DNA from: Oopsacas minuta
Lineage: Eukaryota > Animalia > Porifera
Assembly (NCBI GenBank): GCA_024704765.1
Contig: JAKMXF010000110.1
Coordinates: 248,001 to 312,000 of the forward strand
Direction of reading: 5' to 3'
Length of the DNA stretch: 64,000 nucleotides
Part shown: in pieces, positions 1-64,000 of the stretch
Layout of the letters: every line of letters starts with the position of its first letter
How positions within the stretch are numbered: the first letter of the stretch is position 1
Program-made: the position numbers and the translations under genes
Notes under the pieces: model-generated
Told to the model about the DNA's origin: nothing
Databases searched by the model: none
What the model saw: only the letters and a program-made list of their open reading frames with translations

Positions 1-97
1 TCCCAAATCGTCAAAGTAACTACATTTCATTGGTAATATCGAATTGATTATCGCGGTCCCTTGATATAACGGCAGTTGAATATAGATTAGTGTATAC

Positions 98-1985
98 CTG
101 TATTTTAGTAAGAGCAGCACTAGAAGCTTCTCCAGCACCTGATTGTAGGCCCGTTATAGATGTAAATTGACTCTCCAATTCCTTCATACTATTCTCAGCT
201 TTCTGGTTAGCTGCAGAGCATTGAGTCTTAAGCTCATCTTGTGCATCCTTCAACTCTCTAAATTCACGCATCAGCTGCTCCAGCAGACCTAGAGAAATGA
301 TCTAAGGTTCATATTTTGTGGAAAATTGCAAACATCGCAGCTGGAATATAAGTAATCAATTCCAAATATAATTACAAGGATTTTGCGACAAATATAGTAA
401 TTCAAATCTATAAAGATATGAGAAACCGAATTCTAGATGATAGCTATAATATCTTTGAAGAAATCACAATAGTCTAATAAAGAAATATGTCACTATATAT
501 CAATGTAATGTAATCAGTATTAGACAGTATATATCCGTTATAATATATGGAATATGATACAGATACCGATTTGTATTAGAAACGTGAGTAATTAATGTCT
601 AGCCCTACATTAGTTACATATGTGTATATATACACGTATGTTGTCAATGAAAATAATTAAACAAGTGGAATAACGAAATGTACAACGAGAGTTCAACAGT
701 ATTTCTAACTTTTAATGTTCAAAGCAAGATAGAACACTCCTTGATTGGAGTTGGATCGGCTGCTGTTTGCTGTTATGCATGGGGATTGTTAGTATTAATT
801 GTGTTCTATGGACGTGTTATACAAGATAAATGCAGATGTAATAGAACTAGGACAAGGAGGAGAGAGAGGATAGAGAGGAGTAATGTTGAAAAGGCATCTC
901 TACCACCAAGTTATAATGAAATAATCAAATCTGATGAATTACCGAAATACGAAGAAATTATTATAACTCTTACAATGAGGGAATTAGATAATAAAATACA
1001 AGTTTGAATATTACCTGTATATTCTATATACGTATGTGTAAATATATAAATAATGAATATGTCAATAAATATGTACAGTAAACATTCCAATTATAAGTTA
1101 GAACCAAGTTTGAAATATCGAAACTATCGTTATAACGAGAGTTTACACCAGTTTTTACAATGTTAGAAATTGGAAAAGTCATTATGTTTAAGGTTAATTA
1201 ACGCTAAATTAAAGTACCTGCGTTTCCTTTGAGTCCACTCTCAATTCCTCCTATCTTACTCTGTAGAGCTAGATAGTCCATTAGATCTTGTACAGGGGTG
1301 GAACCTTCTCTTGCTCGCTCCAATATGTCATCTAGGGATCTGAATGTTTCTAGTTTACTCTCCATTTCTTGTAATTTGAAATCCAGCTCATCAGCACTCT
1401 TCATTACACCGACAACAGACCGACTATATGTAGCATACAATTATATAATTGTTTCTATACGGATTATGAAAATATCTCTCTAAGAAGTGGAAAATATACA
1501 AAAAATTTCAAATCATCCTTTTGTCGAATATACATTTAAGTTCTACCGAGTTCTACTGTACATTCTATAAGTAAAATTTCACTCATTTTCCGAAATTATC
1601 CGAACTATTCCCCTATATAAATCAATATCTACCTATGTGGCGTAGGTGTAGACCGTGTAACCACTACCTTATCCTCCTCACCCTCTACTACTTCTGAAGT
1701 TACAGCCTTCTCTTTCTTCCGTGTAGTCACTACTTTATCCTTCTCACCCTCTAATATTTCTGGAGTTACAGCCTTCTCTTTCTTCCGTGTAGTCACTACT
1801 TTATCCTTCTCACCCTCTACTACTTCTAGAGTTACAGGCTCCTCTTCCTTAACTTCTAGCTTATTCACGATCTCGTGTAGTATAGTATGGAGATGTTTGA
1901 AGTTTACTTCTCCACTGATAGGCTCCCCTAAACTCATATTGATTAGGAGGTGCATATCTTCAAAAGTCACAGTAGAAGCAGGCAT
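98..1985 (-). CDS. QRICH2/C16orf96 (DUF4795-family)-like coiled-coil protein, 5' part; gene continues beyond the left edge
   Basis: N-terminus MPASTVTFEDMHLLINMSLGEPISGEVNFKHLHTILHEIVNKL resembles the QRICH2/C16orf96 N-terminal motif (..L.DLAIGTP..GAVNF..LH.L). Phase-compatible GT-AG exons 1985-1633, ~1423-1218 and 288-98 encode coiled-coil segments. Confidence 0.7.
678..1007 (+). CDS. Small single-pass membrane protein with PPSY and LPKY (PY) motifs, nested antisense in intron 289-1217 of the QRICH2-like gene
   Basis: 109-aa ATG-initiated ORF: hydrophobic segment (LIGVGSAAVCCYAWGLLVLIVFY), basic juxtamembrane run (RCNRTRTRRRER), then PPSY and LPKY. Confidence 0.6.
   Translation: MYNESSTVFLTFNVQSKIEHSLIGVGSAAVCCYAWGLLVLIVFYGRVIQDKCRCNRTRTRRRERIERSNVEKASLPPSYNEIIKSDELPKYEEIIITLTMRELDNKIQV
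1660..1838 (-). repeat. 66-bp coding tandem repeat (~2.7 copies; 22-aa unit VT.E..EGEKDKVVTTRKKEKA)
   Basis: Near-identical 66-nt units visible in the sequence and in the ORF 1629-1985 translation. Confidence 0.9.
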
Positions 1986-2606
1986 TCTAATTCAAACTTT
2001 ATGATATCTAATGATACAGATAAAATATATTGTGAAAGTTATGAATGAAATACCATATGGTGTAAAAAAACAAGTAAAACGAGATGGAAGTTTGTGTATA
2101 TAGAATCACTGACAAATATTGGGTAATTCAGTAGAGAATAATTTGTCGAAAGAAGGCCCTATTCATAGCTTATACTCTATTGTAATTAGTAAATTCAAAT
2201 ACACTCAAAGTATATAGGAAAAGGCCGAATTGGAACAATATCTTAAAATGGTTTTAAATTACTAGTATACCTGCATAAATGGGTGCCAGGAGGCCAAAAA
2301 TGCTAACCCGTTCCCACTTCTGCCAAATAATGGTGCAGTTCATTTATATGGGGCTAGGAATTCGCTATATTTATTTCACTCCGTTTCCAGAAGTTCCCCG
2401 TATGGAGAGTTTTCACTGTAAACTTAATGAAAATATCGGTTGAGAGAGAAATTGTAGTTGGTGGGAATTTTACGCAAAAACGAACTATGAAGGAGGGACA
2501 ACATTAAAGGAAACATACTGAAGATGTGATATTTATAAAAGATAAAGTAATCTGTAGATAATATATTTATTAAATAAATAATATATAATATGTGTACTTG
2601 TGTTCT

Positions 2607-5600
2607 TTAATCAGATTCAGTATCAGAATCTGAAGTCTCAATAACATCAACTTTTCCTTTCTTCCTCAATACTTGTTTCTTCCATTCTGGCATATTTTCG
2701 AATTTTCGTATTCTAGCTTCAAGTCTAGCTTCTTCTTTAGCCTGCTTCTTTTCATCCTGTTCACGTGAGGCAACTTTCTTCTCGATTAATTTTCGTTTCC
2801 AAAGAGGTACATCTTTCATCTGTTCTTCTTTAAGTCTCTCCCTCTCTTCCTTCTCCCGGATAGCTGCTATTCTCTTGTCCTCTCTGCTCTGAAGGAGCTG
2901 ACGTTTCCAAGGGGGAAGATACTCCACAGGATCTTAAATATGGAATTTTCCAGTAAAAAGAGACGACTGTAACTAGCAATTACTCGTTGATAATTTTATC
3001 ATTATACTGTTGGGGATAATATGTTTTCAGTCAAACGCGTTTTGACCGGAAACAGACTTTGATCCAAGTCCCAACATATCAAAATTTAACCAAGTTGAAT
3101 TAAAGATCCCGATCTGGGACCCATGGACACCTTGGTGGTCCACGGGCGATAAGGGGTGGACAGGATCTCAAAATTTGTATTACATTTTATTGGATCCACA
3201 AAATGTGTCAAAATTCGCTACATTAAGCGCTCTCACCTCCATCTAAATCAGTCTGTGGATTAATACCAGTCTGTACTCTAGCAAATCTAGAAGCATATCT
3301 CTCTTTCTGAGCTTTATATACAGCAGGATCTACTGGTTTCTGTTCTACAGGCTCTGTAGCTAGTCTCCTCTCTGCTAGTTTAGCTCCTAACTCTCCTACT
3401 GCTCTACCCTTCTGAGTCTGTGCTAGTCTGTTCTGTGAAGCTTGTGATACTTTACGTAATCTCTGCTTACTACCTCCTTGTTTTATCTCTGTTAATACGC
3501 TAAGGAAGTCTACTGTATCCTGCTTAGCTCGCTGATCAGGGTGATTTCCGCTCACCTTAGAGATTAAGATATCATCAGGGACGGTGTTTTGACGAATATG
3601 GTCCTCCTATATGCTTATTTGATATTTAACCATGGATGTTGGATTTCGTATATTTTATGTTACATACGTAGAAATCCCCTCTCCAACCAAGTGAGGAGTA
3701 CCTCAAAATGACCTAGAACAACATCCAAGCAGATAACTAAATTTACCATCCATGGTTAAATATCTAATAAGCATATATGGAGATCATTTTCGTCATAATA
3801 ACGGTTTCAAGAGGAAAGGGATTGAACAGTCACCTTTCTAAGATTCAAACCCTTTTTAATCTCAGAGAAAAGAGCCTGTTTCTGGTCGGGATTAGGATCA
3901 AATCTCTTCCTCAATTCATGAGCTGATATCTGTTCAGGAATTTCTATATTTATTTCTATACTATCATCTCCTGATGAGTTATATGTAAGCTCTGCCTCTA
4001 TAAGCTCAGGCGGTATATCAGGAGGGGGAGGAGGGATAAGAGTCCGTAGTTTTGTGAATTCTACAAATGGGTAAATATAAGAAAAGAAATACAGTACTGT
4101 GTTACTATACCTCCGCAAACGAGGTGCCAAAAAGCCGAAAATGCTACCCTCTTTCCCTGATTCTGCCCAATTCCCCGTATGTGTGGAGTTGCATTTGTAT
4201 GGGATTAGGAATTCGCTCAATACGTGCATATTTGACTCCGAAGTTCCCTGTTTGTGGAGGTTACACTGTACCCAAAGGTATTATTATATCAGAAAATAAA
4301 CATTTCCCAAATTTGGCCATACGGTTAAATCAATACCAACTCTGAATAAGCATTCATTAAATGTTACTTACTGCTTTTTATAGGCTTTGATTGCTTCTTG
4401 TCTACAGAAGTGACTGGGTTACTATCTTTGGTATTAACAATGACGTCATCAACATGAGTCATAGGTAAGTCAATACCAAGATTAAGAGCTTGTAGCTCTT
4501 TAAGAGCTATGTCTAGCTCCAGCTGTTGATCTAGTAGTGCTTTCTCTGTGTCCGCCAGAGCTCTGGATTGAGTTACAGGTATCTAGAATAATAGATTAAT
4601 TAGATAAATAATGACGTAATAAATATCTGTGGCTACAAGGTGATCAGAAGTTGGGTCATGTGACAGGTTGAGAAACTCGAAATAATCCATTGGGAGTTAA
4701 TACTATCAACACAAGTATATTGACCTGAGGCTGAGTAAGAGGAGGTTCTTCTACAACAAGATCAGCTAATATATCATCTTGTTGGACAGGTGGAGGTATA
4801 AATACAGGTTTGTCCTCTACAGGATCATCTAACTGTCTACGTCTAGGTCTTCTAACTACAGGAGGCATATTATCATCCTCTCCATCTTCCCAGATCTTCT
4901 TAGGGGGTGGAGGGGGAGGCTTGATTACGTCAGAAGTACGGTGCTCTTCAGGTAGGTCTAGTCTGTTGATTAGCTTCTTAATGCGACGTGCTACTGGCTT
5001 GTCTGGTTCTACTGGGTATGTGAATTCTGGGGGAGGAGAGGAAGCGATATGTTCTATAGCAGGTTCATCTAAATCTGATCCTAATTGGTAAATACACAAT
5101 AAAATGATCATGGTGTATGTAGGATACTATCAATGTAAGGTTGATTATTCGAACAAGTACTGTAGTATAGTCAACTCCGGTTATATCGAAGGAAATGTAC
5201 CGCAATAATCACTTCTATATAATCGACGGAATATTTATCTGTGTTCAATAAAACGGGAGTTGGCTGTAATAATTATCTCTAAAACTATACCTGAAGATAT
5301 ATCTTTGACTATTGGATTCATGACATTCTTAATTTTAGCATTATTAACTTGAACTAAAGATTGTAAACGCTTTGGAACTTGAGTGCCAGTTTCTCCTGAA
5401 TCTTCTAATTCATGAATCTAAAATGAATGTAATAAGAAGATTAATATAGCGAAACGGGGAACTTCTAGAAATGGGTGAAAAATGAATAAAGCAAATTACT
5501 AGTCCCATACAAATGAACCTCCACTAACGGGAATTTGGCAGAACGAAGTAAAAGGACCGCAAGGTAACATATTTTAGTGTTGACTTACTTCAAACTTTCG

Positions 5601-6820
5601 TATAGGTACAGGAGGCTGTAGACTCCCAATCTCAGATGAGGAAGGTATAGATTCTCTTCTAGAATATTCCTTCTGTCCTATAAATCCTAGCGTGTCTGTT
5701 CTTAATCTAGGCTGTTCTGACATAGCATGTCTACTCTCCATTTCTACTCCTTCCATAGCTCCATGTGTTGTCTGTCTAACCGTAAGAGCTTTAGCTCCCT
5801 GATGATGTTGTAATCGAGCTAGAGACTCACTCACCCTCTGGACCTCTGAGGTCATCTTCTCTCTGTCTCGTGTTAGAGATTCAAAGCATATTTGTAATTC
5901 ATCACATATCTCAGCCATACACTAAAAGGAATAATACAATCTGTAAGATAATTCTGAGTTTATATCAGAATATATTAATACAGTCAATTCCAGTTATATC
6001 GCAATACCAGCTTATATTGAAGTAATCATCACCTTCCTTGAGCTTCGATATAACGGGTAGTTGACTGTATTACTGTATCTTGTCATAATTCTAAACTATT
6101 TTGACAAGTGCCAATTTTTCAGGAAAATACAACTCCCTAATTGTAATTACTTTTTTAGAATGCACAATAAGGACGTGACATTGGACCATGGATCCTAGAG
6201 GGTGTAGACATTTTATACCGAGCAGTAATTCATCATCTTCTACAGAATCTTCACAAGAACTGATACTAGATATTTGAGGTATACCGTTAAGTACATATAG
6301 AAGCTTCTTACGTTTGTCTGTAACCTTAAACAATGTAATACTACTTCAAAATATTGTCTTGGTAACTGATTTCCTTATTTATTACCTGCAGCCATGTACC
6401 AGATAACATAAGTATTTTATGTGTAGTAGACCTACACATTAGATAACCATGTCTCTTTCCCCAATCCACGTGCTCTAAGAATTCACTACGAGTACTATAA
6501 GACCTCCACTCAGAGCAGTTAGGAATACTACCTAAGTAGATAACATTCCATTCCTTAGATCCAGTTGCTAGGGAAGGCTCCAATCGTCCCAATGGAGGGT
6601 AGCAGTCGGATGGGTCTCCATAATTAGTTCCCTCTTTCCAGTCTAGTTTCGGGAATCTCAGTTTAGGTTTAGGACGTAGAGGCGTGTCTTTAGATCTCTT
6701 CTTATTGATCATACGAAGGAAGTTGTGTTTACGGTTAGCAGCTCGTTCTGAAGCAGCTTCACTCTTACTACGTGCTCTATCATCTCTGCTACTACTGCTA
6801 GACATCTGGTTAGACTGCAT
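2607..6820 (-). CDS. CCM2-like PTB domain + proline-rich motifs + two WH2 domains + C-terminal PxWK(R/K)xL triple repeat (espin/phostensin-like)
   Basis: Phase-consistent exons 6820-6386, 6324-6151, 5921-5589, 5417-5291, 5080-4725, ~4582-4372, 4060-3834, 3555-3267 (or read-through to stop 3223), 2932-2607. The PTB part (VIYLGS..STRSEFLEHVDWGKR..HVLIVHSKKCMAEICDELQICF) parallels CCM2. WH2 motifs: ALFSEIKKGLNLRKV and VLTEIKQGGSKQRLRKV. Confidence 0.75.
3582..3805. mobile_element. MITE-C (long imperfect TIR containing TATTTAACCATGGATG); second copy ~11020-11215 in opposite orientation, partial copy ~17805-17885
   Basis: Inverted TGACGAA.ATGGTC..TATATGCTTATT..TATTTAACCATGGATG at both ends; internal CTCCTCACTTGGTTGG.GAGGGGATTT shared between copies. 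Confidence 0.7.
4092..4268. mobile_element. MITE-B copy in an intron of the PTB-WH2 gene
   Basis: Ends GTTTGTGGAGGTTACACTG-TA; core is the reverse complement of the 55635-55810 copy. Confidence 0.75.
5168..5266. mobile_element. MITE-A copy (intronic)
   Basis: TAGTCAACTCCGGTTATATCGA ... AACGGGAGTTGGCTG-TA. Confidence 0.75.
5981..6067. mobile_element. MITE-A copy (intronic)
   Basis: TA-CAGTCAATTCCAGTTATATCG ... CTTCGATATAACGGGTAGTTGACTG-TA. Confidence 0.8.
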
Positions 6821-6914
6821 TTAGGATACAGAATACTGTGATATCGCTCTCTGAGCTACTATAAAATAAGATCTTAGTCATAATACTATTTAGAAGGATT
6901 TTCCCAAATTTCCC

Positions 6915-7088
6915 CAGTCAATTCCGGTTATATTTCAAATACGGATCAATCGAAATACTCGCTTATATCGAAGCCTGAGATTGTAGCACAAATATTGTCC
7001 CAAACCAAACCAAGTTACATAAATTTCATTAGTCATATCGAAGTAATTATCGCAGCCCCTTAAGCTTTTATAAAACCGGAATTGACTG
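6915..7088. mobile_element. MITE-A copy (intergenic)
   Basis: CAGTCAATTCCGGTTATAT ... AACCGGAATTGACTG-TA. Confidence 0.75.
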
Positions 7089-7182
7089 TATATATGCAAG
7101 CTAAATATATCGAATAAATCAAATAATGAATATCAAAGAATCATTTCAATATAACAAACAATCATACTAGCATTTCGTGATT

Positions 7183-7545
7183 TCACATTTGACTCTTCTT
7201 TTGCTCTAGAAGTTCTCTAAAATGCTCCCCGCTATCTTTCATTCCCTTCTCAAGTCTCACTTTATTAGCTTGCAGTGTCTCAATTTTCGTAGCAGCATTA
7301 GTTTTCTTGTCTACTAGCATTCTCTGTATTTCCTCTACAGGTTGTAGATAGAACATACGTCCGACGGATTCGTATACGTTAACATCAGCAGGTAGGGACT
7401 TCAGGTCATCTGCGGTTAATTCTGAATATGTAATTACTCTCTGTAGATTTTCTATCTGTGATTCAGCTATGTTAATTTTCTGTACAGATTCTAATACTTT
7501 AGATTGATGGTCTGCTAGAGCCTTGCGGATTTCTTGATCAGTCAT
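7183..7545 (-). CDS. PFDN1: Prefoldin subunit 1 (beta-type), intronless
   Basis: 120-aa ORF: coiled coil, VYESVGRMFYL beta-hairpin, coiled coil; typical of PFDN1. Confidence 0.92.
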   Translation of the reverse strand: MTDQEIRKALADHQSKVLESVQKINIAESQIENLQRVITYSELTADDLKSLPADVNVYESVGRMFYLQPVEEIQRMLVDKKTNAATKIETLQANKVRLEKGMKDSGEHFRELLEQKKSQM

Positions 7546-8332
7546 TACTTGTGGGTAGATAACTTACAAGAATAATTTCAACTAGTAAGACAATTGTTAT
7601 ATCAAGTGATTAGAAATATTTCCGTTTTCTACACACAGGATGCGGCCAAAGACCCATTGACGGAACTATTTTGGCCATGGCCTACCTGTCACGGAAATTT
7701 CGTCCCTGTATATGAGAAATATTCCATGGAATTTTTTATCCTAGATACCACTTCAAAATACCCAAAACTATAAGGAGGAGGTGAAACTTCTGGGTAACAT
7801 CCAGAAGCAATCCTAGTAGAACTGAAACTAACCACAAGACACCTGCACTTGCAACAAAGTTGCATCATGTATGGTGTGCTTAACTTTACAGGAATTAGCT
7901 AGCCTACATCTACAACACCGGCGATTTCTATTGGACACCAAGTTTTAACCCCCTGGAATTTTCAACTTCTGGGGGTCCTATCAAATGTCTCCACAGCTAT
8001 TTCCATTCAGTATTCCCTAAACCCCTTGTATACCAATTTTCATACACATTTTTGTCACATACCCGACCCACAATTAGAAACTATTTATGTTATACGTACC
8101 TGAAAATGATAATTTCTGTTTACAAGCTTTTGAAACACAACATTAATGTTCGTGAGTTTAGCGTCTAATACACAATTTCAGTCCCCAGACAAATTAAGAG
8201 ATTGATGACATTGACACAAAATATCTCAATACGTAATGAATAAATCCTTGTAAATATGTTATTACTACTGCATTTTGCAACTTAGATTTGAACTATATTA
8301 GTATCCTTCTTGCTTGATTTATCATTTTGACA

Positions 8333-8638
8333 ATGAGTCTCCCACTATTTTCCCTGTGTATCTCTCTACTAGTAATTTCTACGTTTGGCTTAGAGTATAC
8401 ACAGTATCAATATAGAAGGTCTAAAAACAAAGAGAGTATTTTTAGAAATAAAGTAAATAAATGTTCTTCGGAATGTTACCTGTTTGAATCTATTCATGAG
8501 AGACAATCTTGTGAATATGAATGTGTATCAACAAATTGCTACAACTCTGTGTATGCAAAGGATCCGTTGGAAGAAGGAGAAGTAGACATTAGGCTACCAC
8601 ATTTCAAAGGTTGTGTTATTGAAGAGCACAGGGGGTAG
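8333..8638 (+). CDS. DUF4787-family small Cys-rich protein with N-terminal signal/TM segment
   Basis: Hydrophobic N-terminus, then C..EC..C..ECVS.NCY..VYAKDPLEEGEVDIR...FKGC, the DUF4787 signature as I recall it. ATG at 8333 (the ORF track starts at TTG 8327). Confidence 0.75.
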   Translation: MSLPLFSLCISLLVISTFGLEYTQYQYRRSKNKESIFRNKVNKCSSECYLFESIHERQSCEYECVSTNCYNSVYAKDPLEEGEVDIRLPHFKGCVIEEHRG

Positions 8639-8956
8639 TATTTATTAGTTTCCTCCAAATGGGTAGAAATTATTTGTGAGCTTTTAATCATTAGTATTTT
8701 CGTAATTGTATACTTTGAGATAAATTATTCCACTTGTTCTATTGGACACGTTGGACTGGATACGTATGTAAATTTCTGCTTCATAATGTTTGCAATTATG
8801 TCTAATTATACCTCTCAAAATGTTAATATTCTAGAACATTCTAATATAGTATTGGACAATTATAAATTCCGATTTTATTAAGATTCTCAATTTTTGAATA
8901 TCACTACAGGTGAACTAGCTCACGTACTACATTAATTAGGCCTTTCCCAATTTCAT

Positions 8957-9190
8957 AGCAGGCTTCTGCGAGGGTCAGGATGTGACTCCCGTGCTCGCCT
9001 TGCATTGAACGTCGTTCGACCCGCCCCACCCCCACTTCTGGATGCGGGACAGGTTCAGTTTATTGTGGGTCAAGTGTGGGTTAATTAGTGCGGATTAGCC
9101 CGCACACGCCCCTAACGTGATTAATTCCTGAGGGTAACCCGTAGAAACACGCAAGCTGCGAGTCCCGAAACTTGCCCCGTGCAGAGCTAG
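8957..9190. ncRNA. Candidate structured ncRNA or SINE-like element (unidentified GC-rich island)
   Basis: About 57% GC by hand count in an AT-rich window. Several stems (8968-8972/8994-8998; 12-bp stem 9074-9085/9094-9105 with two G-U pairs; 9151-9155/9171-9175) and a B-box-like GTTCGACCC at 9014-9022. Confidence 0.3.
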
Positions 9191-9346
9191 ATTATGAACT
9201 AAATTTTGGGCCGAGTGTACGTCTTATCAGAGGTCTACTGTTTCGTTTTGAAACATTTTTCCCATGGGATTATCTGGGGAAACAATACAATCCAATACAG
9301 ATTTATTTCATACAAAAGGATTATTTCATATTTAGCAATATAACTG

Positions 9347-12300
9347 ATGAGTGTAGCTACTAGTAAAGGAGTAGACAAGTCTCCGATGGAGGATATTATT
9401 AATCTACCGTTTGATGCATTCGTAGAACATATACAAATTCATCATGCTCAGGTTCATAAGTTATTTTCATTGGCTCATCTGAAAGTATTACAGTTAGACC
9501 CAAATACACCATATAAGGAAGATAACATACATGAAACGTTTATCCGCTACTACGGAAATTTCTTCTACTTCAAGCATATTCAGTCATACCTGCAGGTACA
9601 TTGCTGTATTTACATAATTTTACTTAATTAACGGTCACCTTACGATAGCGACCCGTTATATAATTATTACGATACCTGTATTATTTCGGGATTCAATTCA
9701 TATCGTGGGAAAACTTCGATAATCCCGGCAAATTCTCATATCTTATTTCTGAATAATTTCTGGAGTATTAGGGGGAATAATTTGAAATAAAGGGATTTGA
9801 CAATGCATCTCCTGGGATTATTATTATTACTACAACCTAATTCTAGTCCCAAACTTGATCGTAATCCGAGATTCTACTGTGCCTGTAAAACAGCAATAAC
9901 TCGTAACTTATTTCAATCTTTTAGACATCAGCACAGAACAAGCTATGCAAACCACCTACTAAGGTATTAGCTGGGATAGACTTCTCCCAGTTCGATAACA
10001 TGGTGTTAGGGTTAAAGAAGGTATGTGCTAAGTTGGAACATATCCTCAAAAGTAAATTGAACAAGACAGAGGAGGAAATGGGAGAGAAAGCTCTACCTAG
10101 GGTTATCAAACTTAATCGTAAATATAATCTAAGTGATAAAGAGTCTCTAGCATTAATATTCACTACATGTATAGCTGTATGTCAAGAAGGAACTCCTAAC
10201 AAGTTAGTTCATAATATTTTGTAATTTACTTTAACCTCGAATAGTCGCCCCCTTGATAAAAACGACTTTCTCGCTGATGAGTCATAGTGTGTATTTTGTT
10301 ATATATTATTACTAACCGCTATGGTTTCTATAAGAGGTAATTCTGATACCCGAGTTTCCATTCATAACGTATCCTAAATATCAGGATATAAGACACGCGA
10401 TAAATATGTAATAATAAACTACAGTTAACTCCTGTTATATCGAATGGGAATCAAAACCGTCAAAGTAATACGAACACTGTTAATACGAAGTTCCGGATAA
10501 GGCGAACAGTATTTAACCTTCCATTGGTGTTCTTTCGTATTAACGAGGTTCCACTGTTTCATCAGTTATATCGAATGGGAAATTGGTTCGTCTCACTAAA
10601 TCAGGACACCACCATATACAAGTACCATTGTTCCCAGTTAGTTTATGTGTCACTGTAGACGAACCAGACGTCCCCAAAAACGAGGCATATACTCCCAACC
10701 TGAATCACGTCCTCGTCCCGAAGACGAAATCAAGCTTAAACTCTTCCTATTAAATCGTGGCCTCCCATTTTTGTTTCTACATTTATTTTATCAAACCAAT
10801 AGCTGGGCTATGGGGAGAAATCTATTGGACTACTTGCAGCCTTATCAATCTGCTCTATGCAAAGCTTGTGATATGACTACTACTGATTTCTTGCACTTCT
10901 TGGATCAAGATAGACCCATAATACAGCAAGGAATATTCCCAGAAATACAGACTAACTATACACTGAATTGTACACTTAATATGGATGAAGTTGTTTTAAA
11001 AGGTGAGTGTATTGTTATGACTTATGACGAAAATGGTCAACTATATGCTTATTATTTATTTAACCATGGATGGTGAATTTAGTTTACTGCTTGGATGTTG
11101 TTCTAGGTCATTTTGAGGCACTCCTCACTTGGTTGGGGAGGGGATTTTACGTATATAACATAAATAAACTAATCTACCATCCATGGTTAATATCTAATAA
11201 TAATATATGATACGTACTGAATTTAAATATATAGAATTCTATTACAGGTATTATCGGAGCACATTTGAGAACTTCTGAGTTTATGAAGTTAGAACAGACC
11301 TCTCTGGCAGAAATAATAGCAGTGGAGGAGGGTAACGAACAGTACAGAGATCTGTGTGCTCTCAGTAAGGGACTGGCCCCCTCACTGATGGGAGACAAGG
11401 ATCGTGTTCCTACAATTAGTGATAAAGATCTACCTGAGAAAATGGATATTGTATCAGATAAAGGGAGTCATACGTCAAGTGGTAGCAAATCTGCGGTAAT
11501 TATTTGATATATGAAATAATTTATATGTATAATATAGATACAGTGAAATGGTGAATAAGTTTTTTTGCATTCAATGTTGACTGGAATTGAAAAGTTCTCA
11601 GGGCGGAAATATTTCTATGAGATCGATTTTAGTTATCTCTTTCGTTTCTACCGACGAGAGTTAAATGTTTGTTAATTTGTATACTTCATTACTTCTGAAA
11701 TTAGTTTAATTCCATAAAAGGGCTTCCCTAATAGTCTAGTGGGGCAATTATCAATTACATCCTGTAATATATATTGTTTAACTCCAGACTGATAGAATTC
11801 CATTCTCTGACCTCTCAGAGCTACCTCCAGAACTTCTAGAGCTAGATCCAGATGACAATGACCTAGCTACTCTCCTCCGAAGAGAAAGACTGTTAGAGGA
11901 ACACAAGAAGAAGATGATAGAGAAAGCACGAACAGAAGGAGGAGAGGCTACAGAGGAGGTTAAAGATGCTCCTGAATTGTCAGATGATATTGTCTTGGAT
12001 ACTGGTTAGCTATGGACACTCTATTATAATCGTGTAATTTGTTATTAATTGAAAGAGCATTATGATTAATATACAGTAACTTCCAGAAAATTGTATTAAT
12101 TTTTTTGCACTACATTTCCAGGAGTTTCGCTTTCAACATGTCCCATTTGTGGAGATTAAAATCTGTATTGTAATTAATTTATAACCCTACTGCTAGGACC
12201 TACAAATAACCGTAATTGCTACGTTAGAGGTAAATAGCTATTTATCTATTTTTCACTCTTTAGATAAACTAACACCCTACAAGACAGACCTAGAGTATTT

Positions 12301-15300
12301 AGATGATAATTTCCAGCTGATTAGCTTAATGCTTAAAATTAAAGGTTTAGAAAAGAGAATAGAACAAGAAGCATTGTATGATGAAAACTTTAAGGATGTA
12401 AGAACTCACAGACAGAAGAGAGAATCTGAGTACAAAACTAAGGTATATTCACAGAAAGGAATGTTACCTCTAAATCCTCTATTAGTTGGAAACTTGGTTC
12501 AGCTCTACCGCCTGCATCGAGTTTATAAATTATAGTACCTAGTGATTTATCTTCACAGACCTCCTTACACGAAAATTATAATATTTCGATTTTCGTCGCA
12601 GAGTTCTTTAAATTATTCTATGAAAAGGCCACTTTGTATTATGATTACGTCATAATATAATAAGATAATGATAATGAAATGCAGCCTGCCCGCATATTAA
12701 GCTAGGCCTCGTGTGGAGCTGAGCCAAATTTCTCATTGATATGGCCTCTTTATTTGTACACAAGTACTTCAATGTTATATCGTTACAGGTTTGAGATGGG
12801 ACGAATTCCTATAGCTATTAATATTTCTGTATTCAGGTACAATCAAGAAAATGTGAGAAACGTTTAGAACTAACCAGACAGACTGGATCATGGATTCCCA
12901 GACTTGAGAGATTAGTAATTAGCAGAGGTCTGTGTCCTTTTGAGAAGAACCTTGTACTCACTCTTATAGGAAGTATTATACAGCCTAATAAGATTAACAA
13001 CTGTGGAGATATGAATCCATATGCGACAAGTTCAAGTACAAGTTTCTCAGTTGGAGAATTACTCAGATTGTTTTGTACAAGGTAAGTACAATATTCTATA
13101 CACGTGAGGCCACTTTTGACCTATGTTCCCCATAGCTTAACTGAACAGATAAAACATCGTACTTTCTTCTACAAGAATGCTAAGCTAGTGAGAGAGGGCA
13201 TGATAGTAGTACATGACGTAGGTATTACTGGAGACCCTTCTTCTGCTAAAGTAGAGGTGGATAGAAGAATGCTGGACTTCTCTGTGGGACTAGACACTGA
13301 GTTTTCTGAGGTGAGAAACTTCTAAATATGACAAAATTTTGTATTATTATTTGAGTTGAAATAACTTGTATTTATAGGTTGTTGAAGGATCTCATCTCTA
13401 CTTTCCTAAGACAAAATTTAACAATGTAATATTGAGTGGAGAACAGAAGGAACTAATTCTCAGTACAGTCAGTAACTTTGATACTTATCGGCGGTGTAGG
13501 AAGAAGCTTGGATTAGATGACATCATTACATATGGAGCAGGTCTGGTATTATTGTTTCATGGACCTCCTGGTACTGGTAAAACTATGATGGCTAATGCGT
13601 TAGCTAACAGGCTTGAAAGGAAGGTAAGTTATCCAATGTCTGGATTCGACTTCGAGTTTTCCGGATCCATACTTGAAATTAATCGTGACCAATATATTTC
13701 AATATTTTATCAAGGCACAACCCTTAGGTATTATTGATTAACTTTCCTTCTCTTGGATCTATGTCAGCTGGAGAGAATTTTAAGTTTATCTTCAGAGAAG
13801 CTAAGATAAATGATGCTATATTATTCTTTGATGAGTGTGAAGGGATATTTGAGTCACGTGAGAAAGGAGGTCATAACATTAACTTGTTGCTAACAGAAAT
13901 AGGTACCTTCATAATTGTAATACAGTATTAGTAAACTCCCGTTATATCGAATTCTGACAAATATGGTACCAACCTGTGAAAGAAACATATTCCATCGGTT
14001 ATATTAGGATCTGCGGTATATGTCGAAATAATTCTCGCATTTCCTTGAGCTATTTCTGAAATATCCCCTTTTCTAGAGAGACATGACGGATTAATGATAA
14101 TGGCTACTAACAGACCGTATGATTTGGATGAAGCTATGCATCGTAGAATTACTATTGCTTTGGAATTTCCTAAACCTGATCATATCCTAAGGAAAGAGAT
14201 TTGGGGATCTCATATACCTGCTTCTATGAAGCTAGCTGATGATGTGGATCTTTCGGAATTAGCACTAAGGTAGAGAGATTTATTGAGCGATATATCTTTC
14301 CAAATGTTTCGTTTATCCATGATTCACTTTATCTAGATTTGAGTTAACAGGTGGATTCATAAAAAACTCTATTCTCTCAGCTCTGTCTATTGCAGTATCA
14401 AGAGAGGGAGATACACCTTATGTGTGTCAGGATGATCTATTGAAAGGAGCTAGTCTACAGCTCAGAGGTAGACTTAGGATGAAGGACTTTGATCGCAGAG
14501 TTATTCCTTCAGTCGGACTTGATGAGGTTATATCAATTATTCATATTATTTTATGATTCATTAAGACTTATTTTTGGTCAAACCACCATTTCTATATTCT
14601 TACATTTGAACGCAGCTTGTATATGCAGTGACAAACTGTAACCTCCACAAACGGGGGCCTTTGGAAACGGAGTGAAAACTTCCTAGTGCTATACAAATGA
14701 ACCTCCACAAACTTGAAATATCGCAGAAACGTGGGTAGCACTTTAGGCCTCCAGGCACACCCGTTTGTAGAGGTTGCACTGTATCTGTGTTTTTACGACC
14801 CCTACCACGAGCGATTTCGGAAATGGGGTGTCATAAATACCAGGTTTTACTGGTATACCCATTACTTACAGGTTGTGGTGAATGATAATATTCTGAGCTC
14901 ATTGAAAGAGATAGTACAGTATGAGAAAGCAAGAGCTGTATTATTCGGACAATGGGGATTCGGTAAAACAGCCTCTAGAGGACTAGCAGTGCTAATGCAT
15001 GGTAAACCTGGTACTGGTAAATCACATTCAGCAGAAGCTATTGGATACGAAGTAGGAAAACCTCTAAAAGTTGTAAACTGTGGTGAGCTATTAAGTAAAT
15101 GGGTAGGAGAGAGCAGTAAAAATATTGACTCCTTATTTGAAGAATCCAAGAACATGGACGCTATTCTCTTATTCGATGATTGTGATGGTTTATTTGGCAG
15201 TAGAACATCAATGGGATCATCTACAGACCGATATGCAAATGTTGATGTAGGAGTATTGTTGTATCATATAGAGAGGTTCCCAGGTATTGTAATTATGACT

Positions 15301-15636
15301 ACAAACGTAATTGAGAACCTTGATAAAGCGTTTTACAGACGGTTCCGTTATATGTTACATTTTGAGACACCGAATCAATCTGACAGAGCTAAACTATGGA
15401 AATTATTAATTCCTAAGGAAACGCCTGTTAAAGATAAAATAGACTTCAATGCTCTTAGTGCACATGAAATGACTGGTGGTTCTATTAAGAATTGTATTTT
15501 CAGAGCGGCTGCTAAGGCAGCGTTACGTTCTGTGCCTGAGAGAATGATTACTACAGATGATCTTATCAAAGCTGCAGTAGCTGAGCTTAATAAAGCTAAC
15601 AGGAATTTAGGTGATATCAAGAATATATACTCATGA
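9347..15636 (+). CDS. Tandem (double) AAA+ ATPase with N-terminal helical region; Afp15/Pvc15-like (RYAN-motif) family; 13 exons
   Basis: Phase-consistent exons 9347-9595, 9925-10202, 10659-11002, 11248-11495, 11788-12004, 12264-12442, 12837-13081, 13136-13310, 13378-13623, 13728-13902, 14077-14269, 14337-14526, 14872-15636. D1: GPPGTGKT / FFDECE / LDEAMHRR. D2: GKPGTGKS / SKWVGES / LFDDCD / TDRYANVDV / LDKAFYRR. Confidence 0.88.
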
Positions 15637-15789
15637 TACTTGCAGAATTCTGCTTATCGTATAAGCTGTAGTTTTGTATGTAGATTGCATGTGTAGATAT
15701 TTGTAGTATATTCTTCAAATGAAATTCTTATTTTGCTTTTATCTGTAGTATATCTCAGTAATTCTCTTTTTATTTATAACTGTCAGTTT

Positions 15790-15985
15790 AAGTAGAGTGG
15801 AATTCGTCTATCAAGTCGTATTTTGCAGATTTCTTGCTTATACCCGAACTTTACTACAATTGAGTTCACCTATTAGCAAGTCGTATTTTGCACGAATCGC
15901 CAATACGCGAGGGAATTATTTCAATACAAAATGGACTCTAAGTCTCTGAAAATGCTTGTTATTAGCGAACATAACTGTATTTGAT
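15790..15985. repeat. Dispersed repeat family G; second copy ~34120-34270, partial copy ~44450-44497
   Basis: Shared ATTAGCAAGT.GCATTTTGCACG..AATACGCGA..GGAATTATT..CAATACAAAATGGACT. Confidence 0.65.
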
Positions 15986-16524
15986 AAATCGATTTCCAAT
16001 GCTACGTGAATTCTATCATTCCTATGTCCTTGAAAAACTTCCTTCTCGATAATTGCATTGTCATTAAGCGAATTGCTCTTACGCAGACCTCTATATCTTC
16101 CAATACTATCATTAACATTTATTCAATCTTCCTGTTCAATAATAATTCCAACTGACTGTACGAGTTCAGATAATACAAGATACACTAGTAAGCATGTGTA
16201 CTATTACATCATCTCCAGTGTAATCTCATTGAGAGGATTATATATCATGATTCTCCCACTAGAGTAGTACTTACAGAATCATTTCTATACAGAAAGGTTT
16301 ACGATTCCTTAATATTTATAAGCACACATGTCATATTCGCGTTAATTAAAACACATTTAACAACAGTCTAACATTACATTGCATTTAAATATGACATCAT
16401 ATTAATATACTAATATTTCATACGGATAGGCTCAGTACTGCTTAGATGTTCCTTGTTGTATTGATCTTTTAGCATATGTGAGTTCTTATCAATAATTTTG
16501 ACATATTATAGCATCACAAATACA

Positions 16525-19500
16525 ATGACGACGTCTATCTGCACAAATTTCCAATCTAATCCTATGAATGATAATAACATATGCCGAAAATGTTTTCAAC
16601 ATAGAGACAGTCATCCACCAGGTATGTTGATATATATTCCCTGTCCTCTGTTCTTATCTGATCTATACACTACATCTTGTTCCTGAATGTTTTAGCAGTT
16701 ATTATACACGAAATGCGTATAATTCTGTGTATCCATAAAATTATTGGGCGACATATCTTAACAACTGGCAATTTATTACGGATATCTGCGGAAAATTACC
16801 ATTAATCTTCCCCAATTCTTCAAAATGTGGGCAGGACATATCCCCGTCACCCTAGGATTTACGTCCATGCCATTCACTTTGGCCCTGAGCCTCTATTGTA
16901 TACGTTGCTACACACTTGTTCTTGAAAGATTTTTCTATTCTATATTCTATCCTAATTTAGTTGAAGCATACCGTAATGAGAAGGAGTGCAGAAGACAGAT
17001 AGAAGATATATTATACTTTAGTACTTCTAAAGAAGATCCAGATGGTGTTGATTCCATCATTTCTTCACTCATAAAGAAACCTCCTCCTCCTGAGGTTAAT
17101 TCATAAAATGATAGATTTTAACATACTTACCTATTATGGAATTCAGATAGAATAATACGAGTATTTGATCTGGTCGCTCCGCAACTATTAAAATATAATG
17201 GAACTAGGATAAGACTTACCATTTTGGGAAACAAAATTTCTACATATATCCTATCCGAGTATACGTCTCATTTGGAAGGATATCATTAAATAAATTGGAT
17301 AGAATTGTGATATTTTGTGTAAATATTTCAATTTGCCTATTCTTTCTTAGGAATATTTTAAAGTTTTCAATGTCTACTCGTTTGTCAGACAGAACCTGAC
17401 CAACCCCCAATTGAGTTGCCTGTCGCCAGAGCAGAAAATGGTTAACATCTACAGAGGAGTAGATTTCCTCCTCTTAATAGCTCTCCCTCTCAGAAGACCG
17501 AAAAATTTTGAAAAGGTCTCTAAGCTTAGGAGAAGTGAACTTGTAGAAGTAGAAAAATTAGAAGGAACACATGACGTCATTAAGAAACTGGGGTATACAG
17601 TGATGACTAAAGATCATTTTGAGTTCCCTTTAGAGGTGATACAGGCTCCCGATCAGGTAAATATCCGGAATTAATTTATCCATAGCTACTTGGGTCTAAT
17701 TGGTACTATACAATATGATTATTTCATAAAGTCAGGTTTTATTTCTGCCAAATTATTACAATGACTTCATTATGAATTGTTACATACGCGTGCTGTTTGA
17801 CAAAATGGTGCCCCAAAATGCTTATTAGCTATTTAACCATGGATGGCGGATTTTTTGATTTTATATAATGTTATTTACAAATGACCCCAAAACAAGCGAA
17901 GAGTGCATGGGCGTAGCAGCAACAGGATATATTCAATAGTTTTGGGAGGGGCTTGCAAACATATAGGGGACCGTACTTATCGTACCAGTGTGTACAGAAA
18001 CATTTCACATATTCACAAGGACTTGTTTCATCATTTTACAGTTAACCTACATACAACATATCGTATACAATTGTATCATTTTCTAGATATTTATGTTAGT
18101 ATATTTTAGACTCTTATCCGTGAGATAATAGCTGATTTGAGGATAGCTTTGGAAGAGATTAAAAGCTACAATTACCAAAAACATCCGTATCCGGAGAGAT
18201 TTTCTGAAGGAGACTGGGCTAAGAAGACATCTCCTATTCTCACTGAATTAATTAAATGTCCAATTATCCCTGAGAATAAAGGTACGACTAAACAATAACT
18301 TGAATAAATATGTACAAATATTGTCCCGAATCGTCAAAGTAACAAAATCGAAGTAATTATCCTGGAGACTTGCGCTTCGATATAACGGTAGTTGATTGTA
18401 CTACCGAATTGTCGTCATGTCTATAAATAATTAATTCAGTTTATAACAAACTCGTATATATTATTTTCATTCTCCAGATTTGAAAAAATTTGCTGTTATC
18501 CTAGAAAATTTCAAGAAGCCAACCGCCCCCCTGCCTGAAATCTTTAACTTCCCAGATTCTCAATTACCTGTCCGTCCGCCAATCCCTCTAATGCCAAGAT
18601 ATACACACTACAATAACCCACCAAACACTCGAGAAGATTTAGAAAGGTCCTACAAACCAATTGTTGAGCAGTTTCCACCAAAAATAGATTTAGAAACAAA
18701 GATCCCTCCTCCAGTACCTGATAATATGATTGTATGTCCAGTACCTACATGTCAAACTGTTTTCCCAAAGAACAGTGCTGCTTGTCCAAAATGTCGAATG
18801 TGTTTAACTATATCCAGTACAAGTGACAGCGTCCCGATTGAGAAATGGAACTGTAGTAACTGCACTTATACTAATACATCAGCTCGGGGACGTAACAGAG
18901 TTTGTGAAATGTGTCCTCACATTAATGATACGCCACCATCTAATGAACCTAGTCATTTTCAGAGAATTTTGGCAGCGAATAATGAAGCATCAATGAATCC
19001 AAGATTGGATCCATCAATGAATCCAGGAGCGGACCGATCAGTGCTCCCTGGGATTGAGCGATACCTTGAGAAGTCAATGTATGGTCCCAGAATGGATCAA
19101 CCAATGCCCCCACATAATTCACACAGAGATTCACAAATGTTTTCATCCTATTATCCAACATCTGAAACTGAAAATGTACCAGAATATCCTCAAAGAGTGC
19201 CTAATGATCCTGTACCAGAGAATCGTTATCATTATGATTATGTACCACCTCTTACCCCAGACACATATTATGATCCTCGAGATAAAGGATACACTGCATA
19301 TCCTTCTCTACCTCCTTATAAAATGATTAAACAAATAATTATTCAGAATCCGGGATTCAAAGATGAAGCAATACGACTTGCTATTCAGAAATGTGGCATG
19401 TAAGTTGATTATCTAAAAATACGCTAGTTTAATGATAAAATTATCTTAATTAAAGTGTATACGTGCTGTGTTTCCTCGATAAGTTCCCCTCATTTGACCT

Positions 19501-22500
19501 ACCTAGATACAGAGGCTTAGCCAGGGTGCGGTATATGCGGCAATGCCGCACCCGTGCCACCTCTTTGCCGCACTCTTTTCGCGGCCCTAGCTTCGGGCAT
19601 AATTCTCATGGAAATATATTTTTATAATTGCCGCTAGTTATGTTCGAGGAAATACTGAATTTCAGTTCATACGTATACACTAGAACTCGGATACGTACTA
19701 CTTACAACCCAAAATGTTGTTCCCATCCTCTGAGAACGGTATTCATATATTCCTGTATATTTATGCCGGTTATAAGAACATATATTGCTACTCCCAAGAG
19801 GTTATTTTATAACCAACATCCAATGTAATATTAGTTTCCTGTAGCAGTATGTCTTATCCGAATACTACTGTATTAATTCGCCTTCAATATTTGAGCTTTA
19901 TCCGGTGTTTCTTATAGTAACAGTAATGAATGTGCACGATGGCTACAAACTGAATTCCGTGATATCATAAACATGTTAAATGTAGATGTCCGTACATTCC
20001 ACCTTTGTCAATCTGTTACAGCTGATACAGTTGAAGAGAACTACCTAGCTTGTCAAGGAATTATTACAAATGTACCAGCCCGGATACAAGAGGTTCGTAA
20101 GAAGAAACTTGAAGAATTGAGTGCAAGTCATCACGTCAATGAACAAACAGCTATTAAAAGTTTGGAAGAAACTAATTGGGATGCGCAATCTGCTTCTGAA
20201 AATATAACTTTATTATGCAATCAACATATCCTGGAAGCCTGCAGACCATTTCTATGGTCAGGTGGAATGACGATACAAGATAAACAACCTGATGAAATTG
20301 ATCCTGTCTTATGGGAGCAGTTTATGTTGCTATCTGTTAATATAGAAGATATGAGTGATAAGGTAAGTCATTCGCATATGTAGATTGTTTAATTCTTGAG
20401 GTATTCATCAAATACCAATTAAAATCAAATTTTCCATTAATCTTTTGCTAATGAGATTCGAATTATCAAGGTTTATTAAGTAATAGTATACATACTATAG
20501 TCAACTTCAGTTATATCGAACTTTACCCACTTATTTCGAAGTATTCAATTAAACAAATATGGTCCCAAACCTTCAAAGTAATATACAGTCAGGGGACAAA
20601 AGTATTCGAACACACAAATATATTGTAATAAATTGTATACTCTTTCCCGCTCCTATATATTGTGTAGTCTATATTCGTAGCTGCTATCTAGTAATTTGTA
20701 TAGAATAACATATGTTTTTCAAGAATTTCAAAAAAATATTTTCGATTTACACTTTTTGAAGGTGTTAATTATAATAATTATTAGATAATTATTGATAATC
20801 AAAATATGTGGTAATTCAAAGCCTATTAAGAATCTATAATTTCTGACTTGATATTTGAATTCTACGTAGGCGAGTTACCCCAGATTGAAATTTCCAATCG
20901 GATTGAACAATTTTTACCAGAGTTATAAAAGAATTTCAATTTGTCCCACTTGTGCCACTTTTTGAAAAAGTGGTACAGGTGGCAAGAAAAGCGCCACTAC
21001 AAGGAAATCAACTAGGGTTAGGAGGGATAAGTCGAAGTAATATTTTCGAATGATATGACTATGCTAACCCTTGAATGCCAAAATAACCTCTTGGTAGCGG
21101 CCACTTGTGCCACCTTGGGCAAAAGGTGGCACAAATGGCACAAATTGAACTTCATCTATAACTCTGGTAAAAATTGTTCAATCCGATTGGAAATTTCAAT
21201 CTGGGGTAACTCGCCTACGTAGAATTCAAATATCAAGTCAGAAATTATAGATTCTTAATAGGCTTTGAATTACCACATATTTTGATTATCAATAATTATC
21301 TAATAATTATTATAATTAACACCTTCAAAAAGTGTAAATCGAAAATATTTTTTTGAAATTCTTGAAAAACATATGTTATTCTATACAAATTACTAGATAG
21401 CAGCTACGAATATAGACTACACAATATATAGGAGCGGGAAAGAGTATACAATTTATTACAATATATTTGTGTGTTCGAATACTTTTGTCCCCTGACTGTA
21501 TACACCATTGGTTATATCAAACTTTGCTTGTATCCAAACAATTATCACGATCCCTTAAGCTTCGAAGTAGCGGGAGTTGACTGTATTATTTAAGATAAAT
21601 AATTATTGTATATATAATCTTAATATATATCTTGATTTCTAGGTTGCTAGGAAATTCCTCTGTGAACTTAAAATCCCTTCTCTAATACAACTTAATCTAC
21701 TACTACACCTGGTCGTTGCCGAAGAAACTAAAACAAAAGAGCCAAAAGACTTAGTACAAGCTGTACAAGAAATATCTGAATTTGATGCTGCAGTCAAATT
21801 CTTAAACCAAGAGTGCCCTCTTTGCTTTGAGGAATTTACAGCAAATGAAATGATACAAATGTTTTTCTGCAATCATATGTGCTGTAAGAGCTGTATTACT
21901 GGTCATTATACTGATGTAGTCAGGAATGCTGCTATTAAGAAATGGACATGTTTTCAATGTGAGGAACCTGATATATCACAGATGGATGATCCCGCTGATT
22001 ACTTTGGATTATTGAGTAATGTCGTACAGGCTATGTGTGAGCCAGAAATAGCTGGCCTTTTCCATCACAAAGTTAACGAATTTTACTTTAGCAAGCGTCC
22101 AGAATTCAGGTAGTAAATTCTTAAATAATCCTTGATGGTGTGGGACTATATTTGTACTAGTAATAGACTTCGAGATAAGCGGGTATTTAGAAATCCGTGT
22201 TCTATATAAGGGGAGTTGATGGTACTTTAGAGAAGCCAAAATAATAACACTGATAATTTAGTATATTGCTAATATTAATTATACCAAATACTGTTTTTAG
22301 ATGGTGTCCACATTGTCATAGCGGTTTCCTTGGACAAGAAGGTGAAGGTAAACTACGTTGTCCTCAAGAAGAATGTAACCAGTACATGTGTTACATCTGT
22401 AAGAGGAAATGGGAGCCTGAACATGAGGGAGTTTCATGTGAGGAATATCAGCAGTGGAGAGAAGCTAATGACAGAGATATTCTAGATAAAGGACTTGCTG

Positions 22501-23479
22501 CTAGAATGGTTGAAGAAGGAATAGAATGTCCTTCTTGTAAATTCAAATATGAATTAGCTAGAGGGGGTTGTATGCATTTTAGATGTACTCAGTGTCCAGC
22601 TGAATTCTGCTCTGGATGTTTTAGATTGTTTAAGAAAGATAATTGTACTATGTTTGCAAGTTGTGCTAAGAAAGGTAAATAATGGCAAATACAGGTGGAC
22701 CTAATACAGTGGAACCTCATTAGGACCAACACGGTTGATATGAAATCCCCGATAAAACTAACATATTTTGACAATCTGTTGGTATTCTTATTAATGAGGT
22801 TTCACTGTATTATATTTGGGATACTACATACATTTTAATTACACAATACATAGGTCTTCATGCCCATCACCCTCGTAACTGCCAATACTTCACTCGTGAT
22901 ATGGATATCCTAAAAATGAAAGAACTATTGGAGATGGCAGGATTCCAGAGAGATGAAGCTGTACAGAAAGAACCTGTACCTGTACCTGTACCTGTACCTG
23001 TACCCGAGGGTGCACAAGCTATCCCCGTGAAAAAGAAGCAACAAATATATAAAGTTAAAGTCCCCGATGAACACAAACAGGCCGTTATAGAAGAATTGAA
23101 GAATGAAATGGGAGATGCTTATGCTGAACCTCCACAAGGAGAGCTTAAAATTCCTTGTCAAATTATTGAATACAAAGATAGTCCAGATAAAGGTTATGAG
23201 AAGGAACACTGTAGTAAATCTTCTCTTGAGAAGGATGGTTATGCTGGATTGTGTGAGAAACATTATAAAGAATATCTATGCGGTCTAATGACTAAAGCCG
23301 GTTTGGATCCAATTGATGTTCTTCAAGTGACTGAGGATAGCATTTTCGAATTATTCGCCATTTTGAGAAGAAATGAAATTCCATTTGACGACAAGATGAA
23401 AGGAGATCAACTGAAACTCCTCATTAAAGAAAAATTACCTCTTGAACCGATGACTTTCAAAGGAGCTCTTCAAGTTTAA
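16525..23479 (+). CDS. RNF31: HOIP/RNF31-like RBR E3 ligase (PUB - ZF - NZF - UBA - RING1-IBR-RING2 - LDD), 9 exons
   Basis: Exons 16525-16621, 16961-17094, 17351-17656, 18110-18281, 18478-19399, 19918-20362, 21643-22109, 22301-22674, 22854-23479. PUB-like GTHDVIKKLGYT..FP; NZF WNCSNCTYTN..CEMC; catalytic ARGGCMHF; GLHAHHPRNC..RD of the RING2-LDD junction. Confidence 0.9.
20498..21583. mobile_element. MITE-A copy interrupted by the 913-bp foldback element
   Basis: Left half 20498-20585 and right half 21499-21583 rejoin to match the intact MITE-A at 54529-54676. Confidence 0.8.
20586..21498. mobile_element. 913-bp non-autonomous Tc1/mariner-type foldback element with ~342-bp perfect terminal inverted repeats
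   Basis: 20586-20927 is the reverse complement of 21157-21498 in every stretch I compared. Ends CAGTCAGGGGACAAAAGTATTCGAACAC; TA on both sides; no ORF in the short spacer. Confidence 0.92.
22973..23005 (+). repeat. (CCTGTA)5 coding microsatellite giving PVPVPVPVPVP in the HOIP LDD
   Basis: Direct hexamer repeat, in frame in ORF 22901-23479. Confidence 0.9.
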
Positions 23480-23640
23480 TCTCATAATTAAGTAATTATT
23501 GTTAACGTCTTTTGATACATATTTTAATTTCTATTAGCTTAGATTTGAAGACCTTTTGTATATACTACCCAGAATGTTAAAGCTTTGCTCTTTATTGCGC
23601 GTTCAATAAATTATTATCTGTGTTAGCTATATGTGTTATA

Positions 23641-23742
23641 TGTCTTATTTTAAATATTATTCCAGACTAATTATATTATGTAGAATTGTCTTATTTTAAA
23701 TATTATTCCAGACTAATTATATTATGTAGAATTGTCTTATTT
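23641..23742. repeat. 46-bp tandem duplication (~2.2 copies), intergenic
   Basis: TGTCTTATTTTAAATATTATTCCAGACTAATTATATTATGTAGAAT repeated head-to-tail. Confidence 0.9.
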
Positions 23743-23796
23743 ATTTGACTGTTAAATCAAGACGTGGGCCAAGACGCAACGAGAGGTATTGTAATA

Positions 23797-23947
23797 CAGT
23801 CAACTCCTGTTATATCGAGCAAGAATGTACGTTCGAGATAACAGGAGTTTCCTGTAAAATATGGTCCTAAACCATCAAAGTAACATAAATATTATATGTT
23901 ATATCAAATTCAGTTTATATTGAAGTAATTATTGTAGTCTTTGACTG
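23797..23947. mobile_element. MITE-A copy immediately upstream of TBC1D19
   Basis: TA-CAGTCAACTCCTGTTATATCGA ... TTGACTG-TA with the shared internal core (AATATGGTCC..CAAAGTAACA). Confidence 0.75.
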
Positions 23948-23987
23948 TATTTATATGTTATTAAGCTGTAGGCAGAAATATTAGGTG

Positions 23988-25547
23988 ATGACATCTGGCA
24001 ATACTTCGAAACAGAATAAAATAGTAGAAATAATATTACAATCTGAAATGGGATATTCCATTAAAAATAAAATCCACAATTCTCTACCCGATCACTTCGA
24101 ATCAAAACAAGCTCTAAAGGATAAAATGAAAACATTATTATCTAACGCGGAAATAAAACAATCTATTTGCAATGAAATTTATCGATTCAACTCAAAGTAT
24201 AAAGTAAATCAAGGCAAAGAGGAAGTAGATTATTTATTAGAAGCTCAGAAGAAATGGGAAGAACAATTAATCAAGAGTATTAACACAATAGCTAGTGAGA
24301 GAGGTAAACCATTAGCTGCTCCTATGGGAGATCATGACGTAGCTAACTTTAGAAGAAAATGGAAATCACTCGGGACAGAAATGAACGAAGATACAAACTA
24401 TAAACCTATTTATTCACAGAAAGATTTGTTCGCTTATTTATGTAAAATTAGGAATCCAAATTATAAAGAGTTTGTTATGGGACAGGAAACCCGTGGAACT
24501 CTCGGTCTTATAAAAATCCCATTAGCTACCATAGATATAAAAGAATTACAAAATCAATTCATCGATCTTTCATTAGATAGATCGCATATTGGAGTTGAGC
24601 AAGCTGACAATTCTAATACTAATCCTATAGAAGAACAAGTTGTATTAGCATTATCTGCAGCTAGCACATCTAGTTTGATCCCTGTAGCATTGAGGGCCTG
24701 TAGATTTGGAGTTACACCCTCATTACGTTGTACCTTATGGCCGCTAGCTTTAGACATTGATTTGGAATCAAGAAAAGGACAAATTGAATTCATTAATCTT
24801 GAAAAAGATGTGTTGACAAATTCCCTACTTTTAGATCAGATATTTATAAATGATGTCAAATCAAATTCAGCAAATGATGACAATTATTTTGTATTTGAAG
24901 ACCCAACACTACAAGTACTGTTATGTGCAGCACGTGACTATAAAATGATGAGTATGTATACACATAGTAATGCATCACCACTGAAATGTGTTAACAAATT
25001 AATAGATGGAGGTCAGGAAATCGTGGCATACCCACCTAGCGGTTTGATCCCTATGTATGGGGTATCATATTTCATATCTCCTCTATGCTATGTGTTTTCA
25101 CATCATTGGAAAATATATAGTACATTCACTGCAATGTATACAAGGTATTTCCATAAGCTTACTGTTATTTCCACCGATACGAATTCTATATTGTCTTTAT
25201 CGAAACATTTCGAAATGTTACTAATTGAAAAACATCCTATGCTATTCTTACACCTAATTTCGTGTGGTATACAACCGTTAAAATTCGCGTTTCGCTGGAT
25301 GACGTGTGCATTTGCAGGCTACTTAGAAGCAGAGCAGGTTTTGCTATTATGGGATAGGATTATTGGATTTAAATCTCTATTGTTACTGCCAATAGCAGCA
25401 ACTGCAATATTTGAGTTCCGTAGTAGTAACTTAATGCAAGTACAGAGAAGTGAAGAGGCTGAGGCTGTGTTATATAACCTCAATCATGTAGCTATTATAC
25501 CATTAATACAGCAGTTCTTATTTGTACCTAATCAATTGTTAATTTAA
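23988..25547 (+). CDS. TBC1D19: TBC1 domain family member 19 (Rab-GAP TBC fold), intronless
   Basis: ~520-aa ORF with NDDNYFVFED..QVLLC, YPPSGLIP..G, QPLKFAFRWM..AFAGYL..EQVLLLWDRIIG, all characteristic of TBC1D19. Confidence 0.9.
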   Translation: MTSGNTSKQNKIVEIILQSEMGYSIKNKIHNSLPDHFESKQALKDKMKTLLSNAEIKQSICNEIYRFNSKYKVNQGKEEVDYLLEAQKKWEEQLIKSINTIASERGKPLAAPMGDHDVANFRRKWKSLGTEMNEDTNYKPIYSQKDLFAYLCKIRNPNYKEFVMGQETRGTLGLIKIPLATIDIKELQNQFIDLSLDRSHIGVEQADNSNTNPIEEQVVLALSAASTSSLIPVALRACRFGVTPSLRCTLWPLALDIDLESRKGQIEFINLEKDVLTNSLLLDQIFINDVKSNSANDDNYFVFEDPTLQVLLCAARDYKMMSMYTHSNASPLKCVNKLIDGGQEIVAYPPSGLIPMYGVSYFISPLCYVFSHHWKIYSTFTAMYTRYFHKLTVISTDTNSILSLSKHFEMLLIEKHPMLFLHLISCGIQPLKFAFRWMTCAFAGYLEAEQVLLLWDRIIGFKSLLLLPIAATAIFEFRSSNLMQVQRSEEAEAVLYNLNHVAIIPLIQQFLFVPNQLLI

Positions 25548-25679
25548 TATGTTTGCTATGTTTGTATTTGTGATAATTATCAATTAGATCATTCGATATC
25601 TTTACAATACATTTAGTATGGCGGACAAACACCATTTTGGGCAAGCGCTTTCCTGTATATCCCCTATTATTACTCAATA

Positions 25680-25766
25680 CAGTTAACCCTCGTTATATTG
25701 AAGCTCAAGGGACTGCGATAGTTGCTTCAATATAAACCGGAATATCGATATAACGGGAGTTAACTG
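25680..25766. mobile_element. MITE-A copy between the convergent TBC1D19 and parvin 3' ends
   Basis: TA-CAGTTAACCCTCGTTATATTGAAGCTCAAGGGA ... GATATAACGGGAGTTAACTG-TA. Confidence 0.8.
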
Positions 25767-25903
25767 TATTTATATTTGTATTATAATTGCATAATATAAT
25801 TTAAGTATAGATATAGACATAATTATACAATTTTAAGTGTTTGAAGACAAAATATAGAAAATATAATTCTATCAATTCACTCAAAGAAACACTGTTATTA
25901 TAC

Positions 25904-28054
25904 TCAAGTAGATGATTTTCCATATTTAGTGAAAATAGAGTATAGTACCCTCATTACTGACTTTACGTCTCCGTGCACGACTTCTATATTATCGAAAAAT
26001 AACTATAAATTCGTTACGAAAGCATTCTCATTACGTACAATCAAATGTTGTTTGTTTTAAGAATTTCAGTAATAAGAATTTGAACCGATAAATTATAATC
26101 TTACCATCAGCTTTCGTTCTTTTGAGAGATATTCCTGCTTCTTCGATTAGTTTGAAGGCAAAGTACATATTCTCAAGCTAAACGAGATTATTTTCATCTG
26201 TAAAATATTCTTAGTATTTATGAAAATGTTTGGCTGTTTACCTTTTGATCGAAATTGAGTGGAGTTTCATGATACAGACCAAATGGTATGAAGTATCCCT
26301 CTAGTATACACATCAAGTATATAAGATATATCCCACTCTGAAACTACGGAATAACATGTATCATTATATTTCATAATTACAGGAATATACGAATATTACA
26401 CAAACCTCTGTTTCCACATTCGTAATTTCAATATTCATTATATTTAGTTTCTTGTTTACAAAGAATGTCAGTGACTAAATAAGATACACTATGTTAAACA
26501 GGTAGGGAACGAGATGGTAATAATGACAATTAACCTTCCTAACAACATCTATCCTATCGTTCCTCTCATTGAACAGCTGATCAAATACATCTTTGGTAGG
26601 ACCATAGGATCTACAGATATATTATGCAATTTTATAGCCAAGTAAATTATAGTATATGGGATAATACAAAATAGTAAATTAGTTATAACTTACACAGCAC
26701 TTGTGTCTCCTCCAGTAATCTCCTCTCTCGTGGTAGAGTATTCAAATGTTCCATCTGGTGACATCTGTAACGGTTATAGTATATAATTAAGCAATCTACA
26801 TCCTATGAGATCTCAAAATCCCAGATATAAATTCATAAAACTAGATGTATTTATGACAAAGTCAAATGAACAAACCTTTATAACAGATACTTGTACAGAT
26901 ACGTTGGTAGGTAGAGTTTGTGGAATGTTAAAGAACCTAGCCAGAGCAACCAACAAATGGATAATTACCAAAGGGTTCTTCTTGTGAATCTCTGTATAAC
27001 ACAAATAATTATAACAAATAATTATAAGTGATCAGAAAATGTTATACCTTCCACAGACCATGGACACTCTTTTGGATTCAAATTAAGTCTCTTATGAACT
27101 TCATCTAATGACCAAGTTAGCTTACTTCTCTAATTTTGAGGTATAAAGAATTAAATACAACGATTAAATGCGGAATAAGTAAATAATATATTGTGGGTAC
27201 CTGTGAAATGACAGATTGTGCAATTGTAGATTGGAAAGGTTGTTCAATTTCAAATAATATCTCTACAATAATTATATATGATAATTATACTTATAGCTAT
27301 TTCAGTATTCCATTATTCGTACCTATAAATTCAGATAATACTTGTCCATCAAAGAAATCATCTACAATATCTCTAACTATTATTCTCCTCACAGATACTA
27401 CGTCATTCACCCAGTCTAACAAAACCTACAGCGAATATAATTATAGTATTTATTCTTAATACTTTGGATACCGGTTATAAGAACTCCCTTGGGAGTAGCA
27501 ATACATGTTCTCTTAACTGGCATAAAATATACAGGAATATATGAGAACTGTTTTCTAGAGGATGTTGCTTATATCCGGTGTTCTTATAATCGGCATCCAC
27601 TGTATGATAATTGGGACTTACCTTGACGAGAGCTTGAATTTTAATCTCTTTCAATGACATAGGGGTTACAGTATGTCTCTCATCTCCAACATCTATAAAT
27701 TCAAAGTATTAAATCAAATATTTCGGTTATTTTATGTTGGTCTGTTTCATGATATATTTAACTAGACCACTAATTAGTATATCTTACCCATAATATATGT
27801 ATCAGTAGGAGATTTGTATGTAGTATCTCCTGTATCAGATAGCTGCATTGCTTTCAAACCTTCCTTTAGTAGTGCATTGGCTGAACAAACAAAATAAATA
27901 TTAAGTTTACTTCATAGTTTATATGTCACCTGTCAAATTGAGTAATTCGACTGGTACTTGCAATATAACTTTATACTATACCTTCTGCTGCCTCTTTCTC
28001 TGCTTTAGATTTAAATATTTTCTTTAAGGATTTTCCTGGATTTGCAGTTGCCAT
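25904..28054 (-). CDS. PARVA/PARVB: Parvin (two CH domains), about 13 short exons
   Basis: Reconstructed exons encode VLLDWVNDVVSVRRIIVRDIVDDFFDGQVL, IHKKNPLVIIHLLVALARFF, DVFDQLF, FQSGIYLIYLMCILEGYFIP, ENMYFAFKLI and VHGDVKSVMRVLYSIFTKY, all parvin hallmarks. ATG 28054, TGA 25904-25906. Confidence 0.9.
27465..27602. mobile_element. MITE-D (TIR CAGTGGATGCCGGTTATAAGAAC) in a parvin intron; relatives ~19740-19830, ~29490-29790, ~55160-55225
   Basis: Shared CTTGGGAGTAGCAATACATGTTCT core and GGATGCCGG/CCGGCATCC termini. Confidence 0.7.
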
Positions 28055-28351
28055 ATTTCACTATATTTCTGCTATATAAAGATCCTTTTTGAATCTTATA
28101 AAGAAAGGTTTGAAAATTTCATTTTGAAAAAATTAATACCCTAGGTGCAAATCTACACCCCAAAATGTACCCATGTGCCAATTTCAGATCAATCAGACCA
28201 CTAGATTTCTTAGGACCGGAAGTACGTACGTGGTGGTATTTTGTAAAATTATTGTCGTTTTTCATTTCTGGGAATAATATAATTACAATACTATATTCAA
28301 TAAAACTAATGGGGGGCGTATAAATATCAGTTAATAAAGATTTAAGTACAT

Positions 28352-29437
28352 TTATGTTTCAACTTGTTCTAGCAAACTTATCAGAGCATTCATAATCAAC
28401 CCATCTTTTACTTTTTGCATCTCTCTAGCTTGCGATAAATCATAATCCTGTGTGTCAAGACCTGATATTAATTCTGATATAATAAACTCATTTAACACAT
28501 TAGATAAATTATCCTGTATATCATTGATAGTTAATTTCTTCATTATAGTTGTATTACGTTCTAAACTCAATTCTGTTAACAAAACATCTCGTGTCTCTTC
28601 CCATAGAATTTCATTGTATAACTCAACAGTAATTTCCTCTAGCAAACACTCTTGTACTATTTCCTCGATGAAATCATTAGATAGGACGTCATCAATTATA
28701 TTGTCTCTGAGCACAAAGCATTCTAGATCTAGCAGTACTAGATAAGCACTGTAATCTAGCCAGTCAATTACAAAGTTAACTACCATTAGTTCTACTGCTT
28801 CTGAAATAAGATCACTTGCAATTGATCTATAAACTGAATCTATTAATTCTCTGTTCTTGAATTTCTCCTTATTATGTAGAGCTTGTCTTAAGCGTTTTAG
28901 TATAGGTCGTACATGTTTTCTTACCCAATACCCCCTCCAGTACATTTGTATTATTACAGCAGCTTCCTTACGTGTATATTTAACTATACGATTAGCATAT
29001 GTACCTAGGTTAAATTTGTTGTAAGGATATTTGGGAGGGTGAGGATCAAACATGGGGTATATTGGTGGTAGAATAGAACCTCTCAGCTCTGTGAATGGAG
29101 AATGAGGTTTATTAGGGATTGGTAGAGACTGGTAGAACATTGCATTAGGAGGAGCTGACTCTATATAAGGCTGTATTGGCTGTTGATAAATCGGTTGTGC
29201 GTATATACTATTATATGGATAGTTAGAGTAAGCTGATTGCTGTTGTTGGAGCTGTTGCAGTTGTAATTGATGTTTGCGGATTTGTTCTTGTAATGGTTGC
29301 TGTTGGTGAGAGACCAGGTTACCTTGTTGAAGATATAAAGGGTTTAGCTGAGCTCCTACTGGGTAATCTTGTCGTGTATTGTTGTTGTGTGTGTAGTTAG
29401 GTAATATACCATTTGGGTGTCTGAAAGGATCTGACAT
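28352..29437 (-). CDS. IQ-motif protein with Q/P/Y-rich N-terminus and acidic helical C-terminus, intronless
   Basis: 361-aa ORF; IQ motif AAVIIQMYWRGYWVRK; poly-Q/YQQP low-complexity N-terminus. Confidence 0.75.
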   Translation of the reverse strand: MSDPFRHPNGILPNYTHNNNTRQDYPVGAQLNPLYLQQGNLVSHQQQPLQEQIRKHQLQLQQLQQQQSAYSNYPYNSIYAQPIYQQPIQPYIESAPPNAMFYQSLPIPNKPHSPFTELRGSILPPIYPMFDPHPPKYPYNKFNLGTYANRIVKYTRKEAAVIIQMYWRGYWVRKHVRPILKRLRQALHNKEKFKNRELIDSVYRSIASDLISEAVELMVVNFVIDWLDYSAYLVLLDLECFVLRDNIIDDVLSNDFIEEIVQECLLEEITVELYNEILWEETRDVLLTELSLERNTTIMKKLTINDIQDNLSNVLNEFIISELISGLDTQDYDLSQAREMQKVKDGLIMNALISLLEQVET

Positions 29438-29868
29438 ACCGGTGGCTTCAGCTCACTAACATAATGGCAAAATTTTAGTGACTGTATATTGTATGGATGC
29501 CGGTTATATAAACCCCCTTGGGAGTAGCAATACATGTTCTTATAGCCGGCATAAATATACCAGAATATATAAGAACCGTTTTCTAGAGAATTGTGTTTAT
29601 ATCTGGCATGTTCTTATCAAGCCCTAGTGCCCTCTGAGAAGGGGGCATTTGGCCTGTACCTCACGCTCCAAAAAATGTATATTCCATCGACTAATCATCA
29701 CAATATTTGGGTAATATGTACTAATTTTCGGGAAGATAGAAAATCTCCGATCCAGTCAGAGGCCTGGTTGTTATAATAGGCATCCAATGTATTATATAAT
29801 GTTTTAAATTTTAGAGTTATTTCATAATTCGAGTTTTCGAGTATAAATATAAACATACAAATAATTAA

Positions 29869-30090
29869 TTAATCAAAATTAGTGCTTTCATATGCTATCT
29901 CTAATTTATTATCTTTTATGATATTTTCCAGTCTTCTCCTTTCATTTTGTAAACATTCAAGTTGTGATTTTAAGTCAATTTGTCTGGCCTTCTGAGTTTT
30001 CACATCAATCCTACTCTGTACTACAGTCCCTACTATTAAGCTGGCGAAAATTCCTGCACCCAACATCCACGGGTTCACACGAGAAAACAT
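29869..30090 (-). CDS. 73-aa microprotein: N-terminal TM helix + coiled coil
   Basis: ATG-initiated; hydrophobic WMLGAGIFASLIVGTVV followed by heptad-like LKSQLECLQNERRRLENII. Confidence 0.55.
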   Translation of the reverse strand: MFSRVNPWMLGAGIFASLIVGTVVQSRIDVKTQKARQIDLKSQLECLQNERRRLENIIKDNKLEIAYESTNFD

Positions 30091-30551
30091 TTCTAATTAT
30101 GTATAAATATATATTTAAAGTTTTAAACACACCATACATGATGCAACTTTGTTTTATACAATAAGGCAACATACAGGAACAAGTTCTATTTCCTATTTCT
30201 ATGCGGCAAGCTACTTGTAAGTTGTAACATTGTTGCAGCAACTCTTAAGGTGATGCCCGGTTGCGATAATTAGCCCAGCAAAATGGTGGGTAATGCTATT
30301 TTGTTTGAACATACACGATGCAAAAATGCATGCACAGTTGCATCGTATAAGGTGGGCTTTTTAGATGAAGTCTGTTGAATTTACAAAGTGAGATGAGAAG
30401 ATATTGAATTACAAGAAATATGAAATACTAAAGGCACACATACAGATTTTAATTAAATTCTCAATTATGAAATTCTAACCAATAATTATTAAATGTACCA
30501 CCAGCTTGACTTCGATCAAAGATACTTAAGTCACTTTTCAAAATGTGACAC

Positions 30552-30624
30552 GGCGTGGTGGCCAAGTGGCTAAGGCGTCGGTCTCGTAAACCGAAGATCG
30601 AGGGTTCGAATCCCTCTCACGCCT
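30552..30624 (+). tRNA. trnT-CGT: tRNA-Thr(CGT)
   Basis: Acceptor stem GGCGTGG/TCACGCC, D-loop AAGTGG, anticodon arm TCGGT-CTCGTAA-ACCGA, T-loop GGTTCGAATCC, followed by a T-run Pol III terminator. Confidence 0.95.
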
Positions 30625-30842
30625 TTTTATCAAATTTTTACGAACCTACTATTTTTGAACATATTTTAAAGTAAATGTAGATATCATTTTATCAACATAA
30701 ATACTATAATAAAGAATTGTTTCGTTATAAGAAATACATATAAATTATATAATAATAATATCTTCAAAAATAAACACCACACAGCTTTTACCATATCCTC
30801 CCTTCGTTGTAAGCAGGATTCTCCAAATCTTTACATGTCTAC

Positions 30843-33800
30843 TCACTTTCGTATTACAGAATTCTTATAAGCTCTCTGTGCAATCTCGGCTCTAAACATT
30901 TATTATTTCATATTTTACTAATTTCAATGTTATAATTTCGTCATCAACTTACCTCACTATATCAAGATTTCTCGTATCTCTTATATCTGTACCTATTACT
31001 TTTACAGCAAGAGGAGTTATGATGTAAGGTTGTGCGTAAAAGCTAGCCTACATCCAAAAAGTTTACAAATTATTCATTGGATAGCAAATTTCCCATTAAC
31101 TAATACATACATACTCATATGTATTCAAAGAGGAGATGAACATATAAGCACTGACTATATTTTACAATCATCTCACCAATCCGTTCTTGTAATAGTTGAC
31201 AGCATTAATAACTGATTCCCAGTCTTCAAACAGAACCCAAGCTGAACAGAAGTTTTCGTATTTCTCAGAATCCTATATTAGTTAGCCTCTATAAACTCAC
31301 TTTGAATAGTCAAAAATCTGTACTAACCTTACACATAACAACTTCTACAACTCTACAATCAGCCTGAACTTCAAATATTACAGCCAGTTTTTCCTGTGTA
31401 GCAGTTACATGTAGGCATGACACATACACACCCTTCTCTCTGTATTCCTCTATAAACAACCAAGAAGGGACGGATTCAGAGGAACCGATAACCTCTTTCC
31501 ATTCTCCAGAAGTTAGCTGTATCTCTCCTATACCTTCTCGCATGCTCTGATAAGCTTGTGTGTATTTCTTACGAGACCTTTGTATTCTAGGATTCCTTGA
31601 TATATTGAAGCAGTATATGAGTGTGATACACTCCCATAACCCTAGTGTTGTAGCTTTATATTTCCTATAAGTTGAGGAGGCATAACATACAGGACGCTAA
31701 AAGACAATACATACTACCTTATATTAGTCTCAATGTTAAGAGAATCAATCTTCTCCCAATTTTGATTCTGGTACTCTCCAACTCCATACATTTTCATTAC
31801 AACTAAAGGCTTCATACTCCCTTGTGATAAACGGCTCTCTAATACGAATAACATTAAGAAATTGCGTCATATAATAATACCCTATAAACACTTACCAATA
31901 ACTTGCATTATATTAGAGTGATAGAGCTGTAGATATTGCTCAGGGAATTCAGACTTCTGATCTCTGAGATCGATATACTTAAGTCCAGAACATATTCTTG
32001 TTAGGTTTATAAGAGCTAACACTCCATCTGGTCCTATTAAGTTACCGGCTACTTCTACTCTCTCAACTTCTAGCCGAGACAAACAATCCGCTAGTATAGT
32101 AGCTCCGTTTGAATTTATCTATTAAATAGAGGGATAATGTATCGCAGCCGTTCCAAGCCTGGGCCCCTTGGTGGTCCACGGACGACAGCATGGGGTCAAC
32201 AGAATCTCAAATTAGTATTGCGTCTATGAGAAGGGCTCACATAAATTTATATAAATTTACATCGTCCACAGATGGAAAATATTGGGAACAGCTGGCATAT
32301 CGCCTTATACCACGGTTAGTACTAGTATTTAACAAGATGAATTACCACAAAAAACTCACTCTATTATTAGATAAGTTAATAGTTTTGAGTGTTTTACGAT
32401 AAGTCAATCCCTCTACCAAATCAGCTACTGCATTATCTCCTAGTCTGTTATAAGCTAGACTCAAATACTCCAGACAGAGTCCGTGTGTGAGTGCTTGAGA
32501 TAAAGGCTTTACGTCTGAGTCATTCAGACTGCATGAGTTGAGTGAGAGACTTGTAAGTGACCAGTTTACCTATAAGCACATATTGAGAGATTAATCTTTG
32601 TATGAATGAAGTTAATACTATTATAGTGTAACCCCCACAAACGAAAACAATGCTTAATGATGACTTAAAATATCGGTTAGAACCTTAGCACTAGAATCTT
32701 GTAAGAATATAATAGAATTGAATAGATTGACTATTGCACTTCTATTCGTCCCTGATAGTTTAATCCCGTCTAGTATAAGTTCTGTTAGTTGAGGTGTATC
32801 TATACCAGTTTCATTAGAATCTGAAGGAAATTATTGACAATAAAATAATAGGAAATGCAGGAATATTGGAAATACAGTCAATATAATATTGAAGCTCAAG
32901 GAACAGTGATAGATTCTTCGATATTACCGTGTTCGATGTAACGGGAGTTGACAGTATATATCTACACAACATGGATAATACCTGTTTCAATCTTACAAAT
33001 GAATTCTGAGAGATTGCCTACTTTATTAGGAGACATAATGCTATGAATAAGTGATAATCTTTTGAGAGAAGGGAATATTCCATCTCTCATTAATCCTATT
33101 AGGTTATCTCCCGTATTAGCTCCATCTGTCAGTTTATCTAATACGCTCAATATATTCTCTTCAGGTTTCTTACCAAGAGCTATAAGACAATGAGAGTGTA
33201 AATTGGAAGTTCAAAAGCACAATAAAATTAATAGCAATTAACTCTACAAACTTGCCAAATCGTCTAATATTCTCCGGCACACATTCTACATTAGAAGAGA
33301 GATCCAGCTCACTGAGATATACCTTGGTAGCAAGCATATTAAATCTGAGTAACTGAAGGGTTCTACCATCAAGTTTGCAACTTGATAGAGTTAGCTTCTT
33401 GAGATAAGATGTTACACTTGTTCCTTCAAGTTTCTCTACAACAAAACTACATGAAACCCGATAACCATAGCGTAATAAAAAACACCAACAGATATAGAAC
33501 TAAATTCAGAGCAAATTTCTTTAAGTCTAATATGTATTTTAACTTATCCATACTCCACTGATATCGTACATAATACTCCACCTTAAAATCTATCTCAACA
33601 GTCTAACTAATATATGAGAATATTCTATTATAGAAATTAGTGCCAATGATTAAACACAGTTTGTTTGATGGGGAATTTATTAGTTGAACTTCTCTATGAT
33701 AACAGCATGTCAGTATGAAGCACTCACAAAATGTATGCTATTATTCTGTGAAAATTATTTACTTAGAAACAGTACTAATGGGATTTGTATGTTGTTGATG

Positions 33801-36800
33801 CTGTATTATCTTTATGATGAACAAAAGAGAAATCAATCTCTGCTCTGGTAGCAGCAAGTTTTGGAGGTAACATAAAATGGCCTCTGTGTACACATGATAC
33901 ACTCAATGCCTTACAACTCTATCTACATTTGTAATAGGAGTATAGCCAAATTATACGACCCCTACATGTTACCGACCTCTCTTGCTATAAAATATTGGGG
34001 TTTCCCTCTACAAATGAAATGATAATTCTAATCATACAGTACAATATTTAATATGTCTAGTAAAATAGAAACAAAGATAACGCTAATTACATAACATAAC
34101 TTGCTACCCCATCCATCTACAGCGGAGTTTGAAATTAGCAAGTAGCATTTTGCACGGATTTCCCTTGGAAATACGCGAACTGCAATTAGAGGAATTATTC
34201 CCAATACAAAATGGACTAGAAATCCCGGCCCCTGAAAGAACTTGCTATCAGGAGAACATAGCGGTATTTAAGATTGACATCATAAGACATTAGTCTGTCA
34301 AGTTAGTAATCAATAATAGATGACAAAGAAATTAATTAAACGTTATATCAAAATAATGTATAACGAAAATGCAGTAATTACTGATTAGTGAATTGTATTG
34401 TTCAATCTGTCCAGCAAGTAATTTCTGGTATGAAATATAAGAGCATTGTGATATTATTACGATATTCATTAAAATACTAATCGTACTAAGAATCAAATGC
34501 AAACATGAAAGAGGAACGTATCATTACATTTTATGTTGATTAAGAGATTAATGGGATGAATTGTAAAATATTGTGTAATTTTCTATATAAATCAGTTATC
34601 AACTTAACATTTCAGGTAAGAAAGTAACTTAATTATTCCTTAAATCATGGCACTTTTCAGAAATTATTAATTTTGTATATTAACGTGTGCTTAAGTTTAC
34701 TGTAATGGAGCACTCACGTATTGTAAAATCTAAGAATATCGATGAGGCAATTAACCTTGTGTAATTTAGATTTTAAATTTCTTAGGAATTATTCAAACCT
34801 TTTATCAAACTGGCGGTGTTTTCTTGACATACTCTACTGTCTTTATCTTCTGCATACGTTATGTTAGAAATAATCAACTCTGTTATTAGTCCTTGTAGCA
34901 TACAAACTGTTACAAGTTGAATCAACGAAGCTTTATCTGAAAACTAAGAGAAAGAGAAATCACTTTTTCTATAGGTTATATTCTTTCAGATGCCTCGTTT
35001 ATACATGCTTAATTACCTATGGTACCAATACCCTGCTTACATACACCCCAAGTGACAAGCAAAATGCCGGTTTGATTGGTATTTGCAGTCATAATAAAAT
35101 TTTGGGATAGTTTAATATCCCAGTTCAAATTCTTAATTTAGAATAACCCAATTGGAATTGAATGTAACTAAATTTAGAAAATTTGTATAAATGAAAGCAT
35201 ATCCCTATAAGGGGAGATATGAAATTAAAACGCAGGTAATAGAAAGCTATTCGTAAGTAGATCTGAAACATAAACATGATAAATCTAGATATAGTGTGTC
35301 TAACCTTATTAGCACTAGTATTTAATTTGAGGAGAGAGGAATTGTTGAGTAGAGATAGTGTTAATCTTGATATAGCGTGGGAAGAGAGTTCACAAGCCTT
35401 TATGTTGAGATATTCTAGTTGTACTTTCTAATACAAAATGAAATAGTAATTATTAGAGAACTAATTAGAAGCAGAAATGAGAAGTAATAACTAATCAAAG
35501 ACAAATTAGAAGTAATTCTGTAATATTATTCTTCTTACACATACTATAGCGGTTCTGTATACTTCATGATTTTTTGGGAATCGGATTGAGTTTGGACAAG
35601 TAAATTCTAAACTCTCATTCACGGGCGTAGCGGAAAACGATTATTTTAGGCTAATATATAATTTTGAATACTTTTGAATTTTCACATAAAAATATAATTC
35701 TACTCACCGAAATAAACCCCTCAATTGTGTCAGAGAATAGTCGTGAATTGATAGGATTGTGGCTAAGATCTAAACGTCTCACAGTTTTAATAAAATCACA
35801 ATGAGACTCAATCTGAAAAAGAGGCTCTATAAAAAGATAAAAGTTCATAAAAGCCAGGAATTTGGCGAAATATTCTTCAATAATACTCATAATTGTGAAA
35901 GAATGCATAATTAACATTCCATTGCAGCTAAATTGTATCTAAGCTGTATTTACATAATGCAATTATCTTTGAGCAGCAAAAATGTCGAATTGTCTTTCAT
36001 AGAGGAATATAACAAGAGACGTGGGTTAAGTATTTGTTACTCAGTAGAATTGATAATAAATGAATATACGCAAAGTTAAAGTTCCATTTAGAAAATAGTT
36101 GATAGATCAAAAACGTTGGGAAATGATTAATATTATGATTGTTGAAATAACTGGTTTCTACAGCACGTATTATTTAGCATCACCAAAATGTGGAACAGTT
36201 ATCAGGTAAAATTATCTCAGAAATTTGGTCATGGGTTATCCAATATATTTACCGAGAGAGTTTAACAGACGTATTAGCATTGTGTAATACAATTATTAAT
36301 ACAAATATTATAGCTATTCAGTGGTGAATAATGTCTTATTTGAATCGTGAATAAAATTTACTCATTGCATTGTATAAGTATATGTTAAAGGATAAAGTTT
36401 TGAATTATGCAACAGATAAATAGATAAGGACGAAAGTTCTAGTAAGCATTTTAGTGCTTCAAACTAATCAATAGCGACACGTAACAAGAAAACATGTTTA
36501 CATATTTTGTTGTTATTTGTTGCATTAGTACTGTCTTTAGAAAGTATCAAAACAGGTGAGATCATCAGTTGATTTATCATAAAAATATGGAGATATAACA
36601 ATTTTTATCTATTCAAGTAAGATATGTAATTGCATTAGTACTATTGATTTGAAGAGAAATTCAGGAGAATCATTATTGAGAGATTACTATCATATCAACA
36701 AAACGGAATTGTCAAAATATAACCCTATGTCCAGGATGAGCCAGGATCTGGCATACCAGGTGCTATGATTCATAAAATATCTTGCCTCACAATTTGTCTC

Positions 36801-39140
36801 CTTTGTTTAACGGCCACATCTATTCTATGTTACACACACCAGAAAAGTAATCAACATTCCATAATCGGGATATCATGTATACCAGTAATGCAATAGGATC
36901 TAAACAAATGATTACCTAACTCACCTATATCACTTAATCCACATCCAGATATGTTAAGATGGACAATATTACCGGCTATCTGTAAACCACTAGCAAGATC
37001 TCTGCCAATTGAACAACCAGACAACTCATTACAAGAGATATCTAACTCTTCAAGTAAATTAGATTTGGCAAGAAAAGCCTGGATTGATGCCTACAATTAG
37101 AGATATCGGTATTACATAGAACATATGTATATTATGCAATTTACTGATGTTTAACCACCAAGAACGGATTAATGAATGTTCTAATTACGCACTAATTTAA
37201 GATTCATCATTGCAAAACTCATGCGTGTTTAAAGCTAGAAATTAACAGGAATTTGAATTTAAACATCTGATCGGAAAAGAAATATTAGGCAAATTGTGTG
37301 TAAACTTCCTTTGGGATACACATTGTCGAGATTAGTTATAGCATTATATCTGGTTAGAGGTTAACAAGGTAACTATATAGACAGACCATCAGCTATTTAC
37401 TTAAGTAGACATTTGTATCAATACGTATTTACATTTCTTATAGAATAGCTTCAAGGTGATGATTTTCGAAAAATCAAAAGTAGCATTACTTTGGTTGAAA
37501 GTTGTAGAGATTTTTGTATCAGTTTATGAGTATGGATAGAGACAATATTCGAAGTGCAATGTAGCCAAATATTTCTAATTATATTCTATTATTTTCTTGA
37601 AATTACTTATTAACCGTGTTTATAATCATTATATTAACCAGTGTTCTTAAATTCAATGACTCTAATTGGAAGATTGCGAATCTCTGGAATTATCAAACAG
37701 TAATTATAGGTTAATTGTGAAAAAATAAATTAATGATGGAAATTGCCTTATAACAAAGTATGTAAGGGCACTGGTCAATGTGTCGCTAGTTTGTTGCAAA
37801 CCATATCCTGTTTAACATACTTTTGACATAATATTGTTCTGTAATGTTTGAAATTAACGTCATTAAAATAATGATCTCAAAGTGCATCGTACATTTCTTA
37901 ACAGTAGAAATTGGTTAGTATATACCTTCTTGGCTTAACACTACTTTTCTCTATAACGGATTACCAATTCTTGTACTATTTGTATAAGAATTATATTCAG
38001 ATAAGACGTACGTCGGTAAATAAGGACTAATTTTGTTTCCCCAGGGAGTAAATTGAGTTATACTATAATTATCATAGCAAATTTGAATGAGACTTACAGA
38101 ACAAGTACTATCTGCATTGTTCGAAGAGATGTTAACTGATTTTAAGTTTGGTAGACATCCCAATGCAAGTAGAACTGCACGGAATCCTTCTGGTCCTAGA
38201 TGGTTATCTGATAGGTCTATTGCTTCCAGTTTACCTAGAAAGACAGTCTATTAAACCACAATTTAATGAATAGATATTCTTCACAAATGAGGGTGCATTT
38301 TGTCTAGATATATACTAATAGTACAAAACCTGAACAAATTATAATATTTGCACTAATTAGTCTGTAAAATTACCACAAAAACAACTTCTAGTTATATCGG
38401 TCTATTATAATATATTAAATACATCAATAATTGCATACAAACGCGTGTATATACTGCCAGACTAGTATATTAATTACTCACTAGCGTTATTGACCCAAAA
38501 TGGTATCAGTTCGCAATCATTATGAACTATATGGCACCATTTAAGGGTAAATGGTTCTTCTGAATCAAACACAGTCAAAACATTTGCCTTATCTGAAATA
38601 GCTGCACAATTATAACTCCATAGACTATTGAAGTCTAAGCAATCCTTAGGGATAAATTCAGTTACATTAATAGTCTCTATTATGCTGGGTAGTAGCTCTT
38701 CTATTGTTGGTTCATCGCTAGTATTATTTGTGACGTCATTGGGAGGTTCTATAAGATTGTGTACACCTAAACGGATATAATACATTGAGTATTCCATAAT
38801 AGTAATTAGCTTATAAAACATACGGGGAATTCTGGAATAAATCCCGCCCCTAGGTCAAATTGAATATTTAAGGTACTTCCTAGTTCCTACGCTCACCACT
38901 ATGAATCTGTGTATCTACTGGAGTTGTATGTGTATTTTCTTGCGAAACAGTCTCGTTTACAACCTGTGGGCTACTAACTTGTATTGTCTCAGGTATTTCT
39001 TGTGGAGTACGTACTTCTGGAGAAGTTACATGGATCAGGTCTTTATTATCAATTGCAATTGTATCTTCCTTCACTTCACTGGAATTTGAGTTAATTGGGT
39101 GGGCGATCAGCTGGGTGGATTTAGAAGAACCGCATCCCAT
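30843..39140 (-). CDS. Multi-exon RNI-like leucine-rich-repeat protein with N-terminal myristoylation motif (MGCGSSK) and non-LRR C-terminal domain; internal exon connectivity only partly resolved (may be two genes or partly decayed)
   Basis: Exons 39140-38897, 38766-38482, 38234-38098, 37090-36925, ~35815-35710, ~35427-35300, ~34950-34798, ~33447-33256, 33179-32980, ~32823-32690, ~32568-32400, ~32120-31895, and terminal exons to TGA 30843. LRR text such as LEELDISCNELSG, LEYLSLAYNRLGDNAV and VAGNLIGPDG. Confidence 0.55.
32875..32954. mobile_element. MITE-A copy (LRR gene intron)
   Basis: TA-CAGTCA..GAAGCTCAAGG ... AACGGGAGTTGACAG-TA. Confidence 0.7.
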
Positions 39141-40400
39141 TGTATAGATTAATATTTCTAAATTGAAATATGATAACTTTTTCACTTTTCCCAAAAGCGA
39201 TTCAAACAATGCCCCCAATTAGTTATAATCGGTCCTCCATTGACAGGATACAAATTCTACCATTATACAATGCAATTATAATATTTAATGCAATCCAATC
39301 AATTGATTAGTATGGCTAAATATTCAAGCCAGTTGAGCTAATTGAGTTAGTCAAACTTTAATGACATTCATTGTATAATTCATCATCATATTTAGATTCT
39401 GACCTAGGTCTATTCAGCTGGTGGAATTAATGTTACCTTATCTACCAACAACCTACGTGATGTTTCAATAAGTTCAATAATCGATTAGTGATTAGTTACT
39501 TAATTAGGACTGTATTTTATAACCGGAAATATTTGATATTCGTAGAAGGAACGATTAGATTATTTTTGGAAACCTCTTGGCTAGATACAGATTCGCAGTC
39601 GTCTCAAAACAAACAAAACAAATGCAAACAAATAAATGGAAAAATAAACACATCTATATAACATGTCATCTCTCATAATTCGCAAATAAAAGTGATTTCA
39701 AATATAAATACAATTTTAATACACAAAATATTGGCATCAATGTATAACTAATTAACAAGTAAATAGGTGGAATATTCGCGTGATTTGTTAAATAGGTTAG
39801 TGAATGAATTAAGAATCCTTTCTGAGTAGATACCATAATTTGGTGGATAATTTCGGTTTTCTATCAACCCTATCTCGGTAATAGAATGTTTATGTAATCA
39901 TTAGTGAATATTGACGCTAAAGAACTTAAGAATACTGTAATTACATTTTAAAATAATTATCTTTTTGTATTAACAAACACCATATATACATGCTTTATTA
40001 ATGAGAATGATTAGTAGGAATATCTCGAGAATAAGAGCATAGATTGCTGAAAATAAACATATACAAAAAAGAATACAATAAGATTCCGTCTACTGAGCAT
40101 TTCTAAATTAATCCAATTGCAAACCAGAAGTTAATTAGCCCAGATGTGCTTAGAGTTGATTACTATTGCTATGTGATTGTAATTAGTTGTATGTCTTGTG
40201 GAAGTAAACACCATTGGATTAAAAACATTACGCTAGGATATACACCTGTATTTTATCTGAGTTTTGGGTTGTAAATAAATCTCAAGGTTACATAACTCCG
40301 CCTAGTAAATTTGATATATCATGTGTCAAAGTTGATGGAAATAATACCTGTATCGATAGAATGTCTAAGGTTTTACTCAGGATATATTTATAATTAATTA

Positions 40401-40568
40401 CAGCCAACTTCCGGTTATAATGAAGCTCAAGGGACCGCGATAATTCCTTCGATATAACTGATGAATATATGTTACTTTGACGGTTTGGGACCATATTTGT
40501 ACAATTTCAGAATTCTATATAAGCGGGTATCTCTATATATCCGTGTTTGTTATAACGAGGGTTGACTG
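40401..40568. mobile_element. MITE-A copy
   Basis: TA-CAGCCAACTTCCGGTTATA..AGCTCAAGGGACCGC ... TATAACGAGGGTTGACTG-TA. Confidence 0.8.
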
Positions 40569-42322
40569 TAGTAATGAATAGAGAAACGTTCAATTAATGA
40601 TCAGGCTAGCCAAAGTAAGACTGCTCTATCGAATTAGATCAGAGAGTAGGAGAGCAGTAGAAGAGATGCTAGAATTATCAACCAATCGCGAAAATACTGA
40701 TGGTCAAATGAGAAGTATTTTGAACATATGAATAGATATTAGTTGAGCGAATCTATATTTTTCGAAGAATTGGCAAATGATCATTTAAATCATTTGGAAA
40801 GTATTTTTGATCATCCGCATGGAAATTGATAAAACATTAACCTTTCCTTATGGTTATATTATCTACATGAAACCAAATTCTAAAATAGAATTGTGGTCCA
40901 GGTTCATATTAACAAGCCTTTGACATGGAAATTACACATACATTGTCATACAATAGATTATACAATAATATTTCATACACAAATATCGTTAGCATTGATT
41001 ATATGTTTTAATGGTAAAGTAAGCAGAGTCGATCGATACATCAAAGGAATCATTCAAAACGCAATTATACTAATAAAGTGAGCTTTCTAGTTATCATACT
41101 GCCCGAAATTGAAATAATAAAATTTCTCAGGTATAAGAATTTATTAAATATTAAATAATTAATGTACAGTGGCATTTCAGCTGGTGAGAGGACAAATGTT
41201 TTCATATAGTAGGAGATTTCGCAGAAAACAACAAAGCGTTGATGATATTTCTGTGAAGTAGGCCACTCAGTGAAGTTCCTCACCATAGCATTTGACAATA
41301 TCAACCTCAGAAGTAATTAATATTCAATCCAAATTAGATACCATTCATGCCCATATAAGAGGAAACTATGCATAGTTCAAATATTGAACTGATATTTCTG
41401 CATACTATAAGCCAGTCCTGTGATACAAAAAATAATAACAACTCGACAAAATAATAAACTTAAGAATGAGATGAATAGTCAAATATTCATTCCAATTCAA
41501 TCAATTCAAGGAATTGCTATATCATATATCCTACATCAGACTGTTATTGACATGTGATAAATCTACGAACAGTTTCTATCGATTCCGTATAACCGGTAAT
41601 GACCCTTGGGAAGCCGAAATGTTGACTATATTACGCAAGAAAAGCTGAAATTCACTGAGACGCTTAGCTCACAAACAAAGCGAGAATATTTAATCTTTTT
41701 GAACCGATTTAGCATGTAAACAATAACTCAATCAGCTAATCTAACTTCATTCAGGTAAAGAAACCCATTGAAATAATTACAAGAAGTTAACTAAATAACT
41801 CAAGTATTAACAAGCAGTTTAATGTCCCCAGTTACAAACATCTGTATTGATATCTTAAAATAATATGTCACAAATTTATAAGACTTTAATGAATTGTCTC
41901 AAATTTTAAGTTACATAATTCTACAAAAACAAAACGTTGATGGAAGACGGAAGGCAGTCAATTAATTAACGAGGATTGACTGAATTAAATGACTAGGTTA
42001 TGATATCATAATCTATTACGTAATGATTGTAGCAAACCATATACGAGTCATTTAATATTCATTTTAGCGTATAGTGGGATAAAGTTACAAAAGACTTTAG
42101 TCACTATTATGTCTGTGTATCATGCTTGTATCAAATTAACAGTTTACCACCAAATTAGTGTTGTAGACTAATATGTAATTATTTAAAATAAGATCTTATA
42201 GTCTAGAATAATTTTATTTAAAATATCAAAATATACACACATAAGTAATTCAAATTTGAAACAGAAATGTGTATCAACAACTGAGGACATCTTAATTTGA
42301 TAAAAAACGAATCGCTCGAGCT

Positions 42323-43264
42323 TTATAAATTCCCCGAAATTGACTTTCTTTCAACGTTAATTCTTTGTGATTTTATAGTTTGTTCAAGTGCGATTGTTCG
42401 CTTCACATCTATTTTAGTATAAGGTGTAATATGTAGAGGTCCCTTTGGCTCTTTCGGATGTACGATTTCTTTATTCATTTGGTCCATATCTAATCGGACG
42501 TATGTTATCATATTAGGCTGACGGCTGTTCACGTAAGTGCTGAATTCGTCTGCTTGGAATCCTTTTGGAATTTGCTAAAGAAAAAAAATATAAATTGTTG
42601 CTATTTTAAAATAGGAATTTTTGTAAAAATATGAGATTCTTACCTGATTATTTATAGCGTTGAAATCAATTTTATTGTATTCTGTTTTCTTAATTGTTCT
42701 TAGAGGTAGTTGAGGGATACTGTGACTTTCCTCTTCAAATTGCATCTCTATATATTTCGGGAGAACAGGTCGAGGAGGAGGTCCTTGCTTTACTTCAACA
42801 TTTATGTATTTTGGCTGTTCGGGAGAACCGCGGTTTCTGTTGTGCATATTTGGGCTTGTAGGTGTGCCCTGTGGGGTCACAGACTCCTGACAAGTTGTTG
42901 TTGCAATCGAACTAGCCGGACTAACGCTACCCTGTCCATTATTAGCTTTATTATTCAGTTTTAGATTGAATTCAATAAGTTTGAATATCTCTTCAGCTCT
43001 GTTAGTAAGGAATGTGAAGTTACCTTCACCGCGTGGACATCTTCTGCCAGCTTCAAAGGAAAATAATTTCCTGTCACGACCGTATCGACGGACGTATTTC
43101 AAAGGCCAGATATATTCCGCTTCTACTTTCCCGGATGGGAAGTATGAGATTTCTGCGACGTTTATGTAGAGTGTTCCAGAACTGATGTGTTTGTCTGTTA
43201 TGTCATTTATTAGCGTGACAGGGAAATTACTCTGCACTGTCTTTGCTGAGACGCAACCTCCCAT
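42323..43264 (-). CDS. FRS2: FRS2/FRS3-like docking protein (myristoylation signal + IRS-type PTB + Tyr motifs), 2 exons
   Basis: MGGCVS start; WPLKYVRRYGRDRKLFSFEAGRRCPRGEG.F.F matches the FRS2 PTB. Exons 43264-42644 and 42574-42323 are in phase. Confidence 0.85.
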
Positions 43265-46200
43265 AACTCTAAAGAAATGAATATACTTAAATTAAGTGAC
43301 TATAAAATTTCAAATAACAATTGCAAACTTGTATTTCTTGTATAAATTTCAAAGTGATGAAAAAATTCAACTTACTTTTTCATTAGTTTCATCATTATCC
43401 TGTAGAATATTTCTGTGTTGTTGGTAAGGATCAGAAAAGTAATTGAGAAGTGTGTGTAGTATTGGAAGGAATCTGATTCCACTGATAATTGTATCTCACT
43501 ATATTCATGCTGTTATTTATATATAATCTAATATGAAAGTCTTGTAGCCTCGGATGATTGCTGTAGTGGTGCATTAAGTTACTGGATAAGGACCAGTAAA
43601 TACAAGTATTGTGTAATTGAAACTGAAATGCTGAGCAATTCCATAATCGGTAAACTGAAACATGCGTAAAGTTTCGTCTGTTACATCACGTGCAGATGAG
43701 CTCAATGGAATTATAATACTATTTATCTTGAACTAAAATTGCTACAAATACCAGGCTGCAACTAAACCACATTGGAATGCAAAATATATTTTCATTTTGA
43801 ATCGGAACAGAAACATACAGTATGGTATCTTTAGAACAGAAAGTATAGTGCTTCAGTGAAGAAGAAAAGGTACTAGTTCACTTTAGAATCGCGCTTGGGA
43901 AATTGCGGTTTTTTGTTCCAGATTTCTTAGATAAACTGGAAAACGTAATCAGTACTTGAATAGGATAATTAGGAATTAGTTGCTGCTAAATCTTTTCGAA
44001 ATGCGTCGAGCATGATAATTATTTCGACAGCTAGATAGCACGATTACAGAAATTACTGAAGCTAAAGCTGTTGATGAAATAACATAATCAATAATGTGTA
44101 GGTAAAACATTACTTAACGTTACTTAATCATATGGGACGAGAATTTATCAAAAATATCCCTCTTACCATTAATGTGATTTATATTGGCCGACTTGTGGCA
44201 AATCGTTCCAAAATGTTACAGTTACAGTTCACAAATGTTGTGGTAGGAAAGGATATCAAAATACATCCTAATTACTTGACAATTTCCGTGTGTCAATAAA
44301 CAAATCGAATCAAGAATATGTGTTACTCATAAACAAACTATTCTAACAAAAGATAATTCCTTATTTAACTATATCCTCAATGGGAAATCAGGTGATAAAG
44401 ATAAACTATATAGCAAGTATTCCATGTATGAAATATTTCCTCTTTATTAACGAAATTCGTGCGAAACACGACTTGCTAATAGGAAAACTCCACTGTATAT
44501 GGTTGGTTGACTGTGTCTAGCTTAGTGTGTTCTCCAACTTAGGGGCCATTCAAACGATAGAAACGCGCAAATTCTGAAAATTTCACCCCCTACCTGTGTC
44601 ACGCTTTTGGCAATACAAAAAGAATAGGGACTGTGCACTTCACACACCACCTCCTAGGTAACGTTACGTAACATTTGAACGGCTCCTTGGGGTTCATTGG
44701 GAGTATTATGTAGTGGGTCATATAAATCAAATAAGGGGCCATAACCCAAAAGGTTGTATAACACTGATACTTATTTTGAGTGATATCTATGAAATGAAAA
44801 TATGGCATAATTTTTGCATAAACAGGAAGAGGTTAAAATATAAATAGAATATTTAGAATAGCGCGGCAGTAATTGAAATATAAATCAGATTTACCATTAA
44901 AATGCTTTATGTAAATCAAATCATTGAATTTCACTGATTATTAAACTCCAATCAAATTGCTTTGCATAAACTCGAAGAAAAAGTAAAAAGTCAGACAAAA
45001 TAATCAAAACATTAGGATATTGTATAATGCACTTGTTAATAAGAAAATATTAGTAATCAGTGTTTTGTAATAACGTTTACTCTGGCAGACGCACACTTGT
45101 TCAATAGGCAAATCCCTATTTGTGGGATAAATTATTCAAATTTGATCGGAGAAGTTCCAAACAGATTTGTGATGAATATTAGTTACAGAATATGTTTGTT
45201 ATTATAGAAAAACTCTCCTTATATTGAAGCTCAAGGGACAGGGATGATTACTTCGATATGAGCGGATTATTTGCTATAGCCACGTACGCCCGGAGTATTC
45301 CAAATGTAAACCCCATTGCTCTAAATGATAGGGTTGCTTTTAATAAATTAAGTTAAGAAGAATGGCCACCACTAATGAATTATTCAAAAAATGATTCGTC
45401 ACAATTTATCAAATATTAATTAAATCGATGACTAGCTTTGCTTTTTGATGTGTTCTCGGTAAAACTTAATTAATATAGAACATATTCCAGAAAAAGGTAG
45501 CGGGTTCATATTTCCAATAATTGCCAAAGATACACAAATGCAAATTAGTGGAAGATAACTATATTATAGATCTTAATAATACAAGTGGATACAAACATTA
45601 TCAGTATCAGGGAAATGCGTCAAGACATACGCTGAATGCTAATTATTGGGGAGTTATGTGGTCTTATGTCAGCCTCATAACACAATACGTATTATAATTT
45701 ACATAAATTATACTTGAGTATGTGAATAACCTAAATACACCCATTGGGAAGGAATAATGGTATCTACGTACACTGTAGCTGAGCAGTCGAAACTGGAAGT
45801 AATTCCTGACCTATTGAAAAATACGTACACAAGATAGGAAGAAAATGAAACTTTGTACTGTGGTAATATATGAGTATAATAATCATATCTAGAAACCAAA
45901 TGCAAGCAGAAATAGCAGATGCAAATAACACAGGTGCATTGTGATACATCATGTACAGATAACCTTGTATGTGCCTTATAACGTTAGCAAAATATGGTGA
46001 ATTATCATAGGGAAATACACGATGATATATTACATACAAATAGCAGTCATGCTATATTAAATTCATATGTGTGATTAAGGAAGTCTACTGTAGTCAATTT
46101 CAAAATAACTCTATCGATAAATTGATTAATGGCGAAAAAAGTGATACTTTTTCTAAAGAAATATGTACTATAAATATATGAAATATCTTTTATGATATCA

Positions 46201-46619
46201 CCTTATTAACAGTTAGTAGAACAAATACTGATGCAATTTATATATCGGAAATAATACACATACGAGTAGTGTAAATAGACTTCCTCAGATAACAATATTT
46301 CCTCTTATAGAGGCAGCTGAATTTAATATAATGATATGCCTTGGTTAATTAAAAACGCCTTCGAAATCAAATCATTCAACTCAATACATTTTGTACCATG
46401 GCTGAATGGGTAAAGTAATTATTATGTTTTCCACTGCTCGAAATACTCCATATCAGTATTCTGGACAAACAGGTAGCAAATATACGTAAATAGTAATTGA
46501 AAAATAAATAATACACAATAAATATTCACTTAGAAAACAAGATAAAACCGTAGCATTCCAAAGAACCAAATATACAAAACTTGTAGTAAATTACGAAATC
46601 AGAAATCCAATAATATTAC

Positions 46620-48110
46620 CTAAAAATATTCCAAAAGTAAATGGCTACATCCACCAGATCTGAACGTAACTACAATCTTATTATTATCAGTTATAGCAAT
46701 CGCATTTGGTTCAAAACATTCCCATGCTGCAGTATCAAATGTCTTTAAGAAAGAACCTTCTATATCAACTTTCTTTATAAGATTACTCTTCAAATCTGTA
46801 ATAAATAAATCACAATTTTTGTCCATACAAAAGTTATTAGCGTGAGTGAAAGGAATACTATATTTATTGGTAACAATTTGTGAGATTTTAACCCCAGATT
46901 GAGAATTTAGAAGATGGATTAAATCTCTTTCTAATTCTAAAATGAATAATACATTATTATGTATTAATATTCCTGTGGTGAAAGACATTCCTTCAGTTTC
47001 CAATGCTCTAACGAATTTCAGGTCAGAGTTGAAGACAGAAATATTTGGCTTGTTCGTAGCTACAAATATTTCATTACTACTTGCGGTGATATGATCAGGA
47101 ATATGAGTATATCCAGGTGACGTTAGTTTGGAGTTTGTAATAGCATAATAGTTGGCGAGGGAGAATTTGAAAATACACGATTTTCCAATGTCTGTAATAA
47201 ATAGATAATCATTTTGTATAACTATTCCATAGGGATTTTTCATATCTTTCGTTCCAAATTCGGATAAGTATTTACCTTCGATTGTCCATACCTGCACTTT
47301 ATTATTATCACAGATAAAAACTCTATTAGTTTTCTCATGAATGCAAATTCCATTTGGATACATTTCCTTACCAATTTTTGGACGGAATTTAGTGACAACT
47401 GACATATCCAGTGATCTATAGCTGGGCTTACGTGGCTTAAGTGGAGGGCCATGTTCATGTAATATCTCACGAATATTTGGTAATGGTTCTATCTGTGTAG
47501 GTGTATCTGAATTTGTAGGGATAGTAGGCATAGCTTCCTTTACCGGGTGACTAGGTATATGTTGTTCAGAGGTAGATTTAGTCAAAGTTCTCGTCTTTGG
47601 GAAAGGTCGACGATTAGTCTCTGTATTATCAGATCCATAAAATTGCTCATTCATAGAATTATTCAGAAATGTAACTTTACTGAAAGTTCTCTTAGGAACG
47701 ACCATTTCATAAATTTCTCCGAAATTAGAAATATCATCTTTTAGTTGAGTGAATTGACAGAAAAAATGAATGTTCGTATTTACAATTTTAGATTGAAGAT
47801 CCTTTATTTTCTTATCAAATTCAGCAATATTTCTTTCCATCTTCTCAACCGCAAAATTTCCTTTTACGGAAGGAATAACGTTTTCTAATTCCATTTTAGA
47901 CTCCGTCATGCTCTTTATGGTATCAAACGTCTGTTCATTTCTTTTCTCAAATTCGTTGGTTAAACCTTGGAGCTTTTCTAACAGTTCCCGTTTCCTGTCG
48001 TGTATTACTTGAATAAGATTATCAAAAATCCTACATATCTTATCATGAGCACTCTCTGTAACTTGTTCAGTCATGCAATTATCCTCTAATTTATAATAGT
48101 ATACTAACAT
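46620..48110 (-). CDS. Coiled-coil + NHL-repeat beta-propeller protein (TRIM-NHL-like, lacking RING/B-box), intronless
   Basis: 496-aa ORF; N-terminal coiled coil, Pro-rich linker, NHL repeats (YPNGICI..NRVFICD, NPYGIVI..LFITD, PNAIAITDNNKIVV). Confidence 0.85.
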   Translation of the reverse strand: MLVYYYKLEDNCMTEQVTESAHDKICRIFDNLIQVIHDRKRELLEKLQGLTNEFEKRNEQTFDTIKSMTESKMELENVIPSVKGNFAVEKMERNIAEFDKKIKDLQSKIVNTNIHFFCQFTQLKDDISNFGEIYEMVVPKRTFSKVTFLNNSMNEQFYGSDNTETNRRPFPKTRTLTKSTSEQHIPSHPVKEAMPTIPTNSDTPTQIEPLPNIREILHEHGPPLKPRKPSYRSLDMSVVTKFRPKIGKEMYPNGICIHEKTNRVFICDNNKVQVWTIEGKYLSEFGTKDMKNPYGIVIQNDYLFITDIGKSCIFKFSLANYYAITNSKLTSPGYTHIPDHITASSNEIFVATNKPNISVFNSDLKFVRALETEGMSFTTGILIHNNVLFILELERDLIHLLNSQSGVKISQIVTNKYSIPFTHANNFCMDKNCDLFITDLKSNLIKKVDIEGSFLKTFDTAAWECFEPNAIAITDNNKIVVTFRSGGCSHLLLEYF

Positions 48111-48576
48111 TGTAAATTCTGGGCGTTAATTAATTGTAAATGGAAGCTAAGTATTGCCGATTAATATTCGGGAAGATGGTAGTTCGAATTCAACTTATTC
48201 AAACGTGTAAATACAAGCTTACCGGTTGATAGGGTCTTTACAAAATGAAGTATATGTATGACATAAGTATTGAAAATATTCTGGGAAGATTTGCTAAACT
48301 GGAAAGCAGAAATTCGATCGCGAGTTGTAAATAAATGTCCAAAGATGCCCTAGATATCAACATAGCGTCTCAACAATCCATGAAATTTGGCATCTCAATG
48401 ATACCCGAAACAAAATAATAATATCAATGGTGTGATTAATTGCAAATATAAATATCAGATCAATAATATACAGATACGCACACAATTAGAAGGAGAAATA
48501 CATTCAAAGCCTACGGAATAATAGCAAAAGATATAAAGAGTAAAAGAATCGATCAAAAAATGATAATATGAAATAA

Positions 48577-49530
48577 TTATCTCAAAGCACCTGCAACGCC
48601 TGCAGCTATTGCAATAACGACAATAACGCCAACTACAATAGCGATTACCACTGATATAATTATACATACAATTATATACAACTTCTTTTTTGATTTTCTA
48701 GTGTACACAATTGCTTGATGTGTTTCCTTCGCTGCAATGTAAACATGTTCTTTAGCTATTTCAACCTGTAGGTCAATTCTATCAATGACTTCACCTTGTT
48801 CATCAATCAAACGAGCTAACTCATCAAACATCTCCTGTAGTTCTCTCATATTCTCTTCAAGCTGTAGAATGTCATTATGTCTCTGCTCAATTTCATCCAA
48901 AGCTTGTTTACTTTGTTGTTTTTGTGAACCAAACTCATCAGAGAATATATTAGGTTTGTGGACATTTAGCATTTCATCAATTTCTTCATCATTTATATCC
49001 TTTCCAACTATTTTGAGTTGTCTTTTTATTCGCTCTTTACATCTGCTACGATACGTAGTCTGTTCCTGTTGATATTGATCCATTATTGTATTGAAACGCT
49101 TGATAATAGAGTTACATTGGACTTTATGCATACGGTAGTCTGCATCATTTCGATTCTCAACTGCTTCATCTCGCTCAAGTCGTTTACCTAAGGCCTGTAT
49201 GTTTGCTTGTACGTGTCTAGATATACTGCTTACCTTCTCCATAATCCCTTCTAGTTCTCTACGCTGTGTTTCTGGAGCTACAGCCTTGACAAGTAACTCA
49301 GCATGAATATGACTGATATGACGTACATGGTTTTCTATCTCGTTCACATTCTGTTTTAGAGATTCGAATTTGGTAAAGTAATCATCTTCAAGTAGTGAAT
49401 GTCTGTTAGCTGAAATTTCTGATTGGTCTAGTGGAGCTATTGTGTATGCAGACGTAACAAGTTCTACGTTATTTTCTGAGGTTATAGGGGCGAGTTGAGC
49501 TAGCCTGTCTCGCAAAGCTAGCGATGACAT
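48577..49530 (-). CDS. STX1: Plasma-membrane-type syntaxin (Qa-SNARE, STX1/2/3-like), intronless
   Basis: N-peptide LRDRL, Habc helices, SNARE motif with zero-layer Q (LIDEQGEVIDRI), basic KSKKK and hydrophobic C-terminal anchor. ATG at 49530. Confidence 0.88.
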   Translation of the reverse strand: MSSLALRDRLAQLAPITSENNVELVTSAYTIAPLDQSEISANRHSLLEDDYFTKFESLKQNVNEIENHVRHISHIHAELLVKAVAPETQRRELEGIMEKVSSISRHVQANIQALGKRLERDEAVENRNDADYRMHKVQCNSIIKRFNTIMDQYQQEQTTYRSRCKERIKRQLKIVGKDINDEEIDEMLNVHKPNIFSDEFGSQKQQSKQALDEIEQRHNDILQLEENMRELQEMFDELARLIDEQGEVIDRIDLQVEIAKEHVYIAAKETHQAIVYTRKSKKKLYIIVCIIISVVIAIVVGVIVVIAIAAGVAGALR

Positions 49531-49777
49531 TTCCAATAGCTATTTGGGAAAATACGAATGTTAGCAAAAACTAGGACATTAATAATAAAGACTATTTGTG
49601 TAGAATACACCTGCAATGAAATAATAAATGGAGATGAATTACGTAATTAATTTAAAAGTTCACATGAAACCACCAACTAGTAAATAGTAATCGACTAATT
49701 TACTTGCAAACTTGTAATACCAATTACAATGGATTAAAAGGAGCATTTTCATAATACTTTATCGATTGCAGAATTTG

Positions 49778-49955
49778 CAGTCAACTCCCGTTATATCGAC
49801 ACGGATATATCCAAATACCCGCTTATTTCAAAGTCTGAATTTGTACAAAAATGGATGCCAAACCGTTAAAATTAACATAAATTACATCGGTTAGATCGAA
49901 CTCTGCTTAGTAATATTCGCAGCCCCTTGAGCTTCGATATAATGGGAGTGGACTG
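49778..49955. mobile_element. MITE-A copy upstream of syntaxin
   Basis: CAGTCAACTCCCGTTATATCGA ... CTTCGATATAATGGGAGTGGACTG. Confidence 0.8.
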
Positions 49956-51545
49956 CATATATCTGCGTAGCCAGATGGACATAGAAAGCAGCTCAAAAGT
50001 GGTGTGGGAAACTAACGTAGCTTTTAGTGCACCTCAGTTGTTGAGTTTTATAGTCTGGCTACAAATCCTGAAGCTAGAAATGGGGTGTTAACACCTCCAA
50101 ATTTCAGGAAATGAAACCAGGCAAATACAGTCAACTCAAGTTTTATCGAGGCTCAAGGGACCGCAATAATTAGTTAATTAAAAGTAATAAAATTTATACA
50201 ATTATCTAAGAATGCAAGTTCTAAAAACAAAAATTGAATCATCTTGTCACACACATAATACAGTAGTACCTCTATATTTGGTGGAGGTCGGGCCAGCGAA
50301 TCTCCTGATAACCCTCCATTAATTTCATGGATCTGATGGATTTCTTTGGACTTCAGAGAATCCAAATCTATCCGAAATCCATAATCCATAATCCATCTGC
50401 CCCTTCTATGTGAGGCATAATTTGCTCTAGAGTATCCCCATGCCTCACTCCCCGTTTATAGAGGTTGGTTTCTATGGAAATGAATGAAGGTGGACCAAAA
50501 TTGCCCGCTTATAGAGGTTCCCCATTTATAGAGAACCCACTTATAGAGATAGCACTGTACTTTATACGGACAGTATACAGGAACAGGCAAGTGTCAAGAG
50601 TAAGCACAACTCGAGACTGGTTCTGGATTCCAGAACTACCAATACCAACTGGAAGGCGTGGGAGCCCAAAGAATCGGAAAGGGAAACAGATGATCATACT
50701 CTAAATTGTATTCACATAATACCTAATCTCTAGTAGTTTTCACTGTGCCGACTATACTACCATTAGTATATTTAGCCCAGTATCTAGTATTGATCTTGGT
50801 TCATATTTGCATAGTTTCGCCAAACAACGTTAAAGGCCCTCAGCAATGCTAAATGTAACTAAATAAGTGAATATTGACAAGCAAAATCCAGTTTACGAAG
50901 ACAGTATTTGAATTATTTTGAAATTAAAAAATTATTATTATTATTATTATTACCACGTATATCAAACAAATCTATGCATATTCTCTCAAAAGATTGTATT
51001 TCGTGATTATTTTAGGATATACGAAAACAGACTAATTATAATATATTTTACAGATGTTATAACAAATTGAACTTTCTCATTCATGAATAAGCACATCTTA
51101 TAAACACAGAAACCATAAAATATGCTATCAGTGGTCTAACTTTCAACATCGTATTATGCGCAAACACAGCCACTGAAAGCTTTTACAAGATTGTAAATGA
51201 AACACTAATGATGCCTTAGGAATAGAATGCTATGGAAACCTAATCGCATTCTACGTATTCACAATTTATGCATGATTGACATTCTTCCTAAGATAATATT
51301 CGTTGAGATAACTGAAAATTAATTAGATCAACCAAGGACTTTGCGTTTGATAATTTGACCATTTAGTTTGTTCTTGGAAAGATCTAATTAGAAGAATATT
51401 GAATTTAATTGATTGCTATTTCTGTAGACGATTATTCATTGATTCATTGTTGAGCAAGCGTAGTAGTTGTAATAGTAGAGAAATAAATTCTACAGACCAG
51501 TTATCTTCTTTCTGCATTGGATTTCTCTCCAGAATTAAATTTATT

Positions 51546-54500
51546 ATGGCAACGAGTTGTGCTGATCCAAGGAAGGCTGCCATAATCTCTGATCAAAACG
51601 GATTTATTTCCAACCTAGAAAAGCACCATGCTTCTCTTGGGTAAGTACACAGCCTCTCAAATAATAATTTACTTCATTTTATAGTGTTTTTAGTAGAAAT
51701 TTTCTTCCGTTTACTTTCACTCTAACTCACTAACTTCTTATACAAGATTGTAAGCTCTACTGAGATTACTCTAAATCTTTCTAACTATATCTTGTAATAG
51801 AGTATAGCGCTTGATATATTCTTATATACTTACTATCAACCATCTCGCATCCACTACTAGGGTTAGGGCGCTCTCATATCCATCCACAGAATCTATGCTG
51901 GAGCTAGCAATCCATACTCGTGTGATTTATACTGTCTATTTCTATCTACCTAACTTATAAATATTTGCTTTCGTATTACGCATAGCTCATGCTACAGCCA
52001 CGATTTGAGATTTGTATTAGACTGATTTCTTCGCTTTGCAAACGATATTTATGCAAATTTCAAAATATCCTTGACTTGAACTCGAGATTACTTCAGAATA
52101 TAACTAACTGAGTCTAGAATGTGGAAATTATTGATTTATTTGATGGCTATTTTATCTGTAATTCATATTAGAATCTTGGAATATATGATTTATATATCCA
52201 GATACGCCTTACGATAATCTATGACTTATAATAGAATACTTTCCCTCGAATTTATCAAATATCAACTCATACTATATGTGCCTGCCGAAACAACTTTACC
52301 ATTTGTATCGTTGATCATTTGAAACCCATCTATACATACTCCGTTTACTATATTTACTTTCCGAAATCAGAGTCCCTTGATTTAGCAATCTTACGCTCTC
52401 GAAGTGTGACAACATGGTCATGTCACACGGTGTCAATTTGTACAAAGTTCGTATCAGTAATCACTTTCATCTCAAAACTCATTTTTGCCATAATGTCATT
52501 ATTCACGACTCACGAGTTATATAAAAGTTCATGGTTCAAACATGGTTTATCAGCTCATGTTGGTCCATATTATTCATATCACAACTCAAAAGTTCATGAA
52601 AGTGGCGAATCTCATCCAACTTGGATTATCTGAACTGTTTTAGACAATTCAAAACGTTCTGGCTATGTATAATACAGATAATCTATGTATAATGGATATA
52701 AACTGTGAACAGGGAGCATACTTTGTTCAACCTAGTTCGTATACTCATTGGATTATTTTAACACACTAATATTTACTTTTACATACTCTTGTTCTAATTA
52801 TACGAATGCATAATGGCTGTATTTGCGAGAAAGATTCCTCAGTGAGTCAGTCCAATATTTTTCAAATCATGGCTTATCTTTTCAAAAGATGTATATACAT
52901 ATATGTGTTCGTATAAGCGATTGTTATTTGTAAGGAATGACTTGTATCTCTACTCTACTAGAACTTTGTATCGGAGTGTCCCAGTCCTTCCTATCAACAT
53001 CAATCTCTTCTCCCTCTACCACTGTGTTAGATTACGAGGAGGATTCCATGAGGTAATCTATATATATTAGTTAGTTTATTATTATCATATTTGACTCTCA
53101 ATTGCTCATGATAAGGAGTACGTGACAATAGTTCTTTGGTGTACATGATAGTGACTGATCGACTGTACAGTCAAAAGCTTTATGTAAAGGCCAGTGGCCA
53201 ATCGGCCACCCAAGGAACTGGCTTGTTTAACTTTAGTTATGTGGCTGTATATATCCAGTTGGTCCCGTATACTCAGATTTAACATGCTTTACTAGTAATT
53301 GTTACAATTGCATAATATTGAACTCTATTTAGGTTACAAGAAAGAAGGAATGGCCTTTGATAGCCAAACAACTATTCTATCCACAACAATCTATCTCAAG
53401 AGTAGCTTACTTACTTCATTATCAATATTATCAGTAAGTTTATATACAAATAGTTTACAATAGCTTTACAGAGTGTACATATTCTACATTGCTACTTGTT
53501 ATTTGTAGGTTATTATTCAGTTTTGAGATAAGTCATTCTCGTTCATCAAGAATACCTCGTTCTCTCAATTCCTCGATTCCTACTTTAGTTATCCCAGCTC
53601 TGTATGAACCTCCTATAAATGAAGGTGAGTACTTCTACCACAACAGAAATATACATTATTGATATGTTTCTTCTCTAATACCAACAGTTAGAAGAGATTT
53701 ATTTATACACGCCAGTTATACTCCTGTTATATCGAAGCTCAAGGGTCGCAATAATTCATTCGATATACCTGATGACACATATATTACTTTGACAATATGC
53801 GACCATATTTGTATACTTTCAGAAATCGATATAAGGGGGTATTTTCGCTATATCTGTGTTCGATATAACGCGAGTTGGCTGTATATTGAAGATGGACCAT
53901 GATTGAAATTACCAATTCTCTTATACATTTATAGATCCTTCATCTCATTACACTCATACAGATATATCTCTAACAAGATTAAGATGCTCTCTCCTATCAG
54001 GATATCCTAATGAAGTAGAGCTGGCTATCAATACTTTAGTTATTCTATCTTCTAGAAAACAGTTCTGTCTCACATATGTGAGTTAACTTCGCTTGCCTAA
54101 ACACATTGTGTCTCTCTATCATAAATCCCCAGTTACGTCACTACAATACTATTATTTATCACACATTATTATACCTAGGAACTGACTTTATTGGATTTAC
54201 TACTAGCACATGTGGGTATATTCAAAGGTACTTTATCTTATGTCTCATAACCACATACTCTATATACTTAAAATTAATAATACTATTGATATTCTGTAGG
54301 AAAGGACTTGTGGGATCTTTTTAATTCAACTGAATATGCTGGTATGCATAACATGGATCAGATATGGTCTCAGCTACTACTACCTGACCAATACTTACGC
54401 TACATACAACCTCATACAGAATACACATCCTACTCTCTATCTGAGGAGTATCGAGATATACTAGCTCCTCTTGAAATAGCAGAGAAGGGAGATTATATAT

Positions 54501-57500
54501 ACAGATTGTATGCGGTTAGTTAATAATACAGTCAACTCCAGTTATATCGAACACATATATCGAAGTATGAAATTGTACAAATATGGTTCCAAACCGTCAA
54601 AGTAACATATATTCCATCGGTTATATCAAAGTAATTATTGCGGTCCCTTGAGCTTCGATATAATGGGAGTTGACTGTAGTCTACTATCAATGAAATGTAT
54701 TACCTTGCTTACAATAGGTTGCTACTATACTCTACAATGCTTGTTATCTGGAAGAGAATAGTAGTTTTATGCTTGAACATAATCAATCTGTCAGGTAAGT
54801 TCATTATATTATCATGATATGGTGTTGTAATGATATTCTATTATTATTATTTAGATTTATACTGGCTAGTATATCATGTAATAATGTTATACTACAACAC
54901 TTTGCGTGGGATGCACTTACTATTATAGGAGAGAAGGTATGTGTATGCTAATTGATCCTGTGTTATGTGTTATTGGATGTATATAGTTGTCATTAATAAA
55001 ATATGTCATTGCTGACTCATGTCAGAACGCAACTCTTGATAGATGCCTTGAACAAATTGACAACTTCCCAATTCTGTTAAACTCTAATTTCCATTGATTC
55101 TATTTATCCATGGTCCAAAGATATATTTCTCAATATAGCCACACATATCTTATACAACGGATACTGGTTGTAGAACTTGTATTGCTATTCCCAAGGGTAT
55201 TCTTCTAACCGGCATCCATTGCATTACGTACAAGCATTATATGACAATAAACTCTCATAGGTTCCGTTATTTTCCAATGAGTTATGCTCAGAAGAGTTGT
55301 TACAGCTTGTACTAGACTCAATAGTATCAGAAGATAGCTTCATTCTGCTAAGAAACTTAGAAGTTATCAAATGTATAGCAGCAGCAAATATTGATATGGA
55401 TATACCTAAGGAAATTCCTCATTATATTATTAGGCTACTCACTCTTAGTGATGTACAGGTATTTTATGATACGATTAGCTACAAATTTAGAAAATATATT
55501 TTCTGATGTTTTATTATTTGTATAGCTATTACTGAGATGTGTAGAGACTTTATATCAGCTGACAGAGATTAGTACAACTAACTGTAATTATATTATATCA
55601 TCAGTACATGGAATTGGTGGGTATTTATTTGGTACAATGTAACCTCCATAAACGTGGCCTGTAGAAACGGGGACCTTCTGGAAACGGAGTGATAACTAAA
55701 TAGTGCGAATTCGTAGCCCCATACAAATGACTCGCTAAAAACAGGGGTCATGGCAGGAACGAGGTAGCATTTTCGGCGTCCCTAACACCCCGTTTGTTGA
55801 GGATACACTGTATTTATAATGATGATATATTTGTATACATTTATTCCGACAATATCCATAGTCCAATTTAACTGAGTAGAGTGGCAGCTTTTGCCAACCA
55901 TCAATTCTTGTCCATTCTATTATTATCTAGATATTCTCATAACTTGTCTGACACGTGACATAGATGCTCTAGCCTCACAATCAGCTGACAGATTTACTAT
56001 GGTTACAGAAGTACATCGTGATGAGGAGTTAGCTAGAGGAATACCACACAACGTACACTATTCTATTAGGACGTTATGTGATGAGACTAATGCTATAACC
56101 TCAGCTGTGACGTCACAGAATAATATCGTTGAACCACAAGGATTTGGACCTGATGAGCTAGCTAAGAAATGGCTGAGATCATGTTTTGAGAATTGTTCCA
56201 AAGGTACAATTTCTAAGACCCAGTTATACTCAGGGTATCACGCTTATTTGAAGAATATATTCCAGAATCAATCCTCTCTGGGGTTCGGACGTCTTCTAGA
56301 GCATATTAGACATATATTCCCGAAAGCTACGCTTAAAAAGGCAATGGGACCTGATGGAAGATCAAGGTATGACTGTTTATTAGATAATACTGATAGTACC
56401 AACAATAGCATTTGTTCAAGGTTGCAACCGAATATCAGTATTCGGTAGGCTGCTATTCATGTCTACTACTATTCTGTATCAGGTTTAATTATGAGTTAAT
56501 CATCGGCTGAACTAAGCAACTAACTTAATTACATAGTTGGGGCCAATTATAATTCATTAAAAATGAAAAGATTATTATTAATTATTCAAATAATTAATAA
56601 ATGCAACTATGACTTAGCGTGAACTAAATTACATCAATATACAGAATAATAATTTCTTATTATTCTCAGCTGATATGGGTTAGTTGGTTAATATTTATCT
56701 AGACTCCCACAAGGGGTTGAACTTAAGAAACCCCTCCCAGCCCTGATTTAGTCAACAATTTTATTCGTTTTCAAAACCGTTGTCAGAATTGTAAGATATT
56801 CACAATATCTTACAATTTCTTACAAAAGTTTCTTTGGATGAATAATCAAGAATTTTTTGTCCGTAATCAAAATAATAAACATAATTTGCTTTGATATTAA
56901 AATTTTGAAAATAGCACAATGTGGTTAAATCCATTGTCTTAACTAACTCTTCACCATACTTGCTCTCCGAATCTCTGGATTATCCCCGGAAATATTCTAA
57001 GGAGTTGGTAAGTATGCTTAACATAACATGTTTTCCTTTAGTTTCCTGTTCTACTATCTCCGTATCAAGCAACATATTAGTGTAGAAGATATTTCTCTCC
57101 CTTCTGTTGTTTCAACTAATTCCAGTCCATACACTACTCCAATCAAAATCAAGTTAAACCCTCTTGCTAAAATTTCCCCAATACCCCCCCTCATGAATAT
57201 GAATCATCCTTATTCTAACAATAGAATGCTAGCTCCAAAGATAAGAAGTTTAACTGACCCAGCTAAACCAACTATACCGCGAAATTTTGTTATAAAAAAT
57301 ATATTTAATAATACAAATATGAATAAAAATATTTCTCTAAAACAAACTCTCTCACCTCCACTTAAATCCCCTCCTGCACATCCCCTGGTCCAATATAAAC
57401 AGCCTCCTCTCTCCACGTCTCCACCAACACCCTCTGAAACACAGAAATCACTTGAACCCAGTAAACAACTAAATGATCCTATGATATTACAAATACCAAT

Positions 57501-59759
57501 AGAATTCTACCAGAATTCACCTACCTCTCCTGAATTGAAAACAGTAGAACAAAATGGACACTGTAACGACAACTATCTTCCCCCAACAGAACAAGAACCT
57601 TCTCTCCTTAAGAAGAGACCACAACCTCCGTACAGCCCTAACTCTATAATTTCACCTAAGAAACCTACACCAAACACTCCCCCTATTGTTACTAACCACA
57701 CAGATATAATACAGAATGGAGATCTACCTGTTGTAAATGGAGAAGTATATACGTTCAATTGGAATGAAGTTGATATAATTAACTCAGAAAAGAAGGTAAT
57801 TGTTGATACAGAAAAACAGCTGACGACTAATGATATTCCTGATATTATATCGCCAATACACGAAATCAAAGCTAGTCATATAGAGAACAGTGATTACCCC
57901 TTAATTTCAATTTCTCTCTCATCTGCATCTCTAAAACTACCTGAAATTGAACAGAATGCACAAGATTCAGTTTCAACACAAAAGCCTTTATCTCTTACAG
58001 CTGATGCTCCTGCGGTTAATCATACATCTACACCTGTCAATGAGGAGGTAGACTCTCCTCTCAGTGGTAAGAAAGCTAAGAAATCTCATAAAGAGAAACA
58101 GAATGTCACGCCTACATGTCAATGGCAAAACTGCTCCAAGTAAGTCTATGTATTTTGCTCCTATTTGTTTTATATTGATTTGTGTTGTTAGGCCATTTGA
58201 TGAATGGGATGCTCTATTGAAGCATGCTTGTAATGAACACGCTCAAGAAGATTATCCAACTATATGTCTGTGGTTAGGTTGTAAAACACATAGAAATACA
58301 AGGAGTAGACCCTCCCTCATGAGACATTTCCAGGTAACTGTTGTGCTAAATTTCCTTTCAACATTATAGAGTCTACTCCCGTAATATAGAATACGGATAT
58401 ATCGAAATATATACCAGCTTATCGAAGTCTGAAATCGGACAAATATGGTCCCAAACAATCGAAGTAACATATATTTTTTCATCGGTTATACCGAAGTCTT
58501 TTCATATCGAAGTAATTATCGCGATCCCTTGAGCTTCAATATAACTGGAGTTGACTGTGTATAGATATAATTTTTGTAGGTATTTGTTTCTATAATTAAA
58601 TAGGTGAGTCACTGTACTCCTAATCCAATCCAATCCAAAGTAGTCTCTGTAGCACATTTGTTAGACAAGTTAAAACGTATTCCACCACTAGAGGTAAGTA
58701 TGATTTGAAAGTTTAACGTTTCTATATACTCAATTTATATATTTGCTTTTAGCAACATTCTGAAGGAATTTTATCACGCAGTCTACACCTAACAACCGCC
58801 CTAATTCTTCGGAATGTACTACACAAGTGTCCTGAATCTATTAGGTAAGTTCATATACTATCTTATAACAGCAATAATATTGGGCTGGCTATATTGGTTT
58901 ACTTGTCTTTTTCACAGGTAAAATCAAATATTTTATCAATATATCATCCCCTCGTAGAAAGCCCTTTTTCCTATGAATCCCACTTATTCTGAGTATATTA
59001 TAATTAAACTTATGATTATCTTGAGTTTATGTCGCAATGATTGTAACGATAATTTAATATTTACACTTCTTTGTTTAATTGCAATTTAATTACCCTTATA
59101 TGGTTATATATACACCCCTACTATGTTAAAAATGGAAATGATCTGTTAATTTTGGAATATATGGAATATACATTTATAGATATTTTACTATTACTTCCAG
59201 GTGCACTTTGGACTCTTACTCGTATTATTTGACAAATAAATAATCTGCTTTGATTAGGTGAGGAGTTAAATTCCTTCCATTTTTGTCAAATTAGCGGAGG
59301 ATTTCCATCTACCTTGCAATCAGGCAGGTTGCCCAACTTTGAAATATTTAGACCTCTGTATTCTGGCCTGATAAATGAGTCGATCCGCCCAGCTAATTGC
59401 GTTAATTATCTTATATTAATTGATATATTAGAGTTCATTCCCTTTGTCTCTATTAAATATAATTACTAAATCTTTATTACACACGAGGTAGCCCCAATTT
59501 GTCGTAGTCTTCTGTCTATAGACTATCCATTCTGTTCAAAATTGAACGAACAACAACAACAACAGTCAACATTTTTCTATGAAATTACCTTATATCAGTA
59601 TTATTTATTGTAACTCTATTTAATGAATTTTTTTATTTTAGTAATTTTGCGTTACACGAACACACTCTACTAACAGTTGCAACAACAGACTCTCTAGCTG
59701 GCCGATATATTACAGAGATTCTCTCTAAAATTTCAAGTTTCAAACACTCCAATTTTTGA
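51546..59759 (+). CDS. ARID2: ARID2/BAF200 (PBAF subunit): ARID, armadillo-like region, RFX winged helix, two C2H2 fingers
   Basis: ARID exons (FISNLEKHHASLG / NLFSLYHCVRLRGGFHEV / WPLIAKQL), SLLSGYPNEVELAIN, RFX-like AKKWLRSCFE..QLYSGY, CQWQNC..H...H / CLWLGC..HFQ, LTTALILRN, and last exon 59642-59759 (LHEHTLLTVATTDS..ITEILSKI). Confidence 0.88.
53713..53881. mobile_element. MITE-A copy (ARID2 intron)
   Basis: CAGTTATACTCCTGTTATATCGAAGCTCAAGGG ... GATATAACGCGAGTTGGCTG-TA. Confidence 0.8.
54529..54676. mobile_element. MITE-A (pogo/Tc1-mariner-like TIR CAGTCAACTCC(C/A)GTTATATCGA), intact reference copy
   Basis: 148 bp, TA on both flanks, inverted termini; lies in an ARID2 intron. Confidence 0.85.
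55635..55810. mobile_element. MITE-B (TIR CAGTGTAACCTCCACAAAC), ARID2 intron; relatives at ~2263-2418, 4092-4268, ~5445-5570, ~14636-14781
   Basis: Shared core (GAAACGGAGTG..GCGAATTC..CCCCATACAAATG..GGTAGCATTTT) and inverted termini with TA flanks in several copies. Confidence 0.75.
58369..58557. mobile_element. MITE-A copy (ARID2 intron)
   Basis: GAGTCTACTCCCGTAATATAG ... CTTCAATATAACTGGAGTTGACTG. Confidence 0.75.
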
Positions 59760-61735
59760 CAGATTATTTGTTCAATCTTCTACTAACTACATATCACTTG
59801 GTTTGATAGGTAGATACCATCTGTGTATGGAGACTGCTGTTAGCTGGACTGTAGTTATTTGGTTTTTTGACTATTCTCTTCTGAATTGGTAGTATTTGAT
59901 CGCATTATAATTTGTGAATACAGATTTTATGAGCTGCACAGCGAATATAACTAGTGTGTTAATTACAATCTAATGTAGATAGCAGTTCTAATATATTGGA
60001 ATTTTATCATCAAGGAAGTGAAATTCATTGTTCCTTATTTTATACATTATAATCGAAGTCACCACAAATATATCTTTATAACTAATTTATTACCCAAATC
60101 AGTGATAAATTATTCATATTAACTTTCTCAGAAATATTACTTTAATGATTATAATCCTAACTCTTAAGCATGTGGATTATAATCATAAGCATGTAATATA
60201 CGTTTTAAATGCTTAGTAGATGATCATCTGATCGACTTGTCGGCTACAAGTCTGTATCATTATCAGAAACCTATCTTTGAGTTTCTGTGCATCTTCCACA
60301 GCAAATATATGTATAAAAATCTAAAATGTACGAATCCGAGTTCTACTGTACAACACATGGGCTAGGTCACGAAAATCATCTTATTTGGGTATTGCTTGAT
60401 GAAATATTTTGACTATATGATCATCGCATTGACTAACGCTTACACATCATAAATACAGTAGTTTAATATTTCTGCAAATTTATTGTTTATATTCGCATAC
60501 AGCTGGGAATTTTTATCAGAAAAATTGTGCTATTGGATAGTTACTTAAATGGTTATGACACCTGTCTTTAAATCATAATTCAATTTGTTTACTTACGAGG
60601 TTTATTGAGTAAGTTTCTAAGAAATTTGGTTATCTTTTTGCATCTAAGTAATTTACTTGATGTTATTCACATTAAGAAATAATTAATTGAATTTGCATAG
60701 CTGAAAGGAGTTAATTTTATTGTAACTAACTGCTCATTTTCACAAGTATTGCTAATGTAATAATACTTTATATGTACAATTGTTATCAAAAGAATGTATC
60801 TTGGAATTGCCAAATTCAATCGTTCGTTCATTCTTGTACTTTAATACTCATAAATTCAAACTGTGAGTATTAATGTACACAAAATTCTATAATTTTATAT
60901 TGAATATTTTCCTATTAATTGGGTGTTAATTTTGAAAATCAAGAAATCAGGAAATGGATCAAACAAGTCATAGTACCTTAAGCTAGCTAAGTAATATATA
61001 TTTTTATCGTGTAGAGTCACTTGATTCGATTAAAATCACAACTCAATTATTCATTAATTTACCTACAATTACTCTTTCTACAAAACAGGCCTCCTTCTTC
61101 TTATAGTTATGCTAATTAACTGGATAAGAGTATTTTACATTTTAACATACACATGATCTTTAGCTCACCTGCGCATACAATTATACGTAATAATATTTAT
61201 ATGTCTATTTACCTGTATATATTAAATACTTCATATTAACGCCACTACCTTTTAAGATTTATAGACTCCCTGCTAAATATTTATAAAAGCTGTGTATTAT
61301 TTGTATATTAATTAACAATTCACCAATCATATCGCGTGCCTTATATATTACACAGCGTTAAGTTGGATAAATTACTTAACATTAGCAATAGAAATTGTAG
61401 TTTTTGGTAGATTTGAGATTCAAGTTGATTACAATAGAACCGGGATTAAGCGTTCTTCTTCTTTCAAACAAAATATTTAGAGATTATTCCCCATTCATTT
61501 TTCTACTCCCTATTCGGATAAAACTCACTCGGATTTTCCTGATAATCTTTGTTTTCAGATGGTGACGTCTTATCTGAATTTTACTATACTAAATTAAAAT
61601 CCATAAATGGACTTGTAAACGGAAAATGAGCAAATTCTCCTACCTAGGGATACATGATAATTATCTCTATTTGTTTTCGAGAGTCTCATTATACTAATAT
61701 TTACATTAGCTTGTATATACTGAACATAGTTAGTA

Positions 61736-63156
61736 ATGCCACAGAAAAAATCAATTCCTCAACAGTTAAGCAGTCTTATCAAGAACATTGAGAAGACATC
61801 GAATGGACAAGCAAGTGTAGATCTCAAAATGCTTTCTGAGACAGATAACCCAGAATGTATATTCATTCATATTTGTCCTAAAGAAGGCCCTTATAAGTAT
61901 GGAACGTTTGTGTTTGAAATACAGCTTGGAAATGGATACCCAATCAATCCACCAGCTGTCTCTTGTCATACTTCTGTCTATCATCCTAATATTGACTTTG
62001 ATGTAAGTGCTGTAGGTTAGTATTAGTTATCAATTTGGTAATTTGGTAATTCAATGTATCTTCTTCAAAGTTATGGCATCAATATCTGTAACTCCACAAA
62101 CCGTTGCAATGGATTGACCGAAAATATTTTAACAAATTGACCTTTTATCAACAATGTATAATACCTCATAAATTCTAAGGTATGCTTGTCAATGCTAGAC
62201 GAATGGACTGGAGATATGGATCTGGAAGATATCGTTATGGGACTACTATTCTTAATGCAGAATCCACAAATTGATGATCCCCTGAATCTAAATTTTAGAG
62301 GAGATGAAAAGTACCCAGATTTTGTCCGTAAGGTATGTACATAGCTGATGATTTAAAATTTTAATTAATGTATTCTATGAACAGTAAAATGTAAATACTG
62401 CTTACGCAGTATTTACTTATACCTCATTTTTCATAGATTCATATTTTATTCTTACAAGCAATTTACTTTTTGCTTGTACAATTTGATCAGATGTTTGATT
62501 GTAAAATTTCTAAGACAAGTTGTACTTCGGATCATTCTAGGCTCAATTAATTACAATCGCCCGATCTGTAAATTTTTGTCAAAAATTATCCTATTTGTGT
62601 AACAGGAAAATTAGAGATCTAAATTTGAGTTATTAATTGGTTAGTTTGCTTCTGGCTGACTTTCAATCAGATGACTAATAATATGTTTGCTAATCCAAAT
62701 TAAATATATTTCGTCTTGTATAGATTACCGTATGCGCTAACAATGATTTGTCAGTTTCATTATAATAATGATGTCATCACATAATTAATTATAATATTAA
62801 CATTCCAGGTACGCAAGTCCCTAAAGGGACAACTCAAAGATTCATCTGGTCATGTTTTCGAACGAAATTGGCACAAACCAGAGAATTCTACTCCTTCAGA
62901 TTCTGAGAGCGAAGAACTTGTTTCGTTCTCACCTACTTCACTCCCTTCAACTCCAATTATGTTTGACAATTCTGGTGAATATCGTGCTATTGATAGCTCT
63001 AGACACGGACATGATTCAAATAATTTACTGGATTATGATGGAAGAAATGCTGCAACTGTCACGTTAAATACCGCAATAAATATTGCTATCCTTGGAGTGG
63101 TAACTGTGTGTGTCTCAACTTTCATAATTTATAAATGTTTAAAGAAAGGTTTGTAA
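61736..63156 (+). CDS. Ubc12/UBE2M-like E2 conjugating enzyme with Ser/Pro linker and C-terminal transmembrane tail
   Basis: Exons 61736-62002 (or 62011), 62180-62332, 62809-63156, all phase 0. [23 protein letters not shown]...YHPNID; active-site VCLSML; DPLN; FVRKVRKSLKG..FERN parallels UBE2M FEQNVQRSMRG..FER. Ends with [27 protein letters not shown]. Confidence 0.82.
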
Positions 63157-64000
63157 TTGATTTCCAATATCAGAATTGAAATTGGACAATTCAATTTCTT
63201 AGAATTTATTTGATTAGTGAATTTTACAAAATCTCTTACGTTATGTTTTTATTGTTTAATGGAATAAGCTTGTATATATGAAATGTCCAGCCGACCGGCT
63301 GGGATTGCAGTCGTAGTTGGGCTTGTGGATCATTTTCATACCAAAATGCTAGACTTTAATGAAAACTTCTTTTATCACATGATTTATTTGTTGGTTCATG
63401 TTTTCTCTTTAGTGGAGTTTATATAGGGAGATGCCCTAATAAACATAAAATTCCTGCAGTCTACTCTTAGTCGTAGGTATATAAATCCACCTTGTTTTGT
63501 GAAATCTAACATTGTGCACTAATTTCGATCTTTTTGGCCATAACAGGTAGAAATGGTTCCCTTCTGAGCTAATATTACTCGATACGTAATAGATTATTGT
63601 CCATATAGAAAATGATATCATCAGAATTCCAAATATGCTCCTACATTGACTTAATGAACCTCTTACGATATACATAATTATATATTTCTTTTGTGATATT
63701 TAATTACATGCATTGAGGGTATAGTCTAATGATATTCAACATTATTGACATTCTATTCTAGTCAGGTTTGTTGAACTAACGGGAAATACATTTGTTCCAT
63801 TCCATAATTGGATTAAATAAGTACGTACATCATGTTGGAGGGATTAATTAATGAGTAGCTGAACACAATTCTTGAACTTTACCTTATCGCGAAAGTATAA
63901 AATTTCGTGAAACTTTAAATATTTAACCAGCTGGAACAGACCACATGCTTAAACATTTTTCTGTACTCATAATTCTATGAAAGTATATTTCAACATAACA

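Follow-up and report, generated by a model that had tools for sequence, protein, structure and literature searches.

A nine-exon gene of Oopsacas minuta encodes an 835-residue protein that we read as a glass-sponge-specific actin-regulatory scaffold, in which a docking head is followed by proline tracts, a pair of WH2-type motifs and a rod built on PxWK motifs; we give this reading a probability of about 0.55. The protein is a lineage-specific new combination, and each of its actin parts belongs to a known class. The syncytial glass sponges are missing several core metazoan genes. How they anchor and shape actin, for example in collar microvilli, is poorly known, and a conserved protein that combines a putative docking head with actin motifs is a concrete candidate for such a role.

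We infer every binding activity of the protein, and the scheme that follows is proposed on that footing. The conserved globular head, with a basic stretch before it, would most likely place the protein on a membrane-associated partner. The two polyproline tracts could serve to bring in profilin-actin or SH3 proteins, and monomeric actin could bind to the tandem WH2-type motifs. For the C-terminal 107 residues, a rod is predicted that consists of three charged helices, each opening with PxWK(R/K)xL; with several filament-binding sites at a spacing of about 5 nm, the rod would resemble espin's two-site bundling module. Where the head directs it, the protein would attach to parallel actin bundles, cross-link them or elongate them. 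Receptor-to-actin coupling, nucleation and the binding of NPxY partners, all raised in an earlier note on this DNA, may also be among its activities.

Gene structure and expression

The gene lies on the minus strand at 2607..6820 of the window (the whole stretch of O. minuta DNA that was analysed, 64,000 nucleotides), and all features given below are on that strand. In the splice model, nine exons join in phase to give 835 aa: exon 1 (6820-6386), exon 2 (6324-6151), exon 3 (5921-5589), exon 4 (5417-5291), exon 5 (5080-4725), exon 6 (4582-4372), exon 7 (4060-3834), exon 8 (3555-3237) and exon 9 (2932-2607), the last of which closes with a stop codon at 2609-2607. All nine exons are bordered by canonical AG/GT. 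RNA-like contigs from run X4, which cover exons only and do so at high depth, support 8/8 junctions: CT..AC joints are found within contigs at 2932/3237, 3555/3834, 4582/4725, 5080/5291, 5417/5589 and 6324/6386, and the junctions 4060/4372 and 5921/6151 are joined via loose ends of contigs. This junction-by-junction support links the PTB-like exons to the WH2 exons. Furthermore, the NCBI annotation of O. minuta carries an unnamed 835-aa product over exactly the same span. The gene is real and expressed, and the earlier claim that its exons splice in phase into one protein holds, as does the module order then given, with a globular head (then called PTB), a proline-rich part, two WH2 motifs and three PxWK(R/K)xL motifs, all of which are present.

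The one point of the model to be revised is the end of exon 8, which had been placed at 3267 and spliced to 2932. That junction is absent among the X4 joints listed, and the joint seen is 3237 to 2932. Donor 3267 was dropped for 3237 on the strength of this joint and because GINPQTDLD is kept in relatives. Compared with 3267, donor 3237 adds the conserved stretch GINPQTDLDG, and its use gives a product of 835 aa, the same length as that at NCBI.

Distribution and constraint

The gene is also found in six other ENA assemblies, with the same exons and the same upstream prefoldin neighbour, and intron phases of 0,0,0,1,0,1,0,1 are common to 6 related loci. An exhaustive HMMER (phmmer) search with exon 1 against 1.84 billion representatives returned one close relative and none outside the clade. 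When exon 1 and a tail profile were run against a word index, orthologues alone came back, under a length filter of 0.55-1.75x that hides full-length kin elsewhere, and nothing usable came out of the Atlas for exon 1. Judged by these searches, the protein appears so far to be confined to glass-sponge-like assemblies. Full-text literature on CCM2 together with WH2, and on PTB together with WH2, yielded no paper on such an architecture. The earlier statement that no protein with this architecture was known stands within the reach of the exon 1 search, in which no kin outside the clade appeared. The protein itself was already in NCBI as an unnamed product.

Three blocks of the protein are strongly constrained, namely the head, the second WH2 motif with its linker, and the tail. 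The head is the most conserved, with dN of 0.06-0.18 and a dN/dS of 0.06 against relative L002; the second WH2 motif plus linker has a dN/dS of 0.04 and the C-terminal tail 0.05-0.08, with synonymous sites near or past saturation (dS ~1 or above).

The C-terminal PxWK tail

Exon 9 encodes a helical tail (aa 729-835; 2610..2930) that is marked out by Phostensin_N matches, AlphaFold2 and constraint. It contains three PxWK(R/K)xL motifs (2915-2892, 2807-2784 and 2690-2667), which are kept in all relatives, and its end is acidic and Ser/Thr-rich. AlphaFold2 models the tail at a pLDDT of 84 with helices at 7-37, 43-78 and 82-91 (tail numbering), each beginning at PxW. The Pfam profile Phostensin_N (PF13916) matches 6/6 tails, scoring 16.5 bits on the window protein and 24.0, 23.0, 20.7, 20.5 and 17.6 bits on the orthologues, two of which reach the threshold of 23 bits; on the window's own protein no Pfam family is found at its cutoff. 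The match spans profile positions 7-30 of 86 only, which points to a motif rather than a domain, and across the orthologues all three PxWK motifs are hit at least once. The villin headpiece profile (PF02209) is also matched in 6/6 tails, in part and over its last helix, at 10-18 bits versus a cutoff of 27. Searches of the PDB with exon 9 and exon 8, by phmmer and profiles, gave no match.

The proposed kinship of the PxWK motif with phostensin and taperin is thus borne out by Phostensin_N in all six tails. For espin, a language-model Atlas search with the tail led to clusters named "Espin (Fragment)" at 0.78, which is a lead only, and the layout resembles the published description. Motifs of the PxWK type recur at the start of taperin and phostensin, in the final helix of the villin headpiece, and probably in espin.

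Given Phostensin_N matches in every tail, which in two orthologues equal or slightly exceed the gathering score, the protein could be viewed as a phostensin/taperin-type targeting subunit that brings protein phosphatase 1 (PP1) to actin. We dropped this explanation, which we regard as highly improbable, because the conserved RVxF (KISF-type) PP1-docking motif, sought as [RK]x0-1[VI]x[FW], is absent from all orthologues. Furthermore, the Phostensin C-terminal family gives no match, and the matched part is a motif of ~22 residues that is here C-terminal and three times repeated. Taken as a candidate actin-binding rod, the triple PxWK tail would be a compact natural case of a short filament-binding motif; for taperin, the structural basis of the filament-binding motif is unsolved (PMC12139522).

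WH2-type motifs and proline tracts

The first WH2-like motif (aa 604-621, DQKQALFSEIKKGLNLRK; 3834..3887) was recognised by a regular expression and by a sub-threshold match to Pfam WH2, and it runs across a splice junction, with its last residue, V622, encoded by the first codon of exon 8 (3555-3553). On a junction-spanning peptide, WH2 (PF02205) is the sole Pfam family matched (E 0.022; 14.9 bits, below the cutoff of 23.1). The second motif (aa 637-657, DFLSVLTEIKQGGSKQRLRKV; 3448..3510), in which a longer linker precedes LRKV, was recognised by the regular expression, and has no match in Pfam or the PDB. The pattern hh..I..G..L[KR]K[VT] occurs twice in 7/7 orthologues. In a shuffle control (n=20,000), the WH2 and PxWK expressions each occurred once in 6e-4 and twice in 0. 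The two WH2 domains first proposed are thereby upheld as motifs, by orthologues and shuffles, with a Pfam score for the first that is below threshold.

Some 15 residues downstream of the second motif is an amphipathic stretch (aa 673-689, AVGELGAKLAERRLATE; 3352..3402) in which 16/17 columns are invariant across seven sequences, and which may resemble the C helix of WASP/WAVE proteins (WAVE, N-WASP). With the proline tracts and two WH2 motifs before it, this connector-like helix could suggest a WASP-family-like nucleation-promoting factor that activates the Arp2/3 complex, and an Atlas feature search with exon 8 likewise led to WH2-bearing clusters at 0.80 and 0.76, the former including WHAMM-named fragments; both values are below 0.9 and count as leads only. 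However, the acidic-Trp (A) motif is absent, as neither [DE][DE]W nor [DE][DE]x0-1W[DE] occurs in any orthologue, and for this reason the nucleation-promoting (VCA) reading was dropped. In addition, the connector-like helix is followed by ~150 more conserved residues and not by a C-terminus, and a PDB search with the profile of exon 8 turned up no WASP/WAVE chain. We therefore consider such a factor improbable.

Both proline-rich segments reported earlier, KPPPPPPK and PPPPPDIPP, are present, the latter as IPPPPPDIPP. Polyproline tract 1 (aa 411-416, KPPPPPPK; 4902..4919), which was read directly from the sequence, is embedded in a conserved block, PDKPVARRIKK..RLDLPEE...PPV.RRPRRRQLDDP, and runs of P5-7 are found there in 4/6 relatives. 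Tract 2 (aa 555-559, LIPPPPPDIPPEL; 4020..4034) is PPPPP in 5/6 relatives and PQPPP in relative L001. Between the two tracts, an amphipathic helix-like stretch (aa 487-515, TEKALLDQQLELDIALKELQALNLGIDLP; 4463..4549) is kept in 7/7 sequences, with no family assigned to it.

The N-terminal head

Near the N-terminus is a basic stretch (aa 30-59, RKHNFLRMINKKRSKDTPLRPKPKLRFPKL; 6644..6733) that has 82-84% mean column identity across relatives and may serve in membrane or nuclear targeting. It is followed by a putatively globular, PTB-like region (aa 89-225, exons 1-3; 5856..6556, introns included), which is outlined by its constraint (dN/dS). The earlier note had called this head a CCM2-type PTB domain. 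When the exon 1 profile was run against the PDB, malcavernin (CCM2; 4wj7) ranked third of 177,635 sequences at E 0.45 and 13.6 bits, which is not significant database-wide, and the aligned segment (aa 79-126; 6443..6586) pairs with the opening part of the crystal construct of human CCM2 PTB (residues 4-52). Smith-Waterman scores of the head against CCM2 were 45-53 versus 26 +/- 4.5 for shuffles (p 0.0005-0.004), where CCM2 was represented by two exon fragments (P0012 and P0018) retrieved with a 49-residue stretch of the CCM2 PDB sequence as query; some of the fragments retrieved possibly come from human or other mammalian contigs. AlphaFold2, given the exon 1 piece alone, returned a pLDDT of 46, too low for the model to be used, and a sole helix at aa 111-123.

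It may be that the head is not a PTB domain at all and that its likeness to CCM2 arose by chance, leaving an actin binder of espin/taperin type whose lineage-specific N-terminal domain has some other fold or function. The CCM2 match ranked beside clearly spurious ones to HIV matrix and endoglucanase, the exhaustive phmmer search with exon 1 reached neither CCM2 nor any other PTB protein, and no PTB came up in the PDB for the profiles of exons 2 and 3. Nor did Pfam report a PTB/PID domain: nothing was significant on the nine exon pieces, two junction-spanning 39-aa head peptides gave no PTB/PID, and the annotated 835-aa product has no Pfam match on record. However, the silence of Pfam says little, since CCM2's own PTB is likewise not known to be covered by Pfam PID. 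Furthermore, the CCM2 alignment opens where the crystallised PTB has its N-terminal edge and takes in the first strand and first helix of that domain in the correct order, pairwise scores exceed those of shuffles by ~5 sd in 7/7 orthologues, and the AlphaFold2 helix sits at the position expected for PTB helix 1. A head of unrelated fold is, in our view, a possibility but somewhat doubtful. Going by these alignments, the head is probably a diverged CCM2-like PTB domain; the original assignment is weakly supported, by the CCM2 match and a pairwise p of ~1e-3. Pfam gives it no backing, either from the exon pieces or from the full annotated product.

Descent from CCM2 is a stronger claim. Here the head would be a true CCM2-derived PTB, and a CCM2-lineage adaptor would have swapped its harmonin-homology domain for two WH2 motifs and the triple PxWK rod, so as to tie NPxY/F partners (KRIT1-like proteins or beta-integrin tails) directly to actin bundles. 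The likeness to CCM2 is weak and collinear, and extends over the first strand and helix of the PTB. The harmonin-homology domain (CCM2_C) has no match among the exon pieces, with hits allowed up to E 10, and the C-terminal half of the sponge protein is an actin module instead. In the exhaustive exon 1 search, no phmmer-detectable similarity to CCM2 was found, and the sponge gene lacks the introns that vertebrates have at YLGQ and DNAK. We consider CCM2 descent unlikely. If it were true, a syncytial animal would have direct wiring from receptor to actin bundle, a link that other animals are not known to make other than indirectly, and the gene would shed light on how the CCM adaptor arose; if not, it would be a further case of known actin modules reshuffled within one lineage. 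Three beta integrins are reported from O. minuta (PMC10280926).

Comparison with known actin-binding proteins

The general layout has a counterpart in EPS8, in which an N-terminal PTB domain and a C-terminal actin capping and bundling region are joined in one polypeptide that acts at the tips of microvilli and stereocilia. EPS8 differs in having an SH3 domain and in its actin-binding region, which is helical and of another kind and has neither WH2 nor PxWK motifs; the likeness to the sponge protein is one of layout, by description, and no sequence relation was seen. As to the villin headpiece, the stretch FENMPEWKKQVLRKKG fits positions 17-32 of the 36-residue profile in 6/6 orthologues, but the first half of the fold is missing, and AlphaFold2 places a long helix there.

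In taperin, N-terminal fragments 1-170 and 1-260, which include a phostensin-like region at aa 15-107, bundle F-actin (PMC12139522). The motif PxWK(R/K)xLL is common to Phostensin_N positions 7-30 and 6/6 sponge tails. Only this short motif is common, and the sponge copy differs in being C-terminal and triplicated, without RVxF or the Phostensin C-terminal region.

The espin bundling module is a helical C-terminal peptide of 116 aa that carries an actin site at each end, with charged stretches in between, and is preceded by WH2 and proline tracts (PMC2132824, PMC3953818). Pfam has no model for this module. Large espin isoforms have N-terminal ankyrin repeats, whereas the sponge protein has no Ank match in its exon pieces or the annotated product. 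Espin has one WH2, in contrast to the two WH2-like and three PxWK motifs of the sponge protein. The small espin isoforms and Drosophila forked, the espin side being taken from published description, share the same order as the sponge protein: a proline-rich part, then WH2, then a charge-rich helical C-terminus of ~110 residues that bears a candidate actin site at either end.

Gene Structure and Transcription

On the minus strand between positions 6820 and 2607 of the window, nine open stretches with canonical AG and GT borders form one in-phase reading frame. Depth of sequencing run X4 is confined to these exons and the run, though labelled of unknown kind, behaves as RNA. CT..AC joints are found within X4 contigs at 2932/3237, 3555/3834, 4582/4725, 5080/5291, 5417/5589 and 6324/6386, and 4060-4372 and 5921-6151 are connected through loose ends of X4 contigs; therefore, all junctions of the model are seen in X4. 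The head exons (1-3) are joined stepwise to those encoding the WH2-like motifs and the tail, the whole transcript not being spanned by one contig. The earlier note had proposed that these parts are spliced in phase into the product of a single gene, and this is borne out at every junction except for the exon 8 donor, which the observed joint places at 3237 (GGTGAG) instead of the proposed 3267. Donor 3237 brings in ten extra residues, GINPQTDLDG, that are kept in the relatives, and gives a product of 835 residues. The protein is already publicly annotated as an unnamed product: the annotation of GCA_024704765.1 (JAKMXF010000110.1) has a gene over exactly the same span, with an 835-residue product and no Pfam family recorded. 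The accession prefix JAKMXF denotes Oopsacas minuta, a glass sponge (PMC10280926).

A foldback element occupies 3582-3803 in intron 7; its arms, 68 nt each, show 81% complementarity. At 3632-3785, DNA-run depth exceeds the flanking level 10- to 30-fold, indicating a multi-copy MITE-like repeat. Bins of similarly high copy number also occur at 5480-5633 and 5942-6095, both within introns.

Relatives and Constraint

A word-index search with exon 1 recovered six relatives, all in ENA assemblies, whose loci have the same nine exons with intron phases 0,0,0,1,0,1,0,1 common to all. Complete open products of 825-844 residues are encoded at five related loci, and one further contig stops inside exon 8. 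Synonymous divergence (dS) from the window gene is approximately 1 for the nearest relative and saturated for most of the others. Despite this, dN values remain at 0.06-0.18 (head), 0.05-0.15 (block around the second WH2-like motif) and 0.07-0.13 (tail), and dN/dS is 0.04-0.08 wherever computable. Constraint is far looser in the middle of the protein, excepting short conserved islands (PDKPVARRIKK..RLDLPEE, PPV.RRPRRRQLDDP and the helix-like LLDQQLELDIALKELQALNLG). An exhaustive phmmer search of 1.84 billion cluster representatives with exon 1 alone returned one match only, itself among the relatives; therefore, the head is without sequence-detectable kin beyond the group. The two word-index searches are sensitive only to proteins similar in length to single exons, and as far as the searches reach, the combination of parts appears confined to glass-sponge-like assemblies.

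Identity of the Head

The head (residues ~60-235) had been proposed to be a CCM2-type PTB domain, and sequence tests for this are weakly positive. When a seven-species profile of residues 61-145 was searched against 177,635 PDB sequences, the CCM2 PTB crystal chain 4wj7 ranked third with an E value of 0.45, the alignment running from construct residue 4 across the YLG strand and into the next helix. Vertebrate CCM2 exon fragments, retrieved with a 49-residue CCM2 query and in some cases perhaps originating from human or other mammalian contigs, were locally aligned with the head, giving Smith-Waterman scores of 45-53 against 26 ± 4.5 for shuffles in seven of seven orthologues (p 0.0005-0.004). 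Against the proposal, profiles of exon 2 and exon 3 yielded no PTB, and neither did Pfam on any of the pieces, on two junction peptides or on the full product (precomputed). By eye, the patterns I-S-x-C-x-D and C-H-V-h...A..I......F, of the kind seen in Dab-like PTB domains, can be made out in exons 2 and 3, as a lead only. The exon 1 piece alone was modelled poorly by AlphaFold2 (pLDDT 46), with nothing beyond a helix at residues 111-123. Taken as a PTB domain of whatever kind, the head has a probability of roughly 0.6; a specific CCM2 origin is less probable. Vertebrate CCM2 has introns directly before YLGQ and after DNAK (exon fragments P0012-P0018), whereas the sponge gene is intronless at both places. 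The sponge protein differs from CCM2 in having no harmonin-homology domain, and therefore falls outside the CCM2 family as usually understood.

WH2-like Motifs and Tail

Two WH2 domains had also been claimed. The first motif, DQKQALFSEIKKGLNLRKV (residues 604-621 plus V622), is interrupted by intron 7 ahead of its last residue, and the second, DFLSVLTEIKQGGSKQRLRKV (residues 637-657), has a linker three residues longer. In each of the seven sequences both motifs match the helix-linker-LKKV pattern, of which shuffles contain a single copy at a frequency of 6e-4 and two copies in 0 of 20,000. With the junction bridged, WH2 is the sole Pfam family matching the first motif, at 14.9 bits against a threshold of 23.1, and the second has no profile match. 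A language-model feature search with exon 8 returned WH2-bearing clusters at 0.80 and 0.76, one named WHAMM, as leads only.

The second motif is followed by a near-invariant stretch, AVGELGAKLAERRLATE (3352-3402, minus strand), reminiscent of the connector helix in VCA regions of the WASP/WAVE family. A role as Arp2/3 activator is unlikely because an acidic-Trp motif was not found in any orthologue.

Three PxWK-type motifs (PPWKRQLL, PLWKRKLI and PEWKKQVL) lie within the last 107 residues (729-835), as had been anticipated; all three are kept across the relatives, and the pattern exceeds chance expectation by a wide margin. Pfam Phostensin_N matches six of six tails at profile positions 7-30; against a cutoff of 23 bits, two orthologues score 24.0 and 23.0 and the protein of the window scores 16.5, and across orthologues the best match falls on each of the three motifs at least once. 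In six of six tails, the last PxWK motif together with the FEN ahead of it also gives a sub-threshold match to the villin headpiece profile, at its final helix. The AlphaFold2 model of the tail (pLDDT 84) has helices at 7-37, 43-78 and 82-91, every one starting at a PxW, and its low pTM suggests a rod and not a globule. In a feature search with the tail, 'Espin (Fragment)' was the third named cluster, at 0.78, as a lead. In espin, a monomer, the bundling module is a helical peptide of 116 residues at the C-terminus, downstream of a WH2 and proline tracts, with actin sites at both ends and glutamate clusters in between (PMC2132824, PMC3953818); the layout of the tail agrees with this published description. 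In taperin, F-actin is bundled by N-terminal fragments containing the phostensin-like region (PMC12139522). A PP1-targeting role is argued against by the absence of an RVxF motif.

Proposed Function

The head, perhaps with the basic stretch ahead of it, would tether the protein to a membrane-bound partner. Actin monomers may be collected, or the barbed ends of filaments held, by the proline tracts and WH2-like motifs, and the three-site helical rod would attach along or between filaments. Modelled helix lengths give a site spacing of ~5 nm, and ~11 nm end to end, the latter being close to the filament spacing of parallel bundles. With these activities, the protein would be an espin-like elongation and bundling factor carrying its own address label. 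Every one of the actin parts is of known kind, and no description of this head combined with them was found in the literature. Should the head prove to be a CCM2-derived PTB binding NPxY/F tails, the protein gains interest.

Neighbouring Genes

Directly upstream on the same strand is a single-exon prefoldin subunit gene (7183-7545, minus strand; Prefoldin_2, E 1e-17), an arrangement shared by five of six related assemblies; at the exception, locus L003, it has the opposite orientation and lies ~3 kb upstream. Downstream, an ORF at 1629-1985 (minus strand) contains the threefold repeat unit VVTTRKKEKAVT.E..EGE.DK, and DUF4795-type genes are found downstream at related loci. Public annotation at locus L007 places a neighbouring gene at 1910-8199 (window ~9347-15636), whose double AAA+ product has 1119 residues and includes a WHD domain.

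What the first reader, a model, noticed from the sequence alone, without database searches (positions are those of the whole stretch)
9347..15636. Intron-rich animal gene encoding a double AAA+ ATPase of the bacterial contractile-injection-system (Afp15/Pvc15-like) type
Seen: 13 clean spliceosomal exons. D2 carries SKWVGES..LFDDCDGLFGSRT...DRYANVDVGVLLYHIERFPGIVIMTTN...LDKAFYRRFRY. Known: the LFG.R....DRYAN.EV..LL..E..G..IL.TN..LD.AF.RR pattern characterises Afp15/Pvc15-like ATPases, which in bacteria are linked to eCIS tail-length control and cargo loading; it is not p97, NSF, PEX1/6 or katanin. Inference: an old, patchily retained or horizontally acquired eukaryotic family with an unknown substrate. 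The introns argue against bacterial contamination.
Basis: partly seen in the sequence, partly recalled or inferred. Interest (0 to 1): 0.72.

Follow-up and report, generated by a model that had tools for sequence, protein, structure and literature searches.

The report
Animal cousin of injection-system ATPases
This is a real, spliced and expressed animal gene for a large double-ring AAA+ motor protein; it belongs to an unstudied family, found in many eukaryotes and some bacteria, that is the sister group of the ATPases that load bacterial contractile injection systems, and it has no injection system beside it.

Summary
The + strand at 9347-15636 carries 13 GT-AG exons (3360 nt, 1119 codons). 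Contigs of one public run that behaves like RNA carry 11 of the 12 splice junctions exactly as modelled. Neighbouring genes are animal-type (HOIP with LDD, IRS-type PTB, syntaxin).

- The protein is not p97, NVL, AFG2, PEX or NSF.
- It shares the PF22977 winged-helix + D1 + D2 layout with true eCIS ATPases, which I verified in Serratia, Enterobacter and Streptomyces eCIS operons.
- A D2 tree puts it in a separate "long-form" clade (split 100/99), not among the eCIS-linked ATPases.
- The closest prokaryotic relatives have no sheath, tube or baseplate genes within 10 kb.

The long forms carry a second, divergent copy of the winged-helix module at the N-terminus (hhalign 98.9%). They occur in Planctomycetota and other prokaryotic contexts. 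They also occur in amoebozoans, heteroloboseans, euglenids, Anaeramoeba, cercozoans, dinoflagellates, a haptophyte, green algae, a conifer, Thecamonas, an opisthokont and, by an Atlas cluster, oomycetes. No named animal was seen among them.

D1 motifs are canonical. D2 has a KWVG pore loop, but its Walker B glutamate is aspartate.

Likely function: a stand-alone hexameric protein unfoldase or loader with an unknown client. Per operator rule, the exons were never joined.

The parts
9347..9595 (+). Exon 1 (ATG at 9347, ends phase 0); start of the N-terminal WHD-like module (WHD')
   Evidence: Sequence reading. Joint 9595|9925 in X4 contigs. Aligns to P0167 residues 22-67.
9925..10202 (+). Exon 2; holds the 'LPRxxxL..LS..E' helix motif of WHD'
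   Evidence: X4 loose ends at 10202 and 10803 read into each other's exon. hhalign against the family N-terminal profile A2: probability 93.6, E 2e-7.
10803..11002 (+). Exon 3 (WHD')
11248..11495 (+). Exon 4 (end of WHD', start of the disordered linker)
   Evidence: Joint 11495|11788 in X4. Matches P0167 243-295.
11788..12004 (+). Exon 5: acidic, low-complexity linker
   Evidence: The X4 loose end at 12004 continues with the first letters of exon 6. The equivalent stretch of the orthologue model has pLDDT below 50.
12264..13310 (+). Exons 6-8 (12264-12442, 12837-13081, 13136-13310): complete PF22977 winged-helix domain
   Evidence: Pfam PF22977 hits exon by exon: profile 10-64 (32.3 bits), 77-155 (60.6 bits), 158-216 (52.7 bits), all above the 27-bit cut-off. 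Joints 12442|12837 and 13081|13136 in X4.
13378..14526 (+). Exons 9-12 (13378-13623, 13728-13902, 14077-14269, 14337-14526): AAA module D1 with its lid
   Evidence: Pfam AAA on exons 9 and 10. 71% and 69% identity to P0167 over exons 9 and 12. Joints 13623|13728, 13902|14077 and 14526|14872, and the loose end at 14269, in X4.
13561..13584 (+). D1 Walker A, GPPGTGKT
   Evidence: Read from the sequence.
13821..13835 (+). D1 Walker B, LFFDE (canonical Asp-Glu)
   Evidence: D1 Asp-Glu is present in 85 of 85 long-form relatives.
14872..15636 (+). Exon 13: whole AAA module D2 with lid, and the stop codon (15634-15636)
   Evidence: Pfam AAA 1.7e-23. 64% identity to P0167 D2.
15001..15024 (+). D2 Walker A, GKPGTGKS
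15097..15108 (+). D2 pore loop 1, KWVG
15166..15180 (+). D2 Walker B, LLFDD: aspartate where the catalytic glutamate normally sits
   Evidence: No variant was reported here in four runs. Among long forms, 57 have E, 6 have D, 1 has Q and 1 has N.
15226..15240 (+). DRYAN motif of D2

Best explanation
The locus is a functional, expressed animal gene for a 1119-codon classical-clade, two-ring AAA+ ATPase. Its layout is WHD' (a divergent copy of the PF22977 module), an acidic disordered linker, WHD (PF22977), D1 and D2. It belongs to a 'long-form' family present in some prokaryotes and in many eukaryotic supergroups. That family is the sister group of the short WHD-D1-D2 ATPases, which include the eCIS loading ATPases Afp15/Pvc15. 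Shown here: the gene model, splicing, domain content, clade membership and the lack of eCIS linkage. Inferred: it forms a hexamer. D1 (invariant Walker A and B, sensor-1 Asn, Arg-Arg) supplies most of the ATP hydrolysis. D2 (aromatic KWVG pore loop, Walker B Asp-Asp) grips and threads the polypeptide with slowed hydrolysis. The two winged-helix modules select a client or adaptor. By analogy with Pvc15, the client would be recognised through a disordered leader and then unfolded, stabilised or handed on. The client is unknown.
For: Gene model and expression.
Animal context: HOIP IBR + LDD, IRS-type PTB, syntaxin, RabGAP, RFX and prefoldin.
Domains.
Shared architecture with verified eCIS ATPases.
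Family hits of 1000 aa with two AAA stretches, colinear from exon 6 to the stop.
Nearest relative: P0167 (D2 64%, D1 exon 9 71%). It is itself intron-bearing, with exon fragments on ENA contigs L087-L089.
Trees: long-form versus short-form split 100/99, eCIS clade 98/92, window + P0167 100/99. All 14 named eukaryotes, the window and 2 prokaryote-context sequences form one clade at 96/89. The AU test does not reject eukaryote monophyly (p = 0.395).
No eCIS markers lie next to the long forms or the Myxococcota short forms, whereas they do lie next to the 27-31%-identity relatives. None are in the window.
Duplicated WHD: hhalign A2 against A3, probability 98.9, E 2.6e-17, 195 columns. The AF2 models show similar features (helical hairpin plus short helices): pLDDT 82 and 90.
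Motif statistics.
Pvc15 domain roles: PMC11495950.
Against: No biochemical data exist for any long-form member.
Hexamer formation, ring roles and client recognition are inferences from motifs and from Pvc15, which belongs to the other clade and has the opposite active ring.
The effect of Walker B Glu->Asp on D2 hydrolysis is assumed, not measured. The nearest relative, P0167, keeps Asp-Glu.
The organism is coded, so 'animal' rests on neighbouring genes.
The tree uses D2 only (253 columns), and its backbone inside the long-form clade is unresolved.
Run X4 is not on record as RNA; that it is RNA is inferred from its spliced contigs and its exon/intron depth contrast.
Confidence: 0.72

Rival explanations
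1. The gene entered this animal's lineage (or a narrow group of eukaryotes) by a relatively recent transfer from a bacterium with a long-form ATPase and gained its introns afterwards. On this view it is not an ancient eukaryotic gene kept by few lineages.
For: Two sequences from prokaryote-type contigs (P0001, P0173) fall inside the clade that holds all eukaryotes. No named animal was among about 30 labelled relatives. Of the window's 12 introns, only one position (after P0167 residue 625, phase 0) is shared exactly with the 20 introns of the nearest relative's gene; about 0.08 would be expected by chance. There is no synteny between the two loci.
Against: The nearest relative is another intron-bearing eukaryotic gene, joined at 100/99. 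The family is present in at least nine eukaryotic lineages and eukaryote monophyly is not rejected. The gene has host-like GC, 12 introns and normal splicing. D2 identity to the best prokaryote-context sequence is only about 55%.
Confidence: 0.25
2. It is a true Afp15/Pvc15 orthologue that still serves a contractile injection particle encoded elsewhere in the host genome or in a symbiont.
For: It shares the PF22977 + D1 + D2 layout and has 34-38% D2 identity to verified eCIS ATPases.
Against: It lies on the other side of a 100/99 split from the eCIS-linked clade. There are no eCIS markers in the 64-kb window or beside its closest prokaryotic relatives. It has an extra WHD' and the opposite pattern of ring conservation.
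Confidence: 0.04
3. It is a divergent member of a classical eukaryotic type-II AAA family (p97/Cdc48, NVL/Rix7, AFG2/SPATA5, PEX1/6 or NSF).
For: The best solved-structure hits are Cdc48/p97, AFG2 and Rix7. One plant relative is annotated in NCBI as 'cell division control protein 48 isoform X3'.
Against: Those hits score about 60 bits per domain, against 388 bits for the PF22977 family. No Cdc48-type, PEX-type or NSF-type N-domain was found; exons 6-8 hit PF22977 instead. The plant protein itself carries PF22977.
Confidence: 0.02
4. It is a contaminant or a dead gene copy.
For: None was found.
Against: It has twelve spliceosomal introns and animal-type genes on both sides. The reading frame is open over 1119 codons. 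Spliced contigs are present at high depth. All catalytic motifs are conserved except one.
Confidence: 0.01

Closest known systems
eCIS ATPases Afp15 / Pvc15 (Serratia, Photorhabdus; also Streptomyces and Acidobacteriota eCIS loci)
   Same: Both have a PF22977 winged-helix N-domain followed by two classical AAA modules. Both have an aromatic pore loop in D2 (K-W/Y-V/I-G) and the AF.RR arginine pair. D2 identity is 34-38%.
   Different: The window gene lies in a separate clade (100/99). It has an extra N-terminal WHD' and an acidic linker (about 350 more residues). It has no tape-measure, Pvc16, sheath or tube neighbours. Its D1 is canonical and invariant here, whereas Pfam's AAA model does not detect D1 in the two eCIS ATPases scanned, and the Pvc15 paper reports D2 as the sole active ATPase domain (PMC11495950). 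It is a spliced eukaryotic gene.
Stand-alone short WHD-D1-D2 ATPases of Myxococcota and relatives (unnamed; some sit behind SWIM + MoxR-type AAA + DUF2201 VWA/metallopeptidase genes)
   Same: Both have PF22977 + two AAA modules, with both modules canonical. Neither is linked to eCIS genes. Identity to the long-form query (first sequence P0009) is 32-39% over WHD-D1-D2.
   Different: They lack WHD' and are about 700-780 aa. They fall with the eCIS ATPases on the short-form side of the tree.
IetA / IteA anti-phage ATPase (NCBIfam NF042959; PADLOC IetA)
   Same: It is the best curated-family hit of D2: 101 bits in NCBIfam and 112 bits in PADLOC.
   Different: IetA models are 262-395 positions long, the length of a protein with one AAA module; that IetA pairs with a protease is from my own knowledge. 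The NCBIfam score is far below the 510-bit cut-off.
Cdc48/p97, AFG2/SPATA5, NVL/Rix7
   Same: All are two-ring classical AAA+ proteins, and these are the best solved structures by sequence.
   Different: They score only about 60 bits per domain. The N-domain is different. No membership.

Membership tests
eCIS ATPase (Afp15/Pvc15) | PF22977-type winged-helix N-domain followed by tandem AAA modules D1 and D2 | tested here: met
   PF22977 over exons 6-8. AAA on the D1 exons and on exon 13. The same Pfam pair is found in verified eCIS ATPases L002 and L003.
eCIS ATPase (Afp15/Pvc15) | Encoded within or next to an eCIS operon (sheath, tube, baseplate, tape measure, Pvc16) | tested here: not met
   No marker in the window at E <= 0.1. 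None within 10 kb of the long-form or Myxococcota relatives, while the same scan finds them next to L062-L064 and L068-L083. The rest of the genome was not searchable.
eCIS ATPase (Afp15/Pvc15) | Branches inside the clade of eCIS-linked ATPases | tested here: not met
   The long-form/short-form bipartition has support 100/99. The eCIS-linked rows are monophyletic at 98/92 on the other side.
eCIS ATPase (Afp15/Pvc15) | D2 is the sole active ATPase ring and D1 is degenerate (Pvc15, PMC11495950) | tested here: not met
   The window's D1 has GPPGTGKT, FFDE, ATN and HRR. Its D2 Walker B is FDD. This is motif-level only; there is no enzymology.
Long-form tandem-WHD double-AAA family (unnamed; PF22977 + 2x PF00004, about 1000 aa) | N-terminal extension homologous to the family's WHD' region | tested here: met
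   Exon 2 against profile A2: probability 93.6, E 2e-7. Exons 1-5 align in order to P0167 residues 22-346, though the extrapolated ranges of exons 4 and 5 overlap. A2 against A3 (WHD): probability 98.9.
Long-form tandem-WHD double-AAA family (unnamed; PF22977 + 2x PF00004, about 1000 aa) | Groups with long-form proteins in a D2 phylogeny | tested here: met
Cdc48/p97, NVL, AFG2, PEX1/6, NSF | Family-specific N-domain and a curated-model score above the cut-off | tested here: not met
   TIGR01243 CDC48 scores 70.5 bits against a cut-off of 802.65. No such N-domain was found in Pfam on exons 1-8. PDB hits score about 60 bits per domain.
IetA/IteA | NCBIfam NF042959 above its cut-off; single-AAA architecture | tested here: not met
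   101.3 bits against a cut-off of 510. Two AAA modules plus WHDs.

The most novel reading that the evidence does not exclude
The long-form tandem-winged-helix AAA+ family is an ancient, possibly LECA-age, eukaryotic sister of the eCIS cargo-loading ATPase. It would work as a leader-peptide-dependent protein unfoldase or loader in a still unknown eukaryotic system. Candidates are a conflict or immunity module, hinted at by the patchy spread, the SAM and EGF-like fusions in amoebae and the MoxR-VWA-SWIM neighbours of bacterial cousins, or the loading of cargo into some secretory or extrusive structure. This animal would be one of very few metazoans that kept it.
Probability: 0.15. Interest if true: 0.8.

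Novelty: new variant of a known kind. Interest (0 to 1): 0.55.

Why it matters
Afp15/Pvc15 ATPases are being studied and engineered because they decide which proteins get loaded into injectable nanosyringes, yet their winged-helix domain is poorly understood. This work shows they have a large, unstudied sister family. That family has a duplicated winged-helix module, no injection machinery and a different active ring. It is spread over most eukaryotic supergroups and is transcribed and spliced in an animal.

This gives a comparative handle on what the WHD-AAA core does on its own. It adds an uncharacterised member to the short list of eukaryotic type-II AAA+ unfoldases. It also provides a test case for ancient retention versus bacterium-to-eukaryote transfer. 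At least one public record of the family looks mis-named: a conifer protein carrying PF22977 is annotated as 'cell division control protein 48'.

Tried and rejected
They returned few hits, so they say nothing about absence in animals.
- A search with the neighbouring syntaxin to name the organism returned only unnamed ENA/Logan proteins. The phylum stays undetermined.
- The synteny test between the window and the nearest relative's locus was negative.
- Foldseek against the PDB found nothing significant for the N-terminal extension (best E 0.5). VIA wide gave only generic helical-hairpin matches and a few PadR-like ones at Z <= 7.5.
- The WHD model gave consistent but individually non-significant MarR, ArsR, Rep and DnaD winged-helix matches (E 0.3-2).
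- There are no solved structures of the family by sequence.
- No paper mentions PF22977, and no paper links eCIS ATPases to eukaryotic homologues.
- No tRNA was found and no long internal repeat in the gene.
- The first AF2 job failed and was rerun. One Pfam call was over the size limit and was resent smaller.
- Considered and rejected: p97/NVL/AFG2/PEX membership, IetA membership, contamination, pseudogene.
- In the FastTree run, D1 modules used as a paralogue root nested inside the short-form D2 group. I took this as a rooting artefact and dropped them.

Full report
**1. Observation**

I read 9200-15800 directly. This gives 13 + strand exons: 9347-9595, 9925-10202, 10803-11002, 11248-11495, 11788-12004, 12264-12442, 12837-13081, 13136-13310, 13378-13623, 13728-13902, 14077-14269, 14337-14526 and 14872-15636. 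Every intron is GT..AG and the phases close. The coding length is 3360 nt (1119 codons plus stop). The ATG at 9347 is the first in frame after a TAA.

Four public runs of one sample hold the stretch. I laid them on 9347-15346, which is 6000 letters.
- X1 and X3 cover exons and introns evenly; X2 covers only 16 of the 30 bins. All three lack the splice joints and read as DNA.
- Run X4 has exon word depths of about 1000-4900 and intron-only bins of 0-54.
- X4 contigs carry GT..AG joints at 9595|9925, 11495|11788, 12442|12837, 13081|13136, 13623|13728, 13902|14077 and 14526|14872. A low-depth joint lies at 11002|11248-9.
- X4 loose ends at 10202/10803, 12004 and 14269/14335 read straight into the next exon.

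So 11 of 12 junctions are seen in what behaves as RNA, although the run's kind is not on record. Intron 8 (67 nt) is supported by gap-free homology. The quoted motifs are all present in exon 13.

**2. Host**

The window is 30-38% GC throughout. Its other genes are eukaryotic and animal-type:
- an RBR ligase with IBR domains and the HOIP-type C-terminal LDD domain (PF18091);
- an IRS-type PTB protein, a syntaxin/SNARE, a RabGAP-TBC, an RFX DNA-binding domain and a prefoldin subunit.

The organism's name is coded, and a syntaxin search returned only unnamed relatives. I therefore call it an animal on gene content only.

**3. Domains in the window, exon by exon**

- Exons 6, 7 and 8 hit Pfam PF22977 ('Winged helix domain, variant') colinearly. 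The profile positions are 10-64, 77-155 and 158-216, and each hit is above the gathering score.
- Exons 9-12 form AAA module D1. Exon 13 alone encodes AAA module D2.
- D1 has GPPGTGKT, LFFDE, ATN and HRR, but no aromatic pore loop.
- D2 has GKPGTGKS, a KWVG pore loop, DRYAN, TTN and YRR. Its Walker B is LLFDD, with aspartate where the catalytic glutamate normally sits. No read variant was reported there.

**4. Relatives**

An exhaustive phmmer of the D2 exon against 1.84 billion representatives gave 5822 hits below 1e-30. The top hits are proteins of about 1000 aa with two AAA stretches. tblastn of 30 of them back on the window is colinear from exon 6 to the stop, with HSP ends at my exon borders.

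Named members, all with PF22977 + 2x AAA where I checked:
- Cercozoa, Planoprotostelium, Anaeramoeba and Thecamonas;
- an EukProt opisthokont, Willaertia, Chlamydomonas and Astrephomene;
- the dinoflagellates Biecheleria and Durusdinium, the haptophyte Calcidiscus, and the euglenids Ploeotia and Entosiphon;
- the conifer Cryptomeria (annotated as Cdc48) and Acanthamoeba (with SAM domains);
- by an Atlas cluster, oomycetes.

No named animal appeared, but the labelled sample is only about 30 proteins, so absence from other animals is not shown.

Long forms also sit on prokaryote-type contigs:
- a Planctomycetota MAG next to a hybrid histidine kinase;
- contigs with overlapping, intron-free genes.

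**5. Nearest relative**

P0167 (1071 aa) comes from three JGI contigs of 3.4-4.3 kb; the one contig read holds this single gene, so they look like cDNA. Its 90% cluster also contains 61-276-aa fragments on ENA hifiasm contigs of up to 2.1 Mb. On locus L089 those fragments are exons of a 21-exon gene.

Identity to the window is 64% in D2, 71% and 69% over D1 exons 9 and 12, 52% in the WHD and 30-42% in the N-terminus. Of the window's 12 introns, one position (after P0167 residue 625, phase 0) is shared exactly with L089's 20. Another differs by 4 nt, and the rest differ. Flanks show no synteny. P0167 keeps Asp-Glu in D2.

**6. Relation to eCIS ATPases**

tblastn of D2 against plasmids found 585 records at under 60% identity. 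Three of the best sit inside annotated eCIS operons:
- Serratia pELP1.10, between the tape-measure gene and Pvc16;
- an Enterobacter plasmid, likewise;
- a Streptomyces plasmid, after sheath, tube, VgrG, gp25 and baseplate J.

The two I scanned with Pfam (Serratia, Streptomyces) carry PF22977 + AAA. So homology with Afp15/Pvc15-type ATPases is real.

However, a scan of 185,579 prokaryotic species genomes with the family profile, followed by a marker scan of the flanks, showed a clear split. Sheath, tube, gp25 or baseplate genes occur only next to the distant relatives (27-31% identity; Acidobacteriota, Lachnospiraceae, Prevotella). None occur next to long forms or next to the 32-39% identical Myxococcota short forms.

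A subset of the Myxococcota short forms follows SWIM, MoxR-type AAA and DUF2201 (VWA/metallopeptidase) genes. The window itself has no eCIS marker.

**7. Phylogeny of D2 (253 columns, IQ-TREE LG+C20 PMSF)**

- Long forms (55 rows, including the window) are separated from short forms (13 rows) by a 100/99 branch.
- eCIS-linked ATPases are monophyletic (98/92) inside the short forms.
- Window + P0167 is supported at 100/99.
- The backbone inside the long forms is unresolved.
- With labelled rows only, all 14 eukaryotes, the window and two prokaryote-context sequences form one clade (96/89). An AU test does not reject eukaryote monophyly (p = 0.395).

The D2 data therefore fit one old eukaryotic origin with many losses. 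They do not exclude several transfers.

**8. The N-terminal extension**

A profile of the first 270-450 residues of 32 long forms (A2) matches a profile of their PF22977 region (A3). The hhalign probability is 98.9%, E 2.6e-17, over 195 columns, and it lines up PF..D.EY with PY..DLEY and LPR..RL.....LS..E with LPRLERL....L..FEK. The window's exon 2 matches A2 at 93.6%.

AlphaFold2 models of the P0167 N-terminus (pLDDT 82, pTM 0.73) and WHD (pLDDT 90, pTM 0.85) both show a long helical hairpin followed by short helices. The WHD model ends in a beta hairpin. A disordered acidic linker lies between the two modules and corresponds to the window's exon 5.

PDB fold searches gave only weak matches. 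These were MarR, ArsR, Rep, DnaD and PadR winged-helix proteins and generic hairpins. This agrees with the Pvc15 paper's note that its N domain resembles DNA-binding proteins. The long form is thus WHD'-linker-WHD-D1-D2.

**9. Mechanism (inferred)**

Among 85 long forms, D1 Walker B Asp-Glu is invariant and D1 never has an aromatic pore loop by my pattern. D2 has K-W/Y-V-G in 33, and its second Walker B acid is E in 57, D in 6, Q in 1 and N in 1.

The paper on Pvc15 reports the opposite: D2 is the only active ATPase, while N and D1 are needed for loading (PMC11495950). My proposal:
- The protein is a hexameric double ring.
- D1 drives ATP turnover.
- D2 holds and threads the substrate, with slowed hydrolysis in this animal's copy.
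- The two winged-helix modules select a client or adaptor.

The client is unknown.

**10. Comparison and novelty**

The gene is not a member of the eCIS ATPase clade, nor of IetA (101 bits against a 510-bit cut-off), nor of p97, NVL, AFG2 or PEX. It is a member of an unnamed, uncharacterised long-form family. I found no paper that mentions PF22977 or eukaryotic relatives of eCIS ATPases.

**11. Rule compliance**

All searches of the window's protein were made exon by exon, by reference. Full-length work used natural relatives returned by the tools.

Noticed in passing
window 10420-10557, 11087-11177, 14637-14711 (introns 2, 3 and 12): These stretches have raised word depth in the DNA-like runs, many loose ends, and joints between 10557 and 14689 with foreign letters in all four runs. 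This looks like copies of interspersed repeats inside the introns. The repeat finder saw no long repeat within the gene itself.
   Followed up: partly
window 15259: T>C in the RNA-like run X4 only (depth 1784, 31 letters from a contig end). It is synonymous (Leu TTG->CTG), so an allele or an assembly-end effect rather than a coding change.
   Followed up: partly
window 8327-8638 (+): A 103-codon ORF just upstream of the gene. It has a hydrophobic N-terminus and many cysteines, so it may be a small secreted protein. It was not examined.
   Followed up: no
window 22266-23476 (+): ORFs with IBR domains and the HOIP-type RBR C-terminal (LDD) domain PF18091. This confirms a HOIP/RNF31-like gene downstream.
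   Followed up: partly
L021, L024, L034, L037, L040, L043, L044, L049, L050 (Myxococcota-type MAGs): Short WHD-D1-D2 ATPases lie directly downstream of a conserved trio: a SWIM zinc-finger protein, a MoxR-type AAA and a DUF2201 VWA/metallopeptidase. This may be a bacterial conflict or regulatory module built around this ATPase type.
   Followed up: partly
P0057 (Cryptomeria japonica XP_057858145.2): Annotated in NCBI as 'cell division control protein 48 isoform X3', but it carries PF22977 + 2x AAA and belongs to this family. This is a likely mis-annotation.
   Followed up: partly
P0158 (Acanthamoeba), P0170 (Planoprotostelium PROFUN_07405), P0030 (Thecamonas, 2531 aa): These family members have extra parts. 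One has an N-terminal SAM domain and only one AAA hit. One is a 1911-aa protein named EGF-like-domain-containing and lies on the same 129-kb contig as its paralogue, with the adjacent locus tag PROFUN_07406. One has a 1790-aa N-terminal extension.
   Followed up: no
L089 9250-18990: The nearest relative's gene has 21 exons and splits D2 into 6 exons, whereas the window has D2 in one exon. Only one intron position is common to both genes.
   Followed up: yes

Follow-up and report, generated by a model that had tools for sequence, protein, structure and literature searches.

The locus described here raises the question of whether a conjugating enzyme (E2) of the NEDD8 type can be fixed to a membrane. 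As described, NEDD8 conjugation employs two soluble E2s (UBE2M and UBE2F) and relies on an N-terminal docking peptide; the original prediction, made from the DNA letters of an Oopsacas minuta genomic sequence, proposed instead a tail-anchored enzyme resembling Ubc12/UBE2M. Below, the gene model, the descent of the encoded protein, its C-terminal anchor and its probable cargo are taken in turn. The window is the whole stretch of DNA that was analysed (64,000 nucleotides), and all coordinates are window positions.

Gene structure and transcripts

Four sequencing runs from one Oopsacas minuta sample contain the stretch. Three behave as genomic DNA, and the fourth (X4), whose kind is unrecorded, is taken as cDNA-like because it carries GT..AG joints and leaves an intron empty; no public run recorded as RNA contains the stretch. 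X4 depth is ~950 to 7,800 on exon-containing bins and zero within intron 2, and its spliced contigs cross two joints, both GT..AG, from 62002 to 62180 (depth 1821) and from 62332 to 62809 (depth 2061), the second being the junction proposed in the original prediction, which is thereby confirmed. The resulting model is a three-exon gene on the + strand (61736-62002, 62180-62332 and 62809-63156) with its start ATG at 61736 and two GT..AG introns in phase 0, encoding a 255-aa protein. The coordinates first proposed for it were right, except that exon 1 ends at 62002 rather than 62003, with intron 1 at 62003-62179. The features of the gene are:

61707-61735, + strand: splice acceptor TAG (61707-61709) and 26-nt 5'UTR, from the X4 loose end at 61708.
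61736-62002, + strand: exon 1, residues 1-89, helix 1 to HPNIDFD, from the translation, the Pfam UQ_con match and the joint 62002 to 62180.
61982-61990, + strand: HPN codons in exon 1, from the translation.
62003-62179, + strand: intron 1, 177 nt, GT..AG, X4 joint depth 1821.
62180-62332, + strand: exon 2, residues 90-140, catalytic Cys91 and helices 2-3 including DPLN, from the translation and the Pfam UQ_con match.
62183-62185, + strand: codon of the catalytic Cys91, from the translation.
62333-62808, + strand: intron 2, 476 nt, GT..AG, X4 joint depth 2061, depth 0 in bins 62405-62725.
62809-62874, + strand: first part of exon 3, residues 141-162, Ubc12-type C-terminal extension, from alignment to the UBE2M segment NVQRSMRGG.
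62875-63057, + strand: acidic, Ser/Pro-rich disordered linker, residues 163-223, with pLDDT 42-58 in the model of an ortholog and no Pfam match.
63058-63132, + strand: predicted transmembrane (TM) helix, residues 224-248, from Kyte-Doolittle hydropathy and the helix in the ortholog model.
63133-63156, + strand: basic tail KCLKKGL, net charge +3, then the TAA stop, from the translation.
63183-63220, + strand: two 3'UTR blocks (63183-63196 and 63209-63220), identical in the transcript of another glass sponge.

The spliced model equals NCBI protein P0261 letter for letter and is thus already annotated publicly; the protein sequence is known, as is its automatic name, "NEDD8-conjugating enzyme Ubc12-like [Oopsacas minuta]", which is silent on the anchor. 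A 916-nt transcript contig from the other glass sponge (L001; Logan, run SRR29297749) encodes a 252-aa ortholog, P0246, with the same junctions as in Oopsacas, between FD and VCLSML and between VRK and VRKSLKG. Intron 1 also has a second donor (62003-62015), 13 nt past the main site and in minor use, at a depth of 103 versus 1821; in this form the frame is shifted and a stop is reached after 123 codons, and such splicing is probably non-productive.

The end of the gene needs closer attention, as a mis-modelled last exon would leave the TM-coding segment missing from transcripts. X4 contigs do break at 63068-63097, within the TM-coding part, and the X4 contig that goes on has a mean depth of only 114 over 4240 nt. 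However, the two X4 contigs share 30 nt, the overlap that a branch in a de Bruijn graph would produce, and DNA run X2 breaks at the same spot owing to adapter. Moreover, X4 holds no alternative joint out of exon 3, the ortholog transcript spans the whole CDS including the anchor and 3'UTR, and the public annotation is identical to the model. With the spliced contigs, the transcript of the ortholog and the public annotation all in agreement, a mis-modelled last exon was rejected, and we regard it as scarcely credible: the TM-coding exon is used in mRNA, neither cut off before the anchor nor replaced by another last exon.

Two neighbouring features deserve mention. Downstream of the stop codon, the 3'UTR blocks TGGACAATTCAATT (63183-63196) and TTTGATTAGTGA (63209-63220) are identical in L001:833-916 despite saturated synonymous sites in the CDS, and may be a regulatory element. 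Upstream, at 55891-58369 on the + strand, long ORFs belong to a separate gene for a Pro/Ser-rich protein whose Cys/His-rich end resembles zinc fingers.

Descent and active site of the UBC domain

The exon translations contain the motifs I.P.EG.Y..G.F.F, HPNID, DPLN and SLKG...FER, and after these NEDD8-E2-like UBC motifs come the Ser/Pro linker, the hydrophobic helix and the KCLKKGL end, all as originally described. Pfam UQ_con matches the whole protein at 4.4e-22, exon 1 alone at 2.7e-13 and exon 2 alone at 8.6e-6. Searched against the PDB with phmmer, the exact protein matches human UBE2M (6.3e-22), yeast Ubc12 (5.3e-19), the next E2 type (9.5e-13) and UBE2F (1.8e-12), and single-exon searches give human UBE2M for exon 1 (1.4e-14) and yeast Ubc12 for exon 2 (1.9e-5). 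Fold results refer to an AlphaFold2 model of the ortholog P0246 (core 88% identical), used in place of the exact Oopsacas protein; the model has pLDDT 93-98 over residues 1-160, is disordered at 165-222 and ends in a helix at 225-251. Its top five Foldseek matches are all Ubc12, at ~30% identity, and UBE2J chains are missing from the 60 best PDB sequence matches and from the 50 best fold matches. The segment after helix 4, SLKG...FER, aligns with SMRGG...FER of UBE2M, so that a Ubc12-type C-terminal extension is present. In the ortholog model this extension includes two bridge residues, 150 and 156, with pLDDT high to ~160; UBE2M has a two-stranded sheet at its C-terminal extension, and UBE2F ends in a helix instead (review, PMC8028724).

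A search with exon 1 against 1.84 billion representative proteins finds as best matches not canonical UBE2M but proteins of ~230-450 aa in which the UBC domain starts at residue 1-10 and is followed by a long tail. A profile of 30 of these family proteins retrieves at least 306 proteins at E <= 1e-10. Those with a species name, all automatically called "Ubc12-like", belong to the demosponge Amphimedon queenslandica, to three hemichordates (Ptychodera, Glandiceps and Saccoglossus) and to the coral Oculina patagonica, and the family range as known comprises these five species and glass sponges. The Oopsacas protein is a glass-sponge member of a family in several animal phyla, not a sponge-specific protein. 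Behind helix 1 the members conserve an S.S.GQA motif, located on the surface where E2s bind E1 and E3, and the C-terminal extension of the Oopsacas protein aligns with the family consensus NVRxSLRGxxVDGVxFERN. In three other assemblies the family genes are single uninterrupted ORFs (L002, 3001-3717; L003, 1001-1864; L005, 1001-1978). No named vertebrate, fly or worm protein is among the 120 family matches listed, and the standard model organisms are not known to have a member of the family. An ESM Atlas search with the Amphimedon member returned generic E2 clusters only, below the trust threshold.

A careful IQ-TREE analysis of 88 UBC domains (LG+C20 PMSF; UBE2J sequences not included) unites Ubc12, UBE2F and the family in one clade versus the other E2s (support 100/99). 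The family itself has support of 99/97; UBE2F diverges first, and the family then arises within the Ubc12 sequences on a long stem of 0.51 + 0.68 changes per column. The window protein clusters with P0246 (100/99) and P0071 (99/98). UBE2F is represented in the tree by P0256, confirmed as UBE2F at 5e-48 by PDB comparison; P0125, a candidate UBE2F seed, was rejected after it proved to be a protist Ubc12-like fragment. The gene product is kin to the NEDD8 E2s, nearest to Ubc12/UBE2M. A kinship with UBE2J/Ubc6 was rejected on sequence ranking, on fold ranking and on the tree, the last built without UBE2J sequences; descent from Ubc12/UBE2M, as originally proposed, agrees with the best sequence and fold matches and with the position of the protein inside the NEDD8-E2 clade of that same tree.

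The N-terminal docking peptide of NEDD8 E2s (~26 residues, binding the UBA3 groove and DCN1) is absent from the protein, whose ORF opens at helix 1. An in-frame TAG (61727-61729) lies 9 nt upstream of the ATG and behind the splice acceptor, an in-frame TGA also lies between acceptor and ATG, and the ortholog transcript L001 has an in-frame TGA upstream of its own ATG. Given these upstream stops and the acceptor, the protein starts at UBC helix 1 and the 26-residue peptide is truly absent, which bears out the earlier impression that no UBA3-docking extension was apparent. Nearly all full-domain family members likewise have only 0-2 residues before the UBC domain, and hence no docking peptide. 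This peptide is specific to NEDD8 E2s, in which it makes one half of a bipartite E1 contact (review, PMC8028724). At the acceptor, the X4 contig has a loose end at 61708: the preceding 18 letters, TCTTCATAAAAAACTTAC, are absent from the window and are joined to the TAG acceptor 26 nt before the start codon. This foreign 18-letter stretch looks like a spliced leader.

The protein has the active-site residues of a UBC-fold E2, with HPN at residues 83-85 and the catalytic Cys at residue 91. HPN is invariant in two family alignments, A1 (30 family members) and A2 (62 sequences including six canonical Ubc12), and the catalytic Cys, likewise unchanged throughout A1, is conserved to at least 90% in A2. 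Over the collected protein set, the Asn of HPN and the Cys are spaced 5 to 30 residues apart, with peaks at 8, 11 and 13, which is unusually free for an E2 active-site loop. In both glass sponges the spacing is 6, versus the usual 8 in canonical E2s, giving the shortest loop in the set save that of P0220 (5), and could, judging by this shortening, alter catalysis. A loop two residues shorter than in nearly all E2s, together with a spacing that varies from 5 to 30, would suit a non-catalytic or regulatory E2-like protein that is tethered to a membrane and binds and sequesters an E1, an E3 or NEDD8 with no transfer. Such a role is at odds with the invariant HPN, with the invariant or nearly invariant catalytic Cys, with the strong purifying selection on the core and with the loop itself, which is modelled in the ortholog at pLDDT 80-93. 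Given this conservation a pseudo-enzyme seems unlikely, and we regard sequestration with no transfer as improbable.

The predicted C-terminal anchor and its candidate membranes

Exon 3 encodes a 29-residue uncharged stretch with a best 19-mer Kyte-Doolittle value of 2.42 (residues 229-247) and a best 20-mer GRAVY of 2.26. It forms the single hydropathy peak of the protein, at residues 224-248, the rest of the profile staying <0.7, and a 7-residue tail follows the helix. The hydropathy profile thus predicts a single TM helix close to the C-terminus, followed by a short luminal tail, and shows no signal peptide at the N-terminus; since the protein has no other hydrophobic region, the topology is tail-anchored. 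The one C-terminal TM helix of the original prediction is therefore recovered both by hydropathy (2.42) and as helix 225-251 of the ortholog model.

The ortholog P0246 has an anchor of the same type (...STFVIYKCIKKFL), with KCIKKFL at its C-terminal end. A comparison of the two glass sponges shows saturation at synonymous sites (pS about 0.8), with identities of 88% in the UBC core (dN 0.10), 49% in the linker (dN 0.45) and 64% in the TM helix plus tail (dN 0.29). The substitutions in the TM helix preserve hydrophobicity, and the anchor is kept by purifying selection. In the linker, residues 169-196 (~62893-62976) hold an acidic Ser cluster, TPSDSESE, and the stretch SLPSTPxMFDxS, both retained in the two glass sponges and perhaps serving as short linear motifs or phosphorylation sites.

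True anchoring appears to be confined to part of the family. A C-terminal 19-mer with a Kyte-Doolittle value of at least 1.6 (TM-grade) is present in only 25 of 132 members, and true membrane insertion is therefore not general in the family. On the tree a TM-grade helix occurs in 8 of 60 rows and needs 4 changes; carried by this minority, the true anchor is a trait of certain lineages, namely the glass sponges, P0071, the Amphimedon group and a few others. More widely shared are an acidic linker (-0.17 charge per residue), a greater hydrophobicity or amphipathicity of the last 45 residues than of the linker (121 of 142 members) and a terminal Arg (92 of 142), these counts being descriptive, as the sequences are mutually related and not independent tests. 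Many members without a TM-grade helix (among them P0169-P0190, P0023 and P0025) have an amphipathic helix and then a conserved ESSVD(P)VR or SSSVDVR terminus. The Amphimedon-containing subgroup (P0225, P0003, P0004, P0018, P0019, P0027, P0039) has a linker motif, D-E/D-A-T-G-Q, that is missing from the glass-sponge proteins.

The makeup of the family bears on whether the C-terminal helix might be a protein-protein or amphipathic surface-binding helix instead of an anchor, leaving the protein peripheral or soluble. This would be in keeping with the merely amphipathic or weakly hydrophobic C-terminal helix of most members, often followed by ESSVD(P)VR, and with one further glass-sponge contig (P0262), which lacks the stop and extends 35 residues past the helix. 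The Oopsacas stretch, however, with its 29 uncharged residues, Kyte-Doolittle value of 2.42, flanking Lys and position 7 residues from the end, has textbook tail-anchor features and is kept in P0246 and P0071, so that a non-anchor helix strikes us as a poor prospect for this protein. As to P0262 itself (ENA contig of 7109 nt, the same as P0001), it is a third glass-sponge-like sequence with W in place of the stop, and its extension past the anchor could be real read-through, a variant or an error.

Which membrane an anchored protein would enter is a separate matter. The original prediction took the tail for a moderately hydrophobic anchor of the mitochondrial or peroxisomal type, which is not borne out: a 20-mer GRAVY of 2.26 with a +3 tail is highly hydrophobic. 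The anchors of P0246 and P0071 have GRAVY values of 1.99 and 2.08, each of the three tails carrying a charge of +2 to +3, and the Amphimedon anchor is weaker, at 1.56. In mammalian cells, a TM segment with a GRAVY of 2.4 counts as "highly hydrophobic" and is directed to the ER except where the tail carries a very high charge, a moderately hydrophobic TM segment with a tail of ~+2.9 goes to mitochondria, and higher hydrophobicity overrides tail charge (Costello et al., 2017; PMC5450235). Under these rules the combination of 2.26 and +3 is ambiguous, and the ER is thus as compatible as mitochondria or peroxisomes; from hydropathy and charge, the ER would be slightly more likely than the mitochondrial outer membrane or the peroxisome.

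Proposed function and comparison with known systems

The gene product is an E2 descended from Ubc12 that is expressed, under selection, equipped for catalysis and fitted with a C-terminal membrane anchor. As to its function, we favour, at somewhat short of an even chance, a tail-anchored E2 that represents an old animal Ubc12 paralogue without docking peptide, is still loaded with NEDD8 and works at an organelle surface with a membrane RING partner, without DCN1. The origin of this Ubc12 paralogue family would have involved the loss of the docking peptide for UBA3 and DCN1 and the acquisition of a long tail, with a hydrophobic or amphipathic helix at its end. In the present-day enzyme, a catalytically competent UBC domain of Ubc12 descent would face the cytosol, and an acidic disordered tether of ~60 residues would join it to the single C-terminal TM helix with its short basic end. 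The NEDD8 E1 would load the enzyme through a contact between the E2 core and the E1 ubiquitin-fold domain, and transfer would take place at the organelle surface with a membrane-bound RING partner, DCN1 not being needed. The suggestion that the anchored E2 conjugates NEDD8 comes solely from its descent.

The cargo may have been switched instead. In that case UBA1 (or UBA6) would charge the enzyme with ubiquitin, and a Ubc12 duplicate would have become a membrane-bound ubiquitin E2, a functional analogue of Ubc6/UBE2J, which we consider tenable though not probable. Such a switch would be in line with the family-wide loss of the NEDD8-specific docking peptide, with the long family stem and with the new conserved motif after helix 1; the long stem and the place of S.S.GQA on the E1/E3-binding face together suggest that the partner may have changed. 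Furthermore, the tail-anchored E2s characterised so far are, to our knowledge, ubiquitin E2s of the Ubc6/UBE2J type. On the other hand, Ubc12 is the closest match to the core, both by fold and by a margin of 6-9 orders of magnitude in E-value, and the Ubc12-type C-terminal extension is kept. Even when truncated, a Ubc12 core can be charged by NAE (APPBP1-UBA3), which means that an E2 without the docking peptide need not have changed its E1.

Taken further, the preferred reading with NEDD8 as cargo would mean that early animals had a third NEDD8 E2, membrane-tethered, independent of DCN1 and neddylating at an organelle surface, which survives in sponges, cnidarians, hemichordates and probably other invertebrates. 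We rate this wider account as rather unlikely; if it is true, the targets would be, for example, a membrane-bound cullin/RING or non-cullin substrates, and the enzyme would have gone unnoticed because the standard model organisms lack the family. A conserved, expressed Ubc12 paralogue without docking peptide and with a gained membrane anchor raises the questions of whether neddylation is localised to organelles in early-branching animals, how the E2 core chooses its E1 once the docking peptide is gone, and what vertebrates lost. The original prediction had called such a system possibly undescribed. This holds for the literature, in which a full-text search found no paper on a membrane-anchored Ubc12-like E2 or on the "Ubc12-like" animal family, and does not hold for the protein, which is already in NCBI (P0261) and sits in a family of at least 306; what is new, by that search, is the combination of a NEDD8-type E2 core with a tail-anchored E2 architecture.

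Among known systems, Ubc12/UBE2M is the best match of the window protein in sequence and in fold, and the two share a clade (100/99), HPN and the catalytic Cys, the DPLN helix and the S(L/M)xG...FER extension. The window protein differs from Ubc12/UBE2M in having no docking peptide, in its ~95 extra C-terminal residues with a TM helix, in an Asn-to-Cys loop 2 residues shorter and in an identity of ~30%. UBE2F belongs to the same NEDD8-E2 clade but is more distant (1.8e-12 versus 6.3e-22 for UBE2M), branches before the family, and is soluble with a docking peptide. With the "Ubc12-like" animal family, the protein shares the helix-1 start, S.S.GQA, the acidic linker, the C-terminal hydrophobic or amphipathic helix and the clade (99/97). 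A TM-grade helix sets the glass-sponge proteins, their sister P0071 and the Amphimedon group apart from most family members, and the Oopsacas gene has two introns, whereas the members examined elsewhere are single-exon. In Ubc6, UBE2J1 and UBE2J2, which are tail-anchored ubiquitin E2s of the ER, a flexible linker likewise joins a cytosolic UBC domain to a single C-terminal TM anchor, but the UBC domain of the window protein is of another lineage, with no UBE2J among its best 60 PDB or best 50 fold matches. The likeness to Ubc6/UBE2J is one of convergent architecture, and the tail is not homologous.
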